Source of the DNA: an uncultured Gammaproteobacteria bacterium
GTDB lineage: Bacteria; Patescibacteriota; Microgenomatia; Levybacterales; UBA12049
Length of the DNA stretch: 64,000 bases
Assembly: GCA_964391315.1 (NCBI GenBank)
Contig: CAYMJR010000003.1
Span: forward strand, 542-64,541
Reading direction: 5' to 3'
Shown: piece after piece, positions 1-64,000 of the stretch
Layout of the letters: every line of letters starts with the position of its first letter
Numbering within the stretch: position 1 is the first letter of the stretch
The notes under the pieces: generated by a model
Database searches by the model: none
What the model was told of the DNA's origin: nothing
What the model saw: only the letters and a program-made list of their open reading frames with translations
Position numbers and translations under genes: made by a program

Positions 1-273
1 CATATCTCCTTCTTTTTGATATTTCTCCCATACTTTTTCTTTGGTTGAATCAAATGCTACAGCAATCGACGCAGCAACTGTCTTATCTGCCATACCAAAT
101 TCAATGGGTTCAAAAAACGGAGCTACTCTTCCCTGGACAAGATAACAGATCTTTTCAATCTCCTCCCCAGTTTTTACTTGCTTAAACAATTCTGAGAGAA
201 TATCAATCAAGGCAAGACGGGATGATGTGGCTTCTAACTTATCAAAATATGTAGCGAGTTCTGAAAATTGCAT
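1..273 (-). CDS. ATP-dependent DNA ligase, N-terminal fragment (gene runs off the window start)
   Basis: Not in the ORF track because there is no stop in the window. My translation from the ATG at 271-273: MQFSELATYFDKLEATSSRLALIDILSELFKQVKTGEEIEKICYLVQGRVAPFFEPIEFGMADKTVAASIAVAFDSTKEKVWEKYQKEGDM. This follows the N-terminal pattern of archaeal/eukaryal-type ATP-dependent ligases. The ATG lies 2 nt after the Fic stop. Confidence 0.6.
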   Translation of the reverse strand, partial: MQFSELATYFDKLEATSSRLALIDILSELFKQVKTGEEIEKICYLVQGRVAPFFEPIEFGMADKTVAASIAVAFDSTKEKVWEKYQKEGDM

Positions 274-275
274 GA

Positions 276-1373
276 TTACTTTCCCATCACGTACTTTGCG
301 CCTTTGGTGCTTCCTGATTTTCGTATAATACCAGCTTTCATGAGTCCCTTCAACTCATTGAGTACCGTATCTTCTGAGACCATAGGAAAAAGTGTTTTAA
401 AACCCTGATTTTGCAAATAACCTGCTTTTTGAATATATTCAATAATCTTCAACTGACGGCTGGATAACAAAATCGGCGAGCCGCCCAAACGTTCTTTTAA
501 ATGACTATCAACTGAAATCTTTTCTATTTTGTCTTTTATTTTTATCAGTTCGATTGCCAATCCTTCGGTAAAGTACGTGAGCCATTCGGTTAAATCGCCA
601 TTATTCCGGCCGACACTTTGGAGACTGTCATAATAGCGCACTGCATCGTTATCAAAATATTCCTCCAGTGAGAAAAACTTTCGGATATCATATCCTTCTT
701 TAAAAAGGATAAATGTCGAAAGAGCCCGTGCCACACGGCCATTACCATCAACAAATGGATGAATGCGTGCAAACTCATAATGCACTGTTGCAGCTTTGAG
801 AACGGGATGTATTTCTTCTGCTGTTGTTTTGTTAATAAAATCAGTCAGCTCCTGCATTTGGACAGGAACAGCAATTGCAGGTGGCGGTGTGAAGGTAATC
901 TCCCCTGTCAGGCTGTTCTTAATAACAACTTGTGTCAGACGATAGACACCGCACTTCGTGGGATCCAAAATCTTATCAACTGTCATCCGGTGAAGCGTTT
1001 GAATAAGATACTCATCCACATGAGATGCTGCATCTTTGGCATGTAATTTTTCAATCAGTTCAACTACTTTACGATAATTAATAACTTCCTGAATATCCCT
1101 CTGCCTGGCAATAATATCCTGTCCCATCATGACTTTTTCCGCTTGGTCGAAATCAAGTTCATTTCCTTCAATATGGGTTCCATGATGAACACTTCTTACC
1201 ATCGCGTCTGTCTGAAATGCTTTTTCGTAATATGGAAGAAGCGGTGCATGATCAATAACTTCTTTACAAGCCTCAATAAGACCAATATATTTAAGAATTT
1301 TGGTGGTGATGGTGTATTTGGGAGCGTACATGCAGAGGTTATTCTCGCATAATTCCCGAAAAAAGGCAATCAA
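276..1373 (-). CDS. Fic family protein (AMPylase-type fold)
   Basis: 365-aa ORF with the canonical Fic motif HPFVDGNGRVAR. The C-terminal part looks like a winged-helix domain. Confidence 0.9.
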   Translation of the reverse strand: MIAFFRELCENNLCMYAPKYTITTKILKYIGLIEACKEVIDHAPLLPYYEKAFQTDAMVRSVHHGTHIEGNELDFDQAEKVMMGQDIIARQRDIQEVINYRKVVELIEKLHAKDAASHVDEYLIQTLHRMTVDKILDPTKCGVYRLTQVVIKNSLTGEITFTPPPAIAVPVQMQELTDFINKTTAEEIHPVLKAATVHYEFARIHPFVDGNGRVARALSTFILFKEGYDIRKFFSLEEYFDNDAVRYYDSLQSVGRNNGDLTEWLTYFTEGLAIELIKIKDKIEKISVDSHLKERLGGSPILLSSRQLKIIEYIQKAGYLQNQGFKTLFPMVSEDTVLNELKGLMKAGIIRKSGSTKGAKYVMGK

Positions 1374-1374
1374 G

Positions 1375-2106
1375 TTAGTGAGGTTTCTGAATTATTGCTC
1401 CAACCGGACATTTTTCTCCATTCGGTGCTTTCTTATAAAGAGCGGTAAAAGGAATACCTAATCTTTGTAATGCTCTTTCCCGAAAATCGCTTACTGGTAA
1501 ATCCGGAAATCCATCCATAAAAGGGAGAGGAGCAAGTCCGCCCAATACAATTATTTTTCCACCTCGTCGCAATACCCTTAGCATTTCGTGAATACTTGCA
1601 TTGTATACTCCAGGCTCTCTTGACATATACTTGTGAGCAGCATAACTATCAATCAGTGTATCAAAAAATTCATCTCGAACCGATCTCAAATTATGGGCAA
1701 AACCTCGAATACCTCGAGACTCATACTTTTTTTGAGCTTTTTCAATATCTTCTGCTGAGGCAATTGGATATAATGACTTAAGTTCTCCGACTACCGTTTT
1801 TTGCTGCCATCTTGTGAATTCTTCGTCCCCCATATTTGGGTGAATTGACCAAATCTCACCTTCTATCTCTTCCATTGCTGCAGTTGTTGCCAACCCACCA
1901 GCACCAGAACCGACATCTCCGACAATTCTCTGTTTGATTTCCCTTACGAGATCAAAGTTATATTCATTTCTTGCTTCGTCACGATAATAAAGACCTTGAT
2001 AGTCATCATGTCGTAGTCCTCGAAAGGTGCCTCCCCAGAAGTGTGTACTATTTTGTTCATAAGAGGTCAACACAGAAGCTAATTGCCCATCAATCTCAGC
2101 TTTCAT
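1375..2106 (-). CDS. Putative class I SAM-dependent methyltransferase-like protein
   Basis: 243-aa ORF with a motif I-like VGDVGSGAGG and a later RRGGKIIVLG. The family is not recognised beyond the fold level. Confidence 0.45.
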   Translation of the reverse strand: MKAEIDGQLASVLTSYEQNSTHFWGGTFRGLRHDDYQGLYYRDEARNEYNFDLVREIKQRIVGDVGSGAGGLATTAAMEEIEGEIWSIHPNMGDEEFTRWQQKTVVGELKSLYPIASAEDIEKAQKKYESRGIRGFAHNLRSVRDEFFDTLIDSYAAHKYMSREPGVYNASIHEMLRVLRRGGKIIVLGGLAPLPFMDGFPDLPVSDFRERALQRLGIPFTALYKKAPNGEKCPVGAIIQKPH

Positions 2107-2233
2107 TCCGTAATACTACTATAAGATAGTATTATTTTCAAGCATCAGTTGTTTTTTGTTTGATCCCTGTGGGATGTAATCCGCGCGGTCCAAAGCCGTG
2201 AAGTGGTACATCTCTCCAGTGAAAAGACCATTG

Positions 2234-3118
2234 TTACATATTCTTTGCAACTTGGAGAAATGCTTCTTTAAGATCCTGGCGCGTTTTGCCTTCGACAATA
2301 TCCACAACTAACATCCCAAGTGGGAGAGAAACCTCTGCTTTATTTACTAAATATGAAAAGGATGCTGCTGTATAATAGCCTTCAACGGTTGCTCCGACAA
2401 GTTCCAGCGCCTTATCAACAGGATACTTAGTCAACAACGTACCAAACTGAAAATTACGGCTGGTAATACTTCCTCCCGTTAACATAAAATCCCCTATTAT
2501 CCCACTCATTGCCTTATTATCGATTTCATATCCCAAGCCACGACACAATTCATAAAATTCACCAATCGCAGTCACAATAACACGTGTCCGGGTATTCATA
2601 GCAAATCCAATTCCTTCAGCAATACCGCAGGCAATTGCATAGACATTTTTCATTGCTGCAGCGAGTTCAAGAGCTGGAATTCCTTTCACAATGTGAATAC
2701 GAAGATATGGGGTTTCGAAAAGTTCTTTTATCGCACGCGCTTCCTGCATTGTTGTATCGAAGCATCCCAGATTTACCATTGTGGGCATCTTTTCCTGAAG
2801 TTCAGTCGCAAAACTCGGACCCAAAAGTGCAAAATACGTGGTCGACGGATGCATTATTTCCTTAACAATTTCAAAAGGAAGCTTATGTGTTGATTTCTCA
2901 ATTCCTTTCGAACAATTAATAATAGTAAGGTTTTGTACGTCTATTGCAACAGAAAGCGCTTCACGAATGGCATTGGTCGGAAGAGCGAGTACTACAACAT
3001 CGCCTGCATTTAGCTCAATCTCTCCTTTTCTCAAAAAAACAACTGTATGCTGATTTTCTTTCAAAAGTGAAGCAATACTGTTCCCCCACGCACCGGCACC
3101 GATAATTTTTATTTGCAT
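2234..3118 (-). CDS. gpsA: NAD(P)H-dependent glycerol-3-phosphate dehydrogenase
   Basis: 294-aa ORF with N-terminal dinucleotide fold MQIKIIGAGAWGNSIA and GpsA-like sequence throughout. Confidence 0.85.
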   Translation of the reverse strand: MQIKIIGAGAWGNSIASLLKENQHTVVFLRKGEIELNAGDVVVLALPTNAIREALSVAIDVQNLTIINCSKGIEKSTHKLPFEIVKEIMHPSTTYFALLGPSFATELQEKMPTMVNLGCFDTTMQEARAIKELFETPYLRIHIVKGIPALELAAAMKNVYAIACGIAEGIGFAMNTRTRVIVTAIGEFYELCRGLGYEIDNKAMSGIIGDFMLTGGSITSRNFQFGTLLTKYPVDKALELVGATVEGYYTAASFSYLVNKAEVSLPLGMLVVDIVEGKTRQDLKEAFLQVAKNM

Positions 3119-3155
3119 ATAGAAGCGTCATTATAATATCCAAGAGGATATTTGT

Positions 3156-4031
3156 CTACAAAAGTGCCTTTTTCATAGTCACAGGGATTTCATTTGCCAG
3201 ATCCGAGGCGTTGAAGTAGTAACCAACTTTTTCGAATAAACTTTCCCCTGCTTTTTTATTGAAATAGGCTCCAGCTGTTGCTGCAAGCCACATATCATTT
3301 TTTGTTGCTAGTGCTGCGATAAGTCCTGCCAGAACATCTCCTGTTCCACCCTTTGTCATCCCGGCATTTCCGCCTGCAACCCGCACACATTGTTCTTGTG
3401 AACAAACAATATCTTCCTCTCCTTTCAAAACAATCGTCACATGATATTTCTTTGCCATTTCTGAAACCGTTTCTTCTGTCGCCTTGACACCAAATGTCCG
3501 CTTAAATTCAATTGAATGTGGCGTCACAATCACATTCCCTTGTAACGGAAGCAGCCACTCAGGATCCATCATCTGCAATGCCCCTGCATCAATCACCCAT
3601 TTCTTCTGTGGGTACTTTTCAAGCAAATATTTAGTCAACCAATATGATTGTGCCCCCTCGTCTTCTAGCTTATTAATTTCCTCTAAACTGTAACCAGTGG
3701 ATTTTGAATTTTGAACTTGATCCGTTCGCAGCATCCCCGGCCCTATCAATACAGTATCTGATTCATCGATATATGATTCAATATCATCACGTCTAACGAC
3801 TATCCCATTTTGGAATTCTTTCTTCGACTCTTCAACAATACGATTATTTTCTGGAACTGATGAATAAAACACCATATCAACAATACGGGACGCAATTTGC
3901 AATGCCCATAAGGACGCTGCATGAAACAGATGTGACCCTCCAATAACCATCAAACTCCCATTCTGCCCCTTGTGGGAACCGGAAGGTGGAAGATATAGTT
4001 TTTTTAGTTCGTCTGTATTAAATTGTTCCAT
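3156..4031 (-). CDS. nnrD: ADP/ATP-dependent NAD(P)H-hydrate dehydratase (YjeF C-terminal type)
   Basis: 291-aa ORF with carbohydrate-kinase/YjeF_C pattern, including GGTGDVLAGLIAAL near the C-terminus. Confidence 0.8.
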   Translation of the reverse strand: MEQFNTDELKKLYLPPSGSHKGQNGSLMVIGGSHLFHAASLWALQIASRIVDMVFYSSVPENNRIVEESKKEFQNGIVVRRDDIESYIDESDTVLIGPGMLRTDQVQNSKSTGYSLEEINKLEDEGAQSYWLTKYLLEKYPQKKWVIDAGALQMMDPEWLLPLQGNVIVTPHSIEFKRTFGVKATEETVSEMAKKYHVTIVLKGEEDIVCSQEQCVRVAGGNAGMTKGGTGDVLAGLIAALATKNDMWLAATAGAYFNKKAGESLFEKVGYYFNASDLANEIPVTMKKALL

Positions 4032-4035
4032 AAAA

Positions 4036-5085
4036 TTATTTACCTAATTCTATCATCTCGACATCCTCGAGACCAATACCTGCCACAAATTCTTCATGGG
4101 TAGTTGTAATAATCACTTGTCCTCTGCCAGTTAACGTAAAAATCTTTTGAATATTCTTACTATCAAGTTCTGAAAAGATATCATCAAGAAGCAAGAGTGG
4201 CTGAGTTTGAGTTTTGTCTTTTAGATACGAAATTTGTGCCAACTTGAGCTCAAGCGTTACCAAACGCTGTTGTCCTCGGGAAGCAAAATACCTTACATCA
4301 ACCATTTCTTTTGATTCCTCATTGTAACTCTGAATGATCACATCATCTCTATGCGGGCCGACAAGTGTTACCCCTGCTCCAACTTCCGCATCTTTATATT
4401 GTGCCAACCGTTCTTCTGAAATAACACTTTTGTCATAGGTTAATAGACACGGAAAAAATTCTTTTTGTCTGGCATTAATAGATTCGATAAACTCCTCCCG
4501 CTTGTAGGTCAAGACATTGCCTGTCCTAATCACAATTTCATCCCAATATTCAAATTGTCTGGCATTGCGGACACCTGTCTCCTGCACCTGTTCCAATAAT
4601 GCATTCCGCTGCCTCAGAGCTTTTGTATACGTTGTATGAGCAACGCGGTAGTCCATATCCACTTGCTCCAGTACCTCATCAAGAAATCTCCTTCTGCTGC
4701 CCGGCTGTCCGGACACTAGTTCGAGATCTACCGGCGTAAACAACACCGCAGTGATATGTCCCGCAAAATCCACCCGACGCCTCGCAACACTATTCACCAG
4801 ATATTTCTTTTTAAGAAACGCAGTTCCTTGATCTGCGAAAATAATTTCCAAACTATCTTCCTCTAATTCTGCTTTAATCCGGGACACCTGTTTTCCAAAC
4901 TGAATCAACTGCTTCTCCTTCTCTGCACGAAAACTCTTCCCCGTCGCTAACAAAAACAACGACTCCATAAGATTGCTCTTCCCTATCGCATTTGGACCAA
5001 TAATAACAGTCGTCATATCGCTGAACGAAAACTCTGCTTTTGTGTAGTTACGGAAATTTTGAAGAAAGAGGGATTTTACAATCAT
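4036..5085 (-). CDS. recF: DNA replication and repair protein RecF
   Basis: 349-aa ORF. N-terminus LFLQNFRNY...GPNAIGKSNLMES (Walker A); C-terminal LLLLDDIFSELD (Walker B). Confidence 0.9.
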   Translation of the reverse strand: MIVKSLFLQNFRNYTKAEFSFSDMTTVIIGPNAIGKSNLMESLFLLATGKSFRAEKEKQLIQFGKQVSRIKAELEEDSLEIIFADQGTAFLKKKYLVNSVARRRVDFAGHITAVLFTPVDLELVSGQPGSRRRFLDEVLEQVDMDYRVAHTTYTKALRQRNALLEQVQETGVRNARQFEYWDEIVIRTGNVLTYKREEFIESINARQKEFFPCLLTYDKSVISEERLAQYKDAEVGAGVTLVGPHRDDVIIQSYNEESKEMVDVRYFASRGQQRLVTLELKLAQISYLKDKTQTQPLLLLDDIFSELDSKNIQKIFTLTGRGQVIITTTHEEFVAGIGLEDVEMIELGK

Positions 5086-5110
5086 CGGATAGTACAGGAA
5101 TTATACCACC

Positions 5111-5854
5111 TTACTCAACCACAGTTCCCAAGAAGTCTTTTCCATCCAAGAAGCTCTTAACGTTTTCAAGATCTGATCCTGACATAATTGCAACTCGCAC
5201 CGCAAGTTCTTGTGCTTTCTTTGCTGCAATCGGATCAAATGGAGCATTCATTCCAGGAATCCAGTCATTGCCAACGAGTTTACGGAATTCTTGCCAATTT
5301 GCTCTGGGGATAGGTGTTGCGTCGGGGTTGGTTCGGGGGTCAGCGGTGTAGACTTGCTTAATGTTGCTCAAATTGATAATCGTTTTCACGTCATAATCTT
5401 CTCCAAGCATCACCGCACAAAAATCAGTCGACCAACCAGGCTTCCATCCTGAGGCGACAACAACTGGTTCATCTGCTTTTCTGATAACTTCATAGTGTTC
5501 GATTATTTGAGGATGTGCGATGTCTCGGAAGATGGTTCTCATGAGGTGTGCATTGAGGCGGGTTGCGTGAATTCCAAGCCAATCAAGATCTTCATTTGTT
5601 AGTTCATGACCAACAACATCACGGCCGGCATCACGATAATGTCTTGCTGTTGCGCCACCCCCTATAACCAAAAAAAACTGGCGCTTCGGATTATTCGCCA
5701 GTTGGTTGCGGATGAAGTCATTAAACTTCATGAGGAATTGCGTATCAATTCCCCCATTAGGGACAATAAGTGACCCTCCTACTGAAATAATAATTCTTTC
5801 GTGTCCGTTACTATTGCCCATAAAAATAGCACACACGTTCGCCTTGAGCGACAC
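5111..5854 (-). CDS. Amino-acid-kinase family protein, archaeal-type UMP kinase-like
   Basis: IIISVGGS, VIGGGATARHY, GWKPGWSTD and TADPRTNPDA follow the archaeal-type PyrH pattern. The true start may be the internal Met at 5821. Confidence 0.6.
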   Translation of the reverse strand: MSLKANVCAIFMGNSNGHERIIISVGGSLIVPNGGIDTQFLMKFNDFIRNQLANNPKRQFFLVIGGGATARHYRDAGRDVVGHELTNEDLDWLGIHATRLNAHLMRTIFRDIAHPQIIEHYEVIRKADEPVVVASGWKPGWSTDFCAVMLGEDYDVKTIINLSNIKQVYTADPRTNPDATPIPRANWQEFRKLVGNDWIPGMNAPFDPIAAKKAQELAVRVAIMSGSDLENVKSFLDGKDFLGTVVE

Positions 5855-5947
5855 TAGGTGCTAAAAACAAATAATACCATACCAAATTTTAAAAAACAAG
5901 TGCTGATCTAGATTGATATATTGCTGAGTCTAATAAAGTGAGAAGAT

Positions 5948-6781
5948 TTATTCTTTCTGACAGGTAGGGCAAAAAAATGTTCCTCGTCCACCCAATTGTA
6001 TCTTCTCAATAACAACTCCACATCGCGGACATGGCTTATCATTCTTTCGATATACTTGGAAGAATTTTTGATACGCTCCTTTTCCACCCAATACATCAAC
6101 ATAATGCCATTCCGATGCACCACCAACTTCTATTCCTTTCTTTAAAACCGTTTCTATAGCATCAAACAACGCTTTCTGCTCTTTCGGATCTAAACTGGAA
6201 GCAGGTCTTCTTGGGTGAATCTTCGCAAGATACAGCGCATCATTTGCATAAATATTCCCCACTCCGGCAATTTTCGTCTGATCCATAATCAAAAGCTTAA
6301 TTGGTGTTTTATACTTGCGGAGTATTGTTTGAAACTCTTTAAACGTTAAATCTTTCAAAGGCTCCTTTCCTAAACTCTTAAAAAACTGCATGTTCATAAC
6401 GTCACTTGTTGGCATCACATGAATCCACCCGAACTGCCGCATGTCACGGTAATATAAAATCGCTCCATTATCTAACTGAAAAACTACATGCGTGTATTTA
6501 TCAGGCAAATCGAAGACCTCTGTCCCATTTATCTCCATTGTCCCATTATAAAGAAGCTGTCCCGTCATCTTCACATGAATTGCCAAACTGTACCCATTAT
6601 CCAAATCAATCACCAACCCTTTTCCAAACCGTCTGACACCAACTACCTTCCCTCCTATTGCCTTCTTTGGATCACCACGAAACTGCTTCGGCAAACGGAG
6701 TACAATATCTTTGATCGTATGTCCAATGACAAACTTTTGGAGTCCCAATCGAATTGTTTCAACTTCGGGTAATTCCGGCAT
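5948..6781 (-). CDS. mutM: Formamidopyrimidine-DNA glycosylase
   Basis: N-terminal MPELPEVETI and a C-terminal zinc finger CPRCG...FFCPTCQ. Confidence 0.9.
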   Translation of the reverse strand: MPELPEVETIRLGLQKFVIGHTIKDIVLRLPKQFRGDPKKAIGGKVVGVRRFGKGLVIDLDNGYSLAIHVKMTGQLLYNGTMEINGTEVFDLPDKYTHVVFQLDNGAILYYRDMRQFGWIHVMPTSDVMNMQFFKSLGKEPLKDLTFKEFQTILRKYKTPIKLLIMDQTKIAGVGNIYANDALYLAKIHPRRPASSLDPKEQKALFDAIETVLKKGIEVGGASEWHYVDVLGGKGAYQKFFQVYRKNDKPCPRCGVVIEKIQLGGRGTFFCPTCQKE

Positions 6782-6816
6782 GGAGTAAATTGTATCATGT
6801 CTCTATCCCTCTTCTG

Positions 6817-6845
6817 TTGACAGCAAAACAAACTCGCTGTAGAAT
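6817..6845 (+). promoter_or_regulatory. Near-consensus sigma70-type promoter with no annotated downstream gene
   Basis: TTGACA (6817-6822), a 17-nt spacer, then TAGAAT (6840-6845). It points into a 324-nt gap between two minus-strand genes. Confidence 0.4.
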
Positions 6846-7105
6846 TCCATGACTATGACAGAACGACCCCTCAGCTCTTATGACCTTACTGGTATTAAGC
6901 TCTCAGAACACGTTAATAAATAACATGGAGGATTCAATCTACGTTTATCAGTAGGAGCAGAAAAACTAGGAGACTACCTAGAAATGCTTTATCATGAAGC
7001 AGCGCATAATCACGGAGTAGCTGGTTGGCCTCCCCATTCCCATCATCGACCAACTCGTCGATCTAAACAGCAGAAACCTAATAAATAGAATCTCAACAAA
7101 ACCTA

Positions 7106-7696
7106 TCAATTCTTAAGCGGCTTGCCTGCAACGACAATAAAATACTCACCCAATGGATTAAATACCTTCTTTGTTGTTAGATGCCAACCTTGGGATTTTA
7201 AAAAATCAAAGAACTCTTCCCTTTTGTATGGTTTTTTATAGGTATGCATAAAAAGCCTTCGAAACGGCGCTAATGAATTAGTTGCTAAATCTTCCAGAAT
7301 AAATTGACCGCCGGGTTTGAGAACTCTTTTTATTTCCTGCAGTGCATTTTTCCAATTCTCTATGTGATAAATCACACTAAAATCAAACACAACATCCATC
7401 GTTTCATTTTCATATGGCAATTTCATTACATCTGCTACGGCAAACGTTATCGATTTATCATGTACCCTCTTCGTTGCCAATTCAATCTGCCGCGGATCGA
7501 CATCAATTGCATAGAGATGTTTTGGGCGGAAATACTTTTTAATCAATTTCGTTCCTGTCCCATTGCCGCAGCCAAGCTCAAGAGCTACTTGATTCTGTGG
7601 GACGCTCACTCTTCCTCGCAGTGACCTGATCTCAATAAATTCCTGTGCGAGAGCACGAAGCGGACTGTTGATGACAAAATGCTCAAACTTATTCAT
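7106..7696 (-). CDS. Class I SAM-dependent methyltransferase
   Basis: 196-aa ORF with motif I ALELGCGNGTGT and post-I/II motifs (YAIDVD, LKPGGQFIL). Confidence 0.7.
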   Translation of the reverse strand: MNKFEHFVINSPLRALAQEFIEIRSLRGRVSVPQNQVALELGCGNGTGTKLIKKYFRPKHLYAIDVDPRQIELATKRVHDKSITFAVADVMKLPYENETMDVVFDFSVIYHIENWKNALQEIKRVLKPGGQFILEDLATNSLAPFRRLFMHTYKKPYKREEFFDFLKSQGWHLTTKKVFNPLGEYFIVVAGKPLKN

Positions 7697-7705
7697 ACAC
7701 TCATT

Positions 7706-8845
7706 CTACTCTTTAACAACGTTTTGGACAAATGCCTGAATTTCCTTTTTAAACCGTTCCTTCGAGAACTTCTCAGCCTGTTTTTTACATGCATCACTAC
7801 TGATTCTTGTCCGTTCAAACTTCTTAATTGCCTCAGTCAAACTATCAACAGTCAGTTGGTGAAAAAAGATACCAGTCTTCCCATCAATCACTGTCTCCCT
7901 ATACCCTCCTCCATGATAGGCAATAACTGGAGTCCCACACAGCATTGCCTCAACAGGAGTAATCCCAAAATCTTCATCTTTTGCCAATGCAAAAAATGCC
8001 TTCGCACCAGAATACAAATCTACTAACTCCTCATCAGTGACATGACCTAAGAACTCAACCTGTCCTTTTGCCATTTCCTGAAGTTTTTTATGTTCTGTAT
8101 AATATCCTGCTGGTGCACCTGCTATTTTCAGTTTGATGCCAAGTTTGAGTGCTGCTTCTACAGCTAAATCTAAACCTTTCGCTCCAACAATTCTTGAAAC
8201 GATAAAATAGTAATCGCGTTTCCTTGATTCGTGATTCGTGATTCGTGATTTTAAACCTACTGGCGGGTAAATTACTGTCGCATTCCGTCGATAAAACTTC
8301 TTAATTCTTCCTGCTACCTCCTGCGAATTGGCAATAAAATAATCCACCTTTTGCGAAGCCATGAAATCATACATCCGCATGAAATGACCAACAATCGTAC
8401 CATACAGCTTTATCGGCCAATACCGTTGCCATTCTACTGATGTGCGATACCCATACAGCCAGCGTGGTGGTGTATGACAATAGCAAATCTCCAATGGTTT
8501 ATGTCGAGTAGATAATGGCGAATGAGCAACCACGCCTTTGGTGATATACCAGGATGCGGAAGTGATAACAACATCATATTTAGAGAAATCAAAACTTTCC
8601 CAAATCCAAGGAGCAAGAAATCGCAAAGGACTATGCAGCTTTGTCGCAAAAAACGGAAGATAGTGTGCCCAGGAAGGAATAATTTTTTTGTTTTTGAAAC
8701 GCTTCCATGCCAGAGAATCTTTGCGGTAGAACGCTGTATAGATCGGTGCATCAGGATAGATCTCACACAGAGCTTCCAAAACCCGTTCCGCTCCCCCGTA
8801 CTCATTTATTTGATCATGAACTAAAGCAACACGTAAGCTCTTCAT
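7706..8845 (-). CDS. Glycosyltransferase family 4 (GT-B, retaining type)
   Basis: 379-aa ORF with C-terminal GT1/GT4 signature EDFGITPVEAMLCGTPVIA. Confidence 0.8.
   Translation of the reverse strand: MKSLRVALVHDQINEYGGAERVLEALCEIYPDAPIYTAFYRKDSLAWKRFKNKKIIPSWAHYLPFFATKLHSPLRFLAPWIWESFDFSKYDVVITSASWYITKGVVAHSPLSTRHKPLEICYCHTPPRWLYGYRTSVEWQRYWPIKLYGTIVGHFMRMYDFMASQKVDYFIANSQEVAGRIKKFYRRNATVIYPPVGLKSRITNHESRKRDYYFIVSRIVGAKGLDLAVEAALKLGIKLKIAGAPAGYYTEHKKLQEMAKGQVEFLGHVTDEELVDLYSGAKAFFALAKDEDFGITPVEAMLCGTPVIAYHGGGYRETVIDGKTGIFFHQLTVDSLTEAIKKFERTRISSDACKKQAEKFSKERFKKEIQAFVQNVVKE
8226..8250. repeat. Heptanucleotide tandem repeat (GATTCGT x3 plus partial) inside the GT4 gene
   Basis: Read directly: gattcgt gattcgt gattcgt gatt. 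It encodes ..SRITNHESR.. on the minus strand. Confidence 0.8.
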
Positions 8846-8920
8846 ACATTGTGATTATAGTACACTTCTTTCATAAAAAAATACCCTTGAAATTGAGAAA
8901 AAAAGACCTATAATTCGATT

Positions 8921-9724
8921 GTGGGTTATCGATATGAAAACGGAATTACTAAAATAGACTGGCCGGACGCACCGGGCACTACTCCTTTTACCTTAAAACC
9001 TCCCGGTGCAAAACATACTCCATACCCAAAAGATAATACCTATCATCTCTATGATAGAGCTAGCGGAGATCCTACAGATTTTCGTGTACGATTCGATCCT
9101 TCCACATCTGAGGTGATTGTAGTAGATCGAGAAGAAATACTTGTGGATAGAAGAAACTATGCTGATCTTCATAGAAGAAACTATGCTGATCCTCATAGTC
9201 TTGAAAGACTCCGAGAGTTGGCAACTGAAGATTTAGAAATAATTAATGGACAGCCACGTTTTGGAAATGACTATACCATTGTTCCAGTAGATTTTGAGGG
9301 TGATGGCAAATTTGATACAGCCTTCACTGCAACAACGATTTTTCAAAATGACTTACCAAAGAGAAAACAAAGCACCCGAATTGCTCTCAAAGATTGGCTG
9401 GGTTATGATGCTCCAGATGGTGTTGTTCGAGCATATCCTCTGATTTCTAGTCTTTCTAATAAAGAACCAATAAAAGAACAGTTTGGAATTGCTGTCCGCT
9501 ATGGTCAACTAAGAGCTTATGCAACAATTATTGACATGACAACAGGTAACCCTATCGCAGAAAACGCAACTGTTGTTGCTCATGCAACACATGAATATGG
9601 TGGCGGATCAAAATCAAATATGGCCTCTGCTGTTACAAGAAGAGGTATCGTAAGAGGCCCAGATGGTGCTCCTATGTGGTCACCACAACTTCCGACCACT
9701 CGAGGAAGAAGAACGGTAACATAA
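8921..9724 (+). CDS. Hypothetical protein (GTG start)
   Basis: 267-aa ORF with no recognisable motif. It contains an internal 8-aa duplication. Confidence 0.45.
   Translation: MGYRYENGITKIDWPDAPGTTPFTLKPPGAKHTPYPKDNTYHLYDRASGDPTDFRVRFDPSTSEVIVVDREEILVDRRNYADLHRRNYADPHSLERLRELATEDLEIINGQPRFGNDYTIVPVDFEGDGKFDTAFTATTIFQNDLPKRKQSTRIALKDWLGYDAPDGVVRAYPLISSLSNKEPIKEQFGIAVRYGQLRAYATIIDMTTGNPIAENATVVAHATHEYGGGSKSNMASAVTRRGIVRGPDGAPMWSPQLPTTRGRRTVT
9147..9194 (+). repeat. 24-bp in-frame tandem duplication
   Basis: atagaagaaactatgctgatcttc followed by atagaagaaactatgctgatcctc (1 mismatch). It encodes RRNYADLH RRNYADPH. Confidence 0.85.
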
Positions 9725-9725
9725 T

Positions 9726-10625
9726 TTATAGCAAGCCTAATTGCTCCTCGGGTTTGCCGAAAACTGTTTCGTAACGCGCTGTCAAACTTTTAAATCCTTG
9801 TTCTCTAAATCCTTCGAGCAGACTTTTAGGATCAAAATCCGCGCACTTACAGTTATTGATATTAAATTGAATCGGCGCATCGGTAATGATCGTTGCAAGC
9901 TTTTTTGCAAGCGCAGCTTGTTCTGCATCTGTTGCAAGCTTTAACCCAACCTTCTCAGGTAATTCTCCGACTTTGCTGTACAAATTTTCAAATGTACCAA
10001 ATTTTTGTAATAAGCTCGCTGCAGTCTTTGGTCCAATTCCTGTAACTCCTGGATAGCCGTCTGACGCGTCACCAATGAGCGCCTTGTAATCAATGAATTG
10101 TCTGGGATGCACACCGTATTTTTCCTCAACCGCTTTTTCATTGAACATCACCGTCTTTGTAATCCCAACAAGCGGCATTAAGACTTTTACATGGCCATTC
10201 ACAAGTTGCAACATATCCCGGTCTCCGGTTAAAATAACAACCGACATATCCTTTGCGCTTTCAACAGCCTCTTTTGAAATTGTTCCAATCAGATCATCTC
10301 CTTCATACCCATCAAGCTCAAACATCGCCACATGCATCTTTTCCAACAGCTCATGAATCAATATAATCTGATGAACAAACTCATCAGGTAGTTCAGGCCT
10401 GTGCACATGATAGCCGGCAAACATGGTTTGTCTGATGGTTGGTTTGCCTCGATCAAAACAAACAACAAGATGGGTTGGCTCCTGGTCGACAATAACATTC
10501 AGAAGCATAGAGAAAAATCCATACACAGCCTGAACAGGCTCGCCTTTTGTATTGGTTAAAGGAGGCAATGCATGATAAGCCCGATGTATCATCGCATTTC
10601 CATCAATTAATAAAAGCTTATTCAT
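9726..10625 (-). CDS. Stand-alone 5'-3' exonuclease (FEN / Pol I N-terminal domain type)
   Basis: 299-aa ORF. LLLIDGNAMIHRAYHALPPL, GYEGDDLIGT and an H3TH region GIGPKTAASLL. No polymerase domain is attached. Confidence 0.85.
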   Translation of the reverse strand: MNKLLLIDGNAMIHRAYHALPPLTNTKGEPVQAVYGFFSMLLNVIVDQEPTHLVVCFDRGKPTIRQTMFAGYHVHRPELPDEFVHQIILIHELLEKMHVAMFELDGYEGDDLIGTISKEAVESAKDMSVVILTGDRDMLQLVNGHVKVLMPLVGITKTVMFNEKAVEEKYGVHPRQFIDYKALIGDASDGYPGVTGIGPKTAASLLQKFGTFENLYSKVGELPEKVGLKLATDAEQAALAKKLATIITDAPIQFNINNCKCADFDPKSLLEGFREQGFKSLTARYETVFGKPEEQLGLL

Positions 10626-10713
10626 ACTCGTATTCTAGCAGATAAGTAGACAGCCTCCTACAGCACACTTTGAAATTATAAAACGTATTCCCTATACTCG
10701 TAAAAATGTATCT

Positions 10714-11043
10714 ATGAACCCAAAAAAAGAACTGAGAACCCGGATCACTCCAGTTGATGTATTCTATGCGAAGGTAAGACTGCTCGAACAAAATTACATT
10801 AAAGACCGAAAGAGACTGAGAACGACCCGTGAAATGATTGCTGAACTCACTGATGATCGGGATCTCCAGCAACTTTCAGAAGTAATGAAAGAGTTGGGTG
10901 CACAGTTAGGTCAAGAACGGTCAGATAGTATGTGGATTGCTGTCCTACATCAACATCTTCCTCCTGCAATAATAGCTAAATTATGGAGAGAAAAACAAAA
11001 CCTACGTCAAAAAAATGATGAAGAGCCTTCTCAAGAGCAATAA
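10714..11043 (+). CDS. Hypothetical protein
   Basis: 109-aa ORF preceded by a TATACT-like box. It overlaps a competing 84-aa antisense ORF. No motif recognised. Confidence 0.35.
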   Translation: MNPKKELRTRITPVDVFYAKVRLLEQNYIKDRKRLRTTREMIAELTDDRDLQQLSEVMKELGAQLGQERSDSMWIAVLHQHLPPAIIAKLWREKQNLRQKNDEEPSQEQ

Positions 11044-11046
11044 TAA

Positions 11047-11919
11047 CTATCCTACCTTCGGAGCACTAATCACATGTTTTTTCTGATTGATGGCAATCTC
11101 CAGTCCCATACGAAGAATTGTTTCTTCCAGTACCTTTCTCATATCTGATCCTTTTTTATAATTTGCTGTATATGGACCTACAGTAATTCGTTTGCCCCGT
11201 GCAAGCTCGTAGCCTTTTTTAAAGGTCTGTGTCGGTGAGGAAACACCAATTCCCAGTCCGCCTGCTCGAAGGATCGTAGAAAGGCTTGGAATGTCACTGG
11301 GACCATCTCCAATATAAATCATCTGAGTAAACGGAATTCGTCGCTGTTCCTGTGACAATGCATCATTTGTTTTATATGGTTTCTGTCGTAAATCAGAAAC
11401 GCTAATCCCTTTATGAACACCATACAGAAACCGTGTCTTCTCTGTGAAAGAAATAGCAGATTTGATACCAATTGCTTCTTTTGTCTTCTTATCATAGGAA
11501 AATGTACTTCCGAAAATGCCATCAACCTGTTTGGACAGCGAAGTGCCACGGATCATGTCTTCCAGTCCCCCGCTGATAATATAAAATTCCAATTGTACCC
11601 GTGCATCCTTGAGTGAAGCTTCTTTCCTGACATACTCTTTCAATTCAGTAAATGATTTTGGCAGTCCAGGAAAAAGCGGAAGTAGTTTTCCAAGACGAAG
11701 CAGAGCTTTTTGAGAAAGATCAATTTTTCCTTTCTTTGCATAGTCCAACAACAGATGCATGTATGCAAGCGGCGGATCCCAACTGTCTTTCACCATTGCA
11801 TAAACTTGTGACCAGAATTCATCATACGAAATGTGCTGCTGTTCAAGAAGAAAGGAAATAGTATCGGGGCCGAGTGTCTCGTCAAAATCACAAACTAGTG
11901 CGATGACTGCTTCATTCAT
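11047..11919 (-). CDS. HAD-superfamily hydrolase-like protein
   Basis: 290-aa ORF with N-terminal CDFDETLG (DxD nucleophile motif) and a late IYIGDGPSDIPS motif. The start overlaps the ftsH stop by 4 nt. Confidence 0.55.
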   Translation of the reverse strand: MNEAVIALVCDFDETLGPDTISFLLEQQHISYDEFWSQVYAMVKDSWDPPLAYMHLLLDYAKKGKIDLSQKALLRLGKLLPLFPGLPKSFTELKEYVRKEASLKDARVQLEFYIISGGLEDMIRGTSLSKQVDGIFGSTFSYDKKTKEAIGIKSAISFTEKTRFLYGVHKGISVSDLRQKPYKTNDALSQEQRRIPFTQMIYIGDGPSDIPSLSTILRAGGLGIGVSSPTQTFKKGYELARGKRITVGPYTANYKKGSDMRKVLEETILRMGLEIAINQKKHVISAPKVG

Positions 11920-13778
11920 GACGCTTTAACTTTTGCGGTAGCTAATTCTTTCTTTGGACCAATCAGACTGATAAAATCATCTGATTCAATTGTTTCTTTC
12001 TTTAATAATTCTTCTGCAAGAACATCAAGCTTGCTTCGAAGCTTGGTCAAAATAGTTGTTGCTTGCTTATATGCAGTGTCTGCAATTTTCTTGACCTCTT
12101 GATCAATCTTGGCAGCCATTTCAGGAGACAACTCGCTTTGTTCATACATGCTCCGTTCGTTGTCATAGGTTACTGGACCAAGATCACTCATACCAAATTT
12201 TGTAACCATTGCACGTGCGACATTAGTTGCTTTCTCAATATCATCTGAGGCGCCTGTTGTGATATCTTCAAAGACGAGGCTCTCTGCAACACGGCCTCCC
12301 ATCATCACAGCAATCTGTTCCAAAAGGTGTGCTTTGGTCTCATGAACCCGCTCAATTGATTCAGTCATAGTATGTCCAAGACTCATACCACGGGAAACAA
12401 TAGAAATTCGGTGAATTGGTTCGACATGTGGCATTTCCCAAGCAACAAGTGCGTGCCCTGCTTCATGATACGCAGTCATGCGGCGGTCAAGATCTGTCTG
12501 AAGACGTTTTTTCTCAGGACCAAGTTTGACTCTAGTTGCTGACTCTTCAAGATCTGACATATCAATCGCTTTTTTGTTAAGACGTGCTGCAAGAATTGCT
12601 GATTCATTAAGCATATTCTCAAGGTCTGCGCCTGAGAAACCAACAGTTCTCTTTGCCACTTTATCCCAGTTAACGTTTGCATCAAATGGCTTACCCTTCG
12701 CATGAATTGCCAAAATCATCTTTCGTCCTTCTACATCGGGAAGATCCAAAACCACTCTTCGATCAAAGCGACCCGGGCGGACAAGTGCAGGATCCAAAAC
12801 ATCAGGTCTGTTGGTTGCTGCCATCACGATAACATGTTCATTTGGAGTAAATCCATCCATTTCAACCAGAATCTGATTGAGTGTCTGTTCTCGTTCATCA
12901 TGGCCACCCATGAGTCCAATTCCGCGTTGGCGACCAATCGCATCAATTTCATCAATGAAAATAATTGCAGGTTGTGCTTTCTTTGCAGTATTAAATAAGT
13001 CACGGACACGAGATGCTCCAACACCAACAAGCATTTCCATAAATTCTGAACCTGCCATGGAGAAAAATGCGACTCCTGCTTCTCCAGCTGTTGCACGGGC
13101 AAGAAGCGTTTTTCCTGTTCCTGCAGGACCAACCATAAGAACACCTTTAGGAGTACGGGCACCCATTGCCTTATATTTCACAGGATTTTTCAAGAAATCA
13201 ACGATTTCTGTCAGTTCCTGTTTTGCTTCATCTACACCTGCAACATCAGAAAACGTTACACGTGGATTGTCTTTGTTGAAAAGTTTTGCACGGGACTGAC
13301 CGAAAGAAAAAATACTTTCCTGTGTCCCCCGTGCCTGACGGAAGATAAAGTAGAAAAAGACGATAATCAAAATAACTGGCAAGACAGCTGATGTAATATT
13401 GAGCCAATTATTAAAGGTCGTTGAATCTTTGACGACAACTTTCGTATTTTCCAACGAGACACCAGCATTTCGGAAAATGGTATAGACATCAGAACCTGTT
13501 TCTTTGGTAGTATCAACCTTTTGGCCATTTTTTAAGGTTACAGTCAGCTTATCGCCATTGACATCGATTTCTGAAACATCACCTTTTTTGACAGACGAGA
13601 TGACTTGTGAAAGGGGCATGCTGTTTGTTGTTTGGTATGGAGCACTTAATGCTGAAAATACAAAGAGTGAGAAAAGCAACAAAAATCCGTAGAGAATGAA
13701 ATTCTTCCAAGAAAATTTCCCTTTAATTCTGACCATTCTTTTTTTTCCATTTTGAGGCTTTTTATTATTGGTAGCCAT
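11916..13778 (-). CDS. ftsH: ATP-dependent zinc metalloprotease FtsH
   Basis: 620-aa ORF with two N-terminal TM segments, AAA Walker [12 protein letters not shown], Walker B IIFIDEID and zinc site HEAGHA. Confidence 0.95.
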
Positions 13779-13809
13779 AACGTGACCCAGTATAACACAA
13801 AGTACAAGG

Positions 13810-14595
13810 CTATGCTACCCCCACCCTCTGTTGTTCTGCTGGTCTTTTCACTTGCAATGTTTTTTCTGCTGCAAGACGCGCAATTCCCCAGGGAATATCA
13901 AGCTCCTTCCACACAGCAGTTGCCAACCCACGGACAGTTGTCAAATCATTGTTTATAAACTCTTCTCTTGCATATGCTCTTCCCTCACCTTTTTGATTGT
14001 TTGTTATAGCATCCGCAACATCAGCTCCAGCAACAATTCTCGCACCATCACGAATTACAGGAGGAAACAGATTTAAGAAACGAGCACCTACAACAGGATA
14101 GGGGTCCTTTCTTTTGAATGTATGATGTAAATAAACAATCTGACCAACATCATGTCCAATTCTTCCCCATGGATATCCATCAAGTTGCTGAATACGACGA
14201 CGACCTGCACTAGGATGCTGATGGATATGAAACCACTGCTCTGCATTTGGATTATCGCGCCAACGTTGTGACATATCATATGCGCTTTTTTCTTCGCTCT
14301 TATGATCATCTTCTTTCCCGATATCATGCAGCGCGGCTCCTAACGTGATAGCATCACGCTCTTGTTGGGTAAACACCCCTCCTCCCTGCTGCTTATCTAA
14401 TTCTGCAAGAGCTTCAGACACAATACGCGCAACTACCAAACCACCTCGTGCATGCTCAGGCATACGTTTATGAAATTCTTGGAGTAAGGTATGTGCCCAT
14501 GGATTTCTCTTAAACGGTCCCCCGAAGCAATCAAGTCTTCCTTCTGTACGTTGTGCCACAGAAACAGGAACTCTCTGCCCCTCATTTATAACCAT
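13810..14595 (-). CDS. HD-domain phosphohydrolase
   Basis: 261-aa ORF with H...HD signature (LGAALHDIGK). The subfamily is not resolved. Confidence 0.6.
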   Translation of the reverse strand: MVINEGQRVPVSVAQRTEGRLDCFGGPFKRNPWAHTLLQEFHKRMPEHARGGLVVARIVSEALAELDKQQGGGVFTQQERDAITLGAALHDIGKEDDHKSEEKSAYDMSQRWRDNPNAEQWFHIHQHPSAGRRRIQQLDGYPWGRIGHDVGQIVYLHHTFKRKDPYPVVGARFLNLFPPVIRDGARIVAGADVADAITNNQKGEGRAYAREEFINNDLTTVRGLATAVWKELDIPWGIARLAAEKTLQVKRPAEQQRVGVA

Positions 14596-14660
14596 ACCGG
14601 CTAGTTTATGGACAAAATATGAAAACTCTATTGATGATACGTAAAAATTTGCTAAGAAGA

Positions 14661-16028
14661 TTACAATGAGGAAACTGCTTTTTTAAATTGCTCTCCGCGG
14701 TCTTTGTAATTTTTGAACATATCAAAACTGGTACATGCCGGACTTAATAACACGATATCTCCCGGCTTGGCAATTTTTTCTGCAGCTTTCACAACCTGCT
14801 CCATAGTTGTTGCTCCTTCAATCATCAGAATAGCTGTTTGCATGGGTAACTGTTCTTTAATCCGATCCCACTCTTCTCCTATTCCAATAATCGCTTTGAT
14901 ATTTTTTGCTTCGCGAATCACTTTACCAAGTTCTGAAAAATCACTGTTCTTACTTGCTCCACCCAGAATCAGGATTTCAGGATTATCAAAAGCTTCAATC
15001 GCTGCAATTGCTGTCTCTGGAGTTGTTGAGAACGAATCATCATAATATTTTACGCCGTTGATCTCTTTCACAAGCTCCAACCGATGCTCAAGTCCTCTGA
15101 AATTCTTGAGCACATGGGAAATTGTTTCTTTGTTCACACCTGCCAGATTGGCTGCCATTGTTGCTGAGCAGACATTTTCCAAATTGTGGCGACCAGGAAG
15201 AAAAATTTCAGAAGTGTTAATAATTTCTTGGTCATTCCCATTTTTTCTGATAATAACTTTTCCACCAAACGCAAAGCAGCCATTATCTGTTTCTCTCTCT
15301 CGGGAAACATAAAAGACTTTTCCCTCAGACAAGATATCCGATTCATTACTTGCCGGATAATCACGATTGACGATCGCAAAATCATCAATAGTTTGGAAGC
15401 GAAGGATATTTCTTTTTGCCTCAACATACTCCTCTGTCGTCGCGTGATAATCAAGATGCTCACTTGTCACCATAAGCATCACGGCAATGTGAGGAGATTT
15501 ATGAAGATCCTGTAGTTGAAAACTGGAAAGCTCTAAAACTACCCATGATGATCCTGTAAGTTTGTCAAGGAAAGTAAATGGCGGCATCCCAATATTGCCT
15601 CCAAGATAGGTATCTCGCCCACATTTTTTGAGCATTTCATAAATCAACGTACTTGTTGTCCCCTTCCCTTTTGTGCCTGTGACGCCGATAATTTGTGCTG
15701 GGCAGAGATCAAAAAAGAGTTTTGTTTGTGACGTCACGACAACTCCATTCTTTGCTGCTTCTTGTAATTCAGGAAGCAACGTCTTAACGCCGGGACTTCT
15801 CACAATCATGTCAAATTGGGAAAGATCGGAAAGATAGTTTTCTCCTAAAACAAACTCTACTCCAAGCCGTTCAACAGGTGCTAAAAATTGTTGATCAAGT
15901 TGTTCCTTTTTTCTTTTATCCAAGATCCAAATCTTTGCACCTTTATCATGTAAATATTTGGCACTTGATGTGCCTTCTACCCCAAAACCAAGAATTGCAA
16001 TTTTTTTGTTTTTAAAGTTGTGGCTCAT
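14661..16028 (-). CDS. murD: UDP-N-acetylmuramoylalanine--D-glutamate ligase
   Basis: 455-aa ORF with N-terminal Rossmann IAILGFGVEG and Mur ligase P-loop GVTGTKGKGTT. Confidence 0.9.
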   Translation of the reverse strand: MSHNFKNKKIAILGFGVEGTSSAKYLHDKGAKIWILDKRKKEQLDQQFLAPVERLGVEFVLGENYLSDLSQFDMIVRSPGVKTLLPELQEAAKNGVVVTSQTKLFFDLCPAQIIGVTGTKGKGTTSTLIYEMLKKCGRDTYLGGNIGMPPFTFLDKLTGSSWVVLELSSFQLQDLHKSPHIAVMLMVTSEHLDYHATTEEYVEAKRNILRFQTIDDFAIVNRDYPASNESDILSEGKVFYVSRERETDNGCFAFGGKVIIRKNGNDQEIINTSEIFLPGRHNLENVCSATMAANLAGVNKETISHVLKNFRGLEHRLELVKEINGVKYYDDSFSTTPETAIAAIEAFDNPEILILGGASKNSDFSELGKVIREAKNIKAIIGIGEEWDRIKEQLPMQTAILMIEGATTMEQVVKAAEKIAKPGDIVLLSPACTSFDMFKNYKDRGEQFKKAVSSL

Positions 16029-16816
16029 AAAGAAATTTTTTGAAACTCCTTCTCTCCTGCTATTGTACCTACTAATAATTTTTTTGCAATCACCGGATCG
16101 CCTGTCGTATAAAAAGAATATTCTGGCTGTTGTTCTACTGCTACTGCATTATTATTTTCCAAGACCCGTTTTACCTGTCTGGCAATTGCCGGACCAGAAT
16201 CCAAAATTGTCACCGTGGGTCCAAGAATATGCTGCATTTTCTCTCTTAGGAATGGAAAATGAGTACAACCAAGAGCAATCGTATCAACATGCTCCTGTTG
16301 AAATTTCAAAAGAACAGAAATAAGTTCGTTAGTAACATCTTCTCCCTCCAATTCTCCCCGCTCAACAAAAGGCACTAATGTATCTGTGCCATGATTAAAT
16401 ACCACACAATGATTTGCAAATTTCTGAATTAATTCTTTCTGATACTGGCTTTCTGCTGTATGGGTCGTTGAAAGGATACCAATACGATTATTCTTTGTTC
16501 TTTCTGCTGCCGTCTTAACGACAGGAACAGTACCAACAATTGGTATCTGAGGAAAATCCTTTCGCAGTTTATCTAGGCTCGCCACAGTAATCGTATTACA
16601 GCCAATCACAATAAGTTTGACCTGTTTGGTAAGCAAAAGTTCAATGAGTTTTTTAGAAAGGTTGTAGATCGCATCTTCGGATTTTTCTCCGTAAGGAGTA
16701 TTTTTAGAATCGGCAATATAGACTGTTGACTCTTGTGGAAGTAAGGATGCAACCTCTTTCCAAATTGTCAGTCCTCCAAGACCCGAATCAAGAATACCAA
16801 TAGGATTATTATTCAT
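16025..16816 (-). CDS. murI: Glutamate racemase
   Basis: 263-aa ORF with GILDSGLGGLT and catalytic Cys motifs GCNT and GCTHFP. It overlaps murD by 4 nt. Confidence 0.9.
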   Translation of the reverse strand: MNNNPIGILDSGLGGLTIWKEVASLLPQESTVYIADSKNTPYGEKSEDAIYNLSKKLIELLLTKQVKLIVIGCNTITVASLDKLRKDFPQIPIVGTVPVVKTAAERTKNNRIGILSTTHTAESQYQKELIQKFANHCVVFNHGTDTLVPFVERGELEGEDVTNELISVLLKFQQEHVDTIALGCTHFPFLREKMQHILGPTVTILDSGPAIARQVKRVLENNNAVAVEQQPEYSFYTTGDPVIAKKLLVGTIAGEKEFQKISL

Positions 16817-16863
16817 AAAGAGGAAGCAATAAATTTTGTACTTTTCACTTTTAACTTATAATG

Positions 16864-16937
16864 TACCAGAGGCGGGGATCGAACCCGCGACCTCAGCGTT
16901 ATGAATGCTGTGCTCTAACCGGCTGAGCTACCCTGGC
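16864..16937 (-). tRNA. tRNA-Met (anticodon CAT), elongator type
   Basis: Hand-folded cloverleaf GCCAGGG/TA/GCTC..GAGC/CAGCA-TTCATAA-CGCTG/GCGGG-TTCGATC-CCCGC/CTCTGGT-A. G1:U72 is paired and there are no initiator features. Ile2(CAT) identity cannot be excluded from sequence alone. CCA is not encoded. Confidence 0.8.
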
Positions 16938-16963
16938 GTTTTGAGTCCGTATAGTATACCAAT

Positions 16964-16992
16964 TTGACCATGCTTTCCGCAAATGCTATACT
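16964..16992 (+). promoter_or_regulatory. Promoter of the initiator-like tRNA
   Basis: TTGACC (16964-16969), a 17-nt spacer, then TATACT (16987-16992), 12 nt upstream of the tRNA 5' end. Confidence 0.5.
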
Positions 16993-17004
16993 TAAGCCCT
17001 AATG

Positions 17005-17073
17005 CGCGGGGTAGTGTACGGTGCACATGAGGCTCATAATCTTATAGGCTGGGTTCAACTCCCAGCCCCGCAA
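17005..17073 (+). tRNA. Initiator-like tRNA (anticodon CAT), atypical
   Basis: 5' CGCGGGG and 3' CCCCGCA-A match bacterial tRNA-fMet, including the C1:A72 mismatch. Anticodon loop CTCATAA; T arm CTGGG-TTCAACT-CCCAG. It is only 69 nt, has a shortened D arm (GTGTACGGTGCACA), and its anticodon stem is TGAGG/TCTTA rather than three G:C pairs. Confidence 0.6.
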
Positions 17074-17152
17074 CATAAAATTTGTAATCAAATCTAGTAT
17101 TTATTTTATTATCGTTTCCGCCTAGTAGATCTTCCTTGCATTTCACTATTTT

Positions 17153-17755
17153 TTATTTCTGCAAATGTTCTGTTGAACCCAAGTGACCTACAACATACAA
17201 TTTACCCTCACCCATAACGATCTCCGTAATCGAGGAAGGTGGCAATACTCTCTCTAAACCATTCATACCCATCGTTGGAATATCTGTTAATTCATCAGGG
17301 ACAACCCCCATGTATCGTTCATCACTTAGTAAAGCTGCTAAACTATCAGCATGTCCCACAAATGCCATACGGCATATCAGCTGATCTATTGCTCTGTGAA
17401 GTCTGCCTGCTGCCCAATTTACTGGTATACCATTACTTGGGGAAGAATCCCTTTCTGTAAATGACTTCTTCCACTCCTCATGTTCTTCTGGATTGCTCGG
17501 TATAGTTTGAGTCCGTGGATTTAAGAGTGGGTCTCTATCAACATTAGGAAGTCCTATTTCCATAGTAAGTACTTGTGCTGCAGTAAGGGCTCCGGGCGCA
17601 GAACTTGAATGCACGCCCAAAATTCCTTTTTTTCTTAAAGCTCTGCCTGTTACGACTCCATCCTCAATCCCCTGCAACGTCAATGGAGAGTCAATATGAT
17701 TACCAGTTGTCCTTGACTGTGTAATAAATACAACTTCTTTCCGATTGCTGATCAT
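17153..17755 (-). CDS. Histidine-phosphatase (PGAM) superfamily-like protein lacking the RHG motif
   Basis: 200-aa ORF. The layout VVFITQSRTTGN..SPLTLQG..SSSAPGALTAAQV..VGHADSL mirrors the family. The position of the catalytic RHG reads TQS. Confidence 0.4.
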   Translation of the reverse strand: MISNRKEVVFITQSRTTGNHIDSPLTLQGIEDGVVTGRALRKKGILGVHSSSAPGALTAAQVLTMEIGLPNVDRDPLLNPRTQTIPSNPEEHEEWKKSFTERDSSPSNGIPVNWAAGRLHRAIDQLICRMAFVGHADSLAALLSDERYMGVVPDELTDIPTMGMNGLERVLPPSSITEIVMGEGKLYVVGHLGSTEHLQK

Positions 17756-17825
17756 AGATGAGGATTATAGGATAATTCCTTTTGTATTACAATCTTTATT
17801 CCAGGTTAGGAATAAAAACGGATAC

Positions 17826-17875
17826 ATCGGTAGTTGAAAAATAGGTTCTAATTTCATACAACCCCCGCAACATAA
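17826..17875 (+). repeat. tRNA-fMet 3'-end mimic, copy 2 (hairpin plus CCCCGCAACATAA)
   Basis: The 13-mer CCCCGCAACATAA at 17863-17875 is identical to 17066-17078. It is preceded by the hairpin TGAAA..AGGTTCTA..TTTCA (17835-17856). TAGGTTCTAATTT (17842-17854) has a perfect inverted partner at 17886-17898. Confidence 0.7.
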
Positions 17876-18024
17876 GTCTTATACAAAATTAGAACCTAAA
17901 TTTAATTTAGAACTGGTAATCCCTCAAAGACTGCATATTCTTACTACCACAAAATTGAGAAGTTTAAGGATAATTTATAAAAGGGGCTGATTAATCTTTT
18001 TGGCTGTGATTTTGAATGTCGCTT

Positions 18025-18639
18025 TTAACTGTTTCTAGCATGATAATTGGCCACAGCTCGAGCATCAATACCAAACTTATTTCTATAAGTAGAACTATAT
18101 GTCCCACCTATTTGAAGCTCTTTATCTATTTTCTGAACCATACGAGCTCTGTTATAACGTTGTAATGCCACGAGTGCAATTTGAGGAACTGCAAATAGAG
18201 CACTTATTGCTGCTGCAAATGAATACCTTCCTTCTGCCAAACAGAGAAGTGCAAGGGAGCTACTTGGTACAGCAAAAGCTGTATGGACAACTTCGTTACG
18301 GATACTACCAGCAAGAGCAAAATCTGTTGCTGCTTCAATCTTACTTTTACTTCTATCTAATCTATAATTCAACTGATTTTCTTTTCCAGGAAGAGACCCA
18401 GTCCTACTCATAACTACTCTTCTTACGCGAGAAGTTCCAAGTCTTTCATGCCATTGTATACTACGGCCATAATTACGAGGAATAAAATACCCTGCCAGTA
18501 TTTTCCTTCCCCTGCTTGATTCAGCATTTTTTTGTAAATCTGCAAATTTTGGTTTCGCCACGACAGAACTATCGGACGGCATTATGGACGTTTGTGGAGT
18601 TTCTAAATGGTTATGCCTATTAGATATTCTCTCTGCCAT
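18025..18639 (-). CDS. Hypothetical protein with C-terminal hydrophobic segments
   Basis: 204-aa ORF; no family recognised. Confidence 0.4.
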   Translation of the reverse strand: MAERISNRHNHLETPQTSIMPSDSSVVAKPKFADLQKNAESSRGRKILAGYFIPRNYGRSIQWHERLGTSRVRRVVMSRTGSLPGKENQLNYRLDRSKSKIEAATDFALAGSIRNEVVHTAFAVPSSSLALLCLAEGRYSFAAAISALFAVPQIALVALQRYNRARMVQKIDKELQIGGTYSSTYRNKFGIDARAVANYHARNS

Positions 18640-18740
18640 ATTGAGATATTCATTATATCACTTACCAAAACCTAGATCAATATTATAGGTTATAATGATT
18701 CTTTTTTTCTTCAAAATTGGGTATATAATGTATGTGTGGT

Positions 18741-18787
18741 CGCGGTCAGGAAATAGGTTCTAATTTCCTCCAAACCCCGCAACATAA
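18741..18787 (+). repeat. tRNA-fMet acceptor/T-arm mimic, copy 3
   Basis: CGCGGTC, then hairpin AGGAAAT-AGGTTCTA-ATTTCCT (18748-18769), then CCAAA and CCCCGCAACATAA (18775-18787). A TATAAT box at 18724-18729 lies 11 nt upstream. Confidence 0.7.
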
Positions 18788-18802
18788 TTTATAAAGTAAG
18801 TA

Positions 18803-19441
18803 TTACCTTACAAGCTCCCCCAGTAATCCTTGCACTTGCGGTAATACGTAATGTCTAAACTCCTCTTCAGGTATTTGATCTGCAGTATCTCCATCAAATT
18901 CTATCGCAGCTAATGTATTATTAAGATCTCTGTCAGGTAAGCATATTGTTCTTCCATCTTCTTGGATTCTTTTTCTTGCTCGCCTTTCGGCACTATCTCT
19001 CTGAAGTAACCCTCTTGATATAATTTTTCCACCTTCCACTCGCATATGGGTTCCCCACACACCAGGCTCTAGCGAAGGATCTGAGAGATGTGTAATAACA
19101 TCCTCTTTTATCGGATATGACTTTGTGTTCAAGCCAGCCATATAAATAGCTAAAGCAAGTTGATGTTCACTGCTGAGAGGATGTTTATTCCATCCCCTTC
19201 GATCATGCCGGATATATTGTCCTCCTAACAAGGGAAATCCAAACTGTGCAATAACTAAACCAGTAAGATTCATTAACCGATAATCCACAGATCCTGTTTG
19301 ACGGTTATAATTTTCTACACTATCACACCATCTTCCACTATCCATAAAGAGCCTATCTGTTACTCCTTTATATCCTTCTAACGTTGTAGTTTTATTAATA
19401 ATGTTGTGCTGAGCTGTTGGATCTAATATTTCTCGACTCAT
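18803..19441 (-). CDS. Hypothetical protein
   Basis: 212-aa ORF; no family recognised. Confidence 0.45.
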   Translation of the reverse strand: MSREILDPTAQHNIINKTTTLEGYKGVTDRLFMDSGRWCDSVENYNRQTGSVDYRLMNLTGLVIAQFGFPLLGGQYIRHDRRGWNKHPLSSEHQLALAIYMAGLNTKSYPIKEDVITHLSDPSLEPGVWGTHMRVEGGKIISRGLLQRDSAERRARKRIQEDGRTICLPDRDLNNTLAAIEFDGDTADQIPEEEFRHYVLPQVQGLLGELVR

Positions 19442-19543
19442 AGAAGAAATTATAAATTAAACACAACAATAAATCAACTATAGGCCTTTGGTTCTCATTT
19501 CTTCTCTTGACACTCACTTTACCCTTGTGAAACGATAGAGTAT

Positions 19544-20266
19544 ATGGATCCGCAACAACAAGCCCAACAACCACAGCAGGCATTTCAGCCAGCACCGCAG
19601 CAACCTTCTCCTCCACCACCTGTTGTACTGCCTGAAAATTCATTCTTTTCCAAAATCAAAGGACATAAAACAGGAGTTATTGTGACGAGTGTTTGTGTTC
19701 TTCTTCTTTCTGGGATGGTAACATATGTTTTTGTATCGCCAGCACAGAAATCACTTGTCTCCCCAGCAAATATTGACCACACTATTACTCCTCCTCCAAC
19801 AACAGTAATATCAGCTACATCACCAACAATAGTGCCAACAACTAAACCATCTCTTACTCCCACACCTACAATTCCTTCAATAGACTGGAAAACATATACT
19901 AATAATACCTATGGCTATTCCATTAAGTATCCTCCTGATTGGATTGAAAAAGACCTTGGTGCGCTTGAACCAAAAGTCCCAAGTTATATTGTGTTTAATC
20001 CCCCAAGCGCAACAGCAAGCGCACGAAATATTACCATCTCAATAAGTACGCGTTCTTACAGCGAACAACTTGCGCTTGGTGCATCAAACAGTGCAACAAC
20101 TGTAGGAGGAATATCAGGGACCCAACAATCATTCAAGGATTCTGACGGCAATACTTCAACTGTCATAACACTTCCACGAAGTAGCAACTTACTTGTCTTA
20201 CGGGCAAAGACAGCATCCCTTCCAATCTTTAATCAAATCATCACAACACTTACGACAACAAAATAA
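19544..20266 (+). CDS. Membrane-anchored secreted protein with Gln/Pro-rich N-terminus
   Basis: 240-aa ORF with a QP-rich head, one TM helix, a Thr/Pro linker and a globular domain (YSIKYPPDWIEKD). Confidence 0.55.
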   Translation: MDPQQQAQQPQQAFQPAPQQPSPPPPVVLPENSFFSKIKGHKTGVIVTSVCVLLLSGMVTYVFVSPAQKSLVSPANIDHTITPPPTTVISATSPTIVPTTKPSLTPTPTIPSIDWKTYTNNTYGYSIKYPPDWIEKDLGALEPKVPSYIVFNPPSATASARNITISISTRSYSEQLALGASNSATTVGGISGTQQSFKDSDGNTSTVITLPRSSNLLVLRAKTASLPIFNQIITTLTTTK

Positions 20267-20272
20267 CCTGTT

Positions 20273-21460
20273 TTATTTCACGACTGCAGTAAAAATACTG
20301 GGAAAAAGGAAAAAATTGATAAGAAACGAGACGGCAATGAGCGTTTTTACTCTCCAACTCATTACCCTTTGAAAGGAAAAACAGAGGATGACAAATAAAA
20401 ACGGCTGAAAATCCAATGCATACCGGAATCCATACTGGCGTGACCCAACTCCAAAATACCCAATAATAAAAAGGAGAATGAACAATGCTGTGGTTGCTGC
20501 TGCCTTCACAACAATTTCTTTCTGTTTTGTCTTAAAACACCATAACAGAATTGGTGAGGTAAGAAAGATACTCATTCCCCACGCATCAGGCTTAACATAT
20601 GGATACGTCAAATACTTTGTTCCTGGGACGTATACTCCCTGTAATCCACTTAAAAAGAGATAATAGAGATTTGTCGGCACATAAAAAAGACTCCATGTTC
20701 CATGCTCTTTGAGCATGTTTCCAGATGTTGTAATAATCGGAATATGATAAGTGTAACCAAATTCTATAACTGATCCGAACCGCACGAAATTGTACAAGCC
20801 GATACCTGCCAAACCGAAAAAAATGGGTGCCATAAGAAGACATACTGCAACAATTTTCTCCTTGGGCTTTTGTTTTGATACAACAATCAAAATGAGAGGA
20901 AATAAAACAGTGAGGAGTAAGTCTATGCGTGTCGCCATGGCACAGGCTATAAAGATACCAAGAAGCCACCATCGCCTCACATGGAAATATTCATAAAGCA
21001 TCAGCAGTACACATGTTGTTGCAACAATCTGCCCAAACCACCACGACCAGGGAAAAAGCCCCACAACTAAGTAGCCTGTTGCAAACAGATAGGCAAAACT
21101 GAGCCACAATGACGTGTTGCGGTCTTTGGTAATCTTTTGAGCAATTGCATAAAGCAAATAACCATTTAAGAGATTAAGTACAAATTGGATATGCCCTTGC
21201 TGAACAACATTATGTAAAAGAAAAATAAACGGCAACAAAACAATCGCTGGAAAAATTCCCTGCGGCCAATATGCCAGTCCATGGTAATAACTTGCATCTC
21301 TAGAAATTGTTGCTGGTCCAAGGGCAAATGAGCCTTGCAATAATGAATGCGCCAGAAGAGTAAATTGCTGTTCTCCAAAACCGACAAAAAGATTGCACAA
21401 AACAAGAAATAACAACCCTACTGTATAAAGATAAAGTAACAATATTCGTTCTTTTGGCAT
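20273..21460 (-). CDS. Polytopic membrane protein, GT-C (ArnT/PMT)-like
   Basis: 395-aa ORF with about 10 hydrophobic segments. The assignment rests on topology and size only. Confidence 0.45.
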   Translation of the reverse strand: MPKERILLLYLYTVGLLFLVLCNLFVGFGEQQFTLLAHSLLQGSFALGPATISRDASYYHGLAYWPQGIFPAIVLLPFIFLLHNVVQQGHIQFVLNLLNGYLLYAIAQKITKDRNTSLWLSFAYLFATGYLVVGLFPWSWWFGQIVATTCVLLMLYEYFHVRRWWLLGIFIACAMATRIDLLLTVLFPLILIVVSKQKPKEKIVAVCLLMAPIFFGLAGIGLYNFVRFGSVIEFGYTYHIPIITTSGNMLKEHGTWSLFYVPTNLYYLFLSGLQGVYVPGTKYLTYPYVKPDAWGMSIFLTSPILLWCFKTKQKEIVVKAAATTALFILLFIIGYFGVGSRQYGFRYALDFQPFLFVILCFSFQRVMSWRVKTLIAVSFLINFFLFPSIFTAVVK

Positions 21461-22174
21461 TTATTTTCCTGTTGTCTTATTCTCTCGGAATGAAAAATAT
21501 CCGCTTCTTGCAATAATAACATGGTCAAGCATCGGAACACCCATCACTTCTCCTGCCTCATGAATTCGGGTAGTAAATGCTATATCATCATCTGAAGGCG
21601 TTGGATTTCCTGATGGATGATTATGTGCGACGATAATTGACGCACAGGGACTCGTGAGTGCCGGAGCGAAAATTTCTTTTGCTGTGATCATCATGTGATT
21701 AAGACTTCCCTGTCCGACAATTTCCCGTTGAATCATTTCATACCGAGCATTAAGATAAAATACTAACAGATACTCCTGTCTTTTATCTACAATATCTCGA
21801 AGTTGTACAGCAACATCCTGCGTCGATTTAAGAACAACCTGTGTCATGGATGCTGGAGCATATATTCTTTTTCCCATTTCAAGTGCCGCAACAATTCTAC
21901 TTGCCTTTGCCCGGCCGACTCCAGGAAAACGTCTCAACTCTTCAGAGGAAATCTCCCCCAATTTGGGAAAAGGAAAACGCTTCAGCAACACAGCACTCAA
22001 GGATAATGCATCCTGTTTGGCAGACCCTGTTCCGAGTAAAATCGCGATCAACTCTTCGTTCGTTAGATTTTCACTCCCCGCACTTTGTAACTTCTCTCGA
22101 GGCCTGGAGTGAAGCGGTAAATCCTTAATTCTTCCCCGAGCTAGCCTCAAATTTCCACTTGCTTTTTTTGACAT
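21461..22174 (-). CDS. radC: RadC-family JAB/MPN domain protein
   Basis: JAB motif HNHPSGNPTPSDDD with an HhH-like N-terminal part. I place the start at Met38 (MSKKASG, 22174) of the 274-aa ORF, because the extension crosses the divergent promoter. Confidence 0.8.
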   Translation of the reverse strand: MSKKASGNLRLARGRIKDLPLHSRPREKLQSAGSENLTNEELIAILLGTGSAKQDALSLSAVLLKRFPFPKLGEISSEELRRFPGVGRAKASRIVAALEMGKRIYAPASMTQVVLKSTQDVAVQLRDIVDKRQEYLLVFYLNARYEMIQREIVGQGSLNHMMITAKEIFAPALTSPCASIIVAHNHPSGNPTPSDDDIAFTTRIHEAGEVMGVPMLDHVIIARSGYFSFRENKTTGK

Positions 22175-22197
22175 ATAGGTATAGTATAATAAGACAT

Positions 22198-22515
22198 ATG
22201 GGCAATGTCGATGTGAAGAATCAGAAAAAATTGAACGAATTAGCTCTTCGTATCCGCGAAGCACGAAGAAACGCACATCTTTCACAAGATGAACTTGGAA
22301 AATCTATTGGTGTTTCCGATAAGTCTGTTTCTGCTTATGAGCAAGGACGCAGTACTCCTCCTATTACAAAATTGAAGAAGATCGCAGAATCAACAAATCA
22401 TCCTCTCTCCTACTTCACACAGGAAGATAATGAAGAAGCATTGCTTACCAGCAAACTCGCAAATATCGAACGCGAACTCGCAGAGGTAAAAAGACTCCTC
22501 CTCAAGAAGAAATAA
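22198..22515 (+). CDS. XRE-family helix-turn-helix transcriptional regulator
   Basis: LRIREARRNAHLSQDELGKSIGVSDKSVSAYEQGRSTP is a classic HTH_3. The start is taken at the ATG at 22198, preceded by TATAAT. Confidence 0.75.
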   Translation: MGNVDVKNQKKLNELALRIREARRNAHLSQDELGKSIGVSDKSVSAYEQGRSTPPITKLKKIAESTNHPLSYFTQEDNEEALLTSKLANIERELAEVKRLLLKKK

Positions 22516-22697
22516 ACCCAATCCTCTAACCTTTCCTATTTCATTAATAAATACCAATTTACTTTACCTGTAATAAGTATGGTCAAATTACTATATGGCT
22601 AAAACGTTTTGACCATATGAGCATTTAAACTTCTTCCCTCAAAACTCTAGTTTTAATTTATTTTACTCCTTGACATATTATACCTTATTCTATTATT

Positions 22698-23051
22698 ATG
22701 AGAGTTATGATTGAGTATGTTGGTATAATTTTTGTTGACGATACAGAAATCATTCTGCGAATTTATTCGATTACTGGCGGACAGTGGCAACTTGTCCACT
22801 ATGTGGATCATGATCTACTCGATAAAAAACGCCAGAAAACTATTTCAGCGTATGATATTGCAGAGGTTATTGCAGATCTTTTTTCCGGTACCTACGAGCA
22901 TACCGTAGTTGAATGGAAGATCTGTACGCGGGGAATTACTAAAGAAACAACAGCTGAGATTGCTCATGCCACAGGTTTAAAAGTTGAACATCTGAATCGG
23001 ATTCGCGAACAAGAACTCATTTGCAAAGGTCTTTTTATTGAGTTCTGGTAA
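22698..23051 (+). CDS. Hypothetical protein
   Basis: 117-aa ORF with a TTGACA...TATTAT promoter-like sequence upstream. Confidence 0.4.
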   Translation: MRVMIEYVGIIFVDDTEIILRIYSITGGQWQLVHYVDHDLLDKKRQKTISAYDIAEVIADLFSGTYEHTVVEWKICTRGITKETTAEIAHATGLKVEHLNRIREQELICKGLFIEFW

Positions 23052-23054
23052 AAA

Positions 23055-23405
23055 TTAAAAGAAGAGCTGCCACCATTTAAGCCAATTTGGTCTGGTATCT
23101 TCTGATTTCTTGACCTCTGAGCTTGTGGAAGCAAGCACGTCAGTAGGCATAACGATAATTCCCTCCCCTGGTTTGGCAAGAAAAAGCTTATTTCGTGCTT
23201 GTTCGTCAACAAATCCGGGTTTTTTCACGTCAGCGAGCTTCTTTTTTAATTCTTCATTGTCCTTTTTCTCTTTCTCTAGGTCTTGTTTTGCTTTGACAAT
23301 TAGATCATTCTTTTGCCAGAGATTATATATCGAATGGAGAAAGCTATTGATTACAAAGAATGAAAGTATAATAATACTAAAATATACTATTTTCTTTAAG
23401 AGCAT
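23055..23405 (-). CDS. Septum formation initiator (FtsB/DivIC-like)
   Basis: 116-aa ORF with an N-terminal TM helix, a coiled coil, and DEQARNKLFLAKPGE typical of the family. Confidence 0.6.
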   Translation of the reverse strand: MLLKKIVYFSIIILSFFVINSFLHSIYNLWQKNDLIVKAKQDLEKEKKDNEELKKKLADVKKPGFVDEQARNKLFLAKPGEGIIVMPTDVLASTSSEVKKSEDTRPNWLKWWQLFF

Positions 23406-23541
23406 AATGCATTATAATATAATCTCTTTTGTAACTATTTGTAAAGTTACTTGCTAATTCTAAAATTATCTCTGACCCATAAGGAGATAAAATATAGCTT
23501 GACTCTAAGGCAATTTCCTGATATTATGGGACTAACATTTT

Positions 23542-24402
23542 ATGAAGATTATTAAAACTCGCGATGCCCACAAAGAATTTATCGATTTTTTAAAGAGTAA
23601 AAAGCATTCCAGTGCCACTGTTTTGGCATACGGAAAAGATATTGACCAACTTACTTCTTTTCTTGAAGAACTCGACAAACAAAATATTCATGAAGTCTCA
23701 AAAGATGATATTCAGGCTTTTTTGGGCAAACTTTCTGAAAAAGGCTATACTCCAAAATCTCTTTCACGAAAACTTAATTCAACCCGTACTTTTTACCGCT
23801 TTTTAAAGGTAAATGAATACATTACTGATGATCCTTCTCTCTTAGTTTCACATCCACAATATGAATTGGCAGAACCACGAATTCTCAAACCAACAGAATA
23901 TCGAGCACTTCGTGATGCAGCAAGAAACGATGCGAGAATGTACGCAATTATTGAAATGTTGCTTCAAACAGGCATCCGTATCGGAGAACTTGCTGACCTT
24001 CGAACATCAGATGTACTTGATGACAATCTCAATATCCGTCCTCACGAAAAACACGAAGAACGAACTGTTCCAATGAACAAATCAGCCAAAGAAGCACTTA
24101 ACAGATACCTTCAAATCCGTCCAAAAATTGAAGATGACCACATCTTTGTTACTAAGTCCGGTAAGCCTTTCCTGGTCAGAAATATCCGTACAGCAATTGA
24201 ACGATACTTTAGAATCGCAGGTATTGAAAATGCAAAGGTAAATGATCTCAGACATACCTTTGTCGCCCACCACTTAAAGCATGGGGTATCACTCGTTCTT
24301 CTTTCAAAGATTCTTGGACACAAAAGACTTTCAACAACCGAAAGATATCTTGAGTACGTCAAAGAACGTGCCAAAGACACCACAACCCTCAGCGAACTGT
24401 AA
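23542..24402 (+). CDS. Tyrosine recombinase, XerC/XerD family
   Basis: 286-aa ORF with an N-terminal SAM-like domain, catalytic R (TGIRIGEL), LRHTF, and LGHKRLSTTERY with the Tyr nucleophile. Confidence 0.85.
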   Translation: MKIIKTRDAHKEFIDFLKSKKHSSATVLAYGKDIDQLTSFLEELDKQNIHEVSKDDIQAFLGKLSEKGYTPKSLSRKLNSTRTFYRFLKVNEYITDDPSLLVSHPQYELAEPRILKPTEYRALRDAARNDARMYAIIEMLLQTGIRIGELADLRTSDVLDDNLNIRPHEKHEERTVPMNKSAKEALNRYLQIRPKIEDDHIFVTKSGKPFLVRNIRTAIERYFRIAGIENAKVNDLRHTFVAHHLKHGVSLVLLSKILGHKRLSTTERYLEYVKERAKDTTTLSEL

Positions 24403-24412
24403 AAGTTACACT

Positions 24413-24964
24413 ATGGCAGAATGGCGAAAACCGCAACCTTCCCGGTTGGATATAATTCGAGCTACAGGAATTGTCCCTGAACGACTATTGTGGCAAGTAG
24501 GAGAAAATGGTATTCAATATGACTACAGAAATCACTGGTTTGCTGTTAACGTACTTCACCCTCGCTATAACCCTCAAGCTCCTAATAATCGATTATTAGA
24601 AGACAATGCTGGAGAAGAGATTAGACGATTAATAAGAACTACAAAAACTTACTCTGATTACTGGAGAGAAAGACTCGGACGATATAATGAAAGAGAAAGA
24701 GGCACGGATCAACCTCTTACCAATAGTGACGCTGTTTTCAATCTATTGGTGACACAACAGCCCAAAGCAAGAACACTTGACTTATTGGCTCAAAGAGCAC
24801 ATGAACTAGCTGATTCAAGAATGGATCCTACTACACTTATTAAAGCTTTTGTGAAACTTACCGCACAATCCTATATCATTCTTTACAATCGAAAAGAAGC
24901 AAGGGATCTTTTACGAGAGTTTGGCATAATAGAAAAGGATACTATTACAACAGAAGAATACTAA
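24413..24964 (+). CDS. Hypothetical protein
   Basis: This is the ATG-initiated part (MAEWRKPQP) of the 227-aa ORF. The upstream extension overlaps the recombinase gene. Confidence 0.4.
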   Translation: MAEWRKPQPSRLDIIRATGIVPERLLWQVGENGIQYDYRNHWFAVNVLHPRYNPQAPNNRLLEDNAGEEIRRLIRTTKTYSDYWRERLGRYNERERGTDQPLTNSDAVFNLLVTQQPKARTLDLLAQRAHELADSRMDPTTLIKAFVKLTAQSYIILYNRKEARDLLREFGIIEKDTITTEEY

Positions 24965-24967
24965 TTT

Positions 24968-25042
24968 TGGTGCGTCTGGCTGGACTCGAACCAACGACAG
25001 GCTGTGTATAAGACAGCTGCTCTACCACTGAGCTACAGACGC
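24968..25042 (-). tRNA. tRNA-Ile (anticodon TAT), CCA encoded
   Basis: Hand fold: GCGTCTG/TA/GCTC-AGTGGTA-GAGC/A/GCTGT-CTTATAC-ACAGC/CTGTC/GTTGG-TTCGAGT-CCAGC/CAGACGC-A-CCA. Confidence 0.8.
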
Positions 25043-25100
25043 GTGAAGGTATTATAGCATCAAAATGCTGAAATATGTTTGAATATTACGTCGTTGAATT

Positions 25101-25481
25101 CTATTTGCTCTTGGATTCAGAGAGGATTTTTTTTACTATTTCAACAATCTGTTCGGGTTCATGATCACTCTTTGTAATATAGCTATGGGCACCACTTTTT
25201 AAGGCTATTTGTACATTCTCGTCCCCTACTAAATTGGTTAACATAATAACTGGAATATTTTTGGTATCAGGATTTGTCTTTAGGTTTTCTAACGTATCCA
25301 ACCCATTCTTTTTTGGCATCATGATATCAAGTAAATTTAACGATAGTTGAAAACTGTTTGCTTTGGATATCCCTTCTTCTCCATCGTGGGTTACTTCCAC
25401 GCTAAACCCTCAAACATGAAGATTTTTTGATAAATCCCTAAAATAGATGGTGCATCTTCAATAATTAATATTTTTTACCAT
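25101..25481 (-). pseudogene. CheY-like receiver domain gene disrupted by two compensating frameshifts
   Basis: The ATG at 25481 is in frame with ORF 25101..25400 but meets TGA after 7 codons. The expected N-terminus KILIIEDAPSILGIYQKIFMFEG reads only in another frame, between a T6 run (25471-25476) and AAACCC (25404-25409). The downstream part carries the phospho-acceptor context LLDIMMPKKNG and VIMLT. Confidence 0.6.
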
Positions 25482-25485
25482 AGCG

Positions 25486-27870
25486 TTATAGTTTGGCACG
25501 TTTTGCAATCTCTTGCTCCACAACATCGACAGCCTTTCCATATTTGAGACGGGAAAGTTCTTTAATCAATTCTGCAACACGTTCATTGCGCATTGCTTTT
25601 TCTTTATTAATATCTTTAGTCGTATCCAAAGAAAATGGCGGAACAGGCTCTCCATGCACCAACGTCCTCATATAGGCATTAAATCTATCAACGTTAATAA
25701 GATCATTTTCGTTGAAAATAGGCTGAAATTCATGCTGCAAATAATTTGCGTCAGTCACACCGACACGGAAGGACGAAATCGTTCCGACGTTACCAAAGAT
25801 AGCGTTTTTGATCTCTTCATCCATCTGTCCGATAAATTGATTCGCAACGATAAGATTCAAACGGTATTTTCGAGCTTCAGAAAGGATCTGCGCAAAATCT
25901 GGTGTTGCAAAGTTCTGGAACTCGTCAACATAAAGGAAGAAATCTTTACGTTGATCCATTGGCATATCCTGTCGACTCATCGCAGCGACCAAGATTTTTG
26001 GAACAAGCACCAACCCTAAGAAATTTGAATTCTCCTCACCTATCTTACCTTTTGAAAGATTGATAAGAAGAATCTTTTGTTCATCCATAGCTTTACGGAA
26101 ATTAAATGCACTATCTGATTGTCCGATGATATTACGAATCATCTTATTCGTAACAAAGCGACCGAATTTGGAGACAATATAATCCAAAACCTCAGACTTA
26201 TGGAAGTCAGATGTCTGAGCGATCTGATCCGTCCAGTAACGGCGGATAATCGGATCTTGAACTTTTGGCAACAATTCCTGTACATAATTTTGATCAGTCA
26301 GAACACGAACGACTTCAATAAATGTACTTCCTTCTTCATACATAACTGTCAGCATAGCGTTTCGGACTGCATGTTCAAAACGTGGACCGATAATACCGGT
26401 CTTATTCGGATCGAAAAGTTTGTACATAAGACCGATAATTGAGTTCGCGACGAAATGTTTTTGCTGTTCATCAGCTGCTTCAAGCATATTAAAGCCCATT
26501 GGCCGCTCCAAATCTGATGGATCAAAGAGAATGACATCTTCAGCTCGCTTTGGAGGAATAAGACGCAGAGTATCCTCAATCAAATCTCCATGAGGATCAA
26601 TAACAGCAACTCCCTCTCCTGCAATAATATCCTGCATGATCATCTGTTTGAGGAATTCTGACTTTCCGGTACCGGTCTTTCCAATAATATAGAAATGTCG
26701 CTGTCGATCTTCCTTCTGGATAAAGACGGGACGGGAAAGACCGCGATAGGTACTCTTCCCCAGATATACACCACTGTCAGGAAGATTTGAGGGCGCAGGA
26801 GCACGTTTTGCATGGAGCCAGTGAATACCAGGCGTCGTAATACTTTTATTGGGCAAATGGAAAAGCGTTGCCAACTCATCTGTTGTACAAATAGACATGA
26901 TTTTAGTCATGGGGAAGTAACGATAAATAAAATCCTGCATAAAGAGGCCTTTGAAACGAATCCGGTGCTTTTTAAAGGAATTAACTCCTGTATACTGACC
27001 AAATGAATTGATAATGTTATTAAGATGCGCATCTGCAGCTTCTTTCGTCTTTGAACAGACGACTATGCGAACGAGTGTTTCAAACCCTGATTTTGATAAT
27101 TTATTCTCAATACCCTCAAGCTCTTTACTGTCTGCTTTATAAGTTGCCTTCTCTGCGTTAGCTTCAGTTTTTTTGGTTGTACCGATATAACTTCTTCCTG
27201 CTTTCTTCCATTTGGTATCAGCCGGACGGACCATAAATTGAATCGTCGCTCCTTCTCCTTCTCCCATTTTCGCAAGAACAGAAGTAAGTGATAACAATGG
27301 GTCAACAGGAAGATCTTTATACACTTTAATAGGCTGATAATCGCTCCCTTTTAAATACATTGAAGCAAATGCTACTTTTCCATCTTGAGAAAAAATATTG
27401 TATTCAGTACCCACTACTCCTCCCTCTTTTTGTTTGGCCATTGAATCATCAACGCGCACAATTTCTGCATCAGGGTAGGATCCGTTAATCTGCTTTTCAA
27501 CAAAATCACGGAATTGGTTAGGTACATGGACGTAGAACCTTATATCTCCCGGCAAACCAACGATTTCAAAGGAGAGATGTGGTTGGGGTTTCAAATAGTA
27601 CATTCTGTCAGAACTCCATGCACGGCGAATTGAAACAAGACTTGAGAACATCTGCTCTGCTGCATCAATTTTGATATCATTATCACGGGGCACGGTAATC
27701 TGTAGTAAGGTTGAATTAAGGGAAATTGCCTCACGATTACGATTGCGGAGCCAAAGAAGAAGCACATAGCCAGCCCCTGCACACGCAATAATGACCGCAC
27801 CTATTGCTGCGACTACCGATAATAGTGTTATTAAAATGATTGTCGGATTTTGAAGAAATACTGGTTGCAT
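25486..27870 (-). CDS. VirD4/TraG/TraD-like (type IV coupling protein family) P-loop ATPase, membrane anchored
   Basis: 794-aa ORF with an N-terminal TM helix, Walker A IIGKTGTGKSEF, VIDPHGDL, Walker B FFLYVDEFQNF and ARKYRLNLIVANQ. Confidence 0.65.
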   Translation of the reverse strand: MQPVFLQNPTIILITLLSVVAAIGAVIIACAGAGYVLLLWLRNRNREAISLNSTLLQITVPRDNDIKIDAAEQMFSSLVSIRRAWSSDRMYYLKPQPHLSFEIVGLPGDIRFYVHVPNQFRDFVEKQINGSYPDAEIVRVDDSMAKQKEGGVVGTEYNIFSQDGKVAFASMYLKGSDYQPIKVYKDLPVDPLLSLTSVLAKMGEGEGATIQFMVRPADTKWKKAGRSYIGTTKKTEANAEKATYKADSKELEGIENKLSKSGFETLVRIVVCSKTKEAADAHLNNIINSFGQYTGVNSFKKHRIRFKGLFMQDFIYRYFPMTKIMSICTTDELATLFHLPNKSITTPGIHWLHAKRAPAPSNLPDSGVYLGKSTYRGLSRPVFIQKEDRQRHFYIIGKTGTGKSEFLKQMIMQDIIAGEGVAVIDPHGDLIEDTLRLIPPKRAEDVILFDPSDLERPMGFNMLEAADEQQKHFVANSIIGLMYKLFDPNKTGIIGPRFEHAVRNAMLTVMYEEGSTFIEVVRVLTDQNYVQELLPKVQDPIIRRYWTDQIAQTSDFHKSEVLDYIVSKFGRFVTNKMIRNIIGQSDSAFNFRKAMDEQKILLINLSKGKIGEENSNFLGLVLVPKILVAAMSRQDMPMDQRKDFFLYVDEFQNFATPDFAQILSEARKYRLNLIVANQFIGQMDEEIKNAIFGNVGTISSFRVGVTDANYLQHEFQPIFNENDLINVDRFNAYMRTLVHGEPVPPFSLDTTKDINKEKAMRNERVAELIKELSRLKYGKAVDVVEQEIAKRAKL

Positions 27871-27888
27871 ACTTATTATTTTACTTTT

Positions 27889-28455
27889 CTACCATGTGCT
27901 CTTTTGATCTTCAGGTTTCATGTTCATTCTTTTTAATTGGCGAATAAGAGCGGTTGCTAACCACCTTATTGCCTCACGGATACCACTTTTCTTCTGCACT
28001 TCCTCAAGTTGTAAAGGATCTGAAGCGAGCGAAATCCCAGAAGCTGAAGATTGTGTGTCAGGATGAGTAACTTGCTCTGTCTTCAATTGTTCTTCTTCTC
28101 TTTGTGAAGATTCTGCGTCTTCTCCTTGTTCAACACCTGCTTCTTGTAATTCATGTGCTATCTCAACCTGCGGATGCGATTCCTGCATCTGTATATCCGC
28201 TGCTTCTTTTGTTTGGACGGCTGATGCATCTGCGACTTCATCTGGCATGGAAGCGTTGTCATCTGATGAGGTCTGCGCTCCTGATTCTGCATTGTCAATC
28301 GGTGCTGCTTCCCGCGGTGGTACTCCTGTACTCAAAGGTGCCTCAGGACGACCTCCTGTCACCTGTGGACTTTCTACCGGACGGACAGGTTGTTGCGGCA
28401 TTACAGGTTGCGTTTGCTGATTCTGTTGTTGTGGATTTTGAGCAGTATCATCCAT
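27889..28455 (-). CDS. Acidic, Gln/Glu-rich low-complexity protein
   Basis: 188-aa ORF lying 18 nt upstream of the ATPase gene on the same strand. A basic amphipathic C-terminus is the only ordered-looking part. Confidence 0.4.
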   Translation of the reverse strand: MDDTAQNPQQQNQQTQPVMPQQPVRPVESPQVTGGRPEAPLSTGVPPREAAPIDNAESGAQTSSDDNASMPDEVADASAVQTKEAADIQMQESHPQVEIAHELQEAGVEQGEDAESSQREEEQLKTEQVTHPDTQSSASGISLASDPLQLEEVQKKSGIREAIRWLATALIRQLKRMNMKPEDQKSTW

Positions 28456-28501
28456 GCTTCAATCTTACCACGAGAGGAGCTAAGTAGCAACGTAATCGAG
28501 G

Positions 28502-28825
28502 TTAGTCAGACATTACTTGCTTGATTTGTTGTTTTTGGCTGAAATTGAGTGCAGGTGAAACAGCAACAATAAGTTCCTCCAATTTTCTTTCGGTGACCTT
28601 TAGGATCTCAGCTACGTACGTTTCTGGAGAAATATGATCTTTGATCTTCTCAGGGTTTTGTTTTTGCAGTAATTCTTGTGTCTCTGTAGACAAACTCTCA
28701 ATGAGGTTTACTGTGGCTTCTAAATGGCTCATTTCTTCAAATTCTTGAATAAATTTTTCTTTATTGTTTGCATACTTAATAATATGCAAAATTTCTATAA
28801 GACGATCTCTAGCAGGGCGTTTCAT
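28502..28825 (-). CDS. Hypothetical helical protein
   Basis: The start is taken at the internal Met (MKRPARD) of the 153-aa ORF, because the extension overlaps the upstream gene. Confidence 0.35.
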   Translation of the reverse strand: MKRPARDRLIEILHIIKYANNKEKFIQEFEEMSHLEATVNLIESLSTETQELLQKQNPEKIKDHISPETYVAEILKVTERKLEELIVAVSPALNFSQKQQIKQVMSD

Positions 28826-28838
28826 AAAATGCTTCTTT

Positions 28839-29138
28839 TTACTTGCCAAACTCAGTAGCTGCACGACCAGCAATACCAACACCCACACCGATTCCTCCAC
28901 CCACTTTACCAAGTAGTGCTGTAGTTTTAAGCATACTATTGATAAATGTAGAAATCGTAGCACAGGTATACTTACCTACGAGAGGAGCAAGAGCTGGTAA
29001 GTATGCACCAAGTGCAATTGCTCCACCAAGTACAAGAAGACTTTTCCCAATAACTCTATTCCAAAAGTGTCTTCTTTCCTTTTTTTGAGCACTATCTGCA
29101 AGCGCAGTTGCATCAGCATGATGTAGTGTTTCAGCCAT
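28839..29138 (-). CDS. Small membrane protein with glycine-zipper C-terminus
   Basis: 99-aa ORF with the hydrophobic segment LLVLGGAIALGAYLPALAPLVG and GGGIGVGVGIAG. Confidence 0.4.
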   Translation of the reverse strand: MAETLHHADATALADSAQKKERRHFWNRVIGKSLLVLGGAIALGAYLPALAPLVGKYTCATISTFINSMLKTTALLGKVGGGIGVGVGIAGRAATEFGK

Positions 29139-29286
29139 AGAGCATGAATGATATCATAAAACAGAGCACCTTTCAACTATAGGCTTTTAGCGCAATACTT
29201 CGGGAGCTTTGCAACACTTTGCATAAAAAAAGGGTAGGTGTCACACTAAGTTTGTTAAGAACTTTTTATGAAAGGAGACACCTACC

Positions 29287-29472
29287 TTGCCATATACTAG
29301 CAATCCTTATGCCCCTACTGCAAGAATGAATGCTCGTAATGATGTTGTCTGGGGCAGATTAACTATTCAACAACAACTGAAAAAATATCTTGTTTATTAC
29401 AATCACCGTCGTTTACACTTATCTTTGGACTTACAAACACCTACTCAATTTGTTGCGAAGGTCCTGACGTAA
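29287..29472 (+). pseudogene. Relic of a DDE (rve, IS481/IS3-like) transposase C-terminus
   Basis: LKKYLVYYNHRRLHLSLDLQTPTQF matches the conserved tail of integrase-core transposases (YN..R.H..L...TP). No catalytic core, no upstream ORF and no terminal repeats were seen. Confidence 0.5.
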
Positions 29473-29500
29473 TTACGTTTAGATGCTTGTTACCTATAAA

Positions 29501-30961
29501 TTACTCACAAGCGTCACCATATTTTTTCTTGTAATCTGCTTTTGTAAATCCACATCCTGGACAGGTATCTCCAACTCTGACACCATGAGGTACTGAATAG
29601 GAACACTCCGAACAGCTGAATCCTTTCTCTTGGTCATTTCCATATATTCCGACTCGTTCTCCACCGGCGGTTGAAACAGTTGTACTACCACCTCCACCTG
29701 CGCAACCACGTCTTTCAGCTGTTTGTTCAAGAATATCACCAAAATGTCCACTACCCATACCTATGGGCTTTATCCACTGGTTTGGCACCATGTGTCTTTC
29801 ATTATGCCCTTTTTGTTTGGGTTTAAAGAAATGTTCGCCCATAAGCAAAATTGTTGACGCAATACCTTTTTGATAATCAAGTTTTGTACGAAACATGTCT
29901 GCCTCTGCATACTCAGAAAACTTATCGATAATCTTTGTCGTTTGGGCATCAAAGTTATAGAGCTTTTCCCCATGGACGATGTCATCTTTAACATCATTCC
30001 AGCTATTTACTTTTCCATTCTGTTTATCGACAAACGGTACATTTGGATGCACAGATTCAAGTACTTGTAAAATATCAAGCACATTTTGAGGTCTTTCCTG
30101 CTCTCCTGGCCTAATCATTGCCAACGCATCAGCATATGCTTCCAAGGGTGCGTCACCTGGTAACTTTGTACCCGTTAATCGAGATATCACGTCTCGGCAT
30201 TCTTTGAGGTTAAAATTTGTTTTGATGGTGTAATTCATCATTTCAGTCTCGCTTACCTTAACCCCCAAGAAAAAATAGGAATCTGGATACTTAATACCAA
30301 GCCCATCATCAGTTTTAAATCCTGTCTCTCCCAGCGGACTTGTCAGAACTGTCATCGAACCAACAGGTGCGGTCGCCATAAACTTTTTTGTCTTTTTCAT
30401 AGCGCGCTTAACTGAACCATTTCGCTCCTCTTCTGACACAATCTCTTCGATATCTGCATGCTGATATTTTTGGTCTTTGGATTTCCCATACATTGGATCT
30501 TCAATTCTTGTTGCAACTCGTGGATCAGTAGAATGCCTAATTTCATACTTTCGCGGATAAACATTATGGTCAGAAAGAAATTCTAATTTAAAACCCTGCA
30601 AGTCCCGTCTCGTTTTTTGTGCCCAATCCATAACCTGTTCTCTATCAAAAGGATCCTTCAGAAGATCCATCTGTCGACTCATGATAAACCCAACCCGTTT
30701 ATTACTTTGCTCGCTTTTGAGGTTATACCACTCTTTTGGCAATTTCTCCTTTTCCCAATTCCTATCAAAATAATCAATCCATGCTGCTGTTCCTTCACCG
30801 TTTGCTGGCCGTTCTGTTCTTCGATCCACAATTCTTCCTGTATCAATAACTGGATGTACCATATCCGAGGACACTAATGGCCTCGTTTGAAGCGTCGTGC
30901 TAGGCGCTTTCCATTCTGTATATTGTTGTGGTATCCCACGTTCTGCTACTACTGCTGGCAT
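29501..30961 (-). CDS. Uncharacterised 486-aa protein with C-terminal zinc ribbon (riboswitch-controlled)
   Basis: The start is the ATG at 30961 with SD GAGGAG 8 nt upstream. There is no TM segment or signal peptide. The C-terminus is CSEC-x13-CPGC. I recognise no family. Confidence 0.6.
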   Translation of the reverse strand: MPAVVAERGIPQQYTEWKAPSTTLQTRPLVSSDMVHPVIDTGRIVDRRTERPANGEGTAAWIDYFDRNWEKEKLPKEWYNLKSEQSNKRVGFIMSRQMDLLKDPFDREQVMDWAQKTRRDLQGFKLEFLSDHNVYPRKYEIRHSTDPRVATRIEDPMYGKSKDQKYQHADIEEIVSEEERNGSVKRAMKKTKKFMATAPVGSMTVLTSPLGETGFKTDDGLGIKYPDSYFFLGVKVSETEMMNYTIKTNFNLKECRDVISRLTGTKLPGDAPLEAYADALAMIRPGEQERPQNVLDILQVLESVHPNVPFVDKQNGKVNSWNDVKDDIVHGEKLYNFDAQTTKIIDKFSEYAEADMFRTKLDYQKGIASTILLMGEHFFKPKQKGHNERHMVPNQWIKPIGMGSGHFGDILEQTAERRGCAGGGGSTTVSTAGGERVGIYGNDQEKGFSCSECSYSVPHGVRVGDTCPGCGFTKADYKKKYGDACE

Positions 30962-31085
30962 AAAAAAACTCCTCGTTTCCGAGAAGTTGCAAAAACAGTT
31001 GCTTCTAGCTCGGAAGACTTTATTTGGGGATCTGACTGTACAGTTACGGCATAGTGCTCGAATTTCACGAGCTTCACCCACCAAT
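30962..31085 (-). promoter_or_regulatory. Cobalamin-riboswitch-like leader 2
   Basis: Minus-strand read: GGGTGAAG-CTCG TGAAATT CGAG-CACTAT-GCCGTAACTGTA...GAGCTAGAAGCAACTGT. An alternative pairing TTCCGAG/CTCGGAA competes with the hairpin AACTTCTCG-GAAA-CGAGGAGTT, which is followed by T7 and the ATG. Confidence 0.6.
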
Positions 31086-31088
31086 TAA

Positions 31089-31628
31089 TTATTTTTTAAT
31101 CCACTTTATCTCTTTTTTCTTATCAATGTGATTGACATATCGAGCCATAGTAAAAAGTAAGTCTGAAAGCCTGTTTAAATAGATAACAACAGCCTGATCA
31201 ACATCTTCTTTCTGCATAAGCTCTACTAATTGCCTCTCAGCGCGCCGTGTAATCGTCCTGGCCACATGTAACAGTGAGCCAGGCTGCCCACCCCCAGGAA
31301 GGATAAAATATTTGATTTCAGGCATTTTGGCGGTCATCTCATCAATAAGCTTTTCAAACTCCTTTGGACGTTGATTCAAACCTACCACTGGTAATGGGTG
31401 CGGTGTTGCAAGCGCAGAGCCAATATCAAATAAATCGTGCTGGATTTTTTCAAGTTCCTTTTTTACAAGGCTGTGGGGGGCTGTCAGATGTGCTATGACA
31501 GCACCAATTGTGCTATTAAGCTCATCAACCGTTCCATAGCTATCAACCCGTGGATGAGATTTTAGTACTCGCGTACCGTCAAATAATGATGTTTTCCCTT
31601 TATCTCCTGTTCGTGTGTAAATTGCCAT
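31089..31628 (-). CDS. pduO: ATP:cob(I)alamin adenosyltransferase, PduO type
   Basis: 179-aa ORF with N-terminal IYTRTGDKGKTSL and PduO/MMAB-like sequence throughout. Confidence 0.85.
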   Translation of the reverse strand: MAIYTRTGDKGKTSLFDGTRVLKSHPRVDSYGTVDELNSTIGAVIAHLTAPHSLVKKELEKIQHDLFDIGSALATPHPLPVVGLNQRPKEFEKLIDEMTAKMPEIKYFILPGGGQPGSLLHVARTITRRAERQLVELMQKEDVDQAVVIYLNRLSDLLFTMARYVNHIDKKKEIKWIKK

Positions 31629-31790
31629 AAAAAAATCCCTCTTGGTTTCCCGAGAAGGATTGCATGGATAATACAGAAATTCCTGCTCGGGAGAAAAGCT
31701 TAAAGCGAGTTTTCTGTCTATACAGTAGCGGCACTAATAAGGAATTTCACCTTAATTTCCTACACTTTAAGTTTAATTACTTTATCATGA
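31629..31790 (-). promoter_or_regulatory. Cobalamin-riboswitch-like leader 1
   Basis: Minus-strand read: GTAGGAAATT-AAGG TGAAATT CCTT-ATTA-GTGCCGCTACTGTA...GAGCAGGAATTTCTGT. Compare the conserved core GGGAA..GGUGAAAAUCC..GCCCCCGCAACUGUA and the B12 box AGCCAGGAGACCUGCC. The alternative pairing TCCCGAG/CTCGGGA competes with a GAAA-loop hairpin that covers the SD, followed by T7 and the ATG. The 5' boundary is approximate. Confidence 0.65.
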
Positions 31791-31832
31791 CCTTGTGCTA
31801 AGGACAAGCTACAAAATCAAACAAAACGAAAA

Positions 31833-34274
31833 TTAACACTCAGAATAGCCACAAGAATAACATTTCTTGCAGCCTTCTTCGTAAGCAAAAGAGCTAGTTC
31901 CACATTCAGGACAAATATCGAAAAGACTGGTTGATGATGAAGATTTTGGAGCAGGTGCCATATCAGCTGCTGGAAGAGTGAGCTGATTGACAGAAACTTC
32001 CTCTGCTAATTCTTTTGTTTCTTCAACCGGTGCATCAGCATGAGTCAAACCATTTGCTGTACCGTTGGTGAATGGAAACTTATCCTCTACTTTTCCATTG
32101 ACTCTAAACCCTGAATGATTCGCAAGTACTTTCGCAATCGCATCAGGCAGTGAACGAACACGATTGGGCCCAAAACCAATACTCTTTGCTCCACCAATAC
32201 CGGTCAATTCCGACACAATCTCGCGTACTCTCTCTCGTGCAGGAACAGGACTGTAAATACGAAGCACAAAAGAAATCATGCGACCCAATGCATCAGCAAG
32301 CGCCATCAAATCTGATCCACTCTTTCCGTGATTGATAAAGACTTCAAATGCATTGCCCTTCTCATCTTCATTGAGGGTAACGTACACTTTTCCACTTGGA
32401 CTTTCTGCTTTGTAGGTAACACCTGTCAACATCGTTGGACGTGGCATACGAGGAGTGACAGGAATCTGTGTGAGTACTGGCTGAGCAACTTCTTCTTTCT
32501 TCTCCTCTTTCTTTTCTTCTCGCTGCAAGACACCTGTTCGTGATCCGTCTCGGAAGTATGTTACACCCTTGAGTCCCATATCGTATGAAAGCATATATAA
32601 TCTCTTCACATCTTCAACTGTGTGACTATTTGGTGCATTCACTGTCTTTGAGATTGAAGAATCAATATATTCCTGAGCAATTGCCTGGATCTTGACGTGA
32701 TCTTCTGGAGTCAGATCGTTAGCACCGACAAAGTAGTCTGGACGTTCTGCATCTGGATGAGCTTCTTTCCACAAGCCAAACAAACTGTGGTAGACCATTT
32801 GCTTACCCAATCGTCCATTGTGTGAGTATTCAAATTCATAGACAGGTTCAACACCTGATGAAACACCTGCGATGAGACTGGTTGTGCCAGTTGGAGCAAT
32901 TGTCAGAAGGACAGCATTACGGATCCCCTGCTTGTAGATCTTCTCACGAATTTCTTTTGGTAATGCTTTGATGTGATAGCCTTTTTGATAAAGATCTCGG
33001 TCATATTTAGGGAATGCACCTTTCTCTTTTGCAATATCAGATGAAGCGATATATGCATTATCACGAAGGGTTTTAAAGATTTTCTTTGAGATTTCTTCTG
33101 ATTCAGCAGAACCATAACGGACTTTCATCTTGATAAAAGTGTCTGCTATACCCATGATGCCAAGACCTGTTCGGCGGATATCTTTTGCAACTTTCTCATT
33201 TTCTTTGAAGAAATAGTGAGTATCATCAATGACGTTATCCAAGAAACGCATTGCTACCTGAACATCTTTTCCAAATGATTCGTAATCAAACCAACCACCT
33301 TTATCGTTCTTCAAATCATCGTCTTTCACATATGCTGACAAATTCATTGCACCGAGATTGCAAACAGCCCATGCACCAAGTGGTTGTTCTCCGCAAGGAT
33401 TGGTTGCAAGAAGTTTTTCAAAATACCACGTATTTGATCTCTTGTTTGAACGATCCAAGAAATGAAGACCTGGTTCTGCACTTCTCCATGCTGCTTCACA
33501 AATAAGGTTCCAAAGATAGGAAGCTTTCACCGTCTTAAAGACTCTTACCTTTCCACCTTTTTTCTTCCATTCATGAATATCGCCATCCCATTCAGTGTCA
33601 TATTTGGGATCATCAAGATCAGGGAACATAAGATCCCAATCGCGGTCATTTTTGACAGCATCCATGAAATCATCAGACACACAAACAGAAAGATTTGCTC
33701 CGTTAATCTTGGTCAAATCCTGTTTGACAGTGATGAATTCTTCGATATCTGGATGCCAGTCATGAATCATGAGCATGAGTGCTCCGCGGCGTGATCCTCC
33801 CTGCTGGACAATGTCTTTTGTGGCAAGTGAGTACAATTCTGCCCAATTCATCGGACCTGAAGAGAATCCATTGACCTTTTTAACCCGTGCTCCTCGAGGA
33901 CGAAGTGCTGAAAGATTGAGTCCAACTCCTCCACCATGTGCCATGATTTCAATCATTTGAGTAAGATTTTCCATAATTCCCTGTCTGGAATCTGGAGGAT
34001 TTGGAATCACAAAGCAGTTAAAGTAAGTAACGTCAAATCCTGTTCCTGCTCCTGCAAAAATGCGGCCACCTGGAAGGAATTTGAAGCCTTCCATAACTTC
34101 ATAGAACTTTTTCTCCCATTTCTTTTTATTCGCTGCTGTCTTTTCTACGCCAGCAATCCCCTTTGCGACGCGTTTCCACATCTCATCAGGAGTCTGTTCC
34201 AGAGGATTACCCTCTGCATCTTTCAATGAGTAACGATCTAAAAATACTTTTTGTCTTACACCTGTTAATTGCAT
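31833..34274 (-). CDS. nrdJ: Class II (adenosylcobalamin-dependent) ribonucleotide reductase
   Basis: 813-aa ORF with NrdJ-like sequence (NCFV, PCGEQPL with the catalytic Cys, TIAPTGT) and a C-terminal Cys-rich zinc-finger tail CPECG...CKKCYSCGYSEC. Confidence 0.9.
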   Translation of the reverse strand: MQLTGVRQKVFLDRYSLKDAEGNPLEQTPDEMWKRVAKGIAGVEKTAANKKKWEKKFYEVMEGFKFLPGGRIFAGAGTGFDVTYFNCFVIPNPPDSRQGIMENLTQMIEIMAHGGGVGLNLSALRPRGARVKKVNGFSSGPMNWAELYSLATKDIVQQGGSRRGALMLMIHDWHPDIEEFITVKQDLTKINGANLSVCVSDDFMDAVKNDRDWDLMFPDLDDPKYDTEWDGDIHEWKKKGGKVRVFKTVKASYLWNLICEAAWRSAEPGLHFLDRSNKRSNTWYFEKLLATNPCGEQPLGAWAVCNLGAMNLSAYVKDDDLKNDKGGWFDYESFGKDVQVAMRFLDNVIDDTHYFFKENEKVAKDIRRTGLGIMGIADTFIKMKVRYGSAESEEISKKIFKTLRDNAYIASSDIAKEKGAFPKYDRDLYQKGYHIKALPKEIREKIYKQGIRNAVLLTIAPTGTTSLIAGVSSGVEPVYEFEYSHNGRLGKQMVYHSLFGLWKEAHPDAERPDYFVGANDLTPEDHVKIQAIAQEYIDSSISKTVNAPNSHTVEDVKRLYMLSYDMGLKGVTYFRDGSRTGVLQREEKKEEKKEEVAQPVLTQIPVTPRMPRPTMLTGVTYKAESPSGKVYVTLNEDEKGNAFEVFINHGKSGSDLMALADALGRMISFVLRIYSPVPARERVREIVSELTGIGGAKSIGFGPNRVRSLPDAIAKVLANHSGFRVNGKVEDKFPFTNGTANGLTHADAPVEETKELAEEVSVNQLTLPAADMAPAPKSSSSTSLFDICPECGTSSFAYEEGCKKCYSCGYSEC

Positions 34275-34277
34275 AAT

Positions 34278-34745
34278 TTAATTATTTTGTGCTGAAATCT
34301 GTGTCAGCTTTTGAACCTCCTTTTCAAAATCTTCTACATCGACAAACCGTTTAAACACACTCGCGAATCTGATATATGCTACTTTATCAAGTTTCTTGAG
34401 TCTCTTCGCTACCATCTCCCCGATCAATCGACTCTCAACTTCAAGACTATCCAGTCCTCGAAGTTCCCTTGTGATCTCAGTTACCATCCGCTCGATTATA
34501 TCTGCAGGGATAACTGTTTTATCACATGCTTTCCAAATCCCGCTTTTTAACTTCTCTCTATTGAACTGCTCGCGTCTCTTATCTCTTTTTATAACAACTA
34601 ACGCAATATTTTCAACCCTCTCGTATGTTGTATACCTCTTGTTACAAGAAAGACAAGATCTTCTTCTTCGGATGGTATCCATATCCGAACTCTCTCTTGT
34701 CTCAACAACCTCTGATTCTTTATTGCCGCAATATGGACAGTGCAT
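34278..34745 (-). CDS. nrdR: Transcriptional repressor NrdR
   Basis: MHCPYCG...CLSCNKRYTTYE zinc ribbon followed by an ATP-cone. The start is taken at this Met rather than the 12-codon extension in the ORF track. Confidence 0.9.
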   Translation of the reverse strand: MHCPYCGNKESEVVETRESSDMDTIRRRRSCLSCNKRYTTYERVENIALVVIKRDKRREQFNREKLKSGIWKACDKTVIPADIIERMVTEITRELRGLDSLEVESRLIGEMVAKRLKKLDKVAYIRFASVFKRFVDVEDFEKEVQKLTQISAQNN

Positions 34746-34763
34746 AGTAAACCTTTTGCGCTT

Positions 34764-34815
34764 CCAACATATGTAGCGCAAAAAAAATCATATGACACTA
34801 CATCTACGGCGTCAA
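34764..34815 (-). promoter_or_regulatory. nrdR-nrdJ promoter with two NrdR-box-like palindromes
   Basis: Minus strand: TTGACG (34810-34815), a 17-nt spacer, then TATGAT (34787-34792). Palindromic cores TCATATGA (34788-34795) and ACATATGT (34767-34774) have centres 21 bp apart. The second sits in the loop of a TTGCGCT/AGCGCAA hairpin. Confidence 0.4.
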
Positions 34816-34933
34816 CTATAAATTTCTATATCAAAACTGGTCATTAGCCTTAGATGAACAATTTTTACACCATTTTTCTTACATGTGCTCTTTTGGTGTT
34901 GTAAAAATTATCTCAAAACTTCAAAAAAGGCTG

Positions 34934-35479
34934 TTATTTAAGCTCATCCGTTGAGACAGTTTTACCCAATTCCTTCGCTTTTTCAAGTTCGCGTACTGCT
35001 TCTTTATTCGCATCTCCCTTAGTAGAATGAACCATTTCCTGGATAACTTCCTGATGTTTTTTATTTGCCAAGGCGAGTTTGGACATAAAAACTGTCGTGT
35101 TAATCCCCTGTTTTTTTGCTTCTTGTGTCTTTAAGACTGCTTGCTCAAAATTGTTCTCAGCAAGAGCAAGCGTTGCACTAACTGTTTTATCATCACTCTT
35201 CTGCTGTATGAGAGAAACAGTTGCTTGCAAATCTTTATCTGACAGTAAAAGATCATACTCTGCCTTTTTTAAAGGATTTGAAATAAAAAAACCCAGCACC
35301 GAGTCTCGAATCGTCTTCAAGCCGTATAAAGGATTTCCTGGCAGGATACCTGGATATGGCAATTCATACGGCACTGGCGTAGGTGTCTGCGATGGCAGTG
35401 GCGATATTTCTTGAGCATTTACTGGCTGATAAGCCATAATAAAAAATATCAAGGTTAAAAGTAAGAATTTTCTTTTCAT
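34934..35479 (-). CDS. Secreted helical protein of unknown function
   Basis: 181-aa ORF with the signal peptide MKRKFLLLTLIFFIMAYQPVNA. Confidence 0.5.
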   Translation of the reverse strand: MKRKFLLLTLIFFIMAYQPVNAQEISPLPSQTPTPVPYELPYPGILPGNPLYGLKTIRDSVLGFFISNPLKKAEYDLLLSDKDLQATVSLIQQKSDDKTVSATLALAENNFEQAVLKTQEAKKQGINTTVFMSKLALANKKHQEVIQEMVHSTKGDANKEAVRELEKAKELGKTVSTDELK

Positions 35480-35480
35480 A

Positions 35481-36077
35481 TTATTCCTCCTTTTTATACC
35501 CTATCGCATCAACTACAAGACCAAGGCTTTCCTCTTGATTGTGCGAAAAAGTATTTACTACAAGATTATAATACATTTTATCCAGATAAGTCCAGTTTGC
35601 GTCGTTATTTGCATACAATCTTCGCCATTTTCCCAAGTCATTAAGTTCACGTTCGAGCACCTCTGCTTTTGCATCGTCAACTGGTATTTGTTCTCTGTTA
35701 ACCAATCTATCGATACGGATTTCTGGCTGATCTACTCCATTGACGTTTTCACATACTACAGCAACTCGAAAGACATCAGGCATGTCTTTCGCACAAAATC
35801 CTGCCAATTTACTCTCAAGAATAATGTGATTTTCATTTTTGAGGATTTCTTTTTGTTTTTCTTCAAAGAGGATATCTTCCTCATCAGGCCGGAGTTGAGT
35901 ATCCTTTGGAGCTAAATGCATTCGTTTGCGTACTGCCTCCCAAAAGATCTCTCCACCTTCAATATGCTTCCAACCCAAAAGCTGTGAAAGATGTTTGGCA
36001 AGAGAGGTTGAGCCAGCACCAATCCGCCCCGATACGGTAATAATACGAATATTCGGTAAATCCACAGGAGTGCCCAT
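35481..36077 (-). CDS. P-loop NMP kinase, cytidylate kinase (archaeal type)-like
   Basis: The start is taken at MGTPVDLPNIRIITVSGRIGAGSTS (P-loop). The 61-codon extension in the ORF track overlaps the gap tail in another frame. Confidence 0.55.
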   Translation of the reverse strand: MGTPVDLPNIRIITVSGRIGAGSTSLAKHLSQLLGWKHIEGGEIFWEAVRKRMHLAPKDTQLRPDEEDILFEEKQKEILKNENHIILESKLAGFCAKDMPDVFRVAVVCENVNGVDQPEIRIDRLVNREQIPVDDAKAEVLERELNDLGKWRRLYANNDANWTYLDKMYYNLVVNTFSHNQEESLGLVVDAIGYKKEE

Positions 36078-36078
36078 A

Positions 36079-37461
36079 TTAGATTGTTGAAGAACCTCCC
36101 GTTGAACCCGATCCAGTCGGGTTGGGATCTGACGATACCCCGGGTTGAGCAGAAACGTTCGGAGCTGTGGGTGTTGCTGGATTGGGTTCCCACGAAAGTC
36201 CAAAACCTGTTGATTGAGGTTGTGGAGGTGGGGTTTGTGTTGGTGTCTGTGCTGGACCATTTACATTGAAGGGAGAAACTGGCGGCTCTTGTGGAGTTGG
36301 TGCTGGTGCTGGCTGAACTGGTACATCTGACATAGACTGGACTGTCTCTGGCTGTGTTTGCTGAGTTTGTGGAGCCGCAGTAGCATTCTTTTGTCCAACG
36401 AGAATTGTTTGTTCAACGAGTCGATTAGCATACCCATATTCATTGTCGTACCAGGCGATCACTTTCAACATGTTCCCTCCTACCACTTGAGTCAATGAAA
36501 GATCAGCAATACTTGAATGTGAATTACCGATAATATCACTTGAAACCAATGGATCATTTGAAACAGCTAAAATTCCCTTATAAACAGGATTCTCTGATTC
36601 TTCCGTTAGTGCTTTATTCACTTCTTCTACTGTTACTTCTCTTTTCAAAACGAAGGTAAAATCCGAAAGTGATCCAACTGGTACAGGAACTCTGATAGAT
36701 AGTCCACCAAAAATGCCTTTAAGAGGAGGAAATGCTTCTCCTGCTGCGATACTTGCTCCTGTTGAGGTAGGGACAATGTTTTGTGCTGCAGCACGTGCTC
36801 TGCGATAATCCTTATGTCCCCCATCATGCAACTTTTGATCAGATGTATAAGCATGGATTGTCGTCATCATTGCTTTATCAATACCAAACTTCTCATGAAT
36901 CACTTTTGCTACAGGAGTAATACAATTTGTCGTACAGGAAGCATTGTTGATCATTTGTTCTCCATGATACTGGGTATCATTAATTGAAATAACATAGGTT
37001 CCAACTCCCTCACCTTTTGCTGGTGCTGAAAGGATAACTGATTTTGCACCTGCGGTAAGATGTGTCTGCAGTTTTTCTGCTGTTGTGAAATGTCCTGTTG
37101 ATTCAATAACGACATCAACATTAAGATCCTTCCAAGGTAAAAGTGTCGGATCTTTTTGTGAGTAAATAGGAATCTCTTTCCCATTGAGAACCAAATGTCC
37201 CAAAAATGTCTTGTCATTTGGATCAGGATTAGGTTTAACATCTATTTCTGCAGGAAGCAATCCATATACGCTATCGTATTTAAGAAGATACATCCAACCT
37301 TTTAGGTCTGTTGAGGAGCCGGCATTGATCGCAACAACATCTATTTCATCACTATGCCACTGAAGAATCACGCGATGCGCCATTCGTCCAATTCTGCCAT
37401 AACCATTAATCGCAACCCGTACCATATTTTTAGTATATACCATTCTTTTTGGGAATGACAA
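36079..37461 (-). CDS. gap: Glyceraldehyde-3-phosphate dehydrogenase with about 115-aa Pro/Gln/Thr-rich C-terminal extension
   Basis: VAINGYGRIGR, catalytic SCTTN and WYDNEYGY are present. The ORF continues past the normal end through QTQQTQPETV...PAPAPTPQEPP...TPPPQPQ... to the stop at 36079. The true start may be Met13 (37425). Confidence 0.85.
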   Translation of the reverse strand: MSFPKRMVYTKNMVRVAINGYGRIGRMAHRVILQWHSDEIDVVAINAGSSTDLKGWMYLLKYDSVYGLLPAEIDVKPNPDPNDKTFLGHLVLNGKEIPIYSQKDPTLLPWKDLNVDVVIESTGHFTTAEKLQTHLTAGAKSVILSAPAKGEGVGTYVISINDTQYHGEQMINNASCTTNCITPVAKVIHEKFGIDKAMMTTIHAYTSDQKLHDGGHKDYRRARAAAQNIVPTSTGASIAAGEAFPPLKGIFGGLSIRVPVPVGSLSDFTFVLKREVTVEEVNKALTEESENPVYKGILAVSNDPLVSSDIIGNSHSSIADLSLTQVVGGNMLKVIAWYDNEYGYANRLVEQTILVGQKNATAAPQTQQTQPETVQSMSDVPVQPAPAPTPQEPPVSPFNVNGPAQTPTQTPPPQPQSTGFGLSWEPNPATPTAPNVSAQPGVSSDPNPTGSGSTGGSSTI

Positions 37462-37541
37462 GAGGATATCTTGTTAGTAAACTGTCCAGTATTTGTCTTG
37501 TAAGGTCTTCCCCTACTCGTTTATAATCAATTTTTATTGCT

Positions 37542-38846
37542 ATGGAAAACAACAATCCTTGGCTACGTGCCCAACAGCAAGTAACAAATGCTGCAAAAAA
37601 AATCTCCCTTGATGAACTTCTTTTGACAACAATTCTTGAACCTGAACGAACAATTAGTGTCTCACTCCCCTTTAAGAAAGATAATGGTGAAATCGTTACG
37701 ACAACAGGCTATCGCATTCAGCACTGCAGTATTCTTGGACCATACAAAGGTGGAATCCGCTACCATCAGGAGGTTTCGATGGACGAGATTAAGGCATTTT
37801 CAATCCTGATGACCATGAAAAATGCGGTGGCAAATATTCCACTTGGCGGCGGCAAAGGCGGTATTACGATTGATCCCAAAAAACTGTCTGAAAAGGAACT
37901 TGAAACGCTCACGAGACTTTTTACCAGACGTCTTGGCACGGCAATCGGTCCAACAATTGATGTCCCCGCTCCTGATGTCAATACTAATCCCAAAATCATG
38001 GGGTGGATCGTTGATGAATACACAAAAAGGTCAAAAGTCGAAAGTCAAAAGTCAAAAGTTAATCCACAAGCTGTCGTCACAGGTAAACCTCTGGATAAAG
38101 GGGGGTCCCAGGGTCGAAACGAAGCCACAGGACTTGGTGGAAGCTTTGTGCTGCTTCATCTTCTTAACAAACTGAAAAAAGATCCCAAAGATATGACAGT
38201 TGCAATCCAAGGATTTGGGAACGTTGGGAAGTTTGTTGCAAGCTTTTTACAAAAGGCAGGCTGCAAAATCGTGGCACTTTCTGACTCAAAAGGCGGCATA
38301 TATATCCCAGATGGTATCGGCGATATCGAGCAGGTTGAAAAATGTAAAAAAGAAAAAGGCTATCTCGCCGGTTGCTACTGCGTCGGCTCCGTCTGTGATA
38401 TTAAATATAAAGAACAAGTTCATGGACAAGACATCACTCCTGACGAGCTGCTTGAGCTTCCTGTTGATATTCTTATCCCTGCCGCTCTTGAAAACGTCAT
38501 CAATAAGAAAAACTCTGACAAAATCAAAGCGTCAATGATCCTTGAAATGGCCAACAGTCCAACGACACTTCAAGCAGATGAAACACTTACCAAACGAGGA
38601 GTCACCCTCATTCCTGATATTTTGGCAAATGCCGGTGGTGTTACTGTAAGTTATTACGAGTGGTACCAAAATATGCATAATGAAACATGGACAAAAGAGG
38701 AAGTCTTTGCTAAATTGAAAAAACAAATGGACGTTGCAACAGATGAGGTCGTTGAAGCAGCAAAAACGTACGATACAACGCTTCGCGAAGGAGCATACAT
38801 CGTTGCTTTAAAGAGACTAGAAAAGAAATTTAATCAATTAATCTAA
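37542..38846 (+). CDS. gdhA: Glutamate dehydrogenase (Glu/Leu/Phe/Val dehydrogenase family)
   Basis: 434-aa ORF with GGIRYH, catalytic-Lys motif PLGGGKGG and NAD(P) fold GFGNVG. Confidence 0.9.
   Translation: MENNNPWLRAQQQVTNAAKKISLDELLLTTILEPERTISVSLPFKKDNGEIVTTTGYRIQHCSILGPYKGGIRYHQEVSMDEIKAFSILMTMKNAVANIPLGGGKGGITIDPKKLSEKELETLTRLFTRRLGTAIGPTIDVPAPDVNTNPKIMGWIVDEYTKRSKVESQKSKVNPQAVVTGKPLDKGGSQGRNEATGLGGSFVLLHLLNKLKKDPKDMTVAIQGFGNVGKFVASFLQKAGCKIVALSDSKGGIYIPDGIGDIEQVEKCKKEKGYLAGCYCVGSVCDIKYKEQVHGQDITPDELLELPVDILIPAALENVINKKNSDKIKASMILEMANSPTTLQADETLTKRGVTLIPDILANAGGVTVSYYEWYQNMHNETWTKEEVFAKLKKQMDVATDEVVEAAKTYDTTLREGAYIVALKRLEKKFNQLI
38030..38059. repeat. Heptanucleotide tandem repeat (GTCRAAA x4) inside gdhA
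   Basis: Read directly: gtcaaaa gtcgaaa gtcaaaa gtcaaaa gt. It encodes ..RSKVESQKSKV.. in a loop that looks about 5 aa longer than I expect for this family. Confidence 0.8.
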
Positions 38847-39808
38847 TGACAGACGCTACCCTTACCCGTAATCTCGCTCTCGAATTTGTCCGTGTCACAG
38901 AAGCTGCAGCTATTGCTGCTAGTGAATGGATTGGCAGAGGTGACAAAATTGCAGCTGATCAGGCAGCAGTTGATGAGATGCGATCCCGCTTCAATCAGAT
39001 TGATTTCCAGGGAACTGTTGTTATCGGCGAAGGCGAAAAAGATGAAGCTCCTCTCCTTTACACAGGTGAAACGGTAGGAAAAGGAAAAACTCCAATTCTT
39101 GATCTTGCTATTGATCCACTTGAATGTACTGATAGTGTCGCACATGGCAGATATAATGCGATGACTGTTATCGCAGCAGGTGCAAAAGGATCGCTTTTTT
39201 CAGCACCTGACACCTATATGGAAAAAATCGCTGCCGGACCCCAAGCGGCAAACGTGATTGATATTGACGCTCCTGTTGCAACCAATATCGCCAAAGTTGC
39301 AAAAGCATTGGGCAAAGATAAACGAGAAATCACTGTCATGATTATTGATCGGGCACGGCATCAACCACTTATCGACGAGGTAAGGAAATCAGGCGCCCGC
39401 GTCAGACTGATCACTGATGGTGATGTGGCAGGAGCAATTGCACCAAGCATGGATGAGTCAGGAATTGATCTTTTGATGGGAGTTGGGGCAAGCGCCGAGG
39501 CAGTTCTTGCAGCAGTGGCAGTAAAAACCCTTGGTGGACAAATGTATGTACGGTTTGCTCCCCAAAAAGACGAACATACAAAACTACTTCAGAAAGCAGG
39601 CATCACGAACCTAAAAAAAATCTATGCAGTAGAAGATTTGGCAAAGGGACGTGAACTTACCTTCACTGCAACAGGTGTTATTGACGGTCCACTCCTTCGC
39701 GGTCTTGTGGTCAAAGGACACAAAATGATCACCCACTCTGTTGTTATCAGAGGTATCTCAGGAACAGTACGGTATATGACAACAGAGCATCACAATCACA
39801 AGCTATAA
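38846..39808 (+). CDS. glpX: Class II fructose-1,6-bisphosphatase (GlpX type)
   Basis: 320-aa ORF with LALEFVRVTEAAAIAASEWIGRGDK and GlpX-like sequence throughout. The ATG overlaps the gdhA stop. Confidence 0.85.
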   Translation: MTDATLTRNLALEFVRVTEAAAIAASEWIGRGDKIAADQAAVDEMRSRFNQIDFQGTVVIGEGEKDEAPLLYTGETVGKGKTPILDLAIDPLECTDSVAHGRYNAMTVIAAGAKGSLFSAPDTYMEKIAAGPQAANVIDIDAPVATNIAKVAKALGKDKREITVMIIDRARHQPLIDEVRKSGARVRLITDGDVAGAIAPSMDESGIDLLMGVGASAEAVLAAVAVKTLGGQMYVRFAPQKDEHTKLLQKAGITNLKKIYAVEDLAKGRELTFTATGVIDGPLLRGLVVKGHKMITHSVVIRGISGTVRYMTTEHHNHKL

Positions 39809-41002
39809 ATGGGTAAAGGAAAAATAACTTACATTGATGAAGCTAACATAACAAACAAACGTATCTTCCTTCGTGTAGATTTTGATGTCTCACTAAACGA
39901 TAACAACACTATTTCTGATGATATCCGGATCAGGCACAAACTCCCGACAATTAAGTACCTTCTGAAAAATCATAACCGGATTATTTGCTGTTCCAAGCTT
40001 GGCCGTCCCAAAGTACGTGATCCCAAACTTTCGATGAAAGTCGTTGTTGAGAGACTAAAAACGTATCTTCCTGAAATAAAAGTACGGTTGATTGATGATT
40101 TTCTCACGGAACCAAAAGAAACGTTTGAGAACCAAACAGAGAAAGAAATTTTTGTGCTTGAGAACATCAGATTTTACCCAGAAGAAAAGAATAACGATCC
40201 TGAGTTTGCAAAGAAACTTGCTTTCCTTGCCGATATCTACGTGAATGATGCATTTGCCATGTGCCACCGAACTGAAACAACGATGGTGACATTGCCAATG
40301 CTCCTCCCCTCTTTCGGAGGATTGGAACTTCGGGAAGAAATAGGAGCAATTGAAGAAGCGATCAAACATCCCAAACGTCCACTTGTCGCAATTATTGGTG
40401 GGGCAAAAATTTCAACCAAGATTAATCTGATTACCAAACTGATGGAACGGGCAGATTACGTCATTTTGGGCGGTGGACTCGCGAATGTTTTTTTCAGAGC
40501 ACAACGTTATAGTATTGGAAAAAGCATTTGTGAGTACGAAATGGTTCTCAAAGCACGACAACTGCTCTTCCTGGCAGCACAGAAAAAAACATCCATTATT
40601 TTGCCAACAGATGCACTTATCGGTGATCCAAAAGAGAAAGAAAAAAGTGGCAAATTGATAAAGATTGGCGACAAAATTCCATCATCTCTTTCCATCCTTG
40701 ATATTGGTCCTGAAACCAAGGCACAATTCGGCGCAATCATCGCTCAGGCGAAAACAATCATCTGGAATGGACCTGTAGGATTATTTGAAAACCCAGCATA
40801 CAGACAAGGAACAGATTTTATTTACTATGCCATTGCTCACAACTCTGACGCGGTATCAGTAGTCGGCGGTGGCGATACCTTAGCAGCAATTAACCATAAA
40901 AAATATTTGGATAAGATAACACATATCTCAACCGGCGGCGGCGCGATGTTGGAATTTATTGAAAAAGGCACCCTCCCCGCTATCGAAGTACTCAAGCATT
41001 AA
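39809..41002 (+). CDS. pgk: Phosphoglycerate kinase
   Basis: 397-aa ORF with RVDFDV, IIGGAKISTKI and STGGGAMLEF. Confidence 0.9.
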   Translation: MGKGKITYIDEANITNKRIFLRVDFDVSLNDNNTISDDIRIRHKLPTIKYLLKNHNRIICCSKLGRPKVRDPKLSMKVVVERLKTYLPEIKVRLIDDFLTEPKETFENQTEKEIFVLENIRFYPEEKNNDPEFAKKLAFLADIYVNDAFAMCHRTETTMVTLPMLLPSFGGLELREEIGAIEEAIKHPKRPLVAIIGGAKISTKINLITKLMERADYVILGGGLANVFFRAQRYSIGKSICEYEMVLKARQLLFLAAQKKTSIILPTDALIGDPKEKEKSGKLIKIGDKIPSSLSILDIGPETKAQFGAIIAQAKTIIWNGPVGLFENPAYRQGTDFIYYAIAHNSDAVSVVGGGDTLAAINHKKYLDKITHISTGGGAMLEFIEKGTLPAIEVLKH

Positions 41003-41669
41003 TTTCTGCCAATAATTTTTCTAACTTTGTTACATTCTCAATAATATACTTCACGCCTACTGTTTCCGCATCCTGTTTATTCATATTTCCTGATAATACA
41101 GCAACAGGCGTGACATAGGCATTGTGTGCCATCACGATGTCATTTTCTGAATCTCCTACACAAATTGTCTCCTCATGAGAAACCTTTGCCTGTTTTCTTA
41201 TTTCATCAATCATATAGCTGGAAGGTTTCCTGTCCTTTAGATCAGGTATATCATCAATACTCATCACGTATTTAAAATACTCTGTTACCCGAAACTCTTT
41301 GAGAAAATGATCAAGACTTACTCTCATCATGCCTGTAGCAAGAGCAAGCATATAGGATTTTACTAAAGAATCGAGCGTTTTTTTTGCACCATCAATAAGT
41401 CTAATCTTTGAGAAAAATAAATCAGTATCATGATAATATTGCTCGTAGGCCTTAACTGCATCGTTGACAAGTTCTGGATGTTCTTCAAGCAAATAAACCA
41501 ATTGTTGCCGATGTCCCTTTCCCCAATGGTCAAGAATCCGTTTTCTCTCTTCATCAAAAGGAAGGACAACACCTACGCTTTCGAGGGCTTTATGATAACA
41601 GGCAAAATACCCATCATTTGAACCAGTAATAATTACCCCATCAAAATCAAAAATAATGAGTTTAATCAT
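40992..41669 (-). CDS. HAD-IA family hydrolase (phosphatase)
   Basis: 225-aa ORF with IIFDFDGVI and a late VGDSENDI motif. It overlaps pgk by 11 nt, convergently. Confidence 0.7.
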   Translation of the reverse strand: MIKLIIFDFDGVIITGSNDGYFACYHKALESVGVVLPFDEERKRILDHWGKGHRQQLVYLLEEHPELVNDAVKAYEQYYHDTDLFFSKIRLIDGAKKTLDSLVKSYMLALATGMMRVSLDHFLKEFRVTEYFKYVMSIDDIPDLKDRKPSSYMIDEIRKQAKVSHEETICVGDSENDIVMAHNAYVTPVAVLSGNMNKQDAETVGVKYIIENVTKLEKLLAEINA

Positions 41670-42457
41670 ATGATGAGATAGGGTTTAACTAATTCCACCA
41701 ATTCTTGATGGACTAATCCATTGCTGACAATTGCTCCTTTAATCGGCTGGTCATACCTCTGTTCATTTCCCAAAAGATCTGTTACCTTCCCTCCCGCTTC
41801 TTCAATAATTACTTTGATTGCCGCAACATCATGAGCAGTTGGATAACCAAAAATGCTTCCTACCAGCCGCCCGGAAGCAACCATCACTGCCTCATAAGTA
41901 AAAGAATATGGTACATACGTCCAAAAACCTCGTGCACTTGCATCACGAATGAGCTCTCCGGCACGATAAAAGGGAGTTTTCTGACTATGAAGAGCAATAT
42001 ATTTACCCTCTAGCAACGTCTTCGTCTTATTAACTTCAATTTTTTTATCATTAAGAAAAGCTCCTACTCCACCTGTCGCATGATACAAACGTTTCATATA
42101 GGGATCATAGACTACTCCAACAATCGGTTTGCCGTTCTGTACAAGCGCCAGAGAAAATTGGTTTGTTGGAACACCAAGCATATAGGGAATTGTTCCATCA
42201 ATCGGGTCACACGCCCAAACATATTCTGCATTTTCTTTTTTATGACTCGCTTCTTCGCCATGGATCGCATGCTCGGGATAGTTCTGTTCTATTGCATCAA
42301 TCACCATCTGATTAATCTTTGTATCAGCAATCGTGACAGGAGTTCCATCGGCTTTGTCTTTTTTTTCGATTCCTATTTGAAAATGCTCAAGCATTATATC
42401 GCCTGCTTGATAAGCGAGTTTCGTGGCAAACGAGAGATATTCCTGAAGATCTGACAT
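41666..42457 (-). CDS. Inositol monophosphatase family protein
   Basis: 263-aa ORF with HGEE and WACDPIDGT motifs. Confidence 0.8.
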   Translation of the reverse strand: MSDLQEYLSFATKLAYQAGDIMLEHFQIGIEKKDKADGTPVTIADTKINQMVIDAIEQNYPEHAIHGEEASHKKENAEYVWACDPIDGTIPYMLGVPTNQFSLALVQNGKPIVGVVYDPYMKRLYHATGGVGAFLNDKKIEVNKTKTLLEGKYIALHSQKTPFYRAGELIRDASARGFWTYVPYSFTYEAVMVASGRLVGSIFGYPTAHDVAAIKVIIEEAGGKVTDLLGNEQRYDQPIKGAIVSNGLVHQELVELVKPYLII

Positions 42458-42474
42458 GAAATTATTCTAACACA

Positions 42475-43503
42475 CTAATCCGTAAACTCTTGGCTAAACA
42501 TTTTGCCATAGATCCCTCCATCAATGACACCGATGCCGATTTTTTTGAAGTGTGGATTGAGAATATTTGCACGGTGTCCTGGACTATTCATGAGTCCTTG
42601 CATGGCAAGGGGAGTACTTGGAGCGAGAGCAAGATTCTCCCCTGCATAGGTATATGTAATCCCCGCTTTATCCATCCTGTCAAATGGTGATTGTCCTTCA
42701 GGTGTGTAGTGTGAGAAATATCCTCTTTGGAACATATCCTGTGAGTGCGCACGTCCGACATTTCGCAATGCATTATCAAACGTAAGCGGCGCAACCCCAG
42801 CTTTTTCTCGCTCGTTATTCACATCTTTAAACATTTCCTGCTCTGCCTGTGCGTCAACCGTTCCATTTTGCGTTGAGAAATGAAGGCTGACTGTTTCGTT
42901 ACCTTCCGGCTTTACGGTAATAAAGTTGAGTGTTTCATCAAGTGCACCTCCAAAAATATCATTCAGACGATTTTCAAAAAATGAGGTGTTTGCGACTAAT
43001 TTTGAACCAACAGTAGAATTGGTCACCAATTGTTTAATAAGTGGTGATGAGGGCAAGGAAACGATAACTGTGAGCAGAAAAGAGAGAACGATAAAAGCTG
43101 ATATGATTCCTGGTATCAGGCCCAGCCAATGGTCGACCTTATGAAAAATTTTGCTTACGATATGGGTCGCTGGAAGCCGTGGGACAAACCTCAGTACTCG
43201 ACGAAAAAGCATTCCTAAGAGCAATTCTGAAAGGAAAGCAATCACTAAAAATGCAATTGCATTGGCAAAACCAATAGGAACGGAAAAAAAACTTATCAGC
43301 AATTTGGAGACAAACGGATATGCTTTTAGCGCAACAATAAAGGACAATACGAAACTAAGAAGATCCATAACAGCCAATGTAAAACCAAGCGTATATCCTT
43401 CATATGCATAAAAGAGAATCACCAAAATAACCAGAATATCCAAGAAACTTATGCCGTAGGTTGCAGGATTAAGAAATGATGCTAATGAAGCAAAATCAAA
43501 CAT
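42475..43503 (-). CDS. CvpA-like membrane domain fused to a CAP/SCP (YkwD-like) domain
   Basis: The N-terminal 170 aa have 4 TM helices of CvpA type. The C-terminal part has GYFSHYTPEG...GENLA...PGHRANILNP typical of the CAP/SCP superfamily. Confidence 0.65.
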   Translation of the reverse strand: MFDFASLASFLNPATYGISFLDILVILVILFYAYEGYTLGFTLAVMDLLSFVLSFIVALKAYPFVSKLLISFFSVPIGFANAIAFLVIAFLSELLLGMLFRRVLRFVPRLPATHIVSKIFHKVDHWLGLIPGIISAFIVLSFLLTVIVSLPSSPLIKQLVTNSTVGSKLVANTSFFENRLNDIFGGALDETLNFITVKPEGNETVSLHFSTQNGTVDAQAEQEMFKDVNNEREKAGVAPLTFDNALRNVGRAHSQDMFQRGYFSHYTPEGQSPFDRMDKAGITYTYAGENLALAPSTPLAMQGLMNSPGHRANILNPHFKKIGIGVIDGGIYGKMFSQEFTD

Positions 43504-43620
43504 ACTTCCATTATACAGTAATCAGTAAATAAGAAGCATAAAACATGGGTAAGAAAATTATTACTCTGTCCCAGACAAAATTTATTTGCTAAAATAAAAA
43601 AGCTACTCCTTCTTAGATCT

Positions 43621-45843
43621 ATGAATAAGCACTATATAAAGCTCGTTAAGAAAGCAAAACGTTTTACAAAAAAACGAGTATTTATTACCCTTGTTATTCC
43701 TGTTGTCTTCATGTTAGTGCTCTTTTGCCTTTTCTACAATTTCTGGCTCAGAGACTTGCCAAGCCCTGCGCGGTTGAGCGCCACTACCAGCTCCTACTCT
43801 ACGCAAATTTTTGACCGCAACGGCAAATTGCTCTATACACTCTACGGTGATCGCAACCAAACCTTTGTCCCTCTTGATAAAATCCCTCAAACACTTCAGG
43901 AAGCAACAACAGCGATTGAAGATAAGGACTTTTATCATCACGGCGCTGTCGATATCCGGGGAATTATCCGCGCACTTTTTGCCAATCTTGTCCATCAACA
44001 ATTCCAAGGAGGATCAACCCTTACCCAACAACTTGTTAAAAATAGTCTGTTGACACCGGAACGAACAATTCAGAGAAAAATAAAAGAAGTTGTCCTCTCT
44101 TTTGCTGTGGAATTGCTATATAACAAAAAACAAATTCTTGAGATGTATCTTAACCAAGTTCCCTATGGCGGTACTGCCTACGGCGTTGAAGCAGCAGCCC
44201 GGACATATTTTGGTAAACCAGTGGATAAATTATCCCTTGCTGAGCAAGCATTTCTGGCAGCACTCCCAGAAGCGCCAAGTACACTCTCTCCGTTTGGTTC
44301 ACATCCTGAACTTGGGATAGCTAGACAACAAGAAGTGCTTAAAAAAATGGCTGAACAAGGATATATAACAACTAAGCAACGTGATGACGCAATTAACGAA
44401 AAACTGCAATTTCAAAAAATTAGTAACCCGATTAAAGCTCCTCACTTTGTCTTTTATGTAAAAGATCTGCTTGTACAAAAATATGGAGAACAGATTGTTG
44501 AGCAAGGTGGTCTCAAAGTTATCACAAGCCTTGATCTTGACCTGCAGGATTATGCGCAGGCATCTGTTGAGGCAGAAGTTGAAAAAGTAAAATATATTCA
44601 CGTTGGCAATGGTGCGGCAATAATTACCAAACCGGGAACAGGTGAAATTCTGGCAATGGTTGGAGGGAAAAATTACTTTGGGGAACCAGAACCTGAGGGA
44701 TGCAAACCAGGAGTTAACTGTATCTTTGAACCAAATGTGAACGTAGCAATTGCTCATCGACAGCCTGGCTCATCAATCAAACCAATTAATTATGCTGTCG
44801 GACTTCTCAAAGGCTATACTGCAGCAACACCATTTATTGATGCACAGATTTGCTTCCCTGACCCTCCTCAACAGAGTTATTGTCCTCAAAATTATGATGG
44901 TAAATTCCACGGTATCGTCCAAATGCGAGAAGCCCTAGGTAACTCGTTTAATATTCCTGCAGTTGAAATGCTCAAGTTAAACGGTGTTGATGCGATGATT
45001 GCTACTGCCAGTGCCATGGGTATCACCAATTTAGAAAATGCAGATCATTATGGTCTTTCATTAACACTAGGCGGTGTTGAAGTTACTATGACAGATATGG
45101 CAACTGCTTATGGAGTATTTGCTAATCAAGGTTATCGCATTGATCTGCATCCAATTCTCAAAGTTACCGATAGCAAAGGTAAAGTGCTTGAAGAATACAA
45201 ACCACCAGAAAGTCCAATATTTGGCAAACGGGTACTGCCATCCGATGTCACCTTTATTATCTCTGACATCTTGGCAGACAATAAAGCACGCCTAACTGAG
45301 TTTGGACCAAGTTCATCACTTGTCGTTCCTAAGCAACATGTTTCTGCCAAAACTGGAACAACTAATGACTTCCGAGATAACTGGACAATTGGCTATACTC
45401 CTTCCTATCTCGTTGCCGTATGGGTTGGTAATAATGATAATTCTCCAATGTCTGGTATCGCATCAGGTATTACTGGGGCAGCTCCTATCTGGAATGACTT
45501 GATGAGCCATGTACTTGATGGGAAAAAACCTGAAATTCCACAAAAACCCCCAAATGTCTATGGAAAATATGTCTGTACATCACTTGTTGTCGATGGACAA
45601 GACGACAAGAATTGCCCAACGAGATTTGAGTACATTATCGCGGGAACTGAAACAAAAAATCAGGGTACGATCAAAAAAGAAGCAATCTGGGTAGACAAAG
45701 CAACAGGCGCTCAGGCTGCTCCGGGACAAACAGATAACGTCGAAGCAAAAGACGAAGATGTTATGACTGATTCATTTGGCAACAAATATTGTCTGTCTTG
45801 CGCTCATCCACAACCAAGTCTGAGCCCAACACCGACACCGTAA
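43621..45843 (+). CDS. Class A penicillin-binding protein (PBP1A; glycosyltransferase GT51 plus transpeptidase)
   Basis: 740-aa ORF with EDKDFYHHGAVD, GGSTLTQQLVKN, SSIKP (SxxK) and KTGTT. Confidence 0.9.
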   Translation: MNKHYIKLVKKAKRFTKKRVFITLVIPVVFMLVLFCLFYNFWLRDLPSPARLSATTSSYSTQIFDRNGKLLYTLYGDRNQTFVPLDKIPQTLQEATTAIEDKDFYHHGAVDIRGIIRALFANLVHQQFQGGSTLTQQLVKNSLLTPERTIQRKIKEVVLSFAVELLYNKKQILEMYLNQVPYGGTAYGVEAAARTYFGKPVDKLSLAEQAFLAALPEAPSTLSPFGSHPELGIARQQEVLKKMAEQGYITTKQRDDAINEKLQFQKISNPIKAPHFVFYVKDLLVQKYGEQIVEQGGLKVITSLDLDLQDYAQASVEAEVEKVKYIHVGNGAAIITKPGTGEILAMVGGKNYFGEPEPEGCKPGVNCIFEPNVNVAIAHRQPGSSIKPINYAVGLLKGYTAATPFIDAQICFPDPPQQSYCPQNYDGKFHGIVQMREALGNSFNIPAVEMLKLNGVDAMIATASAMGITNLENADHYGLSLTLGGVEVTMTDMATAYGVFANQGYRIDLHPILKVTDSKGKVLEEYKPPESPIFGKRVLPSDVTFIISDILADNKARLTEFGPSSSLVVPKQHVSAKTGTTNDFRDNWTIGYTPSYLVAVWVGNNDNSPMSGIASGITGAAPIWNDLMSHVLDGKKPEIPQKPPNVYGKYVCTSLVVDGQDDKNCPTRFEYIIAGTETKNQGTIKKEAIWVDKATGAQAAPGQTDNVEAKDEDVMTDSFGNKYCLSCAHPQPSLSPTPTP

Positions 45844-45850
45844 TAGTATT

Positions 45851-46003
45851 ATGACTGCGCAAAAAACACAAAACTTTCCTTATAAAACTGGTGATGAAGG
45901 CTATAACCGTCAATCAGGGAAAAAGACACTCGCCTTTGTCGGTATTTGCATCACTCTTGTCACCATCTTCTCCATCCTCGCAATTAGTAGTTTAGTCAAG
46001 TAA
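45851..46003 (+). CDS. Possible 50-aa tail-anchored membrane micro-protein
   Basis: Below the ORF-track cutoff. My translation: MTAQKTQNFPYKTGDEGYNRQSGKKTLAFVGICITLVTIFSILAISSLVK. It starts 8 nt after the PBP stop. Confidence 0.3.
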   Translation: MTAQKTQNFPYKTGDEGYNRQSGKKTLAFVGICITLVTIFSILAISSLVK

Positions 46004-46083
46004 GCAAAACTCCATCTTTTCAAGCATATTTAGCTTTTGTATAATCATCACGAGCCTGTCCCAAATTAGCCTTGTTTTTTGTT

Positions 46084-48309
46084 ATGCGCGTAATCCTGAG
46101 TTTTGTCTTTTTATTTTTTGCTGTTCTTATTGGTATTGAAACTCTTGTCGTTCGTTTTTTTAGTCATTTTTATATACCAGCCAAACGAATAAAAAAGATA
46201 TTCCGTTATCTTTTATTCTCTCTCAAAATAAGTCTTCATTTTCTTTCCTTTCTTGGGAGATCACCTATTTTACTGATAAAAAAACTTCGCAAGAAACGGA
46301 AAAAACAGTTCTCTCTCCCCTTCCGGACAAAAATTAAATACTTTGCATTTGGGATTCTTTTTGCCTGTCTGTTTGTTTTTCCTCCACTGCTTATTATGAT
46401 TTTTATACAAGACCTGCCGACTCCACAAGAATTAACCCTCCGGCAGATTCCTCAGACAACCAAAATTTTTGACCGTAACGGAATCCTTCTTACTGAGATT
46501 TATACCCAACAAAATCGCACACTCATTCATCTCTCAGACGTTCCTCTCAACCTCCAACATGCAACACTTGCAATTGAGGATAAAAATTTTTATACCCACC
46601 CTGGTTTTGATGTGCCAGCGATGATTAGAGCTACAAGACAAATTGTTTTAAATCATACTATCCAAGGAGGATCAACGATTACCCAACAATTAATTAAATC
46701 ATCAATGCTGACGCCTGAACAAAGCATTTCCAGAAAAGTAAAAGAGCTGGTCCTCGCCTTTTGGACAGAACGCATGTATACCAAAGATCAGATTTTAGAA
46801 ATGTATTTCAATCAGGTTCCTTATGGGGGTACTGCTTGGGGAATTCAAGCTGCATCAGAAACCTATTTTAATAAACCAGTTAATGAGTTAACACTTGCAG
46901 AATCTGCTTTTTTGGCAGGATTAACTGCGGCTCCAACAACGTATTCTCCTTACGGCGCAAATCCCACGCTTTGGAAGAAACGACAAAAAGAAGTACTCAC
47001 ACGAATGGTTGACCTTCATTACATTACCCAAAAACAGGCAGATGACGCAAGTCATGAGCAACTTCATTTTCAGTCACAGCAAACTGCTCTCCATGCACCA
47101 CAGTTTGTCGAGTATGTAAAAGAGCAATTAATTGATAAATATGGACTTGCTGCAGTTGAAAAAGGTGGCCTACAAGTAAGAACGAGTCTTGATCTTGGAA
47201 CACAGGAAATGGCAGAACAAGTTGTGAAAAAGGAGGTTGCAAATGATGCAAGTCTTAATCTAACCAATGGTGCAGCGCTCATCACCGATCCTCGCAACGG
47301 AGATATTCTGGCAATGGTTGGTAGTCATGATTTTTTTGATCCAAATGACGGCAATTTTAATGTAACGACAGCACTCAGGCAACCAGGTTCATCAATCAAA
47401 GTTGTCACCTATTCCGAAGCCTTATCTCAAGGTATGACTGCTGCAACGCAAATTGATGATTCACCTGTTGCCTATACGCTTGCTGATGGACAAGTCTATG
47501 CACCTGTTAATTACGACGGAAGATTTCATGGCCGCGTCTCAATCAGAACTGCACTTGCAAATTCACTGAACATTCCAGCAATCAAAGCACTTGACGCAGT
47601 CGGCATCGATAAAATGATTTCACTTGGAACACAAATGGGAATCACCTCCTTTACCAATCCAAAAGACTACGGCCTTTCAATCACCCTTGGTGCAGCCGAT
47701 GTAACAATGCTTGATATGGCACGGGTGAATAGCACACTTGCCAATCATGGCGTCCTTGTCCCACTTAATCCGATACTCAAAGTAGCTGATGTGAAAGGAA
47801 CTGTCCTTGAGGAGAAAAAAGATCCAACCGGCAGACAAGTGCTTGATCCAGGCGTCGCATTTATTATTTCAGACATACTTGCCGATAATAATGCGCGCGC
47901 AATGGAATTTGGACCTAACTCTCCTCTCTTTATTCCCAATCATTTTGTATCGGTCAAAACAGGAACGACAGACAGCAAACGTGATAATTGGACCAACGGG
48001 TACACTGATAAGAATGTCGTTATCGTTTGGGTTGGCAATAATGATAATACGCCGATGAGTCCAACCCTTGCATCAGGTATCACCGGAGCAGCTCCTATTT
48101 GGCATGCAATCATGGAAGAGTTGCTGAAGAAAAATCCTGAAACGCCACCTGTTCAGCCGGACAACGTGATCAAAAAATATTGTATGGGAAGAGATGAATA
48201 TTTTATTAAAGGTACAGAAAATACAGTTAATTGTGGTTTTCAACCATCGCCAACGAATGCTTCAGGAATTCCCGTGTCCCCTGAGAATATCCTTTTACAT
48301 ACACAATAG
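46084..48309 (+). CDS. Class A penicillin-binding protein, second paralog
   Basis: EDKNFYTHPGFD, GGSTITQQLIKS, SSIKV and KTGTT are present. The start is taken at ATG 46084 (the ORF track uses TTG 46072). It has a long basic N-terminal TM region. Confidence 0.85.
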   Translation: MRVILSFVFLFFAVLIGIETLVVRFFSHFYIPAKRIKKIFRYLLFSLKISLHFLSFLGRSPILLIKKLRKKRKKQFSLPFRTKIKYFAFGILFACLFVFPPLLIMIFIQDLPTPQELTLRQIPQTTKIFDRNGILLTEIYTQQNRTLIHLSDVPLNLQHATLAIEDKNFYTHPGFDVPAMIRATRQIVLNHTIQGGSTITQQLIKSSMLTPEQSISRKVKELVLAFWTERMYTKDQILEMYFNQVPYGGTAWGIQAASETYFNKPVNELTLAESAFLAGLTAAPTTYSPYGANPTLWKKRQKEVLTRMVDLHYITQKQADDASHEQLHFQSQQTALHAPQFVEYVKEQLIDKYGLAAVEKGGLQVRTSLDLGTQEMAEQVVKKEVANDASLNLTNGAALITDPRNGDILAMVGSHDFFDPNDGNFNVTTALRQPGSSIKVVTYSEALSQGMTAATQIDDSPVAYTLADGQVYAPVNYDGRFHGRVSIRTALANSLNIPAIKALDAVGIDKMISLGTQMGITSFTNPKDYGLSITLGAADVTMLDMARVNSTLANHGVLVPLNPILKVADVKGTVLEEKKDPTGRQVLDPGVAFIISDILADNNARAMEFGPNSPLFIPNHFVSVKTGTTDSKRDNWTNGYTDKNVVIVWVGNNDNTPMSPTLASGITGAAPIWHAIMEELLKKNPETPPVQPDNVIKKYCMGRDEYFIKGTENTVNCGFQPSPTNASGIPVSPENILLHTQ

Positions 48310-49051
48310 GATACGATTTCTTTATTTCCCCCAACTTTTCTTTATCGCCTGTATAAACAAACGTTACCTCTTTTCCTCTTTTTTCCAGTTCATCAGCCAT
48401 TGCAAAATCAGAAGCACTATCACCAAAGGTAACAAATTTCGATGGATTTATTTCTTTTTCTGCAATCAGTGATAAAAAACGATCCACTCCTAATGCTTTC
48501 CCTGCATGTTTTTCTTCAATATCAGTTGAGATCGTTGACGGGTCAATTTTATACTTTGTCGAAAATCCTGTTTGCTGCAAAAGCGTCTCTATCTCTTTGA
48601 CCAATTCTTCTTGTCGTCTATGAAACTCTGAAAGAGAAAACCTATCATGCATCTCAACAGAGATCATTGTTTCTTTTGTACTGTCAAAAAACATTGACTC
48701 GTTATATCTCTCTCCTGTTAGTTGTCGTATTTGCTGATTGAGCTCCGGTGGCACAACCATCTCCTGATCTTTATGATGATTTTGATTTCCCGCGTGATCA
48801 AATGTCGTCCATGCTCCTCCTTTTTCTCCAACAATGATGACCTCAGAAAAGAGTTCTCTGTGATCAGTTGACTGCCAAAAGGGCTGAATGATCCTCTCAG
48901 TTACCCATTCGATTGAACGCCCGGTATTAAATGCCACCAAATCTCCTCGTTGTAGCAGAGAAAGAAGGAGAGAAAATAATTCAGGCGCTATCACCCGCTT
49001 CTCGACCGGATCAGTAAGAACACCATCAACATCAAAAAGATACGCTGTCAT
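48227..49051 (-). CDS. HAD-IIB-like phosphatase
   Basis: 274-aa ORF with LFDVDGVLTD and a late FGDSASD motif. Its 3' end overlaps the PBP gene by 83 nt, convergently. Confidence 0.6.
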   Translation of the reverse strand: MTAYLFDVDGVLTDPVEKRVIAPELFSLLLSLLQRGDLVAFNTGRSIEWVTERIIQPFWQSTDHRELFSEVIIVGEKGGAWTTFDHAGNQNHHKDQEMVVPPELNQQIRQLTGERYNESMFFDSTKETMISVEMHDRFSLSEFHRRQEELVKEIETLLQQTGFSTKYKIDPSTISTDIEEKHAGKALGVDRFLSLIAEKEINPSKFVTFGDSASDFAMADELEKRGKEVTFVYTGDKEKLGEIKKSYPIVYVKGYSQGTREFLKHSLAMVENHN

Positions 49052-49054
49052 ATT

Positions 49055-49708
49055 TTATAAGTTCATTTCTAGAGGTTTGAGGCGTTCTTGAAGGATTTGG
49101 AATTGTTTATTTGGGGTTTCCATATTGTAAAGAAAACTTGTTGCAACAAACCTGTTAGCACCTGCTGCAGCTGCTATAGTAATAGTTTCATCATTGATTC
49201 CTCCATCAACTTCTATAGGTAAATCCGTCTTTTCTCGTAGTTGTTTTACCTTCTCCATAAGATGCTCTTCAAACCTCTGACCCGACAAACCAGCCTGAAT
49301 CGACATTACGAGGAACCCATCTAAATCGCGAAATGGTACGGTTATTGCATCAACTGGTGATTGCTTATCAAGAGCAAGAACAACATCGCCAAGAAGCTGT
49401 GCTTCTGCAACGAATTCTTCCTGATTTGACATCTTTTCAACTTGTCCAATAAATCTCCTGAAACCCACATCTGCCCATTTTTTGAGATGCTTCACAGGAT
49501 CATCAGTCATGAGGTGTACTTCCAAAATAAAATCTTGAGCAAACTTCGCAAACCATTCCGGCTCTGCAATTGTTGTATTCGGGGCAAAAATACCGTCAAC
49601 AATATCAACGTGAATTGTTTTTGCAAATGGATGGACACTTTTAATTTTGTCTTCCCATTCTTTTGCGTCTTTGATAAATGTTCCCGGGGATGGAATAATT
49701 TCAAACAT
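49055..49708 (-). CDS. rpe: Ribulose-phosphate 3-epimerase (or close homolog)
   Basis: 217-aa ORF with HVDIVDG, HLM, MSIQAGLSGQ and VDGGI. Confidence 0.75.
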   Translation of the reverse strand: MFEIIPSPGTFIKDAKEWEDKIKSVHPFAKTIHVDIVDGIFAPNTTIAEPEWFAKFAQDFILEVHLMTDDPVKHLKKWADVGFRRFIGQVEKMSNQEEFVAEAQLLGDVVLALDKQSPVDAITVPFRDLDGFLVMSIQAGLSGQRFEEHLMEKVKQLREKTDLPIEVDGGINDETITIAAAAGANRFVATSFLYNMETPNKQFQILQERLKPLEMNL

Positions 49709-49710
49709 AG

Positions 49711-50214
49711 TTATAAACTTTGTTCTATTTTTTTTATCTTCTCCACTCTTCTGACGTGGCGTTCCTCTGAGGAAACAGGTGTTTCAAGAAAAACTTTTAC
49801 CGCATGTTTTGCATCATCAATGCTTAAGAAACGAACGCCTAATGAGAGAATATTTGCATGATTATGCTGTCTGGTGAGCTTTACGATTTCAAAAGGATCA
49901 GTACTCGTTTTGCCACTAATATCAACTGACTGTGCAGGTATTGCCAGAGTATAAAACAACGCACAACGGACTCCTTTATATTTATTTGCAACCATTTGTT
50001 CTCCCTGTCCTGAGCCACCCATCACAATTCCTAAAGCTTCCTGATTTTCTGAAACACCTTGTGCTGCTTTTCCAATGAAATCAGGGTAATCATCATCCTT
50101 ATCGTATTCATACGCACCACAATCTTCGACATCATACCCTTCCTGTTCAAGGAATTTTTTAATTGAATTTTTCAGTTCCAGTCCTGTATGATCTGTTGCA
50201 AGATAAATCTTCAT
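49711..50214 (-). CDS. rpiB: Ribose-5-phosphate isomerase B
   Basis: 167-aa ORF with MKIYLATDHTGLELK and GSGQGEQMVANK. Confidence 0.9.
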   Translation of the reverse strand: MKIYLATDHTGLELKNSIKKFLEQEGYDVEDCGAYEYDKDDDYPDFIGKAAQGVSENQEALGIVMGGSGQGEQMVANKYKGVRCALFYTLAIPAQSVDISGKTSTDPFEIVKLTRQHNHANILSLGVRFLSIDDAKHAVKVFLETPVSSEERHVRRVEKIKKIEQSL

Positions 50215-50215
50215 A

Positions 50216-50773
50216 TTACTTTCCTACTATGACTTCCGCATCTGCTTTAATAGTATCATCAGTATTTGTTGTGATTGTTGCTGCTTTTTTGACAAGATCT
50301 TTTTTCAACATATCCAGATATGCTTTCTTGTCGGTCTTAATAGAAATCGTTACCCCAACATAATCAAATCTTGTAGCATTTCCAACACTTTTTACAGTAT
50401 AGCCCAAATCAGAAAGTGTTGTAGAGATATTTTGTGCAGCTCCAGCTACGCCACTTCCATTGAGAATAATGATATTGAGTTTGCTGCGATCAAGTGTCAC
50501 TGGCGTTGGAGTAAGAGTTGGAGTCGCAGTCGGTGCTTGTTGTGCAGAAGTTGGTGCTTGCCCTGAGCTAGCTGAATGGGTTGGTTTTGCAGTTGGCGGT
50601 AGTTTCAGCGAACCTTTTTTGCTTGCACCTAAGAAATATAGTCCGACTAAGATAATAATGACGACAAGAAGGATTATAAAGAAGATAGCGACAAAATGAG
50701 ACCGGCGCCCATTTTTTTCTCCGTATGAGGGATAATTGGAAAACGAACTTTGTTCGCTCATAAATGTGAGCAC
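50216..50773 (-). CDS. LytR_C (LytR/CpsA/Psr C-terminal) domain membrane protein
   Basis: One TM helix, a Pro/Thr linker, then ILNGSGVAGAAQNISTTLSDLGY typical of LytR_C. Confidence 0.6.
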   Translation of the reverse strand: MLTFMSEQSSFSNYPSYGEKNGRRSHFVAIFFIILLVVIIILVGLYFLGASKKGSLKLPPTAKPTHSASSGQAPTSAQQAPTATPTLTPTPVTLDRSKLNIIILNGSGVAGAAQNISTTLSDLGYTVKSVGNATRFDYVGVTISIKTDKKAYLDMLKKDLVKKAATITTNTDDTIKADAEVIVGK

Positions 50774-50830
50774 ATACTAGCATATTTTGTTGGGTTTGGA
50801 AATACAGCTCGTGGTTGCTATAATAGTACT

Positions 50831-52588
50831 ATGCCCAAAAAATCATTTCTTCTTGTCTTCTTGTCATTATTCTTGGCATTTGCCATGATTTTTTTTGTTA
50901 AACCATTCCCTTCCCATGCAGATGAACTCGATGATATCACCAAACAAATCTCAGATCTCAACGATGCATTAAATAAATCAATTGCAGCCACCAAGCCACT
51001 CCAATCAGAACTGGACAGTATGCAAAAACAAATCGCCGATATTAAAGTGCAAGTTGCCAATGTTGAGGAAGACATGGCCATCAAGAAAAAACAAATTGAT
51101 AAAGGCTATGCTGATCTTGCTCAAAAAGAAGAACTGTTGTCCCGCACGATCCGTGATTTTTATGTAAAGAGTTACTATAATTCACCACTTCTCGTATTTT
51201 TCTCAGCAACTGATGCTTCTGCAATGACACAAGCTCTCGCCTATCAACATGCTCAAACACAACAGGATAAAGAAATTATCACCAACCTTGCACTCTCAAT
51301 TACGGATCTTGAGAAAAAGAAAGCAGAATTGGAACAGGAACAAAAATGGCTTGTCGCAACCAAAGCAGATCTTGATGATAAATCAGCAAAATTGGATAAA
51401 GTTGTTTCAGGCGCAAAAGCCTATCAAGCAACACTTACCTCTCAGATTTCCGAGCTCTCTGCCAAACAGCAGTCATTATTGGCAGCCAAACTTGGTAGCT
51501 TGAATATTCCTCTTTTTGCTATCTCTGGTGGCGGATGTTCAAGTGATATTGCCCCATATAAAGATCCAGGATTTGGTGGTAAAAAATTCGGACTTTTCTC
51601 TTATGGTGTTCCCAATCGAGTTGGTCTTAACCAATATGGTGCCTTGGGACGAGCAAAAGCCGGCCAGGATGCCGATACCATCCTTCATGCATACTACAAC
51701 TTTGATGGATACGACACCTCGTATTCAGGAGTACAAATTAGAGTCAATGACAGTAATGGCTATGACTCAGGCAATATCATCTGGACGGGAAGCCTGGAAG
51801 ATTATGTAAAAAGAATTTATGAAGTTCCTGATTCATGGACTGATAACAACTTAGCAGCGCTCAAGGCACAAACAATTGCCGCACGATCATATGTTTTGGC
51901 TGAAACAAACAATGGCGCGAAATCAATCTGCGCCAATCAAAATTGCCAAGTTTTCAAAACTGATCCAAAAGGCGGCAACTGGGAACAAGCAGTTAATGCA
52001 ACTTCCGGACAGGTAATGGTCCAAGGCGGTAAACCAATCGCAGCATATTTCTCATCAACACATGGAGGATATATGTTTAGCACTGCTGATATCGGATGGT
52101 CTGCAACATCCTTTACCAAACACGCTCAAGATGCATCATCTAACATTGGCTCCTGGTCTGATTTGAATAATTACGCCTATGACAAAAACTCTCCATGGTT
52201 TTACTGTGACTGGGGCGGCAGAAGTCAATACAATGGGACAGGTTGGCTACAATCTTCTGAGATTGCAGATATCGTCAACTCAATCCTCTTAGTACAAAAT
52301 GACAATTCGGCAGATTCGCATATCCTTCAAACTGATAAAAGCGATCCAGACATGTGGAATGAAGCACGGGTAAAGCAAGAGTTGAGCAAATATAGAACTC
52401 CTTTCACTTCTATTGATTCAGGATCTGTCGATGCTGATTTTGGCAGTGGAAAATCAACCACAGTGCATTTCTCAGGAGACGCTGGTTCTGTCAGTATCGA
52501 CAGCAATACTTTTAGAAAATATTTCAATCTTCGTGCTCCGTCCAACATCCAAATCGTTGGATACTTATATAATCTCGAAATCAGATGA
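50831..52588 (+). CDS. SpoIID/LytB-domain protein with N-terminal coiled coil
   Basis: The start is at MPKKSFLLVF (signal/TM). A long coiled coil is followed by SpoIID motifs AQTIAARSYVL, CANQNCQVF and YFSSTHGGY. Confidence 0.75.
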   Translation: MPKKSFLLVFLSLFLAFAMIFFVKPFPSHADELDDITKQISDLNDALNKSIAATKPLQSELDSMQKQIADIKVQVANVEEDMAIKKKQIDKGYADLAQKEELLSRTIRDFYVKSYYNSPLLVFFSATDASAMTQALAYQHAQTQQDKEIITNLALSITDLEKKKAELEQEQKWLVATKADLDDKSAKLDKVVSGAKAYQATLTSQISELSAKQQSLLAAKLGSLNIPLFAISGGGCSSDIAPYKDPGFGGKKFGLFSYGVPNRVGLNQYGALGRAKAGQDADTILHAYYNFDGYDTSYSGVQIRVNDSNGYDSGNIIWTGSLEDYVKRIYEVPDSWTDNNLAALKAQTIAARSYVLAETNNGAKSICANQNCQVFKTDPKGGNWEQAVNATSGQVMVQGGKPIAAYFSSTHGGYMFSTADIGWSATSFTKHAQDASSNIGSWSDLNNYAYDKNSPWFYCDWGGRSQYNGTGWLQSSEIADIVNSILLVQNDNSADSHILQTDKSDPDMWNEARVKQELSKYRTPFTSIDSGSVDADFGSGKSTTVHFSGDAGSVSIDSNTFRKYFNLRAPSNIQIVGYLYNLEIR

Positions 52589-52613
52589 TATAATTCTAGA
52601 AGAGTATCGAGAT

Positions 52614-53264
52614 ATGCCTGATATATTTGTAGACAATCATACAACTGTTAAGCCAGTTGAAACTGTTATTAATCCAGTTCCGGAAAAAATTGCCAATGCG
52701 CAAAACTCCAGACGCAACGTGACTGCCTTCTCAACTTTTGTGCGTGATCCATTGGGTGTTACTCTTGCCGAACAACATGAAGATGAACATATTCTCCTTT
52801 TCATACGCCGTGCTTTTGTGACAAATATTCCCTGGATTTTACTTTCACTTCTCCTTCTTATTGTTCCACCATTCATCCCCATTCTTTTCTCACCACTTAA
52901 CTTACCTTCTGATTTTCTCAGTCCTGCTGCTCTCATCATCTTTATTCTTTTTTATTATCTTGTCGTTATTGGTATTATTATTGGCAACTTTTTAACCTGG
53001 TTTTATGATATTGGTCTAGTTACAGAAAAACGTGCTGTTGATATCGATTTTTACAATATTTCTTTTGTCAGTGTTGCAACAGCCCGAGTGCAAGATTTGA
53101 AAGACGTCCGATATGCCCAAAGAGGATTTTTTCAATCTTTCTTTGATTATGGCGATGTCACAGTAGTAGTGGAAGCGTCTGGGGAAACGCTTACCTTTGA
53201 GGATACTCCCCGTCCTGCAGAAGTTGTAAGTATCTTAAGTGTGTTGATTGGAGGACATCAATAA
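52614..53264 (+). CDS. Membrane protein with C-terminal bacterial PH-like domain
   Basis: The start is taken at ATG 52614 (MPDIFVDN). It has two TM helices, then a YdbS/YdbT-like segment. Confidence 0.5.
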   Translation: MPDIFVDNHTTVKPVETVINPVPEKIANAQNSRRNVTAFSTFVRDPLGVTLAEQHEDEHILLFIRRAFVTNIPWILLSLLLLIVPPFIPILFSPLNLPSDFLSPAALIIFILFYYLVVIGIIIGNFLTWFYDIGLVTEKRAVDIDFYNISFVSVATARVQDLKDVRYAQRGFFQSFFDYGDVTVVVEASGETLTFEDTPRPAEVVSILSVLIGGHQ

Positions 53265-53506
53265 TGATTATTGATATACCAACCCTGTTACAAACTATTC
53301 ATCTCCAACTGCTTATCAAGGTTACAGCACTTATCTTTATTGGTTTGTATACCATTTTTGCGATCATGCTGGCAACTAAAATCCGGTCCTTCAACAAAAT
53401 TCTCTTCTTACCGGCAAATGGCGGCGGCAGTCTGATGCAATTTATTACTATCGCCTATTCGATCAGTGTTGCTATCCTTTTTGTTCTCACGCTTATTGTG
53501 TTATAA
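53264..53506 (+). CDS. Small two-TM membrane protein
   Basis: 80-aa ORF whose ATG overlaps the upstream stop. Confidence 0.4.
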   Translation: MIIDIPTLLQTIHLQLLIKVTALIFIGLYTIFAIMLATKIRSFNKILFLPANGGGSLMQFITIAYSISVAILFVLTLIVL

Positions 53507-53567
53507 CTATATTCAGACGTGCTTGCAGTCTCGCTTTTCTTGCTTGCACTTGTTATAGTATAAGTAC

Positions 53568-55382
53568 ATGCCCGGAGAACATGTATCGTTAACAAAATCG
53601 AGCCTTGCATACGCTAAGCTTGCGGCAACGCCAACTGATACAAGTTGGTCTCAAGCATATAATGCTGGAAATCTCTTCGCTTGTCTCTCCTTGACCCTTG
53701 CCGAAACCACTGAAGACCGAACTGTTTTACAAAATCTTGGAAAAGAACTCTTTAACTATCTTGAAGCTGAATTTTTTACTCTTGAGGAAAAAACACCTGA
53801 GGCAATCAGCAAAGCAATTCAAGACAGCACCAAACACATTCCTGACACCATAACCATCAACTTTTGTCTTGCATTCTTTAAAGAAAGCATTTTATATCTT
53901 TTTTTGCTCGGCAGTGGAAGAGTGGTCATAAAACGTGGAGAAAAAATAGGATTACTCCTTGAAAGAAAAGAAATAACTGATCGAGAGATTCAGACGGCAT
54001 CCGGTTATTTAGAAAACAATGACACGATTATTCTTGAAACAAGCCAATTCGCTAAAAATATATCTGACAACCATATTTTAGAAGCCTTACAACTCTCACT
54101 TCCCAATGACATTGCTGAATCGCTTTCGATCCATATGCATGAAAAATCAGATGGAGATCAAGCAGCAATTATCATTGCCTATCATGGAACAACTCATCAT
54201 ACCGCAGAGACTTACACACCGCCAACACAAGAATCTGTAGAGGAAGAAGAAGAGGAAGAGCCTTCACAACCTTATACACAAACACACCATGAGGCTCCCG
54301 CAGCACCGCCACTATTTTCAAAATTTTCCGAATTGGTAAAACATATCCGACTTCCCTTCTTTCAACACAATAGAAGAATTGTGATGGGAGGACTCACCCA
54401 CAAGAAAAAACTTTTCCTTAGTATTTCCTGTATTATTCTTGTCCTTCTTGTCGTCAGTATTATCTTTACCAAACAAAAACAGGAAGCTGCAAAAAACGCA
54501 GCATTGTTCCAATCTACTTATCAACCAGCAGCAAAACTTTATGACGAAGGAAAATCGCTGGAAAGTCTCAATCCTGACTTAAGCCAACAAGACTTACAAA
54601 AAGCCAAACAAATGCTTACTGATGGACAAACGAAATTCCCCAAAGATTCACCAGAAGAAAAACAAATTACAGACCTTTTGACAAAAGTTCAAACAGAACT
54701 GGGTTCATCATCTGTAGCAAATGCTACTCCTGTAAAAGAAGCAACCGTTGGAAATAACGATCTGCTCACCCTTGAAAAAGCTAATACAGATGGAACTGGA
54801 TTTAGCCAAAATGGCACAACTGTCTACTATGTTACACCAAAAGAGGTAATTGGTATTTCTAAATCAGATGGTAAGAAAAAATCTCTTGTCACCAATGATT
54901 CTGATTGGAAACAGGGAGTCGCCATCGTCCCCTATCAGACAAATTTCTATATCCTCGACCAGCAAGATGGTATCCTCAAATATGTACCTACGGGTAATAC
55001 GTACAATAAAAGTGCATACTTCAAATCTTCCTCTCCTGACCTTACGAAAGCTGAGAGTATGGCAATTGACAGCTCGATCTGGATTCTCATGAAGGATGGC
55101 AGTATCCAAAAATATACACGAGGAACTGCAGATTCATTTACCATCAAAGGGCTCTCCAAACCTTTCAATAGTCCCACCAAAATTTATACCAATTCGGATA
55201 TTAATAATGTCTATATCCTTGATAATGGTAATAGCCGAATTGTGAAATTAGCAAATGACGGCACATTCCAGCAAGAATATGCTGCCAGTATTATTAAAAA
55301 TGCAAAAGACTTTGAAGTAAATGAGTCAGATAAAAAAATCCTCATCCTCTCTGGAGACAAGATTTGGGAAATCGATATGTAA
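53568..55382 (+). CDS. Single-pass membrane protein of unknown function
   Basis: 604-aa ORF with a cytoplasmic domain, an acidic linker (EEEEEEE), a TM helix, and an outer repeat-like domain (NVYILDNGNSRIVKL is reminiscent of NHL/beta-propeller blades). Confidence 0.55.
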   Translation: MPGEHVSLTKSSLAYAKLAATPTDTSWSQAYNAGNLFACLSLTLAETTEDRTVLQNLGKELFNYLEAEFFTLEEKTPEAISKAIQDSTKHIPDTITINFCLAFFKESILYLFLLGSGRVVIKRGEKIGLLLERKEITDREIQTASGYLENNDTIILETSQFAKNISDNHILEALQLSLPNDIAESLSIHMHEKSDGDQAAIIIAYHGTTHHTAETYTPPTQESVEEEEEEEPSQPYTQTHHEAPAAPPLFSKFSELVKHIRLPFFQHNRRIVMGGLTHKKKLFLSISCIILVLLVVSIIFTKQKQEAAKNAALFQSTYQPAAKLYDEGKSLESLNPDLSQQDLQKAKQMLTDGQTKFPKDSPEEKQITDLLTKVQTELGSSSVANATPVKEATVGNNDLLTLEKANTDGTGFSQNGTTVYYVTPKEVIGISKSDGKKKSLVTNDSDWKQGVAIVPYQTNFYILDQQDGILKYVPTGNTYNKSAYFKSSSPDLTKAESMAIDSSIWILMKDGSIQKYTRGTADSFTIKGLSKPFNSPTKIYTNSDINNVYILDNGNSRIVKLANDGTFQQEYAASIIKNAKDFEVNESDKKILILSGDKIWEIDM

Positions 55383-55394
55383 AAGTGAGAAAAA

Positions 55395-56897
55395 CTACCT
55401 CCTATAAATCATTGCAGTATCATCCTTATATACAACCACCCATCCTGCTTTCTTTGCTTCCTCGCTAAGCTTTGAGAACCCAACCTCTTTCTCCATGGGT
55501 AAATGCAGCACCTTTGTTGTAAAATTCTCAAGCATATTCTCAAAGGTATTTTTATGTTGGTCACCAGGTAGAGGAAGCAACAACGTATCAACGTGATAGC
55601 GATCAACCATGGAAGTAAGCGAGATCTTTCCACTCAAAATCCTTTGATAATCATCAAACGCATAATTACTTTCTCCTGGTAGATTTGCATTCCATCGCCA
55701 ACTCGGCATCCTGCCATCAATAAACACCTTTTTCGAAGGATCCTTCCAGATAAGATACCCTCCCCAATCATAAAATGAAAAAATTTGCCCACGTGATGGA
55801 TGTTTTGATAAATAGCTAACCGCCTGTTCAGGATACGAATTGTGCTTCCCAAAAAATCCTAAAGCGTAGAAAACAGGTCGTGTATCTAACAAAGCAAAGA
55901 GGAGCATAATAGCGACAAAAAGCTTTGCCATAACAGCAAACCGCTGGGGCGCAAACTTGATATGCGAAATATCCTGATAAAAAAAGACAACTGCTTCAAT
56001 TGTCAAAGGTATCGCAACAAGAAGCCATAGAGGAGCATTCCTTATGCTTGAAATCCCTGCTACCAAAAAACAAAAATAAAGCACAATATCAAGTAATGAA
56101 TATCTCTTGATATACCGGACAACAAACATTACAGAAAAAATAATAAACAGCCACAATAGCAAATCAGGGACAAAAACAGCTGGCATCCACTCAGCAACAC
56201 TCCAACGAAGATTCCCATCAGTCATTGTCATCCATACCTCCCACCACGAACGCCAACCGTAAGGTGTGAGAAACGTTACTGCAATACTGACTGCAAAAAC
56301 AAAAAAATTTGTCAGTCTTTGTGCTGAATTTTTATAACACCAATAGACGGTTCCAAGCATCAACGCAACAACACCTGCAACAAATCCTCCATGCAGGTTA
56401 ACCCATAGCAGGAATAAAAGAGGAAGAAACCATCGATACCTTTCATACCATCTTCCACTTCTGACAACAAGAAGCACTAACGAAAAGAAAAACCACGTCA
56501 AAATCTGCGGACGTATCCCAATCATCGCTGCCACTGAAAGTAATGCGAGCAGCAAAAACGGCCATGCAAATCGTTTTGCTTTTTCTGAAACGGATAGTAG
56601 TTGCAATGAATATGCAGCAACAGCAATGACAGCAAAAAATGCAGCCCAAAAAGAATATCCAAATATCCCCATTCCTTTTGCCAGAAAGACATCTGTCAAC
56701 CATTCATGATCAACAGACGGATAACTGCTCATCGTATAGGAGAACGGGTCGGTTGCCGGAATACCGTTTTTTGCGATAAGCTGGCCTATCCTAACATGCC
56801 AACCAAAATCAGGATCAAGAAAAATTGCCCCACGGAGCCAAAAATAAGAAAATATTACAAAAACAACAAGTAATAGACTTAAATGTTTTTTAAACAT
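55395..56897 (-). CDS. Polytopic membrane protein, GT-C-like
   Basis: 500-aa ORF with more than 10 TM segments plus a C-terminal soluble domain. The assignment is by architecture only. Confidence 0.5.
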   Translation of the reverse strand: MFKKHLSLLLVVFVIFSYFWLRGAIFLDPDFGWHVRIGQLIAKNGIPATDPFSYTMSSYPSVDHEWLTDVFLAKGMGIFGYSFWAAFFAVIAVAAYSLQLLSVSEKAKRFAWPFLLLALLSVAAMIGIRPQILTWFFFSLVLLVVRSGRWYERYRWFLPLLFLLWVNLHGGFVAGVVALMLGTVYWCYKNSAQRLTNFFVFAVSIAVTFLTPYGWRSWWEVWMTMTDGNLRWSVAEWMPAVFVPDLLLWLFIIFSVMFVVRYIKRYSLLDIVLYFCFLVAGISSIRNAPLWLLVAIPLTIEAVVFFYQDISHIKFAPQRFAVMAKLFVAIMLLFALLDTRPVFYALGFFGKHNSYPEQAVSYLSKHPSRGQIFSFYDWGGYLIWKDPSKKVFIDGRMPSWRWNANLPGESNYAFDDYQRILSGKISLTSMVDRYHVDTLLLPLPGDQHKNTFENMLENFTTKVLHLPMEKEVGFSKLSEEAKKAGWVVVYKDDTAMIYRR

Positions 56898-56966
56898 GTG
56901 ATTATTATAGTTTAAATTTTCTCTTTTTACCTTTACTTATTTCCCTTATTCTACTATCATTGAGGC

Positions 56967-57407
56967 ATGAAGATAACCAACCGTAAAGCATTTTTTGATG
57001 CGCTCATTCTTGAACGTTTTGAAGCTGGAATAAACCTCCTCGGAGCAGAGGTAAAAGCAGTCAGACTTGGTCATGCTGATCTAACCGGCAGCTTTGTTCG
57101 CATTACCGGAAGTGAAGCATATTTGATCAATGCGAATATCTTTCCGTATGAATATGCCAGACCTGAAGGATATGACCCTAGACGCACAAGAAAGCTGCTT
57201 CTTCATAAGAAGGAAATCATCGCTCTCAAGGCTAAAATGGAAGGCCAAAACTTGACAATCGTGCCTATTTCGATATATACTACAAGTCGTCTAGTCAAAA
57301 TCGAACTAGCCTTAGGCAAACCCAAGAAAAAGATCGATAAGAGACGTGATCTGAAGAAAAAAACAGTCGAGCGGGACATAGACGAAGCACTTAAATACGG
57401 ACGTTAA
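56967..57407 (+). CDS. smpB: SsrA-binding protein
   Basis: 146-aa ORF with GAEVKAVR, RTRKLLLHK and a basic C-terminal tail. It is followed directly by the tmRNA. Confidence 0.9.
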   Translation: MKITNRKAFFDALILERFEAGINLLGAEVKAVRLGHADLTGSFVRITGSEAYLINANIFPYEYARPEGYDPRRTRKLLLHKKEIIALKAKMEGQNLTIVPISIYTTSRLVKIELALGKPKKKIDKRRDLKKKTVERDIDEALKYGR

Positions 57408-57460
57408 AAACTAAAGAATCAATATTCGCTCTGAGAGATATTAAAGAAATATCCATCAAA

Positions 57461-57879
57461 GGGGATGACTTGATTCGACGAGATTTGTTCTTTAAAAACT
57501 GCAAGCCGACTTTGATACTAGTCGTAAAACAGATCAAAATATAAATGCTAAATCTAGCATTTTCGCACGTCTTGATGCGAAGATCGCAGCCCTCCAGGCT
57601 CGATTGGAAGCTCTTGACGGAGCTGGCCGACAAGCTTATCTTTTTGCTTAAGCTTTAAAGCCTGTTCATACTTCTCTTCCCTCACTGGGAGGGTATGGGC
57701 ATAAATACAGGTGAGGAAAGTAGTAGAGAGTTTGGTTTAGCTTTCTGCCGCATTTTTTAAACCTATACGTTGTTATTCCTGCCAATTGGAAACGGCAGCG
57801 CGAATTATATAAATTGGCTACGCTTGTAGACGTTCTTAAAAATATTTTTCGGACTCCGATTCATTGTCGGACATCTCCA
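57461..57879 (+). ncRNA. ssrA: Transfer-messenger RNA
   Basis: The 5' end is GGGGATGACTTGATTCGACG. The 3' T arm is TCCGA-TTCATTG-TCGGA, with acceptor strand CATCTCC-A pairing to GGGGATG. A tag-like frame ends ..GRQAYLFA-TAA (57646-57651). CCA is not encoded. Confidence 0.8.
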
Positions 57880-57885
57880 CACCTA

Positions 57886-57909
57886 CCCCGCCACCTGGCG
57901 GGGTTTTTT
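57886..57909 (+). terminator. Rho-independent terminator of ssrA
   Basis: CCCCGCC-ACCT-GGCGGGG followed by TTTTTT. Confidence 0.75.
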
Positions 57910-57959
57910 ATTCAATAAACCCTGTTGCTTTTCCTAAGAAAATAATCCATAGTTGAGGT

Positions 57960-58337
57960 GTGGAATTCTTCAAACCAACGTGGAAAAAGCTACTCATTGC
58001 AGCCATCCTTACCTTCTGGCCATATGTAGCAAGCGTAATATTTATCATGCTCACGAAGCATAGAGATAGCATTTCCGATCCTATGGTTCAAGCGAGCTTC
58101 TGGTGCCACACCTACTACTGGTCACCACTTTATCCTCTTGTTCAGCTTATTCCCAACTCTCAATCAAATCAGTTTTGGCAATCCAATACCTTTTATTTTT
58201 TTGTGTATCCTCTCCTGAGATTCTCAATTAGATATGTTGTCGCCTGCGCCATAATCTTTTTTGCAAATAAGCTAGTAAATAAGAATTCCAAGATAAAACA
58301 AAAGGCTTCCCCATCAGTCAGCAAAAGAAATAGCTGA
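57960..58337 (+). CDS. Hypothetical 4-TM membrane protein (GTG start)
   Basis: 125-aa ORF and the only gene between the two copies of the tmRNA 3' end. Confidence 0.4.
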   Translation: MEFFKPTWKKLLIAAILTFWPYVASVIFIMLTKHRDSISDPMVQASFWCHTYYWSPLYPLVQLIPNSQSNQFWQSNTFYFFVYPLLRFSIRYVVACAIIFFANKLVNKNSKIKQKASPSVSKRNS

Positions 58338-58351
58338 AATATAAAACATGT

Positions 58352-58404
58352 TCCAACTTTCTTTGGACATCTTCACACCTACCCCGCCACCCGGCGGGGT
58401 TTTT
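58352..58404 (+). repeat. Duplicate of the tmRNA T arm, 3' acceptor strand and terminator
   Basis: TCCAA-CTTTCT-TTGGA, then CATCTTCACACCTACCCCGCCACCCGGCGGGGTTTTT. The last 40 nt differ at 2 positions from 57869-57909. The T-arm stem is changed compensatorily (TCCGA/TCGGA to TCCAA/TTGGA). Confidence 0.8.
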
Positions 58405-58427
58405 ATTGAAAACTAATTCCCCTGTCT

Positions 58428-59405
58428 ATGCACCTTTCTTACAAAACTCGTACACTCTTAGACAAAGATATGGAGTTTACTAGATCATATCCTATGACTA
58501 TTGAAGCTATCAGAACTCCGCTAGATGGTTCAAATACAAATAAGCAGAGAACAAGACTAGGAGAAACAGAAGCAGACCCTTCCTTTATGCGTCCCTTACG
58601 TGGAGAAGAGCTTATGCAATTTGGTGAAACAGAACAGCTACTTCCTTATGTTCGCGCACAAGCAGCACGACGCTTCCCTTTTCATGTTAACCAACTTATG
58701 AGTGCCGTCGATATTGGTATAACCCAATATCATGGACATACGCCGAGAAGAGACGGCACTGAAGCATCTATACATCAAGTTCGAACCTTGTATCGAGCTC
58801 TATTAGATGATCCTGAACTAACACCTGTACAAGGAGCAATATTAGGCAACCATGACACGATTGAAGATCTTGGTTTGACCCAAAGAGATTTTGCAGAACT
58901 TCTTGGGATGCGCGAAGATAAATTTTCTCCTAAAGATATATCTCGTATTGCTTTCGGAGTCAATATATTCAGCCGTATAAGAGATGGAAAAAAATTATCT
59001 CAACCAGCATATATGGGAGGATTAGAGGATCTCCATTGGGCAGATTGTGATCTGGGAGTTATTGGAGGGAAAGCCTGGGATGGTATAGATAATGGAGAAA
59101 ATGACAAATTCATACTCATCAATGACCCTCCATCAATCGATCCTAAGAGAGTTTTAGACTTTGTAAATGGGAAATTAGAAGACGTACATAAACTTGCAAA
59201 GAGATATATACCGCAAGCTATAAGCACCCATATGCTCGCCGACACAATTCGTACCGCCAGAAGATTGGCACTCCGAGAACTTGAAATCCGAGAACTAGGA
59301 ATAAGAGAGAATGAGACTCGCAAAGCAAAACTCGGACTGCAACAAAGAAATGCTGAACACAATGTATTTACTGACCATGGGCGAGTGTTATCCCCCACAC
59401 GTTAG
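58428..59405 (+). CDS. HD-domain protein, RelA/SpoT-hydrolase-like
   Basis: YHGHTPRRDGTEASIHQV...ILGNHDTIEDLGLTQRDFAELLG parallels H.G..R..G.....H...LHD..ED...FG of (p)ppGpp hydrolase domains. The start codon choice is uncertain. Confidence 0.5.
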   Translation: MHLSYKTRTLLDKDMEFTRSYPMTIEAIRTPLDGSNTNKQRTRLGETEADPSFMRPLRGEELMQFGETEQLLPYVRAQAARRFPFHVNQLMSAVDIGITQYHGHTPRRDGTEASIHQVRTLYRALLDDPELTPVQGAILGNHDTIEDLGLTQRDFAELLGMREDKFSPKDISRIAFGVNIFSRIRDGKKLSQPAYMGGLEDLHWADCDLGVIGGKAWDGIDNGENDKFILINDPPSIDPKRVLDFVNGKLEDVHKLAKRYIPQAISTHMLADTIRTARRLALRELEIRELGIRENETRKAKLGLQQRNAEHNVFTDHGRVLSPTR

Positions 59406-59497
59406 CAACTCCTGCCTTTTTTAACACTTTTGCAGCTTCTTTGAGGGTGGTACCGGAAGTAACGACATCAGCAACAATGTAATAGAAAAGGGGTGAA
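59368..59497 (-). pseudogene. C-terminal remnant of a ComF/phosphoribosyltransferase-type gene
   Basis: My translation: ..YYIVADVVTSGTTLKEAAKVLKKAGVANVWGITLAHGQ*. This is the PRPP-binding loop (VDDVxTTGxT-like) plus the tail. The frame has no start and runs into the tRNA-Ser gene. It overlaps the 3' end of ORF 58428..59405. Confidence 0.4.
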
Positions 59498-59498
59498 G

Positions 59499-59583
59499 CG
59501 GAGAGGGTGGGATTCGAACCCACGGTATCTTGCGACACGGAGGTTTAGTAAACCTCTGCACTCGGCCACTATGCGACCTCTCC
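59499..59583 (-). tRNA. tRNA-Ser, anticodon ACT (unusual A34)
   Basis: Type II fold: GGAGAGG/TC/GCA..TGC/A/GAGGT-TTACTAA-ACCTC/long arm GTGTC-GCAA-GATAC/TGGG-TTCGAAT-CCCA/CCCTCTCC with G73. Confidence 0.7.
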
Positions 59584-59638
59584 TTGATTAATAAATGTTA
59601 TTCTCCTTAAGGCTCGTCCTCTTGAGGACGACCTCTCC
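59584..59638 (-). repeat. tRNA-Ser leader module (for Ser-ACT)
   Basis: On the tRNA strand: GGAGAGGTCGTCCT-CAAG-AGGACGAGCC-TTAAGGAGAATAACATTTATTAATCAAG, then the tRNA. Confidence 0.8.
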
Positions 59639-59649
59639 TACCTCTTATG

Positions 59650-59739
59650 CGGAGGAGACAGGATTTGAACCTGCGCGAGTTTTTTTAGGAACTCAGAGGG
59701 TTAGCAACCCTCCGCAATGGGCCTCTATGCGACTCCTCC
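59650..59739 (-). tRNA. tRNA-Ser (anticodon GCT)
   Basis: Type II fold: GGAGGAG.../GAGGG-TTGCTAA-CCCTC/long arm GAGTT..AACTC/CAGG-TTCAAAT-CCTG/TCTCCTCC-G. Confidence 0.85.
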
Positions 59740-59801
59740 ATGATTTTTAAGTTAAATTATAAATAGTGGAGTCGTCCTCCTGAGGGCGACTTCCTCCCTC
59801 C
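59740..59801 (-). repeat. tRNA-Ser leader module (for Ser-GCT)
   Basis: On the tRNA strand: GGAGGAAGTCGCCCT-CAGG-AGGACGACTCC-ACTATTTATAATTTAACTTAAAAATCAT, then the tRNA. Confidence 0.75.
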
Positions 59802-59807
59802 TTATTT

Positions 59808-59897
59808 TGGCGGAGAGGGCGAGATTCGAACTCGCGGTAGGCGTGAACCCACAGATGTTTTCAAGACATCCGCACTAGACCGCTATGCGACCTCTCC
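59808..59897 (-). tRNA. tRNA-Ser (anticodon TGA), CCA encoded
   Basis: Type II fold: GGAGAGG.../GATGT-CTTGAAA-ACATC/long arm/GCGAG-TTCGAAT-CTCGC/CCTCTCC-G-CCA. Confidence 0.85.
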
Positions 59898-59952
59898 TTG
59901 ATTAATAAATGTTATTCTCCTTGAGGCTCGTCCTCTTGAGGGCGACCTCTCC
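59898..59952 (-). repeat. tRNA-Ser leader module (for Ser-TGA)
   Basis: On the tRNA strand: GGAGAGGTCGCCCT-CAAG-AGGACGAGCC-TCAAGGAGAATAACATTTATTAATCAAG, then the tRNA. It is nearly identical to the module at 59584-59638. Confidence 0.8.
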
Positions 59953-60092
59953 ATAAATATCACCTTTTTATTCCACTTTGCGTATCAAAAAGTCCGTGGA
60001 TTGTATTGTACCAGAAACAAGCTTTCGATTCATCTTCAACAATTCTTGCAACTTTTCTTGACTTCTTTTTTCTCATCAACTAGCATGAAAGT

Positions 60093-60686
60093 ATGGAGAA
60101 GAAAAGGCAACGCGCTCAACAATGGCAACAAAAGCAAAATAGTGATTCTCAGCCCCAGCACGAAGAGGATAGTCATTTTCAGCTACCCACCCATGAGGTG
60201 CATACCTATCTCTCCTGGGAAGCACCAGGTCGACCTTTTAAAGAACGAAGTCGGGAATTTTTTGTGAATGGCTTTCTCCTCATGATGGCTGTTCAGATAA
60301 TTCTTTTTCTCTTTTCACAGTATCTGCTGATGCTCGTTGTCTTCTCTCTTCTTTTTCTCTCATTTGCTCTTTCAAGCGTACCACCACGAATGTTTCACTA
60401 TAAAATAAGTTCTCAAGGAATACTCGTTGATAAAAGTTTTTTCATTTGGGAAGAACTGTATGATTTTTACTTTTTTAAACATCATGGAAAAGAAACACTC
60501 CACGTGACAACCAGAAGTTTTTTTCCTGGAGAATTGACATTAACACTTGGTGATATTTCTATTGAGGATGTCAAAAAAGCACTTCTTCCCTTTTTACCGT
60601 TTCGTGAACATGTTGAACCAACCTGGCTTGAAAAAGCTGGAGACTGGCTTGAAAGTAACTTTCCTCTTGAACGCAGTGCTCGATAG
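60093..60686 (+). CDS. Hypothetical two-TM membrane protein with PH-like C-terminal part
   Basis: 197-aa ORF with a TTGACT..TAGCAT promoter-like sequence upstream. Confidence 0.5.
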   Translation: MEKKRQRAQQWQQKQNSDSQPQHEEDSHFQLPTHEVHTYLSWEAPGRPFKERSREFFVNGFLLMMAVQIILFLFSQYLLMLVVFSLLFLSFALSSVPPRMFHYKISSQGILVDKSFFIWEELYDFYFFKHHGKETLHVTTRSFFPGELTLTLGDISIEDVKKALLPFLPFREHVEPTWLEKAGDWLESNFPLERSAR

Positions 60687-60738
60687 CTCTCTATTTGCTT
60701 GTTGAAGCTAAATCCAGTAAAATACAATATACAAAAAT

Positions 60739-60813
60739 GCGCCCGTAGCTCAGCTGGATTAGAGCATTGGATTGCGGATCCAAAGGTCGGAAGTTCGAAT
60801 CTTCTCGGGCGTA
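60739..60813 (+). tRNA. tRNA-Arg (anticodon GCG)
   Basis: GCGCCCG/TA/GCTC-AGCTGGATTA-GAGC/A/TTGGA-TTGCGGA-TCCAA/AGGTC/GGAAG-TTCGAAT-CTTCT/CGGGCGT-A. Confidence 0.8.
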
Positions 60814-60846
60814 CTATTCCTCAGTTCTAACGCATCTGTCGATTCT

Positions 60847-60900
60847 GGAGGGATTCGTCCACAGGACGAACCCATTATTGGTAATAAAACTATTAATCAG
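60847..60900 (+). repeat. tRNA-Ser leader module (for Ser-CGA)
   Basis: GGAGGGATTCGTCC-ACAG-GGACGAACCC-ATTATTGGTAATAAAACTATTAATCAG, then the tRNA. Confidence 0.75.
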
Positions 60901-60985
60901 GGAGGGTTCGCATAGTGGCCAATTGCACGAGTTTCGAAAACTCGACCCGTTCGCGGGTTCACAGGTTCGAATCCTGTACCCTCCG
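60901..60985 (+). tRNA. tRNA-Ser (anticodon CGA)
   Basis: Type II fold: GGAGGGT/TC/GCA..TGC/A/CGAGT-TTCGAAA-ACTCG/long arm/ACAGG-TTCGAAT-CCTGT/ACCCTCC-G. Confidence 0.85.
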
Positions 60986-60992
60986 CTTATAT

Positions 60993-61064
60993 ACCTCCGT
61001 AGGCTAATGGATAAACCGCAGGATTCCGGATCCTGATATGCGGGTTCGATTCCCGCCGGGGGTA
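60993..61064 (+). tRNA. tRNA-Arg (anticodon CCG)
   Basis: ACCTCCG/TA/.../CAGGA-TTCCGGA-TCCTG/ATAT/GCGGG-TTCGATT-CCCGC/CGGGGGT-A. The D stem is weak. It starts 7 nt after tRNA-Ser. Confidence 0.7.
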
Positions 61065-61183
61065 CTCTTTCCAACTTCAATTATAATTAACTTCAGAGAC
61101 AGCTTGAGTGAAATTCCCAATACCTTGAAAATAAAAAATATATCACCTATTATTACAATGGTTATGCTCTAGAAATCTCATAT

Positions 61184-62746
61184 ATGAGCTACACAAAAAA
61201 AGTACGCCCAAACGAAGAAACAAATCATTCCAAATCAATGCCTCTAAAGTATGTAAAACAATATGGTGTATATCTCCTTCTATCTCTTTTTCTTATCCTT
61301 GGTCTTATCATAAGATCTGAAGGTATTTTTAACAATCATGTCTTATTTTTGTTTGATAATGCACGGGACTATTTATATGTTAAGAATATTGTTGTTGACC
61401 ATAGAATATATTTAATCGGACCTTCTAGTGGTGGATTGGAGGGGTATTTCCACGGAGTTTTGTGGTATTACCTTTTAACTATTCCATTTATTCTTGGTTA
61501 TGGAAATCCTCTATCAGGGAATATTTTTATGATTGTTGGTTCCCTTGCTTCTGTTGTTGCTGCTTTTTTTCTTATGCGAAAAATATCTAATACCTATGCT
61601 GCACTCCTTGCGTCGCTTTTTTTCGCTGTGATATTTTTCTCTGTAGCAACTGCACGCTTTATTTGGAATCCATATCCAATTGTCTGGCTAATGCCTTTCT
61701 ATTTTTATTTTGTCTATCAATTTTTCTCAAAAAAAATTGGTTTTATTTGGCTAGCACTACTCTCAGGTCTTTTTCTTCATTTTGAAGCAGTCTACGGCGT
61801 TCCTATGCTTTTCCCGTTTTTTGTTCTTGTAGGAATTGAAATGTATAGAAAGCAATTAAAACAACTATTACTGGGGTTACTATTGTTTGTACTTCCTATG
61901 CTTCCTTCACTTGTTTTTGATCTAAGACACCATTTCTTAATTATTGGAAGCATAGTCAAAACATTTCTTACCGGCGGTGGCACAGTAACTCATGACAGTC
62001 ATGCTGTACCGGTGATGACACGCATTGTTTTGCGTACACAAGATTTATTTACCTATACAATAGGTTCCTTAACAACCAACACAATTATCAGTATTATTTT
62101 GGCAATTGCTGCAATCTTCTCGATAAAACAACAAAAACGCTCCTTTCTTCTCTTTTCAGCTTTTGTACTTATCACACCCTATATAATATTTCTTTTTATG
62201 AAGTATTCCGTGTGGTCATATTACTGGATAGGTGAAACACCATATTTTGTTCTTCTTATTAGTTTGCTTGTTGGAACGATACCTAAAAAGGTATTACCTA
62301 TTGTTGCAATGGTAATTGTTTTTGTTTTCTCAGGATATTTTGCAGACCTTCAATTGCACAAAAATGGGTATGCCAATGAGGGCTCTCAAACCTTGTCAAC
62401 AGAATTGCGTGTCGTTGATTCAATTTATAATGATGCTGGAGGACAACCTTTTTCATTTTATCAGCTTACACCCCCTGTTTATGACTATGTCTATAGATAT
62501 GTTTATTGGTGGAGAGGATATACTACTTATCATTATTACCCGCAACAACAAAAACAACACTTAGCATATCTTGTTATTGACCCGAGCCCAGATGATCCAA
62601 ATGGTATCTTTTTCATGACTCACTCACTTAACATGCAAACAAAACCTATCAAGCAATGGAGTTTTGCTGGTGTTAAAATTGATAAATTTATTACGCTGCC
62701 GAATGAGCCACAAGTAGATGTGAGTATTTTCCCACCCCTTAACTGA
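61184..62746 (+). CDS. Polytopic membrane protein, GT-C (ArnT/PMT)-like
   Basis: 520-aa ORF with about 11 TM segments plus a C-terminal soluble domain. The assignment is by architecture only. Confidence 0.5.
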   Translation: MSYTKKVRPNEETNHSKSMPLKYVKQYGVYLLLSLFLILGLIIRSEGIFNNHVLFLFDNARDYLYVKNIVVDHRIYLIGPSSGGLEGYFHGVLWYYLLTIPFILGYGNPLSGNIFMIVGSLASVVAAFFLMRKISNTYAALLASLFFAVIFFSVATARFIWNPYPIVWLMPFYFYFVYQFFSKKIGFIWLALLSGLFLHFEAVYGVPMLFPFFVLVGIEMYRKQLKQLLLGLLLFVLPMLPSLVFDLRHHFLIIGSIVKTFLTGGGTVTHDSHAVPVMTRIVLRTQDLFTYTIGSLTTNTIISIILAIAAIFSIKQQKRSFLLFSAFVLITPYIIFLFMKYSVWSYYWIGETPYFVLLISLLVGTIPKKVLPIVAMVIVFVFSGYFADLQLHKNGYANEGSQTLSTELRVVDSIYNDAGGQPFSFYQLTPPVYDYVYRYVYWWRGYTTYHYYPQQQKQHLAYLVIDPSPDDPNGIFFMTHSLNMQTKPIKQWSFAGVKIDKFITLPNEPQVDVSIFPPLN

Positions 62747-63027
62747 TTATCTTAAAGTTTGTTTACTTAGTAGCATTTCCAGTAAGGAGAATAACTTATA
62801 CAGGTTGCTGATCCTGTTTAATATATAATTTCTGTTCTAAGAGATCTAAACACCCAATCCATATACTTTTTGATCTCAAATGTTTTGATATTTGTATTAA
62901 AATTACTTAGTTTAAGCTAGGAATTTGCATATCAAAAATTGGAATATTTGCAAATTAAGTTTGTTCAATTAAGGTTCTAATGATGTTTTCTACGCAGTAC
63001 AAAATTAAGTAGTAGCTGCTATCGCTA

Positions 63028-63819
63028 TCAACGCTGTCCTCCACCACCATGCCATGCAAGCAGTTGAATAAAAAGAAGAATCATTCCCAAAATTGACAGA
63101 CTAAATCCATTTAATGTATATTTACCAATCTTTTTCCAGTTAAGTCCTCTTGCTTTCTTAATTGCATTTTGTACTGCCTCTGGTTTTTTCTCTCCTGACT
63201 GAGAAAGCCCTTGCAATTCGTCCAACGTATCCAAACCCTGTTGTAGATCATGCTCATCACCCTCTGCTACTGGTGTAGTGACTCTTTCAGCTGGAGCTGG
63301 CTTAACGTCACTTCCTTCCTGCTCACGTGCTTGTTTTTGTTTTTGTTCTTGAGTTTCAAACGCTGCATTCACCTCATCATTATTAAGAATCTGATCAGCT
63401 TCGTCTGGGGTTTTACCATATGCATCTTGCAAAAGCTGTTTCGCGTCATCTCTTCCTACGCCTGCCTGAATCATTTGCTGTACAAATTGTTCCTCTTTTA
63501 GCCCTTCCTGTGTCACATATTCTTTCAATGACTGTGGTACCTGTTCTTCGCCATGAGCACCTTCGCTAGGTGGCACATGTCCATCCTGTGGTTTGTCTCC
63601 CTCTGGCTCTTTCATACCAGCCTCCTGTGGTTTAGGTCCTTCAGCTGATCTCGCTGGAGGATCTCCTCTTTTACGACCACCCAAAACGAGAGAAGCTAAG
63701 CTCCCAAGGACAGCTCTTCTTGTTACTCCTGGCTTCGGTGGAGCTTCTGCTCCTTCTACTGGCGCTGGGCTTTGAGGATCTTCCTTTTTCGGTTCTGGTG
63801 ATTTATCCGCTTCTTGCAT
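63028..63819 (-). CDS. Acidic low-complexity protein with C-terminal TM anchor
   Basis: 263-aa ORF with a Glu/Pro/Gln-rich body and the C-terminal hydrophobic segment FSLSILGMILLFIQLLAW. Confidence 0.45.
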   Translation of the reverse strand: MQEADKSPEPKKEDPQSPAPVEGAEAPPKPGVTRRAVLGSLASLVLGGRKRGDPPARSAEGPKPQEAGMKEPEGDKPQDGHVPPSEGAHGEEQVPQSLKEYVTQEGLKEEQFVQQMIQAGVGRDDAKQLLQDAYGKTPDEADQILNNDEVNAAFETQEQKQKQAREQEGSDVKPAPAERVTTPVAEGDEHDLQQGLDTLDELQGLSQSGEKKPEAVQNAIKKARGLNWKKIGKYTLNGFSLSILGMILLFIQLLAWHGGGGQR

Positions 63820-64000
63820 AGACTTTCTGTCATTGTATACACTCTTCAGATTTTATGCAAATAGAAGAGAAATCCGTTATAATGACACAAGAAGTATATT
63901 GATTGCTCTAACTCCATACTTGATAGTAACTTTATAAAATCATAATAAAAACCCAGGAGGGATCACTCTTTAGGACGATCCCAATGAAAATAAGATTTGT

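Follow-up and report, generated by a model that had tools for sequence, protein, structure and literature searches.

The three exact copies of a 13-mer that lie at and behind the 3' end of the initiator tRNA gene are probably the junction repeats of a family of integrase-less cassettes, two of which are stacked behind this tRNA, with the recombinase supplied in trans; a probability of about 0.7 was assigned to this reading. The copies are located in a 64-kb stretch of DNA, referred to below as the window, and the second and third of them belong to the ~75-bp right ends of two tandem single-gene cassettes. The 1.7 kb involved was shown to be an insertion relative to two related genomes, L105 and L108. 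The locus comprises the following features.

16863-16937, minus strand: elongator-type tRNA-Met, the second CAT tRNA (ARAGORN; Rfam tRNA, 63.3 bits)
16964-16992, plus strand: initiator tRNA promoter TTGACC-17-TATACT, with TG before the -10 element; kept in relatives
17005-17073, plus strand: initiator-type tRNA-Met(CAU) (ARAGORN, 17005-17074; Rfam tRNA, 44.8 bits)
17066-17078, plus strand: core copy 1, CCCCGCAACATAA, made up of the tRNA 3' strand, discriminator base and 5-nt trailer; putative left junction (attL-type)
17079-17875, plus strand: cassette 1, 797 bp, not in L105 or L108
17153-17755, minus strand: cargo gene 1, 200 aa, weak His-phosphatase-like match, orphan in sequence space
17798-17875, plus strand: right-end module of cassette 1 (copy 2), nhmmer profile match at 17798-17871, E = 1e-13
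17876-18787, plus strand: cassette 2, 912 bp, not in L105 or L108
18025-18639, minus strand: cargo gene 2, 204 aa, CrtO-family small membrane acyltransferase-like (Pfam CrtO, 31.6 bits)
18711-18787, plus strand: right-end module of cassette 2 (copy 3; putative attR-type right junction), nhmmer match at 18711-18783, E = 3.9e-15
18788-19441, minus strand: hyp212 (212 aa), the original downstream flank ('B'' arm), with its stop 19 nt after the CAAC of copy 3

The array is flanked by murI and the tRNA pair on one side and by hyp212 on the other. In L105, which encodes the closest MurI (75%), the tRNA-fMet gene is followed by 17 nt and then by the stop codon of a hyp212 homologue (44% identical). 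L108 (FtsH 89%, Xer 96% identical) carries a tRNA identical to that of the window and no module, and its tRNA trailer, ATAATTT, is the same as the trailer after copy 3 in the window. BLAST homology to the window ends at 17078 in L108 and at 17075 in L105. The synteny comparison that the earlier note had proposed thus identified the region 17074-18787 as an insertion and both relatives as carriers of the uninterrupted, empty site. An intact module was present in 0 of 11 relatives retrieved without bias, and the family is therefore patchy; in L112, a module located between a 147-aa ORF and murI has decayed in place.

The exact 13-mer CCCCGCAACATAA occurs at 17066-17078, 17863-17875 and 18775-18787, always on the plus strand, as had been noticed from the sequence, and nowhere else in the 64-kb window. 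A chance origin was ruled out by the 0 exact matches obtained across 100 shuffled sequences. A generic repeat was ruled out as well, since the motif is absent from the rest of the window and the ends of the other window tRNAs are unrepeated; the initiator tRNA is the only one among them with a repeated 3' end. A 37-nt block is common to copies 2 and 3 (17839-17875 and 18751-18787; 92% identity), whereas the tRNA matches this block at only 62%, essentially through the 13-mer. No tRNA match was obtained in copies 2 and 3 even at E <= 10.

The right-end module ends in a copy of the last 9 nt of the tRNA, CCCCGCAAC, followed here by the trailer ATAA. In copy 2 the module consists of a degenerate promoter-like box (~17801-17819), the TAGGTTCTAATTTC block and the core at 17863-17875. 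In copy 3 it consists of the box CAAAATTGGGTATATAAT (18712-18729), the hairpin AGGAAAT/ATTTCCT and the core at 18775-18787. The TATAAT of this box (18724-18729) lies 11 nt 5' of the CGCGG at 18741-18745, in agreement with the earlier note, and the perfect 13-bp inverted repeat described around copy 2 is real (17842-17854 and 17886-17898). Because the 13-mers close the right-end module of each cassette, they are taken as the junction cores.

The units of about 0.8 and 0.9 kb seen between the copies, each with one minus-strand gene, correspond to cassettes of 797 and 912 bp with ORFs at 17153-17755 and 18025-18639. Cassette 1 comprises a left-end box, CAAATCTAGTATTTAT (17089-17104), a single minus-strand gene and its own right-end module. 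In cassette 2 the left end, AAATTAGAACCTA (17886-17898), is inverted relative to the right-end TAGGTTCTAATTT (18754-18766) of the same cassette. Each cargo gene has a promoter-like site of its own, TTGTAA-17-TATAAT at 17792-17764 for gene 1 and TTGATC-17-TATAAT at 18680-18652 for gene 2. The match of cargo protein 1 to Pfam His_Phos_1 (21.3 bits) falls below the cutoff of 21.7, and a search of 5.8 billion proteins returned only the protein itself. The best homologues of cargo protein 2 are at most 53% identical, and the few with a named source come from Saccharimonadales/Saccharibacteria. Cargo proteins 1 and 2 are not paralogous, and neither PADLOC nor NCBIfam gave a defence match for the cargo of the window.

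The possibility that the cargo travels together with the module was considered and rejected: the two closest CrtO-like homologues that were looked up lie in unrelated contexts with no module nearby, and the His-phosphatase-like protein has no homologues. The same arrangement was found in 13 of 13 public contigs (from two sets of sequencing runs) that encode both cargo proteins; occupancy does not vary among these 13 contigs, which give no sign of current mobility.

The right-end module is present in about 22 further contigs of candidate-phyla-radiation (CPR) bacteria. A scan with a 20-base pattern returned 30 metagenome stretches, of which ~26 are genuine, and the profile search yielded 36 distinct module copies. 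The matches in L073/L093/L100, L083 and L075 were judged to be chance hits; by a rough estimate, a 20-base pattern could yield a handful of these in a collection of this size. The large serine recombinase of L073 is 7 kb distant, in a context that is not CPR-like. In all eight stretches that contain the tRNA, module copies lie 0.5-2 kb downstream of it on the same strand. Other genomes likewise have variable single-gene inserts behind this tRNA that are bounded by the module. The largest array has six copies (L084); L074, L085 and L087 have three each and L098 has two behind the tRNA. No tRNA-fMet was found within 7.1 kb upstream of the array in L074 or within 4.2 kb upstream of that in L087.

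The 22 bounded cassettes, from about 14 genomes, range from 436 to 2093 bp (median 896 bp). Their cargo is diverse and accessory and includes Fic/DOC (four cases), a retron-type reverse transcriptase, BrnT, PIN, MazE/PhoU, hydrolases and inositol monophosphatase. A tyrosine, serine or Y1 recombinase was found neither in these 22 nor in the two cassettes of the window. Comparison of cassettes between genomes revealed only a distant Fic-Fic similarity (65-68% at the nucleotide level). The extension of the core past the universal 9-mer averages 2.5 nt within genomes versus 1.0 nt between genomes (permutation p = 0.0009). Left ends are heterogeneous across the family, and one uniform attP can therefore not be reconstructed, though some left-end types recur among genomes. 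Inverted left-end arms follow the tRNA in L094 and copy 2 in the window, and an inverted tRNA-like GGGGCTTGGAGGGTTGAACC is found in L081, L089 and L090.

These data bear on the proposal, improbable in our view, that the cassettes are what decay has left of larger islands, prophages or ICE/IME with an integrase gene, now reduced to one gene and att repeats, which is the classical origin of islets or cis-mobilizable elements. Degenerate remnants and tandem integration with repeats of part of a tRNA are well documented elsewhere (10.1101/2020.12.28.424599), and PMC3146451 appears to describe Dehalococcoides islands at ssrA. The module decaying in place in L112 and the uniformity of the window's population would also fit. 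Against such an origin, an integrase fragment was found in none of the 22 bounded cassettes, their sizes cluster tightly near 0.9 kb, and the 75-bp right end and the recurrent left-end types are kept across genomes, unlike the outcome of independent decay. The only match to the site in IMG/VR phages has a different spacing, is surrounded by phage structural genes and was attributed to chance. No autonomous parent element was found in the retrieved stretches or in IMG/VR. One of the two readings in the earlier note was that of decayed att scars, left at the 3' end of tRNA-fMet by serial integrations, with the integrase gone; the att repeats, the serial integration and the missing integrase are supported, whereas the decay is not, because the end modules form a conserved 75-bp family.

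In the preferred reading, that of intact cassettes mobilized in trans, each unit is built from a short left end, a single accessory gene that has its own promoter-like site, and the conserved right-end module of ~75 bp. Cassettes would enter as circles by conservative site-specific recombination, in which the module core may pair with the tRNA 3' end or with the core of another module. The 3' end of the initiator tRNA serves as the attachment target (the 'B' arm). The crossover would fall at tRNA positions 73-74 or immediately 3' of them, which would keep the tRNA from ever being disrupted. On this model the first core would be the junction between tRNA and cassette 1 (attL-like), the second that between cassettes 1 and 2, a hybrid of right end, core and left end, and the third that between cassette 2 and the original flank (attR-like). 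The module block TAGGTTC...CTCC...CCCCGCAAC resembles the DNA of the tRNA T-arm and acceptor and is inverted in some left ends. Such a block, together with its inverted left-end copies, would offer a recombinase similar half-sites on target and cassette.

The recombinase would act in trans, and candidates are an unlinked integrase, a helper element and possibly the product of the neighbouring gene:

23542-24402, plus strand: Xer-type tyrosine recombinase (Pfam Phage_integrase, 8.6e-30)

No site-specific recombinase other than this one, whether of the tyrosine, serine or Y1 type, was found in the window. It lies 4.7 kb from the array and is XerD/XerC/XerA-like, with scores below the trusted cutoffs and far below those for integron integrases. 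Inspection of the core revealed nothing like a dif site, and the GC skew runs monotonically, with no terminus here. The gene is equally present in cassette-free relatives (96% identical in L108), and Xer is regarded only as a candidate for the trans-acting enzyme.

The module also has features that may relate to transcription. A promoter-like box, CAAATCTGGTATAAAT, stands at a fixed distance within the module family, and transcription of the module is therefore possible. An extended -10-like box occurs ~45 nt 5' of the hairpin in most copies and nearly nowhere else in 258 kb. When the flanks were read by eye, terminator-like hairpins were seen 10-30 nt after many copies, for instance after all three in L087. 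The box and these hairpins suggest a part in transcription, for which plain att sites would have no need.

It is distinctly improbable, nevertheless, that the modules are small transcribed RNA genes (a tRNA-fMet-like minihelix or another sRNA) with their own promoter and terminator and a position that reflects their function. The box conserved in most copies and the intrinsic-terminator-like hairpins speak for such genes, as do the strong folding of a minority of modules (z = -5.0 in L084 and -5.3 in L098) and, in the window, the folding of copy 3 (plus strand, z = -1.4; minus strand, z = -3.1). Across 35 copies, however, the hairpin shows no covariation and is paired at 81.6% as against 81.3% in shuffles, only 40.6% of cells show pairing in the acceptor-like closing helix, and the mean folding z-score is -0.53, with 4 of 35 copies below -2. 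Copy 2 folds no better than shuffled sequence (z = -0.23 and +0.26), and its hairpin can form only if an A/T run slips by one base, so that the stems are not compensatory in register. Since 5-6 unpaired bases separate the hairpin from CCCCGCA, the geometry differs from that of a stacked T-arm/acceptor minihelix. By our own reading, the pairing 5' strand also covers the discriminator base and C74, which leaves no free acceptor end, and no Rfam family matched the module at the gathering score or at E <= 10. Both the view that compensatory stems and retained promoter geometry favour some selection on structure and that of a transcribed tRNA-like minihelix, put forward in the earlier note, have to be abandoned on these figures. 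Small RNA genes would also leave the empty sites and the genome-specific core extension unexplained. The small-RNA and cassette readings are compatible with each other, as one module could act as a junction and at the same time as an outward promoter.

The initiator tRNA gene itself is intact and lineage-typical. Its match to the RF00005 cloverleaf, at 44.8 bits, exceeds the gathering score of 29; the anticodon is CAU and the 1:72 position (C1xA72) is marked as unpaired in the Rfam alignment. Rfam bore out the C1:A72 mismatch and the length of 69 nt, ARAGORN the tRNA-Met(CAT) identity, and the gene's own promoter is present where it had been placed. The D loop is short, and the anticodon stem A29:U41/G30:C40/G31·U39 stands in place of three consecutive G:C pairs at 29-31:39-41. 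The idea that initiator identity is eroded does not hold: neither this stem nor the short D arm varies among 13 distinct relatives, in which the other stems show compensatory changes, and the au/GC/gu anticodon stem is a documented natural initiator type in other bacteria (PMC5389676). The unconventional initiators of some mycoplasmas and alpha-proteobacteria likewise combine A29:U41, G30:C40 and G31·U39 with C1xA72 and a CAU anticodon (PMC5389676); the present one differs from them in its CPR host, its shortened D loop and U11:A24 instead of A11:U24. In three relatives a weak U1:A72 pair replaces C1xA72, and in some a CGC T-loop or a group I intron is found. By this comparison, an entire CPR clade relies on an initiator tRNA in which the D loop is shortened and only one of the three 'universal' G:C pairs is present.

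The divergent elongator/initiator pair is a conserved left anchor, found in the same form in L001, L003, L105, L107 and L108. ARAGORN called only these two CAT tRNAs in the 64-kb window, and a tRNA-Ile(UAU) at 24968-25042 covers AUA, which makes a CAU-type tRNA-Ile unnecessary.

Hardly credible is an origin of the copies as pseudogene relics of tandem duplications of the initiator tRNA and its promoter, between which unrelated genes landed later: the module box does resemble the -10 region of the tRNA promoter (CAAAT-GGTATA), and GTGAGGCT, AGG, TAGGTTC and CTCC follow in tRNA order in some copies (e.g. L074 and L096), but these are short resemblances, and a profile of 16 tRNA genes with their promoters gave no significant nhmmer match in 25 modules stripped of the 9-nt core, relatives have a single tRNA copy followed by the same downstream gene, the alignment suggests that modules group with one another across genomes, and the same internally 'deleted' form is common to many genomes, which implies one origin followed by spread.

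The cassettes were compared with known systems. The concept of CIMEs and accretion describes recombinase-less, cis-mobilizable elements stacked at the 3' ends of tRNA or tmRNA genes, and here too att-type repeats surround the units, which lack recombination and transfer genes. As with site-specific integrative elements, the insert lies between direct repeats of the tRNA 3' end and has left the tRNA intact; an integrase next to the att site was not found. Tycheposons and accreted elements likewise target a tRNA 3' end that stays intact, are surrounded unit by unit by tRNA-end direct repeats with new units beside old ones, and carry accessory or defence-type cargo, with some units devoid of recombination genes (10.1101/2020.12.28.424599). 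Unlike tycheposons and CIMEs, the present units are only 0.44-2.1 kb long, usually contain one gene and never an integrase, end in a conserved 75-bp module with a promoter-like box, and reside in CPR/Patescibacteria hosts.

Integron arrays share with them single-gene cassettes of ~0.5-1 kb at one fixed chromosomal site, a conserved and partly palindromic recombination-site-like module at the cassette end with no recombinase encoded, and cargo with many toxin-antitoxin genes and genes without a known function. They differ in that no IntI with attI and Pc was found beside the array, which is anchored at a tRNA gene; that inspection showed GTTG...CAAC at best and no R''(RYYYAAC)...R'(GTTRRRY) arrangement; that the module, unlike attC, shows no structural covariation; and that cargo orientation is mixed, with promoter-like sites of its own. 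IMEX/pdif modules, which borrow the Xer recombinase of the host, are also small, recombinase-less and stacked at one site, and a conserved Xer gene lies 1-7 kb away in the cassette lineage. In contrast to IMEX/pdif, inspection revealed no 11-6-11 dif-like site at the core, the GC skew does not place a terminus here and the Xer linkage is equally present in cassette-free genomes. A DDE transposon or MITE differs further: the inverted repeats are sub-terminal here (10 and 21 nt in from the ends), the 'duplicated' core sits inside a module conserved across genomes, and only one target site is used. Literature searches brought up no earlier account of cassette arrays anchored at tRNA-fMet in CPR.

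A broader interpretation is put forward tentatively and, on balance, seems rather doubtful. The arrays may represent an independently evolved, integron-like cassette capture in CPR bacteria of the Microgenomates type, with the tRNA 3' end acting as attI, the 75-bp and possibly tRNA-derived module with its outward promoter acting as attC, a recombinase in trans (possibly Xer) and arrays that stockpile defence, toxin and accessory genes.

Genomes of CPR/Patescibacteria are tiny. To our knowledge few mobile elements have been described in these bacteria, and their acquisition of accessory and defence genes is poorly understood. A recurrent and precisely bounded insertion point behind the initiator tRNA provides a testable route of gene gain for CPR, and the 75-bp module a searchable marker for cassette arrays in metagenomes. 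If the recombinase were the housekeeping Xer or a new enzyme, integron-like cassette capture would have been invented independently; if the integron-like interpretation is true, it would mean gene stockpiling in genomes otherwise considered poor in mobile elements.

The window has a G+C content of about 40 % and belongs to a genome of CPR/Patescibacteria type; the closest murI loci are found in MAGs, the sole informatively named one being Candidatus Levybacteria. The following features were located:

16863-16937, second tRNA(CAT), divergent neighbour of the tRNA at 17005 (ARAGORN, Rfam)
16964-16992, promoter of the tRNA at 17005, TTGACC-17-TATACT
17005-17073/4, initiator tRNA(CAT), 69-70 nt (called by both ARAGORN and Rfam)
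17079-17875, cassette 1, with one minus-strand cargo gene
17876-18787, cassette 2, with one minus-strand cargo gene
23542-24402, Xer-type recombinase, the only recombinase in the window
24968-25042 (-), tRNA-Ile(UAU) (ARAGORN)

The 13-mer CCCCGCAACATAA occurs exactly at 17066 (copy 1, the 3' end of the initiator tRNA), 17863 (copy 2) and 18775 (copy 3), with no further copies on either strand of the window and zero copies in shuffled windows. Copies 2 and 3 also have in common a 37-nt block of 92 % identity, and the tRNA has little in common with them outside the 13-mer. The observation made in the earlier note was confirmed: the inverted repeat of 13 bp that encloses copy 2, the TATAAT located 11 nt upstream of CGCGG in copy 3 and the spacing of 797 and 912 bp with one minus-strand ORF apiece all agree with that description.

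A search pattern derived from copies 2 and 3, GGTTCTAATTT-N5-12-CCCCGCAAC, matched 30 metagenome stretches, of which about four look like chance. The others share an architecture of ~75 nt, the module that forms the right end of a cassette, comprising from 5' to 3':

a CAAATCTGGTATAAAT-like box
a variable segment
a block prone to hairpin formation, AGGAAAT-AGGTTCTA-ATTTCCT or variants
ATTTCYTCCARNCCCCGCAAC, almost invariant

The profile built from the pattern matches gave 36 distinct module copies. All eight stretches carrying the same 70-nt initiator tRNA have modules 0.5-2 kb downstream of it on the same strand. Two copies stand behind the tRNA in L098 (L-numbers denote retrieved contigs or metagenome stretches of relatives or module carriers), three apiece were found in L074, L085 and L087, and the array of L084 holds six within 4.8 kb; the arrays of L074 and L087 have no tRNA for several kb upstream. 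The 22 bounded cassettes range in length from 436 to 2093 bp (median 896 bp). On these matches the repeats are assigned to a widespread module family.

The window is syntenic with L001 and L003 in the order FtsH-MurD-MurI-tRNA pair-variable region-RadC-HTH. Two closer relatives, L105 and L108, were decisive. In L105, whose MurI is 75 % identical to that of the window, the stop codon of a 214-aa protein lies 17 nt after the tRNA CAAC; the 212-aa protein of the window (18803-19441), 44 % identical to it, has its stop codon 19 nt beyond the copy-3 CAAC. L108 (FtsH 89 %, MurD 86 % and Xer 96 % identical to the window) contains no module. Its tRNA matches that of the window at every base, and the trailer behind it, ATAATTT, equals the 7 nt after copy 3 and differs from the 7 nt after the tRNA in the window. 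Where the first 13-mer ends, at 17075-17078, the BLAST homology of both L105 and L108 to the window breaks off. The stop in homology, together with the matching trailer and stop codon, marks 17079-18787 as a pair of units that were inserted between the tRNA and the sequence originally flanking it. In a motif-blind sample none of the 11 relatives retrieved through MurI had an intact module, so the family is patchy, as acquired DNA would be. One of the 11, L112, has a decayed copy (9890-9975), flanked by a 147-aa ORF and murI and situated downstream of an intron-containing tRNA-fMet. This copy retains the box and the TAGGTTCTC block, and its core is degraded to CGTCACAATC.

The universally conserved core is a 9-mer, CCCCGCAAC, past which the identity of tRNA end and module end extends by 1-4 nt within each genome (ATAA in the window, AAG in L078, AGAG in L081, TGA in L089). 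On average the extension amounts to 2.5 nt within genomes and 1.0 nt between them (permutation p = 0.0009), which favours recombination junctions over independent constraint as the origin of the cores. At some left ends only, module blocks are found inverted: AAATTAGAACC stands behind the tRNA of L094 and behind copy 2 of the window, and GGGGCTTGGAGGGTTGAACC, an inverted T-arm/acceptor-like sequence, is located at left ends in L081, L089 and L090. A joined right end, core and left end would thus form an imperfect palindrome on the last bases of the tRNA. The perfect inverted repeat in which the earlier note placed copy 2 is real; it arises where the two cassettes meet, with cassette 1 contributing its right end and cassette 2 its left end. 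The partner repeat of the cassette 2 left end sits at 18754-18766, within the right end of cassette 2 itself.

Most probably the cassettes insert by conservative site-specific recombination, in which a trans-supplied enzyme recombines the core of a cassette with the tRNA 3' end or with another module. Crossover at or just after CAAC would leave the tRNA intact and push older cassettes outward. The Xer gene is linked to the tRNA locus in all relatives and 96 % conserved in the cassette-free L108; it is at most a candidate for this enzyme. The arrangement is identical in all 13 public contigs that carry the cargo proteins of the window, so nothing points to cassettes still moving in this population.

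The compensatory stems and tRNA-like minihelices proposed previously did not hold up. An alignment of 35 copies has 81.6 % of its hairpin cells paired, compared with 81.3 % in shuffled versions, with one double change and no excess of covariation. The acceptor-like closing helix is paired in just 40.6 % of cells, folding z-scores average -0.53 (below -2 in 4 of 35 copies, +0.26 for copy 2 of the window), and no Rfam family matches the modules. What is conserved is sequence, as would be expected of a DNA site bound by protein more than of a structured RNA. Transcription of the modules is nonetheless conceivable. The CAAATCTGGTATAAAT-like box is almost confined to modules, with one copy directly after the window's tRNA at 17089, and resembles the extended -10 region of the tRNA gene; an outward promoter reading into the next cassette would be a reasonable secondary role of the module. 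Terminator-like hairpins after many modules (flanks read by eye) may be nothing more than the terminator that first belonged to the tRNA, or the beginning of the following cassette.

The cargo varies between genomes and lies in either orientation. It includes four Fic/DOC proteins, BrnT, PIN, MazE/PhoU, hydrolases, inositol monophosphatase, a retron-type reverse transcriptase and numerous proteins with no assigned function; none of the cassettes examined was found to encode a tyrosine, serine or Y1 recombinase. The reverse transcriptase cassette (L087 4282-5322 (-); Pfam RVT_1; PADLOC RT_VI 6.5e-29), in which the adjoining gene encodes an HTH + HATPase + DUF4325 protein, indicates that cassettes can hold defence-like genes. 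Small ORFs with a GIY-YIG nuclease domain recur in the variable region by the tRNA pair of several relatives, that of L097 being cargo directly behind the tRNA; they may be connected with homing or with the tRNA intron:

L097 ~250-500, GIY-YIG ORF
L111 8994-9278, GIY-YIG ORF
L112 7904-8161, GIY-YIG ORF
L113 8505-8774, GIY-YIG ORF

In the histidine-phosphatase-like cargo protein of the window (17153-17755 (-)) the RHG motif is apparently absent, with QSR instead (N-terminus read by eye), and among 5.8 billion clustered proteins only the protein itself was recovered. TTGnnn-17-TATAAT sequences at 17764-17792 (-) and 18652-18680 (-) end 8-12 nt before the ATGs of the cassette genes, suggesting transcripts with no leader or almost none; promoter-like sites are no more numerous in the region than expected by chance.

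For the initiator tRNA, 16 distinct genes were gathered from related contigs and 13 distinct sequences aligned. The short D arm (4-bp stem, 5-6-nt loop) and A29:U41, G30:C40 and G31·U39 are invariant, double compensatory changes occur at six other pairs of the anticodon and T stems, and the promoter is likewise conserved in relatives. Some mycoplasmas and alpha-proteobacteria are documented to have the au/GC/gu stem as a natural variant of the initiator (PMC5389676). "Eroded", as the initiator identity had been called, is therefore the wrong word; the comparison identifies the 17005 tRNA as a conserved unconventional initiator, normal for its own lineage. The tRNA-Ile(UAU) allows the two CAT tRNAs to be assigned as initiator and elongator. 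Its position a few kb from the tRNA-Met pair is conserved across the clade (L001, L003, L005, L006, L108 and L111-L113), which suggests that AUA is read without a lysidine-modified CAU tRNA. The T loop of tRNA-fMet is CGCAACU, not UUCAACU, in L004, L005, L006, L092 and L094, so that the usual T54-Psi55 positions are missing, and position 1 is U, giving a U1:A72 pair, in L078, L094 and L097. A group I intron interrupts the anticodon loop in L113 (9701-9923; Rfam Intron_gpI, 78.4 bits, E = 5e-20), the contig on which this call was run; in L112 (~9100-9290) an intron is deduced from matching sequence upstream of the 3' exon. ARAGORN gave no call for these two split genes.

The window also encodes a tRNA-Ser with anticodon ACT (59498-59583 (-), ARAGORN), clustered with tRNA-Ser GCT and TGA; to our knowledge A34 is unusual in bacterial tRNAs except tRNA-Arg(ACG). 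The 3' end of the tmRNA gene (57461-57882 (+), Rfam 110.5 bits) has no repeat within the window. Two AdoCbl-II (cobalamin) riboswitch matches, 0.7 kb apart (31019-31092 and 31700-31770 (-)), reach 40.5 and 37.5 bits, slightly over the Rfam gathering score of 36.5; a tandem or duplicated pair of B12 riboswitches would merit a check in a CPR genome.

An integron was rejected on its defining tests, with no IntI/attI and no attC architecture found, as was a DDE transposon on its own. In kind, tandem integration at a tRNA 3' end is well known. Accretion arrays with CIMEs are one example. Tycheposon islands are another (10.1101/2020.12.28.424599), and islands at ssrA are reported for Dehalococcoides (PMC3146451). 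Literature searches returned no prior description of tRNA-fMet-anchored cassette arrays in CPR. Unlike the known tandem integrations, the units found here are uniformly tiny and without a recombinase, have in common a conserved 75-bp end that includes a promoter-like box, form arrays resembling those of integrons and reside in a CPR lineage. That they constitute an independent integron-like capture system is a tentative and rather unlikely reading.

Follow-up and report, generated by a model that had tools for sequence, protein, structure and literature searches.

REP/BIME and MITE-type repeats occupy tens to hundreds of intergenic sites. At the E. coli tyrT locus, Egan and Landy reportedly described in 1978 178-bp repeats with the tRNA-Tyr 3' end duplicated at the start of each. 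Homing-endonuclease genes are said to cycle through invasion, fixation, degeneration, and loss (Goddard-Burt cycle), and introns and inteins reportedly leave ORF-less remnants. In phage T4, a cluster of tRNA genes contains segB, the gene of a free-standing GIY-YIG homing endonuclease. The enzyme recognises a conserved motif of tRNA genes, the T-psi-C stem-loop, and the gene spreads with flanking tRNA DNA by break repair (PMC2330249). The rRNA genes of CPR bacteria harbor insertion sequences with homing endonucleases (PMC11270868). Furthermore, natural pairing of a leader with the 3'-RCCA end was found to affect RNase P (PMC9433436), and an RNase P riboswitch has been designed (PMC7897497). A description of a family of GIY-YIG cassettes at tRNA genes was not found in the literature searched.

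The stretch of DNA analysed here (64,000 nt, in the following called the window) belongs to an ultra-small CPR/Patescibacteria bacterium and revealed a cassette of about 55 bases 5' of every tRNA-Ser gene, referred to as the Ser module. Altogether, five modules were identified, four of them complete (M1 to M4) and one (M5) clipped by the window end. An earlier note on this DNA had placed modules before Ser-TGA, -GCT, -ACT, and -CGA, and all four were recovered there both in the sequence and by a covariance model. Its statement that all four tRNA-Ser genes carry a module held with respect to occupancy but not to number, since there are five genes, Ser-GGA with M5 being the fifth. The full copy of M5 is found in the identical contig L001 at 4064-4115, followed at 4116-4205 by its target tRNA-Ser-GGA, which lies just beyond the window end. 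The features are as follows:

60005..60013, minus strand: extended -10 promoter TGGTACAAT, last base 52 nt upstream of M1
59898..59952, minus strand: module M1, before tRNA-Ser-TGA, based on sequence, fold, and covariance model (64.4 bits)
59952-59942, minus strand: head copy of M1, GGAGAGGTCGC, equal to tRNA nt 1-11
59949-59923, minus strand: bulged stem-loop of M1, GAGGTCGCCCT-CAAG-AGGACGA-G-CCTC, with a C.A mismatch
59922-59898, minus strand: AT-rich tail of M1
59808..59897, minus strand: tRNA-Ser-TGA, first gene of a three-gene Ser operon
59740..59797, minus strand: module M2, before tRNA-Ser-GCT (covariance model 58.7 bits)
59797-59786, minus strand: head copy of M2, GGAGGA-A-GTCGC, with one extra A
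59794-59768, minus strand: stem-loop of M2, 3' arm CGACTCC the exact complement of tRNA nt 4-10
59767-59740, minus strand: tail of M2, with TATAAT inside, 22 nt before the tRNA
59649..59739, minus strand: tRNA-Ser-GCT, same three-gene operon
59584..59638, minus strand: module M3, before tRNA-Ser-ACT (covariance model 62.2 bits; repeat D2)
59638-59629, minus strand: head copy of M3
59635-59609, minus strand: stem-loop of M3, inner stem TCGTCCT/AGGACGA perfect, with a bulged G
59608-59584, minus strand: tail of M3
59498..59583, minus strand: tRNA-Ser-ACT, with an unusual anticodon, same three-gene operon
60847..60900, plus strand: module M4, before tRNA-Ser-CGA (covariance model 45.5 bits; fold z = -4.3)
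60847-60857, plus strand: head copy of M4, GGAGGG-A-TTCG
60850-60873, plus strand: stem-loop of M4, loop ACA, 3' arm CGAACCC the exact complement of tRNA nt 4-10
60874-60900, plus strand: tail of M4
60901..60986, plus strand: tRNA-Ser-CGA
63956..64000, plus strand: module M5, clipped by the window end, starting GGAGGGATCACTCTTTAGGACGATCCC (covariance model 28.8 bits)

As stated in the earlier note, the modules open with the duplicated 5' end of the cognate tRNA, with matches of 10-11 nt in the window (11/11 nt in M1, 10/10 nt in M3, and 10 nt plus an inserted A in M2 and M4). Besides this copy, which covers tRNA nt 1-11, the module contains nt 4-10 in inverted orientation, a variable loop, and an AT-rich tail of 25-30 nt, which ends at tRNA +1. 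The inverted copy closes a stem of 11-12 bp, in which a bulge or mismatch is nearly always present, including a 1-nt bulge at the junction of nt 7/8 and, in M1 and M2, a C.A mismatch where the copy has kept the C11 of the tRNA. Past GGACGA, the 3' arm is the complement of head nt 4-7 (GAGG/CCTC, GGA/TCC, GGG/CCC). The previously noted hairpin of 9-10 bp with a tetraloop is real, as judged by covariation, but its stem is longer and bulged, and the loop of M4 reads ACA, not ACAG. Since single-sequence folding resulted in modest z-scores (-0.65 to -4.3), the support for the hairpin is comparative. The catalogue comprises 36 distinct copies from 12 relatives, to which L142 and L146 add 4 further model matches. 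Among the 36 copies, 80% of the stem cells are paired, and both sides of the stem changed in 30 cells compared to 13.7 in shuffles, none of which (0/500) reached 30. The half-sites TCGYCC and GGACGA are conserved, while their spacing, i.e., the loop, ranges between 3 and 13 nt, and the outer stem changes in step with the tRNA. The comparison of tRNA-Ser flanks by covariance model, as proposed in the earlier note, thus revealed conservation, covariation, and head identity.

Scanning the whole window with the covariance model (filters off, E<0.01) resulted in M1-M4 and M5 and no other site, and a degenerate pattern hit 3 sites, with 0.00 expected by chance. Model matches in the window and in relatives sit only directly 5' of tRNA-Ser or of another module, which applies to every match in 150 kb of relatives, while about 80 unrelated loci yielded none. 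There was also no model match among the viral pattern matches; the five found in viral contigs do not fit the module, and a phage origin was discarded. The module was never found before Arg, Met, Ile, or Gly tRNAs, in agreement with what had been noted for the Arg, Met, and Ile tRNAs of the window, and the head copy was absent at 21/21 non-Ser tRNAs checked. A generic repeat at non-tRNA sites, named beforehand as a possible objection, is therefore not what we see. Like REP/BIME and MITE-type repeats, the modules are short GC-rich imperfect hairpins repeated in the genome, with bulges and G.T-type mismatches; unlike these, all five copies in 64 kb precede tRNA-Ser, lack terminal inverted repeats, and have arms that vary with the neighbouring gene. 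Duplication of an integrase att site was rejected as well, because the copy is one of the 5' end, about 45 nt away at every Ser gene, and no integrase is adjacent. With Rfam 15, the whole window gave only tRNAs, one tmRNA, and two AdoCbl-II matches at the gathering threshold, and positions 58000-62500 gave tRNAs and chance sub-threshold matches at E<=5, none of them on the modules, which speaks against a known RNA family. Similar to the tyrT repeats, the modules are flanking units with a partial copy of the adjacent tRNA, apparently varied by unequal recombination; those of tyrT, however, are 3'-end copies located downstream, have no inverted copy or hairpin, and are confined to one locus of one species instead of every isoacceptor.

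That the head follows the tRNA sequence, as had been proposed, was confirmed on a broader basis. Both arms follow nine tRNA-Ser heads (GAGG, GGAG, GGGT, GGGA, GAGA, GAAG, AGGA, GGGG, and GAGGTG), and the cognate head is the strictly best match in 23/32 copies, with 7 ties. Head nt 1-3 are unpaired yet seldom altered, with 5 changes among the 36 copies, and nt 1-6 match the tRNA in nearly every case. An exact copy was present in 18 modules and an exact anti-head (inverted copy) in 17, so that our early impression of an anti-head tied to the true head and not to the copy gave way to a symmetric count. Both together occur in only 4/36 copies (Fisher p = 0.007).

Occupancy of the Ser genes ranges from 0/5 to 5/5 per genome, and module-less genomes are nested among module-bearing ones. 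Absence from close relatives, which the earlier note would have held against the module, applies in part: many relatives carry it, but it is missing at all Ser genes of some close ones with the same tRNA set (L009, L011, L013, L143/L145, and L147). Copy-to-copy identity is about 0.70 regardless of genome or anticodon, and 15/32 copies have their best partner in another genome and before a tRNA with a different anticodon. Both GGACGA and the tail motif are kept across genomes whose neighbouring protein is just 31-76% identical. Heterologous tandem modules were identified in L078, L056, and L110. In L082 the hairpin is duplicated, and at Ser-ACT of L007 a direct repeat runs into the tail, with TTAATAATCAAGGAGAGATCGC present twice. 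Within the window, M1 and M3 share 53/55 positions between unrelated flanks, and the block of identity starts exactly at nt 1 of the head copy. The near-identical strains L001-L006 showed zero polymorphism in the modules and are hence uninformative. Other lineage-specific hairpins flank tRNAs in relatives.

Each unit has predicted promoters (TGnTAnnnT or TATAAT) 7-61 nt ahead of its first module, and with these strong candidates upstream the module is predicted to be transcribed as leader RNA. M1 would lie inside the primary transcript, because the extended -10 element precedes it, and L146 has an element orthologous to this promoter 20 nt before its Ser-TGA module. A start of transcription downstream of the hairpin would have argued against a leader element, but the promoters predicted for the first modules lie upstream of it. 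About half of the internal modules harbor TATAAT or an extended -10 box in the tail, and TATAAT at -22 was found in nine tails, mainly of internal modules. A -35/-10 promoter spanning the hairpin was rejected for want of an acceptable -35 box, and the idea that the head copy marks the ancestral tRNA position relative to the promoter failed on the inconsistent distances (7-52 nt). The earlier observation that no U-tract follows the hairpin was borne out: the 10 nt after the stem contain 0-5 T, as counted from the sequences, type-A tails begin with AAGGAGAAUA, and a terminator scan reported nothing at the modules, so that despite the stem an intrinsic (Rho-independent) terminator was rejected. 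An outer helix between the 5' flank AUAAGGUG and CACUUAU of the tail is limited to few copies (L107) and looks like a feature of the inter-tRNA spacer. In predicted minimum-energy folds, the copy or the anti-head displaces the native acceptor pairing in 3/5 window precursors. Alternative helices are possible in silico, and a search for terminator, aptamer, and sensor at the modules found none. A folding-chaperone rationale was dropped, since the predicted pairing of the 5' end in partial transcripts is no higher with the module (0.56 for module-bearing Ser, 0.59 for module-less Ser, and 0.50 for other tRNAs). The published leaders have in common with a switch at tRNA-Ser that structure in the pre-tRNA leader can alter maturation by competing for the acceptor end, but they involve nucleotides adjoining the cleavage site (PMC9433436, PMC7897497), whereas the Ser hairpin is 25-30 nt upstream and the proximal leader is single-stranded.

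In relatives, we identified genes for GIY-YIG nucleases of ~80 aa at tRNA-Arg, -Asp, and -Cys, whose layout resembles that of the Ser module. The order is truncated tRNA copy (11-53 nt), GC hairpin, ORF, and intact tRNA:

L143, 1414-1799: Arg GIY-YIG cassette
L147, 2946-3327: Arg GIY-YIG cassette
L149: Asp GIY-YIG cassette
L152: Asp GIY-YIG cassettes, two tandem units, 313-nt
L156: Cys GIY-YIG cassette, with the GC hairpin placed behind nt 11 of the tRNA copy

At Arg and Asp, the hairpin takes the place of the anticodon arm and the upstream copy of the tRNA breaks off at the T-stem, while the insertion point in the Cys cassette is also where the Ser head copy ends. ORF-less forms occur as well. 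In L148, a clean deletion of 220 nt of ORF distinguishes the second unit from the first; what is left is 93 nt long, ORF-less, and directly adjacent to tRNA-Asp. The tRNA-Arg of L013 has a mini unit of a 22-nt head copy and a bulged inverted copy. In L009, the tRNA-Ser spacer is filled by an ORF-less remnant of another GIY cassette, 34/38 identical to an ORF-bearing copy in a Berkelbacteria genome. GIY ORFs were present in 3/4 module-less loci vs 0/14 module-bearing genomes (Fisher p about 0.005, with few genomes, unequal locus lengths, and kinship uncorrected).

Compared to these cassettes, the Ser module displays a partial 5' tRNA copy (10-11 nt in each of the five modules of the window), a GC-rich hairpin within the copy or at its end (starting within or after nt 7-11), and tandem units with ORF-less derivatives, the deletion route itself being documented for Asp only. 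It has neither a GIY-YIG ORF between hairpin and tRNA nor sequence homology to ORF-bearing members. The tail of 25-30 nt contains no ORF, a tblastn search with three GIY proteins gave no match in the window or any module-bearing locus, and the module covariance model did not match the GIY cassettes. The tail is not significantly similar to the 3' end of GIY ORFs (mean z 0.45); striking matches (CTTAAGAATAA) were no better than shuffled AT-rich controls, and the tail was dismissed as a relic of that end. Among the loci searched, no ORF-bearing cassette was found 5' of tRNA-Ser. GIY genes adjoining tRNA-Ser sit downstream of the tRNA, and P0218, a candidate with a C-terminal extension reading into a tRNA, turned out to belong to a tRNA-Cys locus. 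Furthermore, the Ser hairpin has the head copy as one arm, while the hairpins at Arg, Asp, and Cys are complete in themselves. The link between both is one of architecture and shared locus, not of sequence homology, and because of the missing ORF and GIY match the Ser module is classed only as a putative ORF-less cassette derivative.

Patchy distribution, ORF-less derivatives, empty sites, and the apparent mutual exclusion of nuclease genes and remnants resemble the Goddard-Burt cycle. Unlike with an intron or intein, the tRNA of the Ser module would be saved by duplication of its 5' end and predicted removal by RNase P, not by splicing. As with segB, a small GIY-YIG gene lies among tRNA genes in the CPR cassettes, and truncation at the T-stem of the Arg and Asp copies recalls its target, but no partial tRNA copies broken by GC hairpins are reported for segB (PMC2330249). 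The Ser module further differs from it by being ORF-less, by its position in the 5' leader, and by the tRNA copy serving as hairpin arm; the nuclease role of the CPR proteins is putative. With the insertions in CPR rRNA genes, it would share the host group and selfish insertion in conserved stable-RNA genes, while the target (rRNA), type of element, and removal route differ (PMC11270868).

Altogether, we consider the Ser module to be an ORF-less, miniaturised relative of tRNA-gene insertion cassettes carrying a GIY-YIG gene, with a probability of about 50%. Among the roles listed in the earlier note, a duplication scar specific to tRNA-Ser is the one best supported, namely by tandems, patchy occupancy, mosaic similarity, the M1/M3 block, and the GIY-YIG layout with its ORF-less derivative. 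Cassettes would settle between the tRNA promoter and the tRNA, the gene being saved by a second copy of its 5' part, which the cassette may either leave behind or bring along. Loss of the ORF would yield head copy, hairpin, AT-rich remnant, and tRNA in this order; the ORF-bearing Ser form expected would be GGAGNNNTCGYC N(10-30) GACGA N(150-450) GGAGNNNTCGCATAG. The Ser module and the GIY-YIG cassettes would then have a common origin. The 5' sequence that tRNA-Ser genes share may have served as anchor for recombination, template switching, or break repair, through which the module would have spread among the Ser isoacceptors. The upstream copy would thereby automatically resemble the local tRNA, and slippage between the two heads might add or remove units. 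In the transcript, head copy and inverted copy would snap into a stem-loop, so that the former could no longer rival the true 5' end as pairing partner of the 3' acceptor strand. The AT-rich tail would stay single-stranded, and RNase P is predicted to strip the whole leader, so that the insertion would cost the host little. A host regulatory role is possible, and the consensus conserved across divergent genomes, a point against cassette origin, also fits a host function. Only tentatively, the module might be an active protein-less mobile cassette in a removable tRNA leader, or a domesticated shared switch on tRNA-Ser maturation. If active, the first ~11 nt of the tRNA would act as attachment or homology site, insertion thereby regenerating its target, while the antisense arm would neutralise the duplicated head in the transcript. 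Every serine isoacceptor would have been swept, and the cassette might be mobilised in trans by tRNA-targeting GIY-YIG nucleases or provide immunity against them.

The head copy had also been suggested to compete for the acceptor strand in a precursor-processing or folding role. This is possible as far as the predictions go, with the leader in the predicted transcript and the acceptor invaded in silico, though whole genomes do without the module. In its strict form, a host cis-regulatory RNA switch would control, for all serine tRNAs together, whether the acceptor stem forms and RNase P matures the precursor, by means of mutually exclusive helices (head copy/anti-head; anti-head/true 5' end, nt 4-10; head copy/3' acceptor strand), which we regard as rather unlikely. 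It would account for a transcribed module, for both arms being matched to the cognate tRNA over nine head variants, for the maintenance of the unpaired head nt 1-3 and the nearly invariable nt 1-6, for a stem that is nearly always weakened and seldom exact on both sides, for the replaced acceptor pairing in three of the five predicted folds, and for a consensus kept across deep lineages. However, neither a sensor nor a trigger is apparent, and the module is missing at all Ser genes of close relatives whose tRNA set is the same. The hairpin does not mask the RNase P site, because it is 25-30 nt away. Near-equal energies of alternative folds are trivial with two identical strands, the 5' ends of tRNA-Ser are not predicted to misfold more readily than those of other tRNAs, and the -10 boxes in internal tails could start transcripts without hairpin.

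An ordinary local structured spacer or leader without any GIY link, i.e., a hairpin for processing, stability, or punctuation, appears similarly improbable. Here, the 5' end of the tRNA would have undergone a small tandem duplication, replication slippage between the two heads keeping the copy similar to the tRNA and selection on the stem keeping the other arm complementary. Tandem arrays and the repeat at Ser-ACT of L007 show active slippage, the stem varies in a compensatory way, relatives have other lineage-specific hairpins beside tRNAs, and no sequence homology with GIY cassettes was found, all of which it would accommodate. It leaves unexplained why the similarity among copies is mosaic and independent of phylogeny, why tandem modules differ in subtype, and why the unlinked Ser genes (CGA, GGA) are occupied, and the layout common to ORF-bearing cassettes, such as the Cys hairpin after nt 11, would be coincidence. 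Hardly probable at all is an element acting at the DNA level, either a hairpin of ssDNA or antisense RNA as recombination or nuclease site, or an operator for a dimeric factor beside the tail promoter, to which the nine TATAAT boxes at -22 would lend themselves. The antisense strand folds better in 22 copies and the sense strand in 8, with 87% vs 80% of cells paired in the same scheme, because the recurrent C.A mismatch becomes G.U. This gain derives mainly from one inherited position, the retained C11 of the tRNA, so that antisense function was rejected; sense-strand G.U pairs occur too, modules are found in both orientations relative to GC skew, and a search for an antisense promoter and -35 box found none. 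The protein-binding site of the earlier note is unlikely as a double-stranded DNA operator, since a dimeric protein would not tolerate half-sites, though conserved, at 3 to 13 nt spacing, and the outer stem covaries with the tRNA; an RNA-binding protein as partner of the module is possible.

If the Ser module is indeed a reduced insertion cassette, selfish DNA would settle in essential, highly conserved tRNA genes without killing them, by placing the element in the discarded leader, duplicating the tRNA 5' end, and folding the spare copy into a hairpin. Very small GIY-YIG cassettes are thereby exposed at tRNA-Arg, -Asp, -Cys, and -Ser genes of Patescibacteria. For annotation, their partial tRNA copies may account for odd N- and C-terminal extensions of predicted GIY proteins, as well as for breaks in the assembly of tRNA-Ser clusters and for spurious repeat calls. 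If the module is regulatory, this would be the first case of a natural leader governing an entire isoacceptor family via mimicry of the tRNA's own end.

Annotation of the window (G+C content of 40%) with ARAGORN revealed nine tRNA genes, among them a minus-strand tandem of Ser-ACT, Ser-GCT and Ser-TGA and, on the plus strand, Arg-GCG, Ser-CGA and Arg-CCG. Between these clusters lies ORF197 (60093–60686), which has homologues in Patescibacteria, Levybacteria and Microgenomates assemblies; other genes encode SmpB, penicillin-binding proteins and many proteins without a Pfam match. A tmRNA gene (57461–57882, plus strand) is located directly 3' of smpB (56967–57407, plus strand). Two matches to the AdoCbl-II (cobalamin) riboswitch aptamer, about 600 nt apart (31019–31092 and 31700–31770, both minus strand), scored barely over the gathering score, and a divergent tRNA-Met pair (16863–17074) stands back to back with 67 nt in between, the shared spacer holding a separate TGnTA-type -10 box for each gene.

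A sequence check recovered all four leader modules that the earlier note had described before tRNA-Ser genes, each composed of a copy of the tRNA 5' end (head copy, nt 1–11), a hairpin and an AT-rich tail ending at the tRNA:
59898–59952, minus strand: M1, precedes Ser-TGA, GGAGAGGTCGCCCTCAAGAGGACGAGCCTCAAGGAGAATAACATTTATTAATCAA
59740–59797, minus strand: M2, precedes Ser-GCT, GGAGGAAGTCGCCCTCAGGAGGACGACTCCACTATTTATAATTTAACTTAAAAATCAT
59584–59638, minus strand: M3, precedes Ser-ACT, identical to M1 at 53 of 55 positions
60847–60900, plus strand: M4, precedes Ser-CGA, GGAGGGATTCGTCCACAGGACGAACCCATTATTGGTAATAAAACTATTAATCAG

A degenerate module pattern gave three matches in the window against 0.00 expected. 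A covariance model (R1) built from 26 copies and applied to the entire window with its filters disabled found M1–M4 plus one more module at 63956–63999, which, as seen in the identical contig L001, precedes a tRNA-Ser-GGA just past the window end, so that all five tRNA-Ser genes carry the module. The hairpin had been noted with too short a stem, since its 3' arm runs on after GGACGA into the complement of head nt 4–7, a single base bulging at the nt 7/8 junction. The stated absence of a U-tract after the stem was confirmed. A C.A mismatch occurs in the stems of M1 and M2, where the copy retains C11 of the tRNA. No Rfam family matches the module, which is no known RNA family.

Relatives were gathered via ORF197 homologues, one genome scan and one metagenome scan. 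The genome scan, which required only GGACGA 24–42 nt before a tRNA-Ser head, returned 90 loci, of which about 80 came from unrelated phyla and had neither head copy nor hairpin, while the true modules were all in genomes also carrying the ORF197 cluster. When the tRNA-Ser flanks of relatives were searched with R1, a check proposed beforehand, modules were found, and only immediately upstream of tRNA-Ser or of another module, with no match in unrelated loci or in the viral matches. Head copies were present in 0 of 21–25 non-Ser tRNAs of the clade. Among 73 tRNA-Ser genes of other phyla, one had an 8-nt copy and none the layout of copy plus inverted copy. The tRNA-Arg-GCG of L013, a module-less relative, has upstream its own mini cassette (7948–8120, minus strand; 22-nt head copy, bulged inverted copy, 25-nt spacer), and 67 nt upstream of that of L049 stands a degenerate copy of the Arg head, so that the head-copy layout is not strictly serine-limited in the clade.

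Across 36 copies, head copy and inverted arm (the inverted copy of nt 4–10) vary in step with the cognate tRNA, whose nt 4–10 occur in nine variants, e.g., GGAAGGATCG in L056, GGAGAAGTCG in L082, GGAGAGATCG in L007 and L110, and GGAGAGGTG in L017, whose tRNA has a classical D-arm. The cognate head was strictly the best match in 23 of 32 copies, with seven ties, in genomes with several head types. On the model-based alignment 80% of cells were paired, and both-side changes affected 30 cells versus 13.7 in shuffles (0 of 500 reached 30; slid controls were far lower). As both arms come from the tRNA, this covariation is confounded in part. For nt 4–10 the copy was exact in 18 modules and the inverted arm in 17, but both in only four (Fisher p = 0.007), so that nearly every stem has some imperfection. 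Differences between copy and tRNA cluster at nt 5–8 and nt 10, nt 1–6 being nearly always exact. The loop varies from 3 to 13 nt, a range that disfavours an operator for a dimeric DNA-binding protein.

In modules without a tRNA directly upstream, a canonical extended -10 box (TGnTAnnnT) or TATAAT lies 7–61 nt upstream of the head copy. The window element TGGTACAAT (60013–60005, minus strand) recurs 20 nt before the orthologous module of L146, and the Ser-GCT promoter TGGTATAAT is found 9 nt before the tRNA in module-less L009 and before the module in L007 and L107. With promoters upstream, the prediction is that the module forms part of the 5' leader. Roughly one in two internal modules also contains TATAAT or an extended -10 box 21–23 nt before the tRNA, so some tRNAs may also be transcribed without the hairpin.

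Occupancy was patchy: all five Ser genes carry the module in the window, in L007 and in L049 plus L082, other genomes had 3/5, 2/4 or 1/4, and none was occupied in L009 and L011 (0/5) or L013 and L143/L145 (0/3). In the ORF197 tree, module-less genomes are nested among module-bearing ones, and the most distant carrier, L017, shares only 31% ORF197 protein identity. Pairwise module identity was about 0.70 whether genome, anticodon or neither was shared, and 15 of 32 copies had their best partner at a different anticodon in another genome. L078, L056 and L110 hold tandem modules of differing subtypes, and L082 has a duplicated hairpin. M1 and M3 share 96% identity, against only about 76% for the 5' halves of their tRNAs (estimated from repeat D2); their upstream flanks are unrelated, and identity begins exactly at nt 1 of the head copy. 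Judged by these comparisons, patchy occupancy, mosaic similarity, tandems and the M1/M3 identity characterise an element that is copied from site to site, with gains and losses, and not a stable orthologous leader.

Several side observations concern the same loci. Ser-ACT (59498–59583, minus strand; anticodon with A34) adjoins a normal Ser-GCT and is kept in nearly all relatives holding the cluster; A34 tRNAs are unusual in bacteria, tRNA-Arg-ACG excepted. Next to it lies a remnant of a comF-like phosphoribosyltransferase gene (59371–59481, minus strand) retaining the last 37 codons of a gene that is full at 232 aa in L007. The three clustered Ser genes vary among relatives in order and orientation, which marks the cluster border as a rearrangement hot spot. 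Module-less tRNA flanks hold other lineage-specific repeated hairpins, namely upstream of Ser-TGA and Ser-CGA in L107 and L115, upstream of Ser-CGA in L078 (a palindrome of -35 kcal/mol), and after Ser-GGA and Ser-TGA in L013, where the repeat AACGTAAGAAATCGCTTCGCGATTTCAACG follows two tRNAs. The MAG records of L044, L049, L082 and L056 are labelled 'uncultured Gammaproteobacteria', labels that look wrong: L049 (L082 is another contig of this MAG) and L056 have an ORF197 homologue of Patescibacteria type, and L044, with no ORF197 match in the 8 kb examined, has the same module-bearing tRNA-Ser arrangement.

An ORF of about 80 aa encoding a GIY-YIG nuclease was detected immediately next to a tRNA in the same cluster in three of four module-less relatives, which were fetched regardless of the ORF, but in none of 14 module-bearing genomes (Fisher p of about 0.005, ignoring phylogeny and locus size). 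We identified such cassettes at the following tRNA genes:
L143, 1414–1799: tRNA-Arg
L147, 2946–3327: tRNA-Arg
L149, 2682–3070: tRNA-Asp
L152, 2222–2923: tRNA-Asp
L148, 2987–3468: tRNA-Asp
L156, 2949–3312: tRNA-Cys
L009, 8269–8603: downstream of tRNA-Ser
L013, 5395–5721, minus strand: downstream of tRNA-Ser
L069 (Berkelbacteria), 4752–5047: downstream of tRNA-Ser

In L143 and L147 the Arg promoter is followed by a truncated tRNA-Arg copy, which has its anticodon arm swapped for GTCGCC-GC-GGCGAC and ends in the T-stem, then by the ORF and, 0–2 nt on, by the complete tRNA-Arg. At tRNA-Asp, L149 has one unit of the same layout and L152 has two in tandem, each 313 nt long and matching at 311 of 313 positions. 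A full unit in L148 is accompanied by a second that equals the first except that exactly 220 nt of the ORF are missing; what is left is a 93-nt unit in which a 26-nt head copy is followed by a GC hairpin and then by an AT-rich remnant abutting the tRNA. At tRNA-Cys of L156 the tRNA copy is interrupted by the GC hairpin after its nt 11, the same point at which the head copy of the Ser module stops. The second cassette type, in L009, L013 and L069, lies just 3' of tRNA-Ser after hairpins including GGCGGACAAGTCCGCC. In L009, the spacer between Ser-GCT and Ser-ACT (5568–5647) is filled by a copy of the 5' region of this cassette type without the ORF. This copy is identical to the ORF-bearing Berkelbacteria copy at 34 of 38 positions, which suggests transfer between phyla. 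Database proteins of the family often bear terminal extensions that are translated tRNA sequence. No description of tRNA-resident GIY-YIG cassettes was found in the literature searched; the nearest known case is T4 segB, likewise a GIY-YIG gene among tRNA genes, whose homing endonuclease recognises the T-psi-C stem-loop (PMC2330249).

In our preferred reading, with a probability of roughly 0.5, the Ser module belongs with these cassettes as a miniaturised relative that has no ORF. The head copy would be the duplicated tRNA 5' end made by such insertions, the hairpin would correspond to the GC hairpin breaking the spare tRNA copy, closed in Ser by the inverted head copy, and the tail would act as new leader. 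Recombination or break repair, anchored on the 5' sequence that serine isoacceptors share (GGAGnnnTCGCATAG), would spread the module among them and so explain both serine specificity and tRNA tracking, and slippage between heads would account for tandem arrays and clean losses. Once transcribed, the hairpin would hold the spare head away from the 3' acceptor strand, for which it competed in silico in three of five precursors, before RNase P discards the whole leader. Confidence is held at this level because the relatives and scans yielded no cassette with an ORF on the 5' side of a tRNA-Ser, module and cassettes share no significant sequence similarity, and transcription, processing and nuclease activity are predicted from sequence.

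A host RNA switch built from three competing helices would fit the conserved unpaired nt 1–3, the systematic stem imperfection and the deep conservation of the module, but no sensor is evident and close relatives lack the module wholly; we consider it improbable. We give similarly low odds to a spacer hairpin of local origin whose similarity is maintained only by slippage, a reading that accounts for the tandem arrays but fails on the mosaic, host-independent similarity. DNA-level or antisense roles are very improbable, as their main prop, the C.A mismatch, has a simpler explanation. Among the ideas of the earlier note, a duplication scar comes closest to the miniaturised-cassette reading, and the observation behind it was confirmed and extended. 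Altogether, the finding suggests that Patescibacteria harbour a set of tRNA-resident cassettes not described before.
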